A stretch of 31,774 nt of DNA from Thermoanaerobaculia bacterium (GTDB taxonomy: Bacteria > Acidobacteriota > Thermoanaerobaculia > UBA5066): positions 1 to 31,774 of the forward strand of contig JAGOBQ010000001.1 in the NCBI GenBank assembly GCA_017999215.1, written 5' to 3'. This document shows, in pieces, positions 1 through 31,774 of this stretch. Position 1 is the stretch's first letter. Each line of letters begins with the position of its first letter. The notes beneath the pieces were generated by a model. That model was given only the letters and a program-made list of their open reading frames with translations, was not told the DNA's origin and did not search any database. The position numbers and the translations under genes are program-made.

Positions 1-235
1 GAGACAGGAGGCTACGGGCCACCGCCGCGTTCGAGAGGAGGATCTCCTGCGGGAAGTAGAGGAGGAGCCCGGGCGCCTTCGGCACCTTCTCGAGCCGGAA
101 GCGGCGGCGGAGAGGAACGCGAAGGAGGAGGACGAGGAGCCCGGCGAGGATCACCCCCTCGAGGAGGTTCCCGACCGACATCTCGCCGGTGACGGCGACC
201 CAGGCGAAGACGAGGAACGCGAACGTGCCCGGCAT
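1..235 (-). CDS. mrpE: Na+/H+ antiporter subunit E (3' end beyond window edge)
   Basis: Not in the ORF track frame. My translation from ATG at 235 is MPGTFAFLVFAWVAVTGEMSVGNLLEGVILAGLLVLLLR...EILLSNAAVARSLL, a hydrophobic N-terminus plus E-x4-N-x2-VA typical of MrpE. It directly follows mrpD. Confidence 0.85.
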   Translation of the reverse strand, partial: MPGTFAFLVFAWVAVTGEMSVGNLLEGVILAGLLVLLLRVPLRRRFRLEKVPKAPGLLLYFPQEILLSNAAVARSLLS

Positions 236-238
236 CGC

Positions 239-1750
239 TCACGTCCCTCCGTCGCGAGCGCCGAGGACGGCGCGGACGTAGAGCTCCGGGTCGAGGAGCT
301 GGGCGGCGGCCGCGTCGGCGAAGCGGTAGAGGACCCCCGCGCCGAGGCCGATCGCGACCGTGATCGCGCCGAGGACGAGGATCGGGCCGAGGAGCGACGC
401 GCGCTCTCCCGCCGTCAGGGGCGCCGGCGCCTCTCCGGCGCCGGCCGGGGCCGGCTTCCAGAACGCCTCGTTCCAGATCTTCGTCATCGAGAAGAGCGTC
501 AGCAGGCTGACGGCGAGCGCCACGGCGACGATCGCCCCGTGCCCCGCCTCCAGCCCCGCGCGGACGAGGAGGTACTTCGCCCAGAAGCCGGAGAGGGGAG
601 GGAGGCCCGCGAGGGAGATCGCGGGGACGAGGAACGCCGCGGCGAGGAGGGGCGAGCGGGCGAGGAGAGAGCCGAGCCGCTCGAGCGAGAAGCTCCCCCC
701 GGCGCGCCGCAGCACGCCCGCGACGAGGAAGAGGTTCGCCTTCACGACGATGTGGTGGAGGACGTAGAAGACCGTCCCGGCGAGCGCGAGCCGCGTCCCG
801 AGGCCCAGCCCCATCAGCATGTAGCCGATCTGGCTGACGATGTGGAAGGAGAGGATCTTCCGCACGTCGCCCTGCGCCATCGCGCCGAGGACGCCGGTGA
901 CCATCGTCAGCGCCGCGACGGCGAGGAGGAGCGGGCCGGTGAAGGCCGTGTCGCGGACGAAGACGAGCGTCAGGACGCGCACGAGGGCGTAGACGCCCAC
1001 CTTCGTCAGGAGCCCCGCGAAGAGCGCCGCCACCGGCATCGGCGGCGTGTGGTACGAGGCCGGGAGCCAGAAGAAGAGGGGGAACGCGGCCGCCTTGATC
1101 CCGAACGCGAGGAGGAAGAGGGAGGCCACGACGCTCGGGAGCCCCTGGGCCGGCAGGTCGCGGAGCGCGACGGCCACGTCGGCCATGTTGAGAGTCCCGA
1201 CGGAGCCGTAGAGGAGCCCCGCGCCCGCCAGGAAGAGCGCCGAGGAGACGAGGTTCAGGACGACGTACTTCAGCGCCCCCTGCAGCTGCGCCCGCTCGCC
1301 CCCGAGGGAGACGAGGACGAACGACGCCATCAGCATGACCTCGAACCAGACGTAGAGGTTGAAGAGGTCGCCCGTCAGGAAGGCCCCGGAGACGCCCATC
1401 GAGAGGACGTGGAGGAGCGGGTGGTAGCCCGCCCGCTCGCGCGCCCCGTCGACGCCGCGGACCGAATAGGCGACAACCGCCGCGAGGAGGACGGCGGCCA
1501 CGAGGACCATCGCGGCCGCGAAGCGGTCGGCGACGAGCGAGATCCCGAACGGCGCCGCCCAGGCCCCCGCCTGCGTGACGAGGATCGTCCCGTCGAGCGT
1601 CGCGCCGAGGAGCGCGACCGCCCCGGCGAGGAACGCCGTCGCCCCGGCGAAGCTCGCCGCGCGCGTGGCGCGCGGCGAGCGCGCGAGGAGGATCGTCGCG
1701 GCCGCGGTCGCGAGCGGGACGAGGAGCGGGAGGACGAGGAGCGTGTTCAC
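239..1750 (-). CDS. mrpD: Na+/H+ antiporter subunit D (proton-conducting membrane transporter)
   Basis: 503 aa, highly hydrophobic. Motifs [33 protein letters not shown] and LTKVGVYAL. Confidence 0.95.
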
Positions 1751-2091
1751 GCCTCCTCCCGCATCGCGTCGACGTCGTCGGTCCCCGCTTCCTGGCAGGT
1801 CCGCTTCAGGAGGACGAGGGCGAACGCCTGGACGCCGAACCCGATGACGATCGCCGTCAGGACGAGCGCCTGCGGGAGCGGGTCGGCCGACGTGGCCGCC
1901 GCGAGGGCGGCCCCCTCCGGGACGATGGGCGGGCCCTCCCGCGAGAGCCGCCCCGCGGTGAAGACGAGGAGGTTCGACGCATAGCCGAGGAGCGCGAGGC
2001 CGAAGACGACGCGGATCGCGCTCCGTCGCAGCAGGAGGTAGGTCCCCGCGGCGTAGAGGGCTCCGATCGCGAGCGCGAGGAGGAGCGTCAC
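1747..2091 (-). CDS. mrpC: Na+/H+ antiporter subunit C
   Basis: 114 aa with [17 protein letters not shown] signature; 4-nt overlaps with both neighbours. Confidence 0.95.
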
Positions 2092-2504
2092 GCCTCGTCC
2101 TCCTCCTGGAGCGTGAGGAGGATCAGGAGGACGACGCCGACGACCGTCAGGTAGACCCCCGCGTCGAAGAGGACCGGCGTTCCCGGCTTCCCGACGACCG
2201 GCAGGGAGACGCCGCCCCAGAGGCCGGTCATGAACGGGCGGCCGGCGGCGAGGCCGACGAGGCCGCTCGCGAGCGCGGCGAGGAGGCCGGCGCCGATCAG
2301 GACCTCCGGGCGCGCCGGAAGGACGCGCCGCGCCGCGGCGACCCCTCCCGTGAGCGCGAGGAGGGCGTAGGCCGTCGCCGCGACGAGGCCGCCGACGAAG
2401 CCGCCGCCGGGCTCGTTGTGCCCGCGGAAGAGGAGGAATACGGAGAAGAGGAGGAGGAGCGGGAAGACGACCCGCGTCGCGGCGGCGAGGATGAGCGACC
2501 TCAC
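2088..2504 (-). CDS. mrpB: Na+/H+ antiporter subunit B
   Basis: Last 138 aa of track ORF 2088..4760. GTG at 2504 overlaps the mrpA stop (GTGA). Motifs [15 protein letters not shown] and [12 protein letters not shown]. Confidence 0.93.
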
Positions 2505-4819
2505 GGCCGGCCCCCCTTCGCGCCGGCCCCGCGGGACGCGAGCCGAAGCCTCACGAGCGACCAGACGCCGAGCGCGGCGACGCCGAGGACGGTGATCTCG
2601 CCGAGCGTGTCGAGGCCGCGGAAGTCGACGAGGATGACGTTCACGACGTTCCGCCCCTTCGCGAGGACGAGGCTCGACTCGCGGAAGAACGGGGCGAGGC
2701 GGGAGCGAAGCGGCTCGGCGTGGACCGCCAGGACGAGCCCGGCCATGACGGCGCCGACCGAGCCGGCGAGGAGGGCGTCGACGACCCGCGCGCGCGGGGC
2801 CGACCGGCTCTGCAGCCTCGGGAGGCGCCGGAGGACGGCGACGAAGAGGAGGACCGAGAGCGTCTCGACCGCGAGCTGCGTCATCGCGAGGTCGGGGGCG
2901 CCGAAGACGAGGAAGAGGAGCGCGACGCCGAAGCCCGTCACGCCGAGCGCGACGACGGCCGCGAGGCGCGAGCCGGCGAGGACGGTGCCGGCGGCGCCCG
3001 CGACGACGAGGAGGGCGAGGACCGCCTCGAGCGGCCGCACGGACCGGAGGGCGTCGGGCGCCCCGAGGACGGCCCGCGTCAGGAGGAGGGGCGCGACGAG
3101 GACGACCGTCGCGGCGAGGACGATCCGCAGGTCCTGCCGGAGCGAGCCGGACGAGAGGACCGACGCCGTCCCCTTCGCGAGCCCCACGAGGCTGGCGAGC
3201 CCCGCACGGTAGAGGCGGAGCGGCCCGAAGGCGACGAGGGGAGCGAGGCGCCCGGCGAGCACGCGGAAGCGGCGCCGCGCCGCGAAGAGGGCGACGCCGA
3301 CGACGAGCGTGACGAGGCTCTTGGCGAGGACGAGGTTGAAGCCGTGCCAGAGCTCCAGCGTGAGGGCGTGCGGCGCCCCGATCGCCGCCGCCGCGGCCGC
3401 CGAGACGAACGGGGAGATCGCCCCCGAGAAGAGGCCGGCGGCGAGGCTCCCGAGGCCGAGGAGGAGCGGGCCGGCCCACATGGCGGCCGGCGCCTCGTGC
3501 GGGGCCTTCGGCGTCTCCCCCGGCTGCCCCGCGAAGGGGCCCCAGCCGACGGAGAGGGCGACCGCCACGAGGAGCATGTTCGAGCCGACCGCGACGGGGA
3601 CGAGGAGAAAGGGCGCGGGCGAAGCGCGGAGGGCCGCGTCGTAGAGGAGCTCCTTGCTGACGAAGCCGAGGAGCGGCGGGAGGCCGGCCATCGAGAAGGC
3701 GGCCGCGGCCGCGGCCGCTCCGGTCACCGGGAGGGCGCGGAAGAGGCCGCCGAGGGCCGCGACGTCGCGCGTCCCCGTCTCGTGGTCGACGATCCCCGCG
3801 ACGAGGAAGAGCGCCCCCTTGTAGAGCGCGTGCGCGAGGAGGAGGACCATCGCCGCGGCGAGGGCCGCGGGCGTCCCGACGCCGACGAGCATCACGAGCG
3901 AGCCGAGGGCGCTGACGGTGGACCAGGCGAGGAGCCGCTTGAGGTCCCGCTGCCCCACGGCGAGGAGGGCCCCCGTCAGCATCGTCGCCGCGCCGACGGT
4001 CGTGACGATCCCGGTCCACTCCGGCGTCCCGCCGAGCGTCGGGTGGAGGCGCGCGAGGAGGAAGACGCCCGCCTTCACCATCGTCGCGGAGTGGAGGTAG
4101 GTGCTGACCGGCGCGGGCGCGGCCATCGCCTCGGGGAGCCAGAAGTGGAACGGGACCTGCGCCGACTTCGTGAAGGCGCCGAGGAGGACGAGGAGGAGGG
4201 CCGGGAGGTAGAGGGGGCTCGCCTTCACAGCCTCCGCGTTCGCCGCGAGCGCCCCGAGGTCGAGGCTCCCGCCCGCCTGCCCGAGGAGGACGAAGCCGGC
4301 GAGGAGCGCGAGGCCCCCGCCGCCCGTCACGAGGAGCGCCTGGAGGGCGGAGGCGCGCACCTCGACCTTCTCCCTCTCGAACCCGATGAGGACGTACGAG
4401 AGGAGGCTCGTCGCCTCCCAGAAGACGAAGAGGCCGAGGAGGTTGTCCGAGAGGACGAGCCCGAGCATCGCCGCGAGGAACGCGAGGAGGTAGCCGAGCA
4501 GGTTCCCGCGGCGCGGGTGCCCCTCCATGTAGCTCCCGGCGTAGAGCAGGACGACGGCCCCGACGCCGGTGACGACGAGCGCCATCAGGAGCGAGAGGCC
4601 GTCCAGCCGGAACGAGAGGGAGACGCCCAGCTCCGCGATCCACGCGAGCGACGCGGTGCGCGTCCCGCCGGCGGAGATCTCCGGGACGTGGCGAGCGAGG
4701 GCGAGGAAGAGGGCCGCCGGGACGAGCGCCAGGAGCGGCGCGGCACGCCGTCCGAGCCACCTCTCGAGGAGCGGCGCCAGCACGGCGGCGACGAGGGCGG
4801 CAAGGAGGGCGGCGATCAC
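2501..4819 (-). CDS. mrpA: Na+/H+ antiporter subunit A
   Basis: 772 aa. Motifs [45 protein letters not shown] and [19 protein letters not shown]. Confidence 0.96.
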
Positions 4820-4900
4820 GCGGGGACCTATAACGCCCGGCGGCGGCGGGCTATTCCGCCCCCGCGAGCCCGGCCGGCGAGCGGCGTCGGGTCCATCGCC

Positions 4901-5599
4901 TCAGACGTGCCGGATTCCGGAGTCCTCCTCCTCCGCGCGGAGCTTCTTCTCGAGCCAGCCGCGGGCGAGGTCGCGCGCGCCGAGGCCGAAGGCGAGGGCC
5001 AGCGTGAGGGCGATGGCGCCCCCGGCGATCGAGAAGGCCGCGACGAGGATCGACCTCCCGACGCCGAGGTGGTCGAGCGCGGCCGCCACGAACGACGTCA
5101 CGACGAGGACGTAGGCGGCGCGTGCGCCGGCACGCGCCCACGGGAGGCCGGCGTTCACGGCGCCGAGGAGGACGCTCCGACGGAGGAGTGCGCCGGCGCC
5201 GAGGCCGACGACCGCGAGGAGCATCGCGCCGAGGAGGCGCGGCAGGAAGCCGACCCCCTCCGTGAGGACGTCGCGCAGCGAGCCGGGTTCGAGGGCGTTG
5301 ACCCCGACCGCGAGCGCCACGACGACCGCCGTCCAGAACGAGACCGTCCCGGCGACCCGCTCCGGGTCGGCCTTCAGCCCCGCGGCCCGGAGGATCTGAC
5401 GCGAGGAGGAGGGCTCCGCCGGGCGCGACTTCCGCCGGAGGCGGATGACCCACCGCAGGAGAGCTCGCAGCAGGAAGCCCGTCAGGACGCCCACGAGCGC
5501 GGCCGTCAGGAGGACGAGCGCGGCCGGGACGACCGAGAGGAACGCGTCGAGGAGCCGTTCGAAGGCGGTGGCGATCTGCTGTCCGAGGTTCTTTCCCAT
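4901..5599 (-). CDS. Membrane protein with tandem conserved TM-helix repeats (CmpX / MscS N-terminal-like)
   Basis: True start ATG at 5599 (MGKNLGQQ...), 232 aa. About 6 hydrophobic segments with repeats FLSVVPAALVLL and GFLPRLLGAMLL, and a C-terminal LALAFGLGARDLA motif. Confidence 0.7.
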   Translation of the reverse strand: MGKNLGQQIATAFERLLDAFLSVVPAALVLLTAALVGVLTGFLLRALLRWVIRLRRKSRPAEPSSSRQILRAAGLKADPERVAGTVSFWTAVVVALAVGVNALEPGSLRDVLTEGVGFLPRLLGAMLLAVVGLGAGALLRRSVLLGAVNAGLPWARAGARAAYVLVVTSFVAAALDHLGVGRSILVAAFSIAGGAIALTLALAFGLGARDLARGWLEKKLRAEEEDSGIRHV

Positions 5600-5610
5600 C
5601 GTCGTCTCCG

Positions 5611-6885
5611 TCAGGGAGTCTTCTCCCAGAGGGCCTCGAGCGCGTCCTTGCCGCGCTCGTAGGCGAGGGCGAGCTCCTCGAGGCGGGCTTCGGCCTCCTC
5701 GGCCGTCCCCGCCTCCGTTTCGGCGACGAACGTCGCCACTTTCCCGAGATAGAGCGGAACGAGCGACTTGATCAGCGTCGCGGGAGGGAGGGCGCGCCTC
5801 CGGAAGCCCGCCGCCGCCTCGGCGATGATCCTCACCCACGCCTCGTCGCCGAGGGAGACGGCCGGGGCGTGGGCCGCGTCGCGGATCGCCGCGAGCGAGC
5901 CGGGCGAGAGGAACGACTCCCAGATCGGCGGGAGGTCGTGAGCCGCCTGGCGGTACTGCGCGAGGAGCCGGTCGAGCTTGACCGGGACCGGCTCGAGGCC
6001 GACGGTGTAGGGGAAGCCGAAGACCGGCACCTTCTCCGATCCCGAGACCCGCTTCCAGGCCGGCTCGTACCTCTCCATCAGGGAGAACAGCGTCGAGACG
6101 ACCTGGACCATCATCGGCGAGAGGTCGGAGCCGGGGTCCTTCGGGTCGTGGATCTTCGCGCCGAGGAAGGACTGCGCGACCTTCCGCCCCTCGGCGAGCG
6201 CCGTCGTCGTCATGAAGATGTCGATGCCGTACTGCGCGACCGGCCCGTCCCAGTCGCCGAACTCGAGGAAGTGAGCGGCGAGGTCGCCCGTGAAGCCGAA
6301 GTCCCCGCCGATCGGCTGGCGGACCCGCTTGCCGTAGAGGGCGCGCGTGAGCGGGTAGACGATCGTGTTCGTGATCGTCCCGTCGTACCGGTGCCGCGCG
6401 TAGAGCGGCGCGACGAAGTCGAAGTGGTGGGAGACGACCGGCTCGAGGAGGAGCTCCACCCACTCCGGGGTGATCGAGCGGAGGTCGCTGTCGAGGACGC
6501 AGCACGCCTCCGCCTCGAGCTCGGCCGCGATCCGGAAGATCGTCCGGAACGCGCTCCCCTTCCCCGGAATGCCGTGGTACGGGGTGACGATCCTCGACGT
6601 CGCGCCCGTCGGGACCGCATCGACGAGGATCTCGGCGAGGCTCCCGACGTCGCTCCGCTCCACGAGCTCGCGGGTCCGGTCCGTCGATCCGCCGTCGGAG
6701 TTGACGAGGACCGCCTTCGCGTCCGGGAAATGCCGCGCCAGGCCCGCGACGACGGCGCGGACGACGTGACCGATCGTCCGCTCGTTGTTGAAGGAAGGGA
6801 TCCCGACGAGGAGGTCGACGCGCCCGATCCGCCGGATCGCCTCGGCGACCTCGGGCGAGAGAGGGGGGAGCGCGTGAGCGGTCAT
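5611..6885 (-). CDS. Glycosyltransferase, glucosylglycerate/mannosylglycerate synthase-like (GT-A fold)
   Basis: True start ATG at 6885 overlaps the upstream stop; 424 aa. Motifs VGIPSFNNERTIGHVV, NSDGGSTD, GIPGKGSA, DxD (LDSDLRS), RQPIGGDFG and YGIDIFMT. Confidence 0.8.
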   Translation of the reverse strand: MTAHALPPLSPEVAEAIRRIGRVDLLVGIPSFNNERTIGHVVRAVVAGLARHFPDAKAVLVNSDGGSTDRTRELVERSDVGSLAEILVDAVPTGATSRIVTPYHGIPGKGSAFRTIFRIAAELEAEACCVLDSDLRSITPEWVELLLEPVVSHHFDFVAPLYARHRYDGTITNTIVYPLTRALYGKRVRQPIGGDFGFTGDLAAHFLEFGDWDGPVAQYGIDIFMTTTALAEGRKVAQSFLGAKIHDPKDPGSDLSPMMVQVVSTLFSLMERYEPAWKRVSGSEKVPVFGFPYTVGLEPVPVKLDRLLAQYRQAAHDLPPIWESFLSPGSLAAIRDAAHAPAVSLGDEAWVRIIAEAAAGFRRRALPPATLIKSLVPLYLGKVATFVAETEAGTAEEAEARLEELALAYERGKDALEALWEKTP

Positions 6886-7649
6886 GCGTCCTCCGCGAGG
6901 AGCTCGTCGAGGGCGACGGCCCAGCCGCGGCCCGTCGGGAACGGGGCGACGCGCGCCCCGGGGACGGCCGCGGCGAGCGCCGGGTCGACGCCCCCCGTGG
7001 CCCGCGGCAGGAGGACGGCGACGTCGCAGCGGGCGAGGAAGCCGGCGTCGTTCGGAGCGTCGCCGAGGCCGGCGAACGGGCGGGCCGCGGCCCCCGTCGC
7101 GACGAGGAGGTCGAGGGCGTCCTCCTTGCCGTGGTCGCCGGAGAGGTGCCAGAACTGCCCGCCGCGCGTCAGCCGGACGCCGGGGATCGCGCGCGCGGCC
7201 TCCTCCAGCGCGGAGCCCGAGCCGTCGGGCGCGAGGAACGGCAAGCCGAAGCGGCGCTCGAGCATCGCGGGCACCCGCTCTTCCGCGAGGCCCGTGATCC
7301 GCCGGATCTCGGCGACGGAGAGGTCGAAGACGGGCGTGAGCGGCGCCCCGGAGAGGCGCGCGAGCGCCGCGAGACGGTCGGCGAGCCCGGCGAGCGGGAG
7401 CGCCCTCTTCGAAGCCGTGACTCCCGAAGGCGACACGATCCCGGCCCCGTTCTCGAAGCTCCCGACGCCACCCGAGTCGAGCTCGGCGAGGAGCGCCCGG
7501 AGCTCGGCCTCGGTCTTGCTCGTCAGCGGGACGACCGGGACCCCGAGCCCTCGCAGGCGCGCGATCGCCGCGCGCGCCTCCTCTCCGAGGACGCCTCCGT
7601 GCTCGAGGAGGGTCCCGTCGAGGTCGGTGAGGACGGCGGCGGGCTTCAC
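6882..7649 (-). CDS. mpgP: HAD-IIB phosphatase, mannosyl/glucosyl-3-phosphoglycerate phosphatase-like
   Basis: 255 aa. Motifs TDLDGTLL, TSKTEAE, ENGAGI, TRGGQFWHL and LGDAPNDAGFL, as in MpgP/GpgP/YedP. Confidence 0.85.
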   Translation of the reverse strand: MKPAAVLTDLDGTLLEHGGVLGEEARAAIARLRGLGVPVVPLTSKTEAELRALLAELDSGGVGSFENGAGIVSPSGVTASKRALPLAGLADRLAALARLSGAPLTPVFDLSVAEIRRITGLAEERVPAMLERRFGLPFLAPDGSGSALEEAARAIPGVRLTRGGQFWHLSGDHGKEDALDLLVATGAAARPFAGLGDAPNDAGFLARCDVAVLLPRATGGVDPALAAAVPGARVAPFPTGRGWAVALDELLAEDA

Positions 7650-7685
7650 CCGCCCTGTATACCCCGCGACGACCTTCGGCGCGAC

Positions 7686-9323
7686 CTAAACCGGCCGGCC
7701 CGGCTCCTTCGCCGGCACGAACGTCATCGCGCGTTCGGCGAGCGCCGTGATCGTGAGCGAGGGGTTCACGCCCGGATTCGCGGAGATCGCGGAGCCGTCG
7801 ACGACCCAGAGGCCGTCGTAGCCGAAGACGCGGTGGCGGTGGTCGATGACGCCGTTCTCCGGCGCGTCTCCCATCGGGCAGCCGCCCAGGATGTGCGCCG
7901 TCGTCGGGATCCCGAGGAGGGTCTCCGTGAGGATGCTCTGCGGGAAGCCGTCGAGCGCCTCGCAGGCGCGCCGCGTCAGGTCGTTCGCCTCCGGATGCCA
8001 CGCCTTCGCCCCCGCGCCGCCGCCGGCGACCGAGGAGAGGCCGCGGCGGAAGCCGGTCCGCCACGAGCGGCCGAGGGTCATCCGGAGGTGCCCGTCCACC
8101 GTCCGCATGTAGAGGAGGATCATCGTCCGCTTCGCCCAGTCGGGGACCCAGAACGACTTCGTCGCCTTCCAGGGGCTCTTCAGGATCGTCGAGAACGCAT
8201 GGGCGAAGCGCTGGAAGAGCGTGTCGCCCGGCGCGAACGGGAGCGCGAGGAGGCGCAGGAAGCCCGAGCCCTTCGAGTAGCGGACCGGCTCGAGGTGCGA
8301 GTGCTCGTCGGTGTGGAGGATCGAGCCGATCGCGACGCCCTGAGAGAGGTCCTCGTCCTTCGTCGTCACGACGCCGACGAGGACCTCCGAGTTCGTCCGG
8401 ACGAAGTCGCCGGTCCTCGGCGAGAGCGCCGGGAGCCCGTCGGGGCTGTCCTTCAGCTCGAGGAGGAGCTTCACGGTCCCGAGGACGCCCCCCGCGAAGA
8501 CGACGTTCCGCGCGCGGAGGCGCTCCTCCGTCCGGAGCGCGGGGATCGGCGCGCCGCCGACGCGCGCCGTCAGCTCGTAGCCGCCGCCCGGGAGCGGCTT
8601 CACCCAGGTCACCTCGGTGTCGCTCCTCACGACGGCCCCGAGACCCTCCGCGAGGAAGAGGTAGTTCCGGTCGAGCGTGTTCTTCGCGCCGTGGCGGCAT
8701 CCGACCATGCAGCCGCCGCAGCGGGTGCAGACGGTCCGTTCCGGCCCCTTCCCGCCGAAGAACGGGTCGGGGACGACGTCGCCCGGCTTGTCTCCCTTCC
8801 CCTCTCGGCCGAAGAAGACCGCCACGTTCGTCGACTCGAAGCCGTCCTCGCGTCCGATCTGCCGCCCGAGGTCCCGGATCACCTCGTCGGGCTTCGTCAG
8901 GAACGGCGTCCGCGCCGCCCCGAGCATCGCGAGCGCCGTCCGGTAGTGGGGCGCGAGCTCCTCTTCCCAGCGCGCGAGCCGCGCCCACGAAGGCGCCTCG
9001 AAGAAGGGCTTCTTCGGGACGGGGAGCGTGTTCGCGTAGACGAGCGAGCCGCCGCCGACGCCGACGCCGGAGAGCGCCGTGACGTGGGGAAGGAACGTCA
9101 TCCGGAAGATGCCGCGGCAGCCGAGGCCCGGCATCCAGAGCCAGCGGCGGAGGTCCCACGTCGTCTTCGCGAAGTCGTTCGCGCCGCGGCGCGGCCCCTT
9201 CTCGAGGACGAGGACCCGGTAGCCCTTCTCCGAGAGGCGGAGCGCGCTCACGCTGCCGCCGAACCCGGAGCCGACGATCACGAAGTCCCACGCGTCCGAA
9301 CCCGGCGTCTCGTTCGGCTTCAT
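7686..9323 (-). CDS. choD: GMC family oxidoreductase, cholesterol oxidase (ChoD)-like
   Basis: True start ATG at 9323 with GGAGG upstream; 545 aa. Motifs DFVIVGSGFGGSVSALRL, GVGVGGGSLVYAN, CTRCGGCMVGCRHGAKNTLDRNYL, TAHILGGC and NPGVNPSLTITALAERA. No signal peptide. Confidence 0.85.
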   Translation of the reverse strand: MKPNETPGSDAWDFVIVGSGFGGSVSALRLSEKGYRVLVLEKGPRRGANDFAKTTWDLRRWLWMPGLGCRGIFRMTFLPHVTALSGVGVGGGSLVYANTLPVPKKPFFEAPSWARLARWEEELAPHYRTALAMLGAARTPFLTKPDEVIRDLGRQIGREDGFESTNVAVFFGREGKGDKPGDVVPDPFFGGKGPERTVCTRCGGCMVGCRHGAKNTLDRNYLFLAEGLGAVVRSDTEVTWVKPLPGGGYELTARVGGAPIPALRTEERLRARNVVFAGGVLGTVKLLLELKDSPDGLPALSPRTGDFVRTNSEVLVGVVTTKDEDLSQGVAIGSILHTDEHSHLEPVRYSKGSGFLRLLALPFAPGDTLFQRFAHAFSTILKSPWKATKSFWVPDWAKRTMILLYMRTVDGHLRMTLGRSWRTGFRRGLSSVAGGGAGAKAWHPEANDLTRRACEALDGFPQSILTETLLGIPTTAHILGGCPMGDAPENGVIDHRHRVFGYDGLWVVDGSAISANPGVNPSLTITALAERAMTFVPAKEPGRPV

Positions 9324-9345
9324 CCCGGCTCCTCCCGAAGCCGCC

Positions 9346-9351
9346 AGTCTA
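9346..9351 (-). promoter_or_regulatory. Candidate sigma70 -10 box (TAGACT) for the choD-like gene
   Basis: TAnnnT hexamer about 22 nt upstream of ATG 9323 in an otherwise GC-rich spacer. Confidence 0.4.
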
Positions 9352-9355
9352 CGCG

Positions 9356-9374
9356 GGGTCCGGCAGGCGGACCC
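9356..9374 (-). terminator. GC hairpin directly after the PAAR stop
   Basis: GGGTCCG-N5-CGGACCC, 7-bp perfect stem; no U-tract. Confidence 0.35.
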
Positions 9375-9670
9375 TAGTCGAGGAGGACCGTCGGGCAGCC
9401 CATGACGATCACGCCGCCGTGAAGGGTGGCGTCCCCCATCCTCGCGGCCGGGAGACCGCCGATGAGGACGCGCGTCGAGCCCATGATGATGGTGTCGGGC
9501 GGACCGACGCACGTCGCCAGGTCCGTCAGACGCGCCGCCGGGAGCCCCCCGATCAGGACCGTCGGACAGCCGGGCGGAAGGATCGGCCCGCCGACGTGCG
9601 GCACTCCGGATGCCGGGTCGACCATCGGACAGGTGTGCATGTCGCTGATGCGGGCGGCGGGCTGCGGCAT
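9374..9670 (-). CDS. PAAR domain spike-tip protein
   Basis: 98 aa with PAARI/PAARL/PAARM repeats and candidate Zn ligands (HTCP, PHVGG, HGG, GCP). No C-terminal extension. Confidence 0.95.
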   Translation of the reverse strand: MPQPAARISDMHTCPMVDPASGVPHVGGPILPPGCPTVLIGGLPAARLTDLATCVGPPDTIIMGSTRVLIGGLPAARMGDATLHGGVIVMGCPTVLLD

Positions 9671-9673
9671 CGC

Positions 9674-10270
9674 TCAGCCCTCCCGGCCGGCCCGCGCGCG
9701 CGGCCCGGGGGCGCGGCCGGCCTTCCGGCGCCCCTCGGCGACCTCGACCCCGCTCCAGACGAGCGCGCGGAGCCGCTCGGGCGCCTCGGGCGCGGCCGCC
9801 GCCGCGAGGAGGACCGCGGCGGAGGCTCCCTTCCCGGTCAGACCCGGAGGCGGCGCCACGGCCGGCAGGTCCGCCGGCGAGAGGCTCCCTCCCGTCCACC
9901 CCGCCGCGGCGGCCGCCATCGCGGACGCCGAGCGATAGCCGAGCCTCTCCGCCGCGTCCGCCGCCGCGCGGCGGTCCTTCTCGTCCCGCGTGGCGAGCCA
10001 GCGCTCGGCCGCCTCGAGCGCCGCCCGGTCGGCGGACGGCTCTTCGCCGAGAGCCTCCCGCGCGGCCTCGCACGCCCAGGCGACCGCGTCGTGCGGCGGG
10101 AGCCACTGCGCGACGAAGCCCGTGGCGTCGGCCCAGAGCTCCTTCTCCACGAGGAGGGCGACGCAATCCGGCGCCTCGGCGTCAGGGACGAGGAGGGCCT
10201 TCGCCTCCGCGGAGGCGTCGAACCTCGAAAGGATCGAGGCGGCGGTCCGCGGGCTCGCGCTGCTGTTCAT
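9674..10270 (-). CDS. DUF6931-like (Imm5-like) protein of vgrG-PAAR modules
   Basis: 198 aa. Pattern AQWLPPHDAVAWAC...ALEAAERW...DRRAAADAAE...AAAGWTGGSL...PPPGLT, sitting between vgrG and PAAR. Confidence 0.7.
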   Translation of the reverse strand: MNSSASPRTAASILSRFDASAEAKALLVPDAEAPDCVALLVEKELWADATGFVAQWLPPHDAVAWACEAAREALGEEPSADRAALEAAERWLATRDEKDRRAAADAAERLGYRSASAMAAAAAGWTGGSLSPADLPAVAPPPGLTGKGASAAVLLAAAAAPEAPERLRALVWSGVEVAEGRRKAGRAPGPRARAGREG

Positions 10271-10280
10271 CGCGTCCTCC

Positions 10281-12653
10281 TCACCCGATCTTCGTCATCG
10301 CGCCGCCGACGCTCGCGATGCCGTCCGCGCGCACGCTGACGACCGGCGCCTTCACGTCCGTCATGGCCATTCCCTGGAGGGTCGCGTTGACGCCCTTGAG
10401 CGTCGCGTTCGAGGTGTCGAGCCGGAGCGAGGCCGCCGGAGTCTTCAGCTCCGCGGTCATCGCATCCAGCTTCAGCTGATTCGGCCCGAACTTCAGCTCG
10501 ATTCCCATCGTGTCGATCTTCACGTGGTTCCCGCCCACCTTCAGCTCGATCGCGTTCGGCGCCTCGATCGTCACCTTTCCGTAGGGCATCGTGCCCTCGA
10601 GCTTGATGTCGAGGTTTCCCCTCTTGATCGTCAACCTGTCGTTCCCGTATCCGACCGTCGCGGTCCGGTCGTTCTGCACCTCGAGGACCTGGTTTCCCTG
10701 GTGCACGTCGATCGAGGGGTCCGACTTGCTGATCGCCTGGGCGCCGACGACGAGCTTGTCGTTGCCCACGTCGAGCGTCGTCGTCCGGTCGTTCGCGATC
10801 CACGTCGTCTGGTTCCCGCCGTGCGACGGCGACTGCCCGGCATCGGACCCCGACCGAGGCTCGACGGCCGAGTTCGTCTCGCCGGGAAGTCGCCCGACGT
10901 TCAGACAGTCGTCCCCCTTGCTCACGTTGACCGTCCGGTTCTTCCAGATCTCCTGCTTCTGGCTGCCGTCGGGGGGCTCCTTGTCGCCCTTCTTCACGCC
11001 GACCTGGAGGAGGTCGTTGTTCTTGACGAGGCGGTGAAAGTCCTTCTGCGACTGGACGAAGATCTCTTCCTTGTCCTTCGTGTCGTCGAGGCGGATCTCG
11101 TGGAACTCGTCGGCCGCCCCCTTGAGCGTGGAGCGGGTCTTCAGCCCCGTCCGGACCCGGTTCGCCGGGAGCGGGTAGGGGGGCATGTTCTCGGCGTTGT
11201 AGAGCGAGCCGAGGACGACCGGCTCGTCGGGGTCGCCGTGCTGGAACGCGACGAGGACCTCCTGCCCGATCCGCGGGAACGCGTAGCTCCCCCACTGCGC
11301 GCCGGCGAGCGGCGTCACCACGCGGAGCCACGCGCAGCTCGACGTGTCCCGCTTCCCCTCGCGGTCCCAGTAGAACTGCACCTTGATCCGCCCGTACTTG
11401 TCGACGTAGATCTCCTCGCCCGACGGACCGACGACGATCGCCGTCTCGGGACCCTGCGCGACCGGGCGGTGAGTGGCCCGCGGGGGTCGATAGACGGCCT
11501 CCGCCGGCAGGCAGGTGAACGTGTTCTCGTACCGCGTCTCCACCTCGTTCGAGCGGAACGAGCCGTTCTGCCCTTCGTGCCGGACGCGCGTGACGAGGTA
11601 GGCGCCGCTGCCGTCGTGGTGCCGGTCGAACGTGAACTGGTATCCGGGCGCGAGATGGCGGACACCGCTCGCGGCCTCGATCTCGATCGCCCTCGTCTCC
11701 TCCCGCTCCATGACGACGCGGGCCCGCGTCTCGCCGTACGGGAAGATCTTCTGAAGCTCGCCGGCACGGTCGCCCCCGCCCGGCGCGACGCCGTCGAAGG
11801 GCTTCGCGTGCCCCCCGGGAAAGCCGTACAGCTCTCGCTTGTCCGCCTCGGCGAGACGGAGCTTGTGCGTCACCGTTCCCGCCTTCAGAGAGTCCTTCAG
11901 GAGGATCACCTTCTCGAGGTCGTTCCCCGGAAGCTCGAACGAGCGGTCCCGGAGCGTCACCTTCCCGCGCGTCAGCGACTGGCGCTTGTGCCAGGAGGTG
12001 ATCCGGTCCTCGTCGCGGGCTCCTCCCACGATCGGGTCGTAGCGGAGAGTGCTCGCGCCCGGAAGGTTCTCGTGTCCCCCCCGGTCCGTCACGACGAGAA
12101 CGTGGCTCCCGTCGGAGTGGGTGAAGTAGAAGCGGATCCCCTCCTCCTCCATCAGGCGGCAGGCGAACGCGAGGTCGTTCTCGCGGTACTGCAGGCACAT
12201 CTCCCGCGGCTCGTAAGTCCTCTCGAGCCGGTAGGAGGCTTCGATCCCTTCGAAGACCGACTTCAGGATCGCCGGGACCGCGACCTCCTGGAAGACGCGG
12301 CTCCGGTGGACGAGGCCGAGGAGCCAGACCTTCGGGACGACGCGGAGCCGATAGCTCGTGAACGTCTTCTTGTCGGCCTCGACCGTCTCGCGCGGCCCGG
12401 CCTCCAGCTCCGCGCAGATCCCGTTGAAGTGGCGGACCGGGCTCCCGTCGAGCCCGTGGACCGACACGGTCACGGACTGCCCGAGGAGGGCGTCGAACGG
12501 GACCTCCACGTCGTTGGGGGCGAGGACCTCGAGGTCGAGGTCGAAGAGCTCGGAGATCCCCTCGGAGCCGCGGATCCGCCGGAGCAGGAGGGCGTCCGGC
12601 CCGAGGGGCGTCGTGATGCGGAAGGTGTTGCTCGACTGGGTGTAGTCCGACAT
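10281..12653 (-). CDS. vgrG: Type VI secretion spike protein VgrG (TssI)
   Basis: 790 aa. Motifs GSEGISELF, CLQYRENDLAFACRLMEEEGIRFYF, VDKYGRIKVQFYWDR, FPRIGQEVLVAFQHGDPDEPVVLGSLYN and gp5-like beta repeats. No toxin extension. Confidence 0.96.
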   Translation of the reverse strand: MSDYTQSSNTFRITTPLGPDALLLRRIRGSEGISELFDLDLEVLAPNDVEVPFDALLGQSVTVSVHGLDGSPVRHFNGICAELEAGPRETVEADKKTFTSYRLRVVPKVWLLGLVHRSRVFQEVAVPAILKSVFEGIEASYRLERTYEPREMCLQYRENDLAFACRLMEEEGIRFYFTHSDGSHVLVVTDRGGHENLPGASTLRYDPIVGGARDEDRITSWHKRQSLTRGKVTLRDRSFELPGNDLEKVILLKDSLKAGTVTHKLRLAEADKRELYGFPGGHAKPFDGVAPGGGDRAGELQKIFPYGETRARVVMEREETRAIEIEAASGVRHLAPGYQFTFDRHHDGSGAYLVTRVRHEGQNGSFRSNEVETRYENTFTCLPAEAVYRPPRATHRPVAQGPETAIVVGPSGEEIYVDKYGRIKVQFYWDREGKRDTSSCAWLRVVTPLAGAQWGSYAFPRIGQEVLVAFQHGDPDEPVVLGSLYNAENMPPYPLPANRVRTGLKTRSTLKGAADEFHEIRLDDTKDKEEIFVQSQKDFHRLVKNNDLLQVGVKKGDKEPPDGSQKQEIWKNRTVNVSKGDDCLNVGRLPGETNSAVEPRSGSDAGQSPSHGGNQTTWIANDRTTTLDVGNDKLVVGAQAISKSDPSIDVHQGNQVLEVQNDRTATVGYGNDRLTIKRGNLDIKLEGTMPYGKVTIEAPNAIELKVGGNHVKIDTMGIELKFGPNQLKLDAMTAELKTPAASLRLDTSNATLKGVNATLQGMAMTDVKAPVVSVRADGIASVGGAMTKIG

Positions 12654-12711
12654 CCGCTGCGGGTCCTTTCGGGACGAGGCGCTCGTTCTCCCGGGTGTGG
12701 GTTGTCGGAGC

Positions 12712-15045
12712 TTACGACGGGCGGGCCGGGGCGGAGCTTCCGATCCGGACGGGGAGGCGGAGCGTGAACGTCGACCCCCGCCCCGCCTCGCTGACGACCG
12801 AGACGTCCCCTCCCATCAGGCGCGCGTAGTGGCGGCTGATGGCGAGGCCGAGGCCGGTTCCGCCGTAGTTGCGCGGCGACGCGGGATCGCCCTGCCAGAA
12901 CGCCGTGAAGAGGCGGCCGACCTGCTCCGGCGTCATCCCGATGCCGGTGTCCGCGACGTCGAGGACGACCTCGTCCCCGTCGCGGCGCGCCCGCAGCTCC
13001 ACCGTCCCCCCCTCGGTGAACTTCGCGGCGTTCCCGAGGAGGTTCAGGAGCACCTGGCGAACTTTCCGGGGGTCGCCCTGGAGCGTCTCGTCGCCGGGGA
13101 CGTCGACGACGAAGCGGTTCCCGCCGCGCTCGACGAGCGTGCGGACGCCGCCCGCGACGTCGCGGAGGAGCGCGGAGAGGGAGAACGGCTCGAGGTTCAG
13201 CTCCGTCTTCCCCGCTTCGACCTTCGAAAGGTCGAGGACGTCGTTGATGAGCCCGAGGAGGTAGAGGCCGGCGGCGCGGATCTTCCCGAGATCGGAGGAG
13301 GCGCCGTCCGCGTCGGCGCCGGCCCTCTCGTCGAGGAGCATCTCGCTGTAGCCGATGATCGCGTTCAGCGGCGTCCGCAGCTCGTGGCTCATGTTCGCGA
13401 GGAAGGCGCTCTTGGCCCGGTTCGCCGACTCCGCCTCTTCCGTGGCCCGCTCGAGGTCGGCCGTCCGCTCCCGCACCCGCGCCTCGAGCGTCCGCCTCTG
13501 CTGCTCGATCTGCGAGTAGAGGCGCGCGTTCTCGACCGCGACGCCGATCGTCGAGGCGACCGCGGTCAGGAGCTCGAGCCCTTCGCCGGGGAGGGGGCGG
13601 CGCGTCGTCCCGTTGTCGACGATCAGGACGCCGACGCTCCGTCCGCGCGCCAGGAGCGGCGCCACGAAGACCTCCTCCGAACCGAGGATCGGGACGAGCT
13701 GCCGCGTCGCGGCGCCGGGCAACCCCGGCAGGTCGCGGAGCCGGAAGGCGACGCCGTCGCGGACGGCGGGCGAGATCGCGGAGAGCGGGTCGTCGAGGCG
13801 GATCGAGACCCGGGCGAGGAGGGAGGCCTGGTCCGGCGAGAGCCCGCGGCTGCGCGCGCGGGAAAGGACGTTCCGGGTCTCGTCGACGAGGAGGACCACC
13901 GCCCGGTCGTAGTCGAGGTGCCGCCGCACCGCCTCGAGGCTCCGGTCGACGACCTCGGACGGGTCGAGGGAGGCCGAGACGGCGAGGGCGACCTCGCGCA
14001 GCGCCGAGAGCTCCGCGACCTTCCCGCGCAGCGCGAGCGTCGACTGCTGGACCTCCGCGTACGCCGCCTGGACGCGGTCGACCTGGCTCTCGGCGGTGGC
14101 CCGCTGCGCGGCGATGAGCCGGTCCTGCTCCTGACGGTCGTGCTGGAGCCTGCGGATGCGCGCGACGTGCCACGCGCCGATCAGCGGAACGAGGACCAGC
14201 GGCGCGGCGAGCGCCGACCCGGGCGCCCCGGAGAGGGCCCAGCCGAGGAGCCCGGTCGAGACGGCGGCCCCCCCGAGCATCAGGTGCGCCGCATGCGGAT
14301 GGGGGTCTTCCCAGGTGAAGCGCCACTCGCAGCATTCGTCTCCGCGCGCCTGGCACTTCAGCTCGTCGACCTCCGCCCACGGCTGGCCCGGGAAGAGCAG
14401 CGCGGGGATCGCGGCGCAGGTCCCCTGGTAGGCCGCGCAGCTCGCGAGGAGCCACCGCTCCTGGAGCTCGTCCCGGACGTCGTCGAGCTGGGTCGCGGCG
14501 TACCACCGCACGACGGCCGAACGGGCCGTCGTCTCGACGACGCGCAGGTCCGTCTCGACGAACTTCTCGGCGGCGCGCGCCAGGAGCGCGTACGCCTGCC
14601 GGACGCCGAAGGGGCGGAAGATCGCGGCGATCGTCGGCGGGACGACCTTCCCTCCCCGCGTGAAGTAGAAGTAGTCGACTCCGGCGAACTCGCGGCAGAG
14701 CTCGTTCACGTAGAGCTCGAACTCGCGCGAGTAGTTGTTCCCGTCGACGAGGAGCGTTTCCGAGGTGACGTGGTACCTCGCGTCGGGGATCAGGCCGTTC
14801 AGCCGCTCGACGAGCCGGACGAGGAGGCGCGCCCGGACGACCGCCTCCCGGGCGTTCCTCTCCGTCGGCGACGGCACGGCGGGGAGCGCGTCGAGCTCCC
14901 TCTCCAGCGTCAGGTCGATCGCGTGCCGGATCGTGCCGACGACGAGCTTCCCGTTGACGTGCCGGATCGGCCTTCCGTCGAGGCCGCGCCCGAACGGGAT
15001 GGTCGTCAGCGGCGGCAGGAGCGCCTGCGGAGGATCGGGGACCAC
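12712..15045 (-). CDS. Sensor histidine kinase: V4R-like N-terminal domain, 2 TM, coiled coil, GAF, HisKA, HATPase_c
   Basis: Motifs [39 protein letters not shown] and GGTGLGL; GAF ([18 protein letters not shown]). Start is uncertain; GTG at 15045 chosen because upstream codons belong to the neighbouring gene and spacer. Confidence 0.88.
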
Positions 15046-15101
15046 GTGTGCCGGGACGATACGGCATCCGCCGCCCCGGACCGGCGCGAAAGGCGCGGGG
15101 C

Positions 15102-15971
15102 TCAGTCGCCCCGCCGGGGGGCGAGGTCCCCGGGCGGGAAGCCCATCGAGAGCCGGACGGCGGCGTACTCGGGCGTGTGGCGCCCGTCCGCGCGGCGGAC
15201 GACGAGGGGCGGCTCGGCGCGCGGGAAGCCGGCCCCGCCCGCGAGGGCGGCCGGCAGGTCCTCGGCGCGCGCGGCGGCGAAGAGCGCGACGAGCGGCGGC
15301 TCCCCCTCGCGGAAAACGACGTCCCGCCGCGCGAGGAGGAGGAGGCGCTCCCGCCCGAGCGCCTCGACGGCCTCCGCCTCGCGGGCGACGGGCCAGACGA
15401 ACGCGAAGCGCCCCCCCGGGGCGAGGGTCCGCCGCGCCGCCTCCGCGTAGGCGCCGACCCCGCCGCGAAGCGTGAAGCGCGCCGGGATCGCCTGGGGGTG
15501 GCGCGCCTCGGTCGCGGCCCCCTTCTCGAAGTAGGGGGGCGCCCCGAGGACGAGGTCGAACGGCGGCTCGCCCGCGAGGAGGGCGGGGTCGCGAAAGTCC
15601 CCCTCGACGAGGCGGAACCGCTCCTCGAGGCCGTTGTAGCGGACGCTCTTCCTCGCGAGCGCGATCGAGATCGCCTGCGCTTCCACCGTCACGACGCGCG
15701 CCCCCGGCAGCTTCCACGCCGCCGCCATCGCGACCGACCCGATGCCGGAGCCGAGGTCGAGGAGACGTTCGACGCGCGGGCCGTTCCCGACGCCCCACCA
15801 GGCGACGAGGAGGTCGTCCGTCGAGTAGCGGTGCCCGCGCGCCGCCTGGAAGATCCGGAAGCGTCCACAGAGGAAGTCGAGCGTCTCGTCCTCGCCGGGC
15901 TCGACTCCTCCCGGCGGCTCCGGCCCGGGCCGACGCCAGCCGCGGAAGACCTCCTCGCTCGGCGGTTCCAT
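15102..15971 (-). CDS. SAM-dependent methyltransferase, tRNA1(Val) m6A37 (TrmN6/YfiC)-like
   Basis: True start ATG at 15971; 289 aa. Motifs [36 protein letters not shown] and [10 protein letters not shown]. Confidence 0.75.
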
Positions 15972-15978
15972 CTCCGGA

Positions 15979-15984
15979 AGCGTA
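15979..15984 (-). promoter_or_regulatory. Candidate -10 box (TACGCT) 7 nt before the ATG; probable leaderless mRNA
   Basis: TAnnnT-N7-ATG geometry. Confidence 0.45.
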
Positions 15985-16166
15985 GCGGGATCGCGCCGTC
16001 TCCGCGACGTCTCGCGCGGACGGGCCGTCGCCGCCCTCTCCCGGCGCCCCCTCTCCGCTCGACGCGCGGGGCCGAACCGGTTCAGACTCCCCCCAGTCCG
16101 GGTTCGCTCGCGCGAGGGGCGTGCCGGTCCGCTCGCGGGGCCGGCTCGCCGGAGGGGAGAGGCGCC

Positions 16167-16808
16167 GTGCGCTCCGAGAGGGATCTCTACCTCGAGGCGG
16201 TCCTCGCCGGCCGCCGTCAGGACGCGGTCGACGCCGCGCTCGGCGCCGTCGAGCGCGGCATGGACGTCCGAGACGTCTACGTCGAGGTCCTGCAGGAGTC
16301 GCTCTACGAGGTCGGCCGGCTCTGGCAGGCCGGCCGCATCTCCGTCGCCACGGAGCACCTCGCGTCGGCGATCACCCAGCTCGTCGTGGCGCGCCTCTAC
16401 GAGCGGCTCCCGCGCGGAGAGACCGTCCGCGGCCGGATCGTCCTGACCGGCGTCGAGGGAGAGTCCCACCAGCTGGGCGGGAACATGGTCGCCGACGCTC
16501 TCGAGTCGGACGGCTGGGACGTTCGCTTTCTCGGCACGGACGTGCCGACGCCCGACGTCCTGGAGGCGGTCTCCGCGCACCGGGCCGAGGTGCTCGGGAT
16601 CTCCTGCACGATCCAGCAGAACCTCCCGAAGGTCGCCTTCCTCGTCGGGACGGTCCGGGCGACGTTCCGCGAGGCCTCTCCCCGGATCCTCGTCGGCGGC
16701 GGGGCGTTCCGGGCCTCTCCGGAGAGGGCGCGCGAGGTGGGAGCGGACGCCTGGGCCGCGGACATGCGCGAGGCGATCGCCGTCGCGCGGACGCTCGGGG
16801 CGCGCTGA
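16167..16808 (+). CDS. Stand-alone cobalamin-binding protein (B12 cap plus Rossmann domain) with CarH-type motifs
   Basis: GTG at 16167 after GGAGGGGAG; 213 aa. W53-x9-E63-H64 ([12 protein letters not shown]), E99-x-H101 (ESHQLG), LGTDVP, LGISCT and ILVGG. No HTH domain. Confidence 0.9.
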
Positions 16809-16822
16809 GCAGGAGGGTCCCG

Positions 16823-18118
16823 ATGGAATCGACCCCGACCGCGACCCTCTCGAGCCGGATGCGCGAGGCCGCCCGCTCCGGGCACGAGCGAATCGAGACG
16901 CTCCCGTTCTTCGTGGCGCTGGCGTCCCGGGAACTCCCGGTCGAGCGGTACGTCGACCAGCTTCGCGCGATGGCGATCTTCGAGGCGACGCTCGAGCGGG
17001 CCGTCCGCACGGCGGACCATCCGGCGATCGTCTCCGCGCGCGCCGCCTCCCCGTCCCGGCTCGGAGCGCTGCTCGCCGACCTCGCCTCCTTCGACCGTCG
17101 CGGTCCGCTCCCGGACGATCCGGCGGCCGCGGCCCCCGCGCTCTCCCTCTCCCGCGCGATCCTCCTCCTCTCGGCCGACCGGCCGGCGGCGCTGCTCGGC
17201 CCCCTCTACGTCTCCCGGGGAATGACGCTCGGGAACCTCGTCCACCTCGAGGATGCCCGCGCCTGCTCCGGGGGCGGCGGCGCCTCGTGGTACGAGGGGC
17301 ACGGAAGCGAAACCGGCCCGATCTTCCGGCGCTTCTGCGCCGTCCTGGACGAGCTCGACCTCGCCGAGGACGACGCGGCGGCCGCCGTCGCGGCGGCCGT
17401 CGACGGAATAGAGGCGCTCGAGAGAGTCCATGCCGCGCTCGACCCGGCGGCGCGCCCCTCCCGGCGCTTCCTGGCGACGGCGCTGAATCCCGAGGCGGGG
17501 TCCCACGAGGTCCCCGGCGACCCAACCGTGCTCGCGGCGGCCCTCCGCGCCGGGGAGCGGTGCCTCCACGAGATCCCCTACTTCCTCGAGCGCTACGGCG
17601 AACGGGGCCGGCGCTTCACCGGCAGCGACGCCGCCTGGCTCGCCTCCCTGAACGGCCTCCCGGCCGCGGACGCCTCGGACCAGGTCGCCTGGCTCGCGAG
17701 CGTCCTCTCCCGGAAGGGAATGCCGTCTCTTCTCCTGGAGCGTCAGCTCTTCCTTCTCGACGAGGAGCTCCGCGCCTCGGGCCTCGCGCGAGAGGGGAGC
17801 CCCCTCGGCCGGGCCGCCCGGGACCTCGCGGATCGCCGGAGCGCGGCGCTCCCCGAACCGGTCGCGTCCGGCCTGGCCGCGTCTTTCGTCGCCTCCTGCG
17901 GAGACGGCACCGAAGCGGCGCGCCTCGAAGCCGCGAGGATCCTCCTCGCCGCCGTCGCCGACGAGGCGACGGGGTTCGCCGGCACGTTGCAGGCCGTGAC
18001 CGAGTGGTATCGGAGCCCTCGCTTTCCCGAATCCTGGATCGGCGCCGTCGACGTCCTCCTGCGGGACGCCCTCGCCGCCACGGTCGTCCGGGGCGGGGAC
18101 GAAGAGTCGGGCGCGTGA
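16823..18118 (+). CDS. Heme-oxygenase-like domain fused to a putative globin/phycobiliprotein-like helical domain
   Basis: ATG at 16823 after AGGAGG; 431 aa. N-half has REAARSGH21ERIE (proximal His) and LLGPLYVSRGMTLG (distal-helix-like). C-half has NPEAGSH...PYFLERYGERGRRFTGSDAAWL...QVAWLASVLSRKGMP. Confidence 0.7.
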   Translation: MESTPTATLSSRMREAARSGHERIETLPFFVALASRELPVERYVDQLRAMAIFEATLERAVRTADHPAIVSARAASPSRLGALLADLASFDRRGPLPDDPAAAAPALSLSRAILLLSADRPAALLGPLYVSRGMTLGNLVHLEDARACSGGGGASWYEGHGSETGPIFRRFCAVLDELDLAEDDAAAAVAAAVDGIEALERVHAALDPAARPSRRFLATALNPEAGSHEVPGDPTVLAAALRAGERCLHEIPYFLERYGERGRRFTGSDAAWLASLNGLPAADASDQVAWLASVLSRKGMPSLLLERQLFLLDEELRASGLAREGSPLGRAARDLADRRSAALPEPVASGLAASFVASCGDGTEAARLEAARILLAAVADEATGFAGTLQAVTEWYRSPRFPESWIGAVDVLLRDALAATVVRGGDEESGA

Positions 18119-19119
18119 TGCCGGGCGCTCCTCCCGGTGGCCGGGACGACGCGAGGGCGGCGCTCCTCCTCGCGCTCGCGGACTCCTCGCCCGAGCTCGT
18201 CGTCGTGACGACCGACCTCGAGGGGCGGGTCACGAGCTTCAGTCCGGCCGCCCTGCTCGAGATGGGGCGGCCGCCGGACGGGGTCCTCGGCCAGCCTCTC
18301 GCCGACCTCCTGACCGAAGGGGACCGGGAGGCCGTCTCCGTCGTCCGGGGCGAGCCGGCCCGCCTCGGCCCCCGGCTCCTCAACTTCGTCGACGCCTCCG
18401 GGAACGTCTTCACCGTCCGGGCGCTCCTCGAGGCCGGCCCGACCGGGCTCCTCGTCGCGGGCGTGAGGAGCTCCGCCGACGAGGCGCGTCTCGGCGAGGA
18501 GCTCCTCCGGCTCACGAACGAGCTCGCCACGACGAACCGCGAGGCGGTGCGGCGGGGCCGCGAGCTCGAGAGAGCCCTCGCGCGGCTGCATGCCGCCAAC
18601 GAGGTCATCGAGAAGCTGGCGCGAACCGACCCGCTCACCCTCCTCGCGAACCGCCGGGGGCTGGAGGAGGCGATCGCCCACGAGAGGGACCGGGCGGAGC
18701 GAACCGGCGAGCCGCTCTCGGTCGTCGCGCTCGACCTCGACCACTTCAAACGCGTCAACGACACCTGGGGGCACGCCGTCGGCGACCGCCTCCTCTCGGC
18801 GGTCGGCGAGGCCCTTCGCGCCGGCGTGCGGCCGTACGACGTCGCCGCACGCGTGGGCGGCGAGGAGTTCCTCCTCGTCCTCCCGGCGACGAGCCGCGAG
18901 CGGGCCTCCGACGTCGCCGAGAGGCTCCGCGCGCGGGTCGCGCAGCTCGCCGTCGAGGGGCTCCCGGAGCGCGTGACGGCGAGCGCCGGCGTCGCCGAGC
19001 ACGCGAGGAGGGAGACGACGGAGGCGCTTCTCTCGCGGGCCGACGCCGCCCTCTACGAGGCCAAGCGCCTGGGCCGGAACCGGGTCGTCCTCGCACCGCC
19101 GCCCGGGTCGGCCGGGTAG
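18118..19119 (+). CDS. PAS-coiled coil-GGDEF diguanylate cyclase
   Basis: ATG overlaps the upstream stop (TGATG); 333 aa. Motifs TDPLTLLANRR, DLDHFKRVNDTWGHAVGD, RxxD I-site (R238-D241), GGEEF (247-251) and ADAALYEAKRLGRN. Confidence 0.93.
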   Translation: MPGAPPGGRDDARAALLLALADSSPELVVVTTDLEGRVTSFSPAALLEMGRPPDGVLGQPLADLLTEGDREAVSVVRGEPARLGPRLLNFVDASGNVFTVRALLEAGPTGLLVAGVRSSADEARLGEELLRLTNELATTNREAVRRGRELERALARLHAANEVIEKLARTDPLTLLANRRGLEEAIAHERDRAERTGEPLSVVALDLDHFKRVNDTWGHAVGDRLLSAVGEALRAGVRPYDVAARVGGEEFLLVLPATSRERASDVAERLRARVAQLAVEGLPERVTASAGVAEHARRETTEALLSRADAALYEAKRLGRNRVVLAPPPGSAG

Positions 19120-19155
19120 GTCGCGCCCCCGTGGAGGAGTCCCCGGGGGCGCGAC
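19120..19155. terminator. Bidirectional hairpin between the convergent DGC and Spy-like genes
   Basis: Perfect 12-bp inverted repeat GTCGCGCCCCCG-N12-CGGGGGCGCGAC immediately after the DGC stop. Confidence 0.65.
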
Positions 19156-19174
19156 GACGGAGACGCCTCCGGAA

Positions 19175-19651
19175 TCAGAGCTCCGCGCTCTCGCCGTCCT
19201 CGTCCGCCGGCCCGTTCGGCCGCGGCGCCTTCAGGCACCCCTCCAGCTTCGCCTTCTGCTCGGGCGTCAGCAGCGCCTCGATCGCGGTCCGGAGCTCCTT
19301 CGTCGCCTCGCGGATCGCCTTCATGTCGGCTTCGACCTCGAGAACCGCGGCCCCGACGGCGCACGGATCGGGCGGCGTCGCCGCGAGCGCCGTCCGAAGC
19401 GCCGCGCGGTCGGCCTTCAGGGACTCGCGAAGCGCTTCCATCTCCGGCTTCGCCGCCTCGAGGAGCGCCCTCACGTCGGCCTTCTGCGCGTCCGTGAGCC
19501 CCACGATGCCGAGGCAGCGGAGGTAGCCCGCGAGCGGCCCCTGCGGCCCGGGGGGGGGCGGCGCGTCGAGCGCGAGGAGGGGGCCCGCGACGAGGGCGAG
19601 CGCGAGCGCCGCCGCCACGGGGACGAGGTTCGATCTCGAGGAGTGCTTCAT
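19175..19651 (-). CDS. Spy/CpxP-family periplasmic protein (LTxxQ repeats)
   Basis: True start ATG at 19651 after AAGGAG; 158 aa. Signal peptide, LTDAQK and LTPEQK motifs, helical; three Cys. Confidence 0.8.
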   Translation of the reverse strand: MKHSSRSNLVPVAAALALALVAGPLLALDAPPPPGPQGPLAGYLRCLGIVGLTDAQKADVRALLEAAKPEMEALRESLKADRAALRTALAATPPDPCAVGAAVLEVEADMKAIREATKELRTAIEALLTPEQKAKLEGCLKAPRPNGPADEDGESAEL

Positions 19652-19675
19652 ACGAGGCTCCTTCTCCCGATCCGT

Positions 19676-19703
19676 ATTTCGCTGCGACAGCCCGTTCGGT
19701 TCC
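19676..19703 (-). promoter_or_regulatory. Candidate ECF-sigma promoter GGAAC-N17-CGAAAT for the Spy-like gene
   Basis: GGAAC -35-like element with a 17-nt spacer, about 25 nt upstream of the ATG. Confidence 0.3.
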
Positions 19704-19823
19704 GTCGCCGCTCGTTCGGTGGGCTGCCCTATCGACGCGGCGGCACGCCCCACGGTTGACGCGGAGACCCGGGCGGCGACGAATGCCGCGGCTCCGGCGC
19801 CGCCCGCCTTCCCGCGCCGGGTG

Positions 19824-22800
19824 CTAGGACGGCGTCCCGGACGGCAGCTCCAGGACGAACGCCGTCCCCTTCCCCTCCGCGCTCGTCACCCAGATGCCGC
19901 CCCCCATGAGACGCGCCAGGTGCCGCGAGAGGGCGAGGCCGAGGCCGGTCCCGCCGAACCGACGCGTGAGCGACGCGTCGCCCTGCACGAACGGGGTGAA
20001 GACCTTCTCGAGCTGCTCCGGGCTCATGCCGATCCCGGTGTCGGCGACGCGGAAGACCAGGACCTCGCCTCCGGCGCGCCGTTCCCGGAGGACGTCGAGC
20101 GTCACGGTCCCCGCCTCGGTGAACTTCCCGGCGTTCGAGAGGAGGTTGAAGAGGACCTGCTTCAGGCGGAACGCGTCCGAGGTCATCTCGCCCACGCCGT
20201 CGTCGATCGTCACGAGGAAGACGTTCCGGTTCGCCTCGACGAGGTGGCGCACCGTCCGGACCGTCTCCTCGACGACCGCCCGCACCGGGAACGTCTCCGC
20301 GACGACCTCCATCCGCCCCGCTTCCACCTTCGAGAGGTCGAGGAGGTCCCCGATCAGCTGGAGGAGGTGTCCGCCGGCGGCGCGGATCTTCCCGACGTCC
20401 TCGCGCGCGCTCGCGCTGGCGCCCACCTCCGGCTCCTCGGCGAGGAGCTCGGCGTATCCGAGGATCGCGTTGAGCGGCGTCCGGAGCTCGTGGCTCATGT
20501 TCGCGAGGAAACGGCTCTTGGCGCGGTTCGCCTCCGCCGCCTCGCGGAGCGCGGCCTCCGCCTGGCGGCGGAGCTCCTCGGCCCTCCCGATCTCGTCCAC
20601 GAGGCTTCGCGTCCGCTCGTCGACGAGCCGCTGGAGCTCCACCTGCCGGCTCCGGAGGCCGCGGACCCGGAGGGCGTAGCCGGTTCCGACGAGGGCGAGG
20701 AAGAACGCCGCGGCGCCGGCCTGGAAGCCGGTCCGCTGGTGGAGCCCCGGCGTCAGCCGGAACGCGAAGCGGGCGCCGGTCTCGTTCCAGACGCCGTCGT
20801 TGTTCGCCGCCACGACGCGGAAGACGAAATCGCCCGGGGGGAGCGAGGTGTAGAAGGCGGAGCGCCGCGAGCCGGCGTCGACCCAGGAGGTCTCGAAGCC
20901 CTCGAGCCGGTAGCGAAAGCGGACCTTCTCCGGGGCCTGGAGGCTCAGGGCATCGTAGTGGATCTCGATCTTTCCGCTTCGCGGAGGGAGGACGACCGGC
21001 GGCGCGCCCGCCACGGGACGCCCGTCGACGAGGACCCGGTCGATGACGACCGGAGGCGGGAGCGGGTTCGACGGGAGACGCGCGGGGTCGACGCCGACGA
21101 GGCCGCGCAGCGTGGGAAACCAGAGGCGCCCGTCGGGGTCGCGCAGCCCCGCCGGCCACGAGGCGCCGTTGCACTGCGCGATCGGCATCCCGTCCGACCG
21201 GCCGAGGGTGAGCGAGGGAACCGGCCCGCGCCGCCCCTCCATCCGCGCGAGGAGGTCCGCGCGGGAAACGCGGAAGATCCCCTTGTTCGAGCTCATGAAG
21301 AGCCCGTCCCCGTCCCCTTCGAGGATGGAGAAGACCCGTTCCTCGGGAAGCCCGTCGGCGAGGCCGACGGAGCGGAGGCTGCCGTCGCGGCGGAGAACCG
21401 AGAGGCCGCCCGCCGTGCCGATCCAGAGGAGCCCCTCGGCGTCCTCGTGGAACGAGAAGACGGTGTCGTTCGCGAGCCCGTGCCGCGAGTCGAGGACGGA
21501 GAGGGAGCCGTCCTGGAGGCGCACGAGCCCTCCTCCGTCGGTCCCGATCCAGGCCACTCCGTCGCGCGTGTGGTGAATCGAGCGGATCACGTCGCGCGGA
21601 AGCCCGCGAGAGCGGTCGATCACCTCGACGCGCCCTCCGGAGAGCCGGGCGACGCCGCCGCCGTACGTCCCGGCCCAGACGTCCCCGGCCCGGTCGATCG
21701 CCAGGGCGTAGACGATGTCGGAGGGCATCCCCTCCTTCCGGGTCCAGCGGGTCAGCCGTCCGCCCGAGAGGCGGACGAGACCGACGGTGTTCGTCCCGAT
21801 CCAGAGCTCGTTCCGCTCTCCGGCGAGGAGAGAGCGGACCGGGACGCCCCGGAGCGGAGCGGCCTCGGGCGGGACGACGAAGCGGTTTCCTCGAAGGGCG
21901 GCGATCCCGCCGGAATCGGTGCCGACCCAGAGCGTCCCGTCGGTCGTCCGGGCCATCGACCGGACGTTCTCGTCGGGCAGGCCCTCGCGCGTGCCGTACG
22001 CGACGACCTTCCGGTCGCGCAGCCGGCTGAGCCCTCCGTTCGTGCCGATCCAGACGCTCCCCTCGCGGTCCTCGGCGATCGAGCGGACGAACGAGTGGGC
22101 GAGGCCGTCCGCCGCCGTGAGCGTCTCCACGCGTCCTCCCGACAGCCGGGTGACGCCGCCGCCGTCGGTCCCGACCCAGAGCGCGCCGGTCCGGTCGCGC
22201 AGGAGTGACCAGGGAAGGTCGTTCGGGAGGCCGTCGCGCCGCCCGCGGACCGTCACCCGCCCGTCGTCCGTCGCCTCCACGAGGCCCGTCCCGAACGAGG
22301 CGGCCGCCACGCCGGAGGGGGCCGGAGCGAGCGCGTAGACGGCGCCGGGAGCACGCCCCTCGCGCGGGTGGACCCGCCGCAGCGTCGTCCCGTCCCAGCG
22401 CAGGAGGCCGTCGATGGTCGTGCCGATCCAGAGCCCGCCTGCGGGGCTCCCGAGAAGACTCCGCACCGGCACCCTCTCGAACGGGCTCGGGAGCGTCACG
22501 GCCCGGAAGGACGTCCCGTCGAAGCGGGCGAGTCCGGCGTCGGTCCCCGCCCAGACCGCGCCTTCGGAGTCCTCGGCGAGCGCCCAGACGTACTCCGACG
22601 GCAGCCCGTCGCGGACGCCGTAACGGGCGAAGACTCCTCCCCGCACGCGCGCGACGCCCCCGCCGAGCGTCGCCGCCCAGAGCGTCCCGTGCCGGTCCTC
22701 GTGGAGGGCCCAGACGCTGTTGCTCTTCAGCGCGGGCGTGTTGCGGGTGTCGTAGACGACGAAGGAGACGCCGTTGAAGCGGACGAGCCCCTCGTAGGTC

Positions 22801-23048
22801 CCGAGCCAGAGGTAGCCGTCCCGCGCCTGGAGGACGGCGTGGACGCTGTTCTGAGGCAGGCCCTCCTGCCAGGCGTCGAGGCCGTACTGCCCGAGCGGCG
22901 TCGCCGGGTCGAGAGCGGGGGCGTCTCCCGCGCCGAGGAGGAGCGCGGCGACGAGCAGGCCCCGGGCCGGAAGGAGCCGGAAGGACATCTGGACCGATTC
23001 TGAGGCCGAGCCGGCCGCGACGCGAGGAGCGCGGCCGGACCGCCTCAT
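19824..23048 (-). CDS. Sensor histidine kinase with periplasmic beta-propeller (Reg_prop) repeats, Y_Y_Y domain, TM, HisKA, HATPase_c
   Basis: Repeated GLP...V-x-A/S-L-x-ED-x2-G-x-LW-x-GT motifs; [10 protein letters not shown]...[13 protein letters not shown]; [16 protein letters not shown]; GGTGLGL. Start is either ATG 23048 (overlaps amidase stop) or ATG 22988. Confidence 0.92.
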
Positions 23049-24808
23049 CCCTTCGCCGCGACCGCCTCCACGAGCTTCGGCCGGCGCGTGTGGAAGTCCG
23101 TCGCCCGCTGGAAGAGCTCGGCCACGGCGAGGAGGTCGTTCTCGCCGAAGAGCCGCCCGGTGAACGTCAGGCTCGTCGGCGTCCCGTCGGAGAGCCGGAA
23201 GCCGTTCGGCACGACGACGCACGGGTGCCCCGTCAGGTTCGTCAGGAGGAGCGCGTCCCCGCCGAACGTCGGCGCGACGAGGAGGTCGACTCCCTCGAGG
23301 CATTCCTCCATCTCGCGCATCAGGAGCGTCCGGACGCGCTGCGCGCGGAGGTAGTCGGCGGCCGGGAGGAGCCGGCCCTGGCGGAAGACGTTCGGCCAGG
23401 CATCCGCGGTCTGGCGCACCATCCCCTTCACGCGACCGTCCAGGACGAGGGCGTCGAACGCGGCGGCCGCCTCGGCCGTCAGGATCATTCCGAGCGGGGC
23501 GACGGGCGTCCGGGAGGGGAGCTTCACCGGCACGAGGCGGACGCCGAGCTCGCGAAGGACGCCGAGGCTCCTTCGGTCGAAATCGCGCCACTCCGCCGCG
23601 CGGGCCTTCGCCTCCTCGTTCTCCGCCCCCGCGCTCCGGTCCTCGTCGAAGAGCTCTTCGACGAACCCGACCTTCAGCTCCGAGACGCTCCGGCCCGCCG
23701 GCCACGGGGCCGGGCCGTCCGTCGAGACCGGATCGAGAGGGTCCTTCCCGGCGATCGCCGAGAAGACGAGCGCGCAGTCCTCCGCGGAGCGCGCGATCGG
23801 GCCGACCTTGTCCATCGTCCACGAGAGGGCCATCACGCCGTGGCGGCTCACCCGGCCGAACGTGGGCCGGAGCCCGGTGACGCCGCAGCGCGTGCAGGGC
23901 GAGACGATGCTCCCCCACGTCTCGGTCCCGATCGCGAACGGGACGAGGCCGGCCGCCGTCGCCGAGGCCGAGCCGGCGGAGGAGCCGCTCGATCCCTGAT
24001 CCGTCTTCCACGGGTTCTTCGTCGTCCCGCCGAACCAGACGTCCCCCCAGGCGAGCTCGCCGACCGAGGTCTTCGCGACCAGGACCGCGCCCGCCTCCTC
24101 GAGCTTCCGGTAGACCGTCGCGGTCTCCGGCCGGACCTGCTCCCGGAAGAGGGGCGAGCCCCAGGTCGTCGGGTATCCGGGGACCGCGATCAGGTCCTTC
24201 GCGCCCCAGGGGATGCCGTGGAGCGGCCCGCGTTCCTTCCCCGCGGCGAGCTCCTCGTCGGCCCGCTTCGCCTGCGCGAGGGCCAGCTCCTCGGTCACCG
24301 TCACGGCGCACGAAAGGACCGGGCCGTACGTCCGGAGGCGGGCGAGGGCGAGCTTCGTCAGCTCCGTCGAGGAGACCTTTCGCGCGCGGAGGAGGCGCCC
24401 CAGCTCCCGCACCCCCGCGAAGGCGAGGTCGTCGTCCGACGGCGGGCGCACCACGGGTCGCTCCCGCCGCGCGGGGAGCTCGGGGCCTCTCGCCTCGGTC
24501 GGCGGCGGCCCGGCCGGAGCGAACACGATCGCCGGGGGGACCGCGTTGTCGAGCGCGACGGCGCGGAGAGCGGCGAGTCCCTCCGCCGTCTCGTTCAGGT
24601 CCGAGAGCATCAGCTCGCGCTCGGCGTCGGTGAACGCCACGCCGGAGATCCACTCCGCCTGCTTCACCATACCTGCGGTCACCTTCGCCGCCCCCTCCGC
24701 GAGCGCGGAGAGAGCCCGGCCGAAGACCGCGGCCCCCGCGCCTGCTCCGGCGAGGAGAGCCAGGATCCTGCGGCGCTCCGGGTCGACCCTTTCGGCGTTC
24801 TCGGTCAT
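23045..24808 (-). CDS. Amidase-signature family enzyme with a Tat-like signal peptide
   Basis: 587 aa. [15 protein letters not shown] leader; catalytic-triad motifs [14 protein letters not shown] and [11 protein letters not shown]. Confidence 0.88.
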
Positions 24809-24860
24809 GGACGGCCTCCTGTTCCCGGCGGCGACATCCCGGCGGCCCCCGCTGGCCCGA

Positions 24861-24871
24861 ATGCTAAATTA
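24861..24871. promoter_or_regulatory. AT-rich island with overlapping -10-like boxes for the divergent mscL and amidase genes
   Basis: Plus strand TGcTAAATT (extended -10); minus strand TAGCAT and TAATTT. Confidence 0.45.
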
Positions 24872-24964
24872 CCCCCGTCTCGGCAGCCGATCGCCGTTCC
24901 TCGTCTGCGAGGTACGAGGGCCGGGCGCGGGACGAAGGCAGCCGACACGGAAGAGGAGAGCCAC

Positions 24965-25381
24965 ATGCTGAAGGAATTCAAGGAGTTCGCGATCAAGGGG
25001 AACGTCATCGACATGGCGGTCGGCGTCGTCATCGGGGGCGCGTTCGGCAAGATCGTGAACAGCCTCGTGACGGACGTCATCATGCCGCCGATCGGCCTCC
25101 TCCTCGGGAAGGTCGATTTCACGAACCTCTTCCTCAACCTTTCCGGCACCCCCGTCGCGTCGCTCGCCGAAGCGAAGGAAAAGGGGCTCGCGACGCTGAA
25201 CTACGGCGTCTTCATCAACACGGCGTTCGAGTTCTTCATCATCGCGTTCGCGATCTTCCTGGTCATCAAGCAGATCAACCGCCTGAAGCGCGAGGCCCCG
25301 CCGGCCCCGGCCGCCCCGCCCGAGCCCTCGAACGAGGAGAAGCTCCTCGTCGAGATCCGCGACCTCCTGAAGTCGAAGTGA
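24965..25381 (+). CDS. mscL: Large-conductance mechanosensitive channel
   Basis: ATG at 24965; 138 aa. [31 protein letters not shown]...EIRDLL. Confidence 0.97.
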
Positions 25382-25392
25382 CGGGGAGCTGC

Positions 25393-26118
25393 ATGAAGAA
25401 GGCCCTCGTTCTCTCCGCCCTCCTCCTCGGCTCACTCTCCGCCGCCGCGGCCGACGAGCCCCCGCCGGGTTGGCACGGCAGCGTCGGCGCCGGCCTCTCG
25501 ATCAGCTCCGGCAACAGCGACGCGAAGAGCTTCAACCTCTCGGGCGATCTGAAGTACGACCCGAAGACGAAGAACGTCGTGAAGCTCGGGGCCCTCTTCC
25601 TCCGGAGCGAGTCGAACGGCGCCACGACCGCAGACAAGCTCGTGGGGACGATCCGGGACGAGTACTCCGTGAGCGACCGCTTCTTCGTCTACGGCGAGGT
25701 CGGCTACCTGCGCGACAAGGTCGCCCGCCTGAGCTACCTGATCTCGCCGATCGCCGGGGCGGGATACAAGGTCGTGAAGACCGACACGATGACGTTCGAC
25801 GTCTTCGGGGGAATCGGCGGCGCGTTCGAGAAGCTGGAGGGGCACGACTCCACCTCGAGCGGCGCGTTCCGGGCGGGCGAGGCCTTCACGTGGAAGATCT
25901 CCCCGACGGTGACGCTCGGGCAGAACGGCTCGGGCCTCTGGAAGGCGAACGACACGGGCGACGCCTTCCTCCACTTCGACGTCAGCCTCGCGACGTCGCT
26001 CTCGAAGCTCCTCGAGCTGAAGCTCGCCTACCTCGTCGACCACAAGACCCGGCCGGCGTTCGCGAACCTCGACGAGACCGACACCGCTTTCCTCGCGACC
26101 GTCGTCGCGAAGTTCTAG
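25393..26118 (+). CDS. DUF481 (YdiY-like) outer-membrane beta-barrel
   Basis: ATG at 25393; signal peptide, WHGSVGAGLSISSGNS, alternating beta strands and terminal Phe (VAKF). Confidence 0.8.
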   Translation: MKKALVLSALLLGSLSAAAADEPPPGWHGSVGAGLSISSGNSDAKSFNLSGDLKYDPKTKNVVKLGALFLRSESNGATTADKLVGTIRDEYSVSDRFFVYGEVGYLRDKVARLSYLISPIAGAGYKVVKTDTMTFDVFGGIGGAFEKLEGHDSTSSGAFRAGEAFTWKISPTVTLGQNGSGLWKANDTGDAFLHFDVSLATSLSKLLELKLAYLVDHKTRPAFANLDETDTAFLATVVAKF

Positions 26119-26134
26119 ACGCCCTCCCGCGTCT

Positions 26135-26162
26135 CCCCGGGGCCGCGTCCGCGGTCCCGGGG
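26135..26162 (+). terminator. GC hairpin after the mscL-DUF481 operon
   Basis: CCCCGGGGCCGCG-TC-CGCGGTCCCGGGG, 12-13 bp stem with one G-U pair. Confidence 0.5.
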
Positions 26163-26225
26163 CCCGGATCGTTCCCGTCGGCCGACGCGCCCGTTCACGG
26201 CCGGGCCGGACGCCCTCTCCGGCGC

Positions 26226-26231
26226 TAAGAT
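26226..26231 (+). promoter_or_regulatory. Candidate -10 box (TAAGAT) upstream of gatE
   Basis: TAnnnT hexamer about 48 nt before TTG 26280. Confidence 0.4.
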
Positions 26232-26279
26232 GCCCCGTTCGCCCCGGGCCGACGTCCCGCGGGCGGGAAGGGGGCGCCC

Positions 26280-28271
26280 TTGTACCCGACCCTCGACTAC
26301 GCTGAGGTGGGCTTCGTCTGCGGGCTGGAGGTCCACCAGCAGCTCCTGACCCCGACGAAGCTCTTCTGCCGCTGCCCCGCGGGGCTCTACACGGAGACCC
26401 ACGACGGGACCGTCCTCCGGCACATGCGCCCGACCCTCTCGGAGCTCGGCGAGTACGACGGCACCGCGCTGATGGAGTTCAAGACGAAGAAGAACATCGT
26501 CTACCTCCTCAACGTGAGGAACGTCTGCACCTACGAGATGGACGACACGCCCCCGTTCCTCGTGAACCAGCAGGCGATCGACGTCGCGATCGAGCAGTGC
26601 CTCATGCTCGGGTGCGACATCGTCGACGAAGTCCACATCGCGAGGAAGCAGTACCTCGACGGCTCGATCCCGACCGGATTCCAGCGGACCGCCGTCGTCG
26701 GTGTGAACGGGAAGATCCCGTTCCGCGGCCGGGCGCTCTCCGTTACGCAGGTGACGGTCGAGGAAGACTCCTGCCGCGAGGTGCGCGACCGCGGGCACTG
26801 CATCGTCTGGCGCGCGGACCGGCTCGGGATGCCGCTCATCGAGACCGTGACCGGGCCGGACCTGCGGACGCCGGACGAGGTGGAGGAGGCGATCCTCCTC
26901 GTCGGCCGCGTCTGCCGCTCGACGGGCCACGTGAGGACCGGCCTGGGCGCCTCGCGCCAGGACGTGAACGTCTCGGTCCGGGGCGGCCGGCGCGTCGAGA
27001 TCAAGGGGGTCCCGAAGGCGGGCTGGGCGCCGCGCCTCGTCCACGGCGAGGCCTGGCGGCAGGTGAACCTCCTGAAGCTCCGCGACGAGCTCCACCGCCG
27101 CGGCTTCACGACGCCCGCCTCGCTCCGCGTCGAGTCGCAGGACGTGACCCAGCTCTTCGCGGCGACCGAGATCCCGTACCTCAGCCCCGCCGCGTGGGAG
27201 CGCTGGGTCGAGGAGGAGAAGATGCGCCCCGGTTTCGAGCTCGGGAAGGGGCCGTACCGCGTCCGCGCGGCGCGCCTCCCCGGCCTCGCCGGGACGCTCT
27301 CCTGGCCCACGCAGCCCGAGCACGTCTTCGCGCACGAGCTCTCGGGCCGGGTCCGCGTCATCGCCGGCCTCGACCAGGTCCCGAACCTCCTCCATTCCGA
27401 GGCGTGGCCCGACGCGCGCGGGACCCGCGCCGAGCTCAAGCGCCTGCGCGGGCGCCTGCGCTGCGGCCCCGACGACGCGATCGTCGTCGTCTGGGGCCCC
27501 GAGGAGGACACCGTCACCGCCTGCGAGGAGATCCGCCTCCGGTACGTCGACGCCATCAACGGCGTCCCGAACGAGACCCGCCAGCCGTTCGTGGACGGCT
27601 CGACCGACTTCGAGCGGATCCTCCCCGGCCCCGACCGGATGTACCCCGACACCGACAGCCCGCCGACGCGCGTCACGCGCGACCGCGTCGCCCGGCTGAG
27701 ATCGTCGCTCCCGGAACGGCCGTGGGACCGCGAGAAGCGGTACACGGACGCGGGGGTCCCCGTCTCGACGGCGCACTTCCTCATCCGGCGCGGCGCCGCG
27801 GCCGTCGTCGACCGGCTCGCGAAGGAGACGGGCGCGCCGGTGCGCGACGTCGCGTTCCTCTTCGGCGAGAGGCTGAAGGGGCTGCGGCGGGCTTCCGTCC
27901 CCGTCGACGCGATTCCCGAGGAGCGCTGGGAAGAGCTCCTCCGCGCCTTCGTCGCGACGCCGGTCCTGAAGCAGGCCTGGGAGCCGATCGTCCTCGCAAT
28001 CTCGGAAACGCCGGAGCGGCCCGTCGCCGACCTCCTCGCAGACCGCGGCCTCGGGCAGGAGCCCCCGGCCTGGCGCTCGGGGATCCCCGCGGCGCTCGCC
28101 GCGGCGCGCGACAGGGCCTACCGGAAGGAGGACGCCGAGCTCGTCCGCCGCCTCGCCTTCGCGGGCCTCATGCCGGGACTCCTCGGCCGCGTCCCGGCGA
28201 CCGAGGTCGAGGCGGCCGTCGCGGCCGCGTCCTCCCCGGACGCCCCGAACGCCTCGGAGGTGCGCGCGTGA
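26280..28271 (+). CDS. gatE: Glu-tRNA(Gln) amidotransferase subunit E (archaeal type)
   Basis: 663 aa, TTG start (in-frame TAA upstream at 26226). Motifs GLEVHQQL, KLFCRCP, LRHMRPTLSELGEYD, RKQYLDGSIPTGFQRT, EEDSCRE, DRLGMPLIET and RQDVNVS; AspRS-like insertion; GVPNETR and RMYPDTD. Confidence 0.93.
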   Translation: MYPTLDYAEVGFVCGLEVHQQLLTPTKLFCRCPAGLYTETHDGTVLRHMRPTLSELGEYDGTALMEFKTKKNIVYLLNVRNVCTYEMDDTPPFLVNQQAIDVAIEQCLMLGCDIVDEVHIARKQYLDGSIPTGFQRTAVVGVNGKIPFRGRALSVTQVTVEEDSCREVRDRGHCIVWRADRLGMPLIETVTGPDLRTPDEVEEAILLVGRVCRSTGHVRTGLGASRQDVNVSVRGGRRVEIKGVPKAGWAPRLVHGEAWRQVNLLKLRDELHRRGFTTPASLRVESQDVTQLFAATEIPYLSPAAWERWVEEEKMRPGFELGKGPYRVRAARLPGLAGTLSWPTQPEHVFAHELSGRVRVIAGLDQVPNLLHSEAWPDARGTRAELKRLRGRLRCGPDDAIVVVWGPEEDTVTACEEIRLRYVDAINGVPNETRQPFVDGSTDFERILPGPDRMYPDTDSPPTRVTRDRVARLRSSLPERPWDREKRYTDAGVPVSTAHFLIRRGAAAVVDRLAKETGAPVRDVAFLFGERLKGLRRASVPVDAIPEERWEELLRAFVATPVLKQAWEPIVLAISETPERPVADLLADRGLGQEPPAWRSGIPAALAAARDRAYRKEDAELVRRLAFAGLMPGLLGRVPATEVEAAVAAASSPDAPNASEVRA

Positions 28272-29662
28272 ACGAGATGAACGATCCCCTCAAGGGCTAC
28301 AAGGGCCACGCGCGCGAGGTCCTGACCCGGTTCGACGTGAAGGTCTGGAGCGACGTCCGCGCGACGAACGACGCCGGCTCGGTCTTCGAGGGCGTCATCC
28401 TCCCGAGGAGCGAGTCGTTCGACGACCTCCACGTCGTGATGAAGCTGAAGACCGGCTACAACGTCGGCCTCCACGTCGACCGCCTCGTGGACGTGATCGA
28501 GGTCGGATACAAGGAAGCGAAGTACAAGATTCCCGAGAAGGAGTTCCCCTCCCGGCCGACGCTGCCGAAGGTGACGCTCCTCGGGACGGGCGGGACGATC
28601 GCCTCGCGCCTCGACTACCGGACCGGCGCCGTCATCCCCGCCTTCACGCCGGGCGAGCTCTACGGGGCCGTCCCGGAGCTGGCCGACATCTGCAACCTGA
28701 CGACGAAGAAGATCTTCGGGGTCTTCTCCGAGAACATGGCGATGGAGAACTACATCGTCCTCGCCAACGCGATCGGGGAGGAGATCGCCGCCGGGGCCGA
28801 CGGGATCGTCATCGGCCACGGCACCGACACGATGGGCCACACGGCCGCGATCCTGTCGTTCATGGTCCAGAACAGCCCCGTCCCCATCGTCCTCGTCGGC
28901 TCGCAGCGCTCGTCCGACCGCCCGTCGTCCGACGCGGCGCTGAACCTGATCCACTCCGTGAGGACGGCCGCCTACTCCGACATCGCCGAGGTCATGATCT
29001 GCATGTTCGGGCCGACGTCCGACAGGTACGGCCTCCTCCACCGCGGGACGCGCTGCCGGAAGATGCACAGCTCCTACCGCTCCACGTTCCGGACGATCGG
29101 CGACATCCCGCTCGCGATGGTCAGCCCGACCTCGTTCACCTATCTCAACGACGACTTCCGCCGCCGCGACAAGACGCGCGTCCCCGTCATCGACCCGGTC
29201 TACGACGACCGGACGACGATCCTCTACTACTACCCCGGCATGAACCCCGACCTCGTCGACGCCCTCGTCGAGAAGGGGTACCACGGCATCGTCATCGCCG
29301 GCACCGGCCTCGGCCACGTCAACAAGCCGCTCTACCCGGCGATCAAGCGGGCGACGGAGGCGGGCGTCCACATCGTCATGGCCGTCCAGACGATCTGGGG
29401 CTTCGCCCAGATGTACGTCTACGACACCGGGCGCGACCTGATGGACCTCGGCATCGTCCCGCTCGACAACATGATCCCCGAGACGGCGCTCATGAAGCTC
29501 TCCTGGGTCCTCGGGCACACGCGCGAGCGGGCCGAGGTGATGCGCCTCATGACGACGCCGATCGCCCACGAGATCACTCCGCGCGAGCCCCACAACGGCT
29601 ACCTCGTCATGCAGGGGGGGCTCCCCGAGACCGAGGAGTGGGTGCGGGGGCACTGGAAGTGA
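28268..29662 (+). CDS. gatD: Glu-tRNA(Gln) amidotransferase subunit D (asparaginase-like glutaminase, archaeal type)
   Basis: GTG at 28268 overlaps the gatE stop; 464 aa. GatD N-domain (VMKLKTGYNVG), TGGTIASRLDYRTGAV, HGTDTM, GSQRSSDRPSSDA and RKMHSS. Confidence 0.95.
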   Translation: MNEMNDPLKGYKGHAREVLTRFDVKVWSDVRATNDAGSVFEGVILPRSESFDDLHVVMKLKTGYNVGLHVDRLVDVIEVGYKEAKYKIPEKEFPSRPTLPKVTLLGTGGTIASRLDYRTGAVIPAFTPGELYGAVPELADICNLTTKKIFGVFSENMAMENYIVLANAIGEEIAAGADGIVIGHGTDTMGHTAAILSFMVQNSPVPIVLVGSQRSSDRPSSDAALNLIHSVRTAAYSDIAEVMICMFGPTSDRYGLLHRGTRCRKMHSSYRSTFRTIGDIPLAMVSPTSFTYLNDDFRRRDKTRVPVIDPVYDDRTTILYYYPGMNPDLVDALVEKGYHGIVIAGTGLGHVNKPLYPAIKRATEAGVHIVMAVQTIWGFAQMYVYDTGRDLMDLGIVPLDNMIPETALMKLSWVLGHTRERAEVMRLMTTPIAHEITPREPHNGYLVMQGGLPETEEWVRGHWK

Positions 29663-29666
29663 ATCG

Positions 29667-30617
29667 ATGAGAGCCCTCACCTACGAGAGGCACGGAGACC
29701 CGCGCGACGGAGTCGTAAAGAGCGTCTTCGACCCGCGCCCCGGCCCGGGGCAGATCCTCGTCCGCGTCGTCGCGGCCGGCCTCAACCCGGCGGACGTGAA
29801 GATCGTCGAGGGGAAGATCCCCTTCCTGACCTTCCCGAAGAGGCCGTTCGTCCCGGGCTGCGAGGCGGCCGGCGTCGTCGAGGCGCTGGACGGGCGCGTC
29901 TCGGGGTTCCGGCCCGGGGACGAGGTCGTCGTCTCGACGGGCCTCGGAGGTGCGCTCGCCGAGAAGGCCGTCGCATCCGCCCTCCACGTCGCGCGGAAGC
30001 CGGCCTCCCTCCCGTTCGAGGAGGCGGCCGCGATTCCCGCCGCCGGGCAGACGGCCCTCCGGGGCCTCCGCGACGTCGCCGGGCTGCGGGCGGGGCAGCG
30101 GCTCCTCGTGAACGGCGCCGGGGGCGGCGTCGGGACGTTCGCCGTGCAGATCGGCAAGGCGCTCGGCGCGCACGTCACGGCCGTCGCGAGCGCCGGCAAG
30201 CGCGAGCTCCTCGCGGGGCTCGGGGCGGACGTGTTCGTCGACTACGCGCGGGAGGACTTCGCGAAGGCGCCCGAGGAGTGGGACGTCGTCTTCGACGTCG
30301 TCCCGAACCGGACCTTCGGCGGCTGCTCGAAGGTCCTCTCCCGCGAGGGGACGTACCTCACGACGCTCCCGGGACCCGGGCCGCTCCTCGCCTCGCTCGG
30401 CGTCTCGTTCCGCTCCCTCTTCGGGTTCCGGAAGCGCTGCCGGTGGGTGATGCTGCGTCCCCGCGGCGAGGACCTCGACCTGCTCCTCCGCTGGGCCGTC
30501 GAGGGGAAGGTGAAGCCCGTCGTCGGAAGGTTCGTCCCGCTCGACCAGGCCGCCGGGGCCCTTTCCGACCTCTCCCAGGGGCACACGGCCGGAAAGACCG
30601 TGGTGGCCATGGCGTAA
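29667..30617 (+). CDS. NAD(P)-dependent MDR (quinone/zinc-ADH-like) oxidoreductase
   Basis: 316 aa. Motifs AAGLNPAD, PGCEAAGVV, NGAGGGVGTFAVQIGK and GKTVV. Confidence 0.9.
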   Translation: MRALTYERHGDPRDGVVKSVFDPRPGPGQILVRVVAAGLNPADVKIVEGKIPFLTFPKRPFVPGCEAAGVVEALDGRVSGFRPGDEVVVSTGLGGALAEKAVASALHVARKPASLPFEEAAAIPAAGQTALRGLRDVAGLRAGQRLLVNGAGGGVGTFAVQIGKALGAHVTAVASAGKRELLAGLGADVFVDYAREDFAKAPEEWDVVFDVVPNRTFGGCSKVLSREGTYLTTLPGPGPLLASLGVSFRSLFGFRKRCRWVMLRPRGEDLDLLLRWAVEGKVKPVVGRFVPLDQAAGALSDLSQGHTAGKTVVAMA

Positions 30618-30630
30618 ACCGGGTCGGACG

Positions 30631-30720
30631 TCAGGCGACACCACCCTGTTCCGGGCCTCGATCGCGCGGCAGCGTGAACGTGAACCTGGCTCCCTCGCCC
30701 ACGGCGCCCTCGGCCCGGAC
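30631..30720 (-). pseudogene. Remnant 3' end of a histidine kinase (HATPase_c last strands)
   Basis: Hand translation VRAEGAVGEGARFTFTLPRDRGPEQGGVA-stop; no kinase sequence upstream of it. Confidence 0.55.
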
Positions 30721-30790
30721 CGGGGGGGGGCGGGGCCCCGGATGCTGAGCTCCGCCCCACGAGCCAGCCCCGAAGTCGCCCGGAAAGGCC

Positions 30791-31056
30791 ATGATCGAAT
30801 GGCATCGCGCCCTCGCGGCCGTCGACGCCGCGCTCCCCGCTCCGTTCGGCTTCCGGAATCGGGGCCAAGCGCTCGTGTCGAAACAGTGCGCGGAGGACTC
30901 GGCTGGCTCTTCGACCGCGCGACCGACGGAAGACCGGGGGCGATCGTCGGGAGGATCGCTTCGCTCGAACAGGCCGCGCGGGCCTTCTCGGACCTCTGGG
31001 ACCTCTCGTGGGGAAGCGTCACGGGGAAGACGGTGGCGAAGAGAGTCGCTTCCTGA
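30791..31056 (+). pseudogene. Frameshifted, diverged copy of the 3' end of the neighbouring MDR oxidoreductase
   Basis: PFGFRNR and IVGRIASLEQAARAFSDL..SWG...GKTV match LFGFRKR and VVGRFVPLDQAAGALSDLSQG...GKTV. A 1-nt loss near 30898 splits it over two track ORFs. Confidence 0.7.
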
Positions 31057-31208
31057 ACCGGCCCCCCCGCCCGCTCCGAGCGGAATGGGGAGGCCGGCCT
31101 CCCTCCGGAGCCGGTGACGCGGACGCGAAAGCTGCGGGAGACGGGCGCCGGATGACGTTGGGAGGACTCGGCCCGCTCCTGCCGGCGCTCCTGCCCGGAC
31201 CCGCGCGA

Positions 31209-31247
31209 GCCCTGGAGGGGGCGCCCCGCGGGCGCTCCCTCCAGGGC
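31209..31247. terminator. 18-bp hairpin downstream of the DUF11 gene
   Basis: GCCCTGGAGGGGGCGCCC-CGC-GGGCGCTCCCTCCAGGGC with one non-canonical pair. Confidence 0.55.
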
Positions 31248-31264
31248 AATCGACATCGAAGGGG

Positions 31265-31774
31265 TCAGGCGACGGGGAGGGCTCTCCGAAGCAGGAGAAT
31301 TCCCGCTCCCGCGATCAGCAGGACGAGCGCGAGGAGCCCCGTCTCCGAGACGGTGGGGACCTCGGCCTGGCCCTGGACCTCGAGCGGTGCGGTGGAGACG
31401 TTGTTCGGAGGGGTGGGGTCGGGCTCGGCCAGCGTCGCCGTGGCCGTGTTCGCGAAGGCTCCGGGCGAAAGGGCGCGGACCGTCAGGACGACCTCGGCCT
31501 GCGAATCCGGAGCGAGCGTTCCGATCGCGCAGGTCACCGTCGCGGTCCCGGAGCAGGAGCCCTGGGACGTCTCCGCGGCCACGAAGAGGAGCCTGCTCGG
31601 GAGCGGGTCGGTGAGAACGACCTCCGTCGCGGTGCTCGGGCCGAGGTTGCGGACCGTGATCCGGAACTCGAGCTCGGAGCCGATGGAGACCACCACTGAA
31701 GAGGCGACCTTTGTGACGACGAGATCCGCGCTCGGAACGGCGGTGTCGGTGTCGGTCGCCGTGTTGTTGCCCGG
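31265..31774 (-). CDS. 3' end of a DUF11-repeat surface protein with an IPTL-CTERM-like sorting domain (5' end beyond window)
   Basis: Frame is open to the window end. ADLVVTK...FRITVRNLGPSTATEVVLTDPLP...DPTPPNN; C-terminal VPTVSETGLLALVLLIAGAGILLLRR. Confidence 0.85.
   Translation of the reverse strand, partial: PGNNTATDTDTAVPSADLVVTKVASSVVVSIGSELEFRITVRNLGPSTATEVVLTDPLPSRLLFVAAETSQGSCSGTATVTCAIGTLAPDSQAEVVLTVRALSPGAFANTATATLAEPDPTPPNNVSTAPLEVQGQAEVPTVSETGLLALVLLIAGAGILLLRRALPVA

Follow-up and report, generated by a model that had tools for sequence, protein, structure and literature searches.

Structure and setting of the gatE-gatD locus

The window, the whole stretch of 31,774 nucleotides analysed here, comes from a metagenome bin of a wastewater Acidobacteriota (Holophagales). 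This bin is 90% complete and consists of 674 contigs, so that the absence of a gene from it is weak evidence. The forward strand of the window carries two adjoining genes. The first, gatE (26280..28271), encodes a protein of 663 amino acids with a cradle (kinase/transamidase) domain, an AspRS-like insertion, a helical domain and a YqeY-like tail. The second, gatD (28268..29662), encodes 464 amino acids, comprising the GatD N-terminal domain and both asparaginase domains of the glutaminase/asparaginase subunit that supplies ammonia. The start codon of gatE is TTG, preceded by the purine-rich GGGAAGGGGG. The reading frames overlap by 4 nt (GTGA), the GTG start of gatD at 28268 overlapping the TGA stop of gatE (28269-28271). 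Together with a GGAGG at 28256-28260, 7 nt upstream of this start, the overlap makes up a coupling signal on the same strand (28256..28271), as read from the sequence.

Upstream of gatE lies a spacer of 161 nt (26119..26279, forward strand) that has neither a sigma-70-like promoter match nor a tRNA gene. Over positions 25300-30900, a scan found zero promoter-like sites, and a terminator scan gave one terminator-like site, inside gatE, which is fewer than expected by chance. Downstream, a gene for a Zn-dependent dehydrogenase (29667..30617, forward strand; Pfam ADH_N and ADH_zinc_N) begins 4 nt past gatD and may be co-transcribed with gatE-gatD. It is separate from the GatDE enzyme, and no conserved adjacency of this gene to gatE-gatD was seen across the bacterial loci compared. 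Among 80 bacterial loci, nearly all preserve the order gatE then gatD, and clustering of the flanking open reading frames of these loci revealed nothing in common besides the gene pair itself, hence no conserved partner gene.

The neighbours on the contig encode a Reg_prop/Y_Y_Y histidine kinase, an amidase, MscL, a DUF481 outer-membrane barrel, the Zn-dehydrogenase and a DUF11/IPTL-CTERM protein; the genes flanking gatE-gatD are bacterial and typical of diderms. The GC content (0.69-0.74) and the codon-position GC of the two genes agree with the remainder of the contig. In an independent sludge metagenome, a 24-kb contig covers positions 24800-30700 with 29 differences and the same gene order, and therefore the junctions of gatE-gatD are not an assembly artefact. 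Assemblies from 12 studies contain the gene pair, including contigs from metatranscriptome libraries, and in these RNA-library contigs the depth over the operon equals that of the flanks. Compared with close orthologs, dN/dS is 0.11-0.22 for gatE and 0.08-0.21 for gatD, with dS up to 0.6 across the ortholog set for both genes. The gene pair is under purifying selection (dN/dS 0.08-0.22).

Family identity of the two proteins

The score of GatE with the NCBIfam equivalog NF003107 is 460 bits, barely over the cut-off of 456, and with TIGR00134 it is 382 bits (cut-off 320). GatD passes its cut-offs by a wider margin, with 488 bits for NF003217 (cut-off 310) and 485 bits for TIGR02153 (cut-off 324). 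GatB models give just 57-128 bits on GatE, well below their cut-offs of 315-680. Pfam GatB_N matches residues 13-468 of GatE; the Pfam domains of GatD are GatD_N, Asparaginase and Asparaginase_C. GatCAB subunits were considered as the identity of the window proteins and rejected, since by these scores they are neither GatB nor GatA. The nearby amidase (23045-24808) reaches 193 bits against a GatA cut-off of 481.

In GatE, the motifs GLEVHQQ, EEDS and RQDVNVS are intact and align with the same motifs in the archaeal structures 1ZQ1 and 2D6F, and the catalytic residues of the cradle (the His of LEVHQQ, the EED cluster, RQDxNxS and MYPDTD) are invariant in 39 aligned GatE sequences. In GatD, TGGT with the catalytic Thr, HGTDT with Thr-Asp and RKMH with Lys are intact; the alignment with 1ZQ1_A (E 7e-121) shows conservation of TGGTIASR, HGTDTM and RKMH. 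Residues 5-591 of GatE align with 1ZQ1_C. An AF2 model of GatE (pLDDT 92, pTM 0.88) has 1ZQ1_C and the GatE of 2D6F as its best fold matches, with TM 0.79-0.83. The GatE-specific AspRS-like insertion between the cradle and helical domains (about residues 275-430) aligns with that of 1ZQ1_C, is modelled with pLDDT >90 and gives weak AspRS fold matches. Also kept is the short basic loop of GatE that replaces the 3-10 turn of bacterial GatB near the first base pair. From the translational coupling and from homology, we infer that GatD and GatE form a complex with tRNA-activated glutaminase activity.

The original prediction, made from the DNA letters, was of an intact and translationally coupled gatE-gatD pair with all its catalytic motifs, in the codon style of its neighbours and in the chromosome of a diderm bacterium. 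All three parts are borne out by the overlap and the cut-offs passed, by the base composition, and by the bacterial flanking genes and the independent metagenome contig of the same structure.

Distribution, phylogeny and tail motif

The genomes sampled were 301 of Acidobacteriota and 61 of Thermoplasmatota. GatE is present in 52 of the 301 Acidobacteriota, and GatDE in more than 590 species genomes from many bacterial phyla, with intact reading frames in nearly all loci; the rarity implied by the original prediction does not hold for a gene pair that occurs in the genomes of hundreds of bacterial species. Orthologs with 91-96% identity are found on Holophagales contigs of up to 355 kb. Of the genomes sampled from the host's own family (3) and order (2), none was found to have the pair. 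A literature search found no paper describing or testing bacterial GatDE.

In FastTree and IQ-TREE phylogenies with GatB as the outgroup, the window GatE falls in a clade of bacterial and Thermoplasmatota GatE (support 99-100). It groups with GatE and not with GatB, and the presumed cross-domain relation to archaeal enzymes is supported. Bacterial GatE and the GatE of GlnRS-bearing Thermoplasmatota form one clade with support 100, here termed "B-type". Within it, the bacterial sequences constitute one derived clan. The Thermoplasmatota B-type sequences take a basal position, compatible with an archaeal origin; the branch dividing archaeal from bacterial sequences has a support of only 74. Uptake from bacteria would fit one archaeal B-type contig, on which a bacterial-type tgt and a queuosine-precursor transporter are also encoded. 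A retained ancestral system, as had also been envisaged, is unlikely in view of the patchy occurrence within the phylum and of the derived position of the bacterial clan in the clade shared with Thermoplasmatota.

The B-type clade occurs beside GlnRS and AsnRS and is not replacing them. Among archaea, bacterial-type GlnRS is present in 10 of 13 genomes with B-type GatE versus 0 of 10 with canonical GatE only. In genome G354, where the only GatE is of the B-type, searches for GlnRS and GatB found neither.

The tail of the window GatE is also of the B-type, with LVRRLAFAGLMPGLLGRVPA in place of the canonical GxxAxGxLMG..RGKxDG. The tail keeps its fold, with helices up to residue 651 (pLDDT about 93), as well as the LMG..RG core. 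The GxxAxGx motif is absent from the window GatE and from 79 named bacterial sequences, in which the four residues xxAx are deleted and basic or aromatic residues occupy the G/S-P positions. Bacterial B-type tails have instead the shorter basic motif [KR][RK]x[RK][FYWL]-LMG, while Thermoplasmatota B-type tails have an intermediate one, for example GRxGPLMG.

Of 92 loci compared for their gene neighbourhood, three (L055, L060 and L035) have tRNA-Gln(CUG), or a gene derived from it, immediately before gatE; by a rough estimate, chance would give about 0.03 such adjacencies. In two archaeal B-type loci (L099 and L180), the gene immediately after gatE is glnA. This neighbourhood points toward glutamine. 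A dedicated tRNA-Gln isoacceptor was considered and rejected: the tRNA-Gln gene beside gatE in Mesoterricola (L055) exactly duplicates the ordinary tRNA-Gln(CUG) of the genome and is therefore not a special substrate.

Synthetases, GatCAB and tRNAs in the host and its relatives

The host genome contains AsnRS, GlnRS (split over two contig ends, 604 + 274 bits), gatB on contig C123 (493 bits) and a GatA fragment at a contig end; AsnA and AsnB were not found in this 90%-complete bin. The original prediction had considered a replacement of GatCAB for Gln, and the classical setting of GatDE is a host that lacks GlnRS and relies on this enzyme for Gln-tRNA(Gln). Neither applies to a genome with this gene content. 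A candidate for a second AspRS of archaeal type, on contig C311, turned out to be LysRS; the host AspRS is encoded on contig C673.

GlnRS is present in 47 of the 51 other GatE-bearing Acidobacteriota, the 4 without it having GatB, and AsnRS in 50 of the 51. GatB was not found in 30 of the 52 GatE-bearing genomes versus 44 of the 249 remaining ones; this inverse relation suggests that GatDE does the same job as GatCAB. Five genomes from three families, 95-99% complete (G018, G079, G065, G167 and G207), possess GatDE, GlnRS and AsnRS without GatB, AsnA or AsnB. Among the genomes with neither GatE nor GatB, AsnA and AsnB are both missing in only 2 of 44; these two bins are less complete, and the genes are present in other members of their genera. 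The contrast of 5/30 with 2/44 is not significant and has three lineages behind it. AsnB is present in 21 of the 30 genomes with GatE and without GatB, so that GatDE is retained where asparagine synthesis does not require it. The Thermoplasmatota give no asparagine signal, since AsnB was not found in 22 of 23 sampled genomes, irrespective of the type of GatE.

The only tRNA-Gln found in the host, with anticodon CUG and encoded on contig C217, has G73 and, instead of A1-U72, the bacterial pair U1-A72 that had been expected; tRNA-Gln(UUG) was not found in the bin. The tRNA-Gln and tRNA-Asn of the host share U1-A72, G73 and an identical D-loop of 7 nt (AAUGGUA), while tRNA-Glu and tRNA-Asp differ from them in these features. 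An enzyme reading the first base pair and the D-loop cannot distinguish the two tRNAs, and therefore its substrate in the cell would be set by whichever synthetase mischarges. The single GluRS of the host, encoded on contig C248, has Arg at the column that holds Arg in the discriminating GluRS of E. coli and Gly in the non-discriminating enzyme of T. elongatus (2CFO), the Arg rule being a single-residue heuristic. The same Arg occurs in one GluRS of each of the five genomes mentioned above, and this is the single GluRS in G065, G167 and G207. In G018 and G079 this enzyme is accompanied by another GluRS, whose discriminating position holds Lys and which might make Glu-tRNA(Gln).

Proposed function and alternatives

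GatDE would be a heterodimeric tRNA-dependent amidotransferase. By homology, GatD would hydrolyse Gln or Asn to release ammonia, and GatE would act on a mis-acylated aminoacyl-tRNA, first phosphorylating its side-chain carboxylate at the expense of ATP and then amidating it. Given that GlnRS, AsnRS and GatB are also present in the host, the enzyme is to be regarded as accessory. Our preferred reading, to which we assign a probability of roughly 45%, is that of a working accessory amidotransferase with Asp-tRNA(Asn) as its likeliest substrate here and Glu-tRNA(Gln) as a close rival. It draws on the observed integrity of the genes, their selection, family and clade, the gene content and the tRNA features. 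As the GluRS carries the discriminating Arg and AsnA and AsnB were not found, we infer that Asp-tRNA(Asn) is the mischarged species certain to exist. The likeliest reaction would be its conversion to Asn-tRNA(Asn), that is, a tRNA-dependent asparagine synthesis parallel to that by GatCAB. Catalysis, complex formation, this choice of substrate and the acceptance of aspartate by the active site of GatE would all be presupposed, and it counts against Asp-tRNA(Asn) that all GatDE tested so far amidate Glu-tRNA(Gln) only (PMC2811023). The five GatDE genomes that have no GatB, AsnA or AsnB speak for a link with asparagine, and the 21 carriers with AsnB and the gene neighbourhood speak against it.

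The strongest competitor, somewhat less probable in our estimation, is a canonical Glu-tRNA(Gln) amidotransferase that acts in parallel to GlnRS. Some tRNA-Gln would still be mischarged by GluRS or by a second GluRS, and GatDE would turn the product into additional Gln-tRNA(Gln) or remove it as a toxic species. It would retain the activity of all characterised GatDE (PMC2811023; PMC9499178), and it agrees with the tRNA-Gln and glnA genes beside gatE, with the conserved basic loop near the first base pair, with the second GluRS lacking Arg in G018 and G079, and with G354. That GlnRS accompanies GatDE almost everywhere, in archaea as in bacteria, may likewise reflect a tRNA that the two enzymes share. 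On the other hand, the product is not needed, since nearly every carrier has GlnRS, the single GluRS of the host and of three relatives has the discriminating Arg, the host tRNA-Gln has U1-A72 whereas archaeal GatDE reads A1-U72, and the tail motif is unlike that of canonical GatE.

The enzyme may further, as the original prediction also suggested, have been repurposed, so that it amidates a substrate other than the two classical mischarged tRNAs, for example a different aminoacyl-tRNA for a non-ribosomal pathway, or acts as a tRNA-gated asparaginase/glutaminase or as a regulator. In the genomes searched GatDE is always redundant for translation and yet under purifying selection, and its tRNA-facing tail motif is altered; but every catalytic residue for the classical chemistry is kept, the 80 loci have no conserved partner gene and the inverse occurrence of GatE and GatB hints at the job of GatCAB, so that we consider repurposing improbable. 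We regard it as very unlikely that the operon is a neutral passenger, acquired horizontally, without present function and in the course of being lost. The patchy distribution, down to the family and order of the host, would fit such an operon, but not a dN/dS far below 1 for both genes among orthologs with dS up to 0.6, frames intact in nearly all loci, and fully host-like GC and codon usage. A fragmented bin of 674 contigs might harbour an archaeal or chimeric contig, an artefact to which we attach almost no probability: it is all but refuted by the diderm-bacterial genes on both flanks, the same gene order in the independent 24-kb contig and the closely similar orthologs on long Holophagales contigs.

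Beyond the window, the preferred reading of an accessory amidotransferase can be extended, more doubtfully, to the B-type GatDE as a functionally new branch. Such a branch would read U1-A72 tRNAs and make Asn-tRNA(Asn), alone or with Gln-tRNA(Gln). It would have spread among archaea and many bacterial phyla as a two-gene module, only into GlnRS users, and could replace GatCAB and be the sole asparagine route in some lineages.

Relation to known systems

The archaeal GatDE of Methanothermobacter thermautotrophicus (2D6F, with tRNA-Gln) and Pyrococcus abyssi (1ZQ1) have the same two subunits, domain order and catalytic motifs as the window proteins, and GatE resembles theirs in its overall fold, in the AspRS-like insertion and in the basic loop at the site of the GatB 3-10 turn. 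They differ in that the host of the window is a bacterium with GlnRS, AsnRS and GatB, that its tRNA-Gln has U1-A72 and G73 instead of A1-U72, and that the bacterial genes are joined in a coupled gatE-gatD operon. The window GatE shares no more than 30-38% identity with the canonical GatE of archaea, belongs to a separate clade and has a tail without GxxAxGx. Closer relatives are the Thermoplasmatota B-type enzymes (loci L099, L142, L145-L146, L148-L149 and L151-L155), which are of the same GatE clade and 42-51% identical to the window GatE. Their loci are different, with divergent gatD and gatE, glnA after gatE in two cases and the intermediate tail motif, and five of these genomes additionally keep canonical GatE.

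An amidotransferase alongside both direct synthetases is likewise found in Thermus thermophilus, Deinococcus radiodurans and Bdellovibrio, where it is GatCAB (PMC4206432); in Thermus and Deinococcus, it is known to serve the tRNA-dependent synthesis of asparagine (PMC4206432). The tRNA-Gln and tRNA-Asn with a common identity set of U1-A72 and D-loop, and the tendency of GatB and GatE toward mutual exclusion in Acidobacteriota, are further points of likeness to GatCAB. However, the ammonia subunit is unrelated, being an asparaginase-type GatD and not an amidase-type GatA with GatC, and acceptance of Asp-tRNA(Asn) has been reported for no GatDE.

Reviews from 2009 to 2022 regard GatDE as a hallmark of archaea and hold that archaea never acquired GlnRS because the enzyme co-evolved with their tRNA-Gln (PMC2811023; PMC9499178). 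Both statements are undercut by a GatDE clade that extends across many bacterial phyla, stands beside GlnRS in both domains and occurs in hosts with U1-A72. The B-type GatDE may be seen as a natural experiment on the shift of an amidotransferase in tRNA identity rules. If asparagine is indeed made on tRNA by this enzyme, it would be a third solution to that task, and the prediction of auxotrophy would change for genomes of Acidobacteriota, Bacteroidota, Ignavibacteriota, Planctomycetota and Myxococcota. Automatic annotation already labels the bacterial gene pair as GatE/GatD.

A bacterial gatE-gatD operon

The window makes up an entire contig (C589) of a 4.5-Mb bin of 674 contigs, with 72% GC, 90% completeness and 0.8% contamination. 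The span that the original prediction assigned to GatDE is occupied by two genes on the forward strand: gatE (26280-28271), with a TTG start, and gatD (28268-29662), with GGAGG 7 nt upstream of a GTG start that shares the sequence GTGA with the stop codon of gatE. Both proteins score above the curated NCBIfam equivalog cut-offs, GatE only narrowly in the case of NF003107 (460 against 456), and the GatB models score far under their cut-offs on GatE. The Pfam domains are GatB_N in GatE, and GatD_N and both asparaginase domains in GatD. The catalytic motifs, read earlier as intact in both subunits, were all found and align with those of the enzymes of known structure from P. abyssi and M. thermautotrophicus. 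For GatE, an AlphaFold model (39 homologs) is confident up to residue 651 (pLDDT 92, pTM 0.88), and its fold ranks closest to GatE of 1ZQ1 and 2D6F, with GatB next. Furthermore, dN/dS values of 0.08-0.22, measured against orthologs at 81-96% protein identity, lie in the purifying range for both genes. The assignment to the GatDE family holds for sequence, fold and catalytic residues. Nevertheless, this GatDE is best called a distinct variant because three canonical features are missing, namely a GlnRS-free host, an A1-U72 tRNA-Gln and the tail motif GxxAxGx in the C-terminal YqeY-like tail. In bacterial GatE of this type, the tail motif is replaced by a shorter basic one, which recalls the Lys-rich motif at the equivalent place in GatB.

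The occurrence of GatDE in a bacterial chromosome, as originally predicted, is a real finding, in view of bacterial neighbours, uniform composition and an independent contig. The flanking genes encode a Reg_prop/Y_Y_Y histidine kinase, an amidase, MscL, a DUF481 outer-membrane barrel, a Zn-dehydrogenase and a DUF11/IPTL-CTERM protein. GC content and codon-position bias are constant across the operon, which confirms the GC-rich style shared with the neighbours. The operon stretch is seen in wastewater, sludge and biofilm assemblies from 12 studies, and an independent 24-kb contig covers MscL through the dehydrogenase with 29 differences. RNA-library contigs cover the operon at a depth equal to that of the flanks, and are therefore compatible with its transcription, but no more than that. 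The closest GatE sequences (91-96% identical) come from Holophagales and Acidobacteriota bins. The amidase-family gene (23045-24808, reverse strand, 587 aa), located 1.5 kb upstream of gatE, bears a weak resemblance to GatA (193 bits, cut-off 481), and its proximity to gatDE is not conserved.

Distribution and origin of the variant

A protein search returned 8000 matches, the first 120 of which share at least 70% identity; the named matches belong to Thermoanaerobaculia, Vicinamibacterales, Eisenbacteria and other Acidobacteriota. Scanning one genome per species yielded more than 590 gatDE loci. The 80 that were kept are mainly from Acidobacteriota, Myxococcota, Planctomycetota, Ignavibacteriota, Bacteroidota, Chlorobiota, Calditrichota and Rhodothermota. 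The order gatE then gatD is the rule, and no further conserved neighbour was found around these loci. Within the phylum of the window, GatE is present in 52 of 301 sampled genomes and is unevenly spread over the families, with 8/8 in one and 0/20 in another; it was found in none of the three sampled from the window's own family. One genome, G024, which is marked as unpublished and has a GatB but no GatE match, is counted only in the phylum-wide tallies, and no other claim rests on it. In the literature up to 2022, GatDE is still described as restricted to archaea, and our search found no paper on a bacterial GatDE.

GatE trees were built with FastTree (191 sequences) and IQ-TREE (LG+C20 PMSF, 120 sequences), each with the GatB of the window genome as outgroup. 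In both, all named bacterial GatE fall in a single clade (support 99-100), outside of which lie the canonical archaeal GatE, with Asgard sequences (Heimdall- and Thorarchaeota) among the closest outsiders. This B-type clade is not purely bacterial: it includes locus L099 from a Thermoplasmatota bin that contains the archaeal ribosomal protein L21e and has a B-type enzyme as its sole GatE. Thermoplasmatota, in which GatE is present in 58 of 61 sampled genomes, have two kinds, canonical (30-38% identity to the window's GatE) and B-type (42-51%), and five archaeal genomes (G309, G331, G348, G351 and G360) have both. Three basal groups of the clade account for the 11 archaeal B-type sequences, and the bacterial ones make up a single clan within it (support 74). 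This topology fits an origin in Thermoplasmatota-like archaea, followed by a single transfer to bacteria. The transfer may also have run in the reverse direction, because one archaeal B-type contig carries a bacterial-type tgt and a queuosine-precursor transporter. On this Thermoplasmatota contig (G314:C13, locus L179:12385-14306), the queuine tRNA-guanine transglycosylase (Tgt equivalog, 462 bits) and the transporter adjoin gatE; to our knowledge, queuosine synthesis is not expected in archaea.

Coexistence with synthetases and GatB

The window genome encodes GatB (493 bits), a C-terminal GatA fragment at a contig end, a GlnRS split across two contig ends, AsnRS, one GluRS and one bacterial-type AspRS. 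A second class-IIb synthetase match, considered as another AspRS, is LysRS. On contig C248, gltX is immediately followed by glnS, and C217 carries the other half of glnS and then tRNA-Gln(CUG), suggesting a compact cluster broken by assembly.

Among the 51 other GatE-bearing Acidobacteriota, 47 have GlnRS, the remaining four have GatB, and 50 have AsnRS. Therefore, GatDE is never the sole route to charging tRNA-Gln or tRNA-Asn in those examined. The search for GatB was negative in 30 of 52 genomes with GatE versus 44 of 249 without, counts that are not independent since the genomes are related; this difference suggests that GatDE and the GatB enzyme can replace one another. In Thermoplasmatota, a bacterial-type GlnRS (685-745 bits, over the cut-off) accompanies B-type GatE in 10 of 13 genomes (G301, G305, G312, G314, G317, G320, G331, G340, G348 and G360) versus 0 of 10 canonical-only genomes; GatB is present in one of these 23.

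Asparagine or glutamine

The enzyme is very likely a working accessory amidotransferase. As its substrate in the window genome, Asp-tRNA(Asn) is slightly favoured, with Glu-tRNA(Gln) close behind. Neither AsnB nor AsnA was found in this 90% complete genome, and asparagine would therefore have to be made on tRNA or imported. Five genomes, which represent three families and are each 95-99% complete, combine GatDE, GlnRS and AsnRS without GatB, AsnA or AsnB. Where both GatE and GatB are absent (44 genomes), AsnB is present in 41 and AsnA in one; the other two are less complete bins whose congeners possess these genes. The GluRS of the window genome has Arg at a column occupied by Arg in the discriminating E. 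coli enzyme and by Gly in the non-discriminating one of T. elongatus; this column corresponds to Arg358 in T. thermophilus GluRS. The same Arg is found in a GluRS of each of the five genomes. tRNA-dependent asparagine synthesis is described for Thermus and Deinococcus (PMC4206432). Bacterial GatCAB and GatDE recognise the first base pair and the D-loop (PMC2811023). In the window genome, tRNA-Gln and tRNA-Asn have U1-A72, G73 and an identical D-loop (AAUGGUA) in common, so that an enzyme reading these elements could not separate them; tRNA-Glu has G1-U72 and tRNA-Asp G1-C72, both with a 9-nt D-loop.

On the glutamine side, every GatDE tested acts on Glu-tRNA(Gln) only (PMC2811023). Two loci of Holophagaceae and one of Myxococcota have a tRNA-Gln gene or derivative immediately 5' of gatE, glnA is 3' of gatE in two archaeal B-type loci, and in the archaeal genome G354, which has B-type GatE alone, GlnRS and GatB were not found. 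Furthermore, two of the five genomes lacking GatB, AsnA and AsnB have a second GluRS in which the discriminating position is occupied by Lys, and AsnB is present in 21 of the 30 GatE-bearing genomes without GatB.

Several details of these loci can be added. Both tRNA-Glu genes of the window genome (C291:3873-3949 and C168:5189-5264) have a G1-U72 wobble, not G1-C72, as first acceptor pair. In the Holophagaceae locus L060, the tRNA-Gln-derived gene (4188-4263, with gatE at 4332) is 88% identical to the normal tRNA-Gln(CUG) of the same genome, has the amber anticodon CUA and C at position 37, and occupies the spot of an ordinary tRNA-Gln(CUG) duplicate in the related Mesoterricola locus L055. 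This gene may be a suppressor-like tRNA or a copy undergoing decay. In L099 (8008-9309) and L180 (11296-13002), which belong to separate groups of archaeal B-type loci, gatE is directly followed by a gene for a type I glutamine synthetase, and gatD is upstream and divergently transcribed. Finally, in two GatDE-only Acidobacteriota (G079 and G018; loci L177 and L178), the first GluRS copy adjoins glnS and the second, about 45% identical to the GluRS of the window genome, has Lys for the discriminating Arg; this second copy might be a GluRS2-like enzyme acting on tRNA-Gln.
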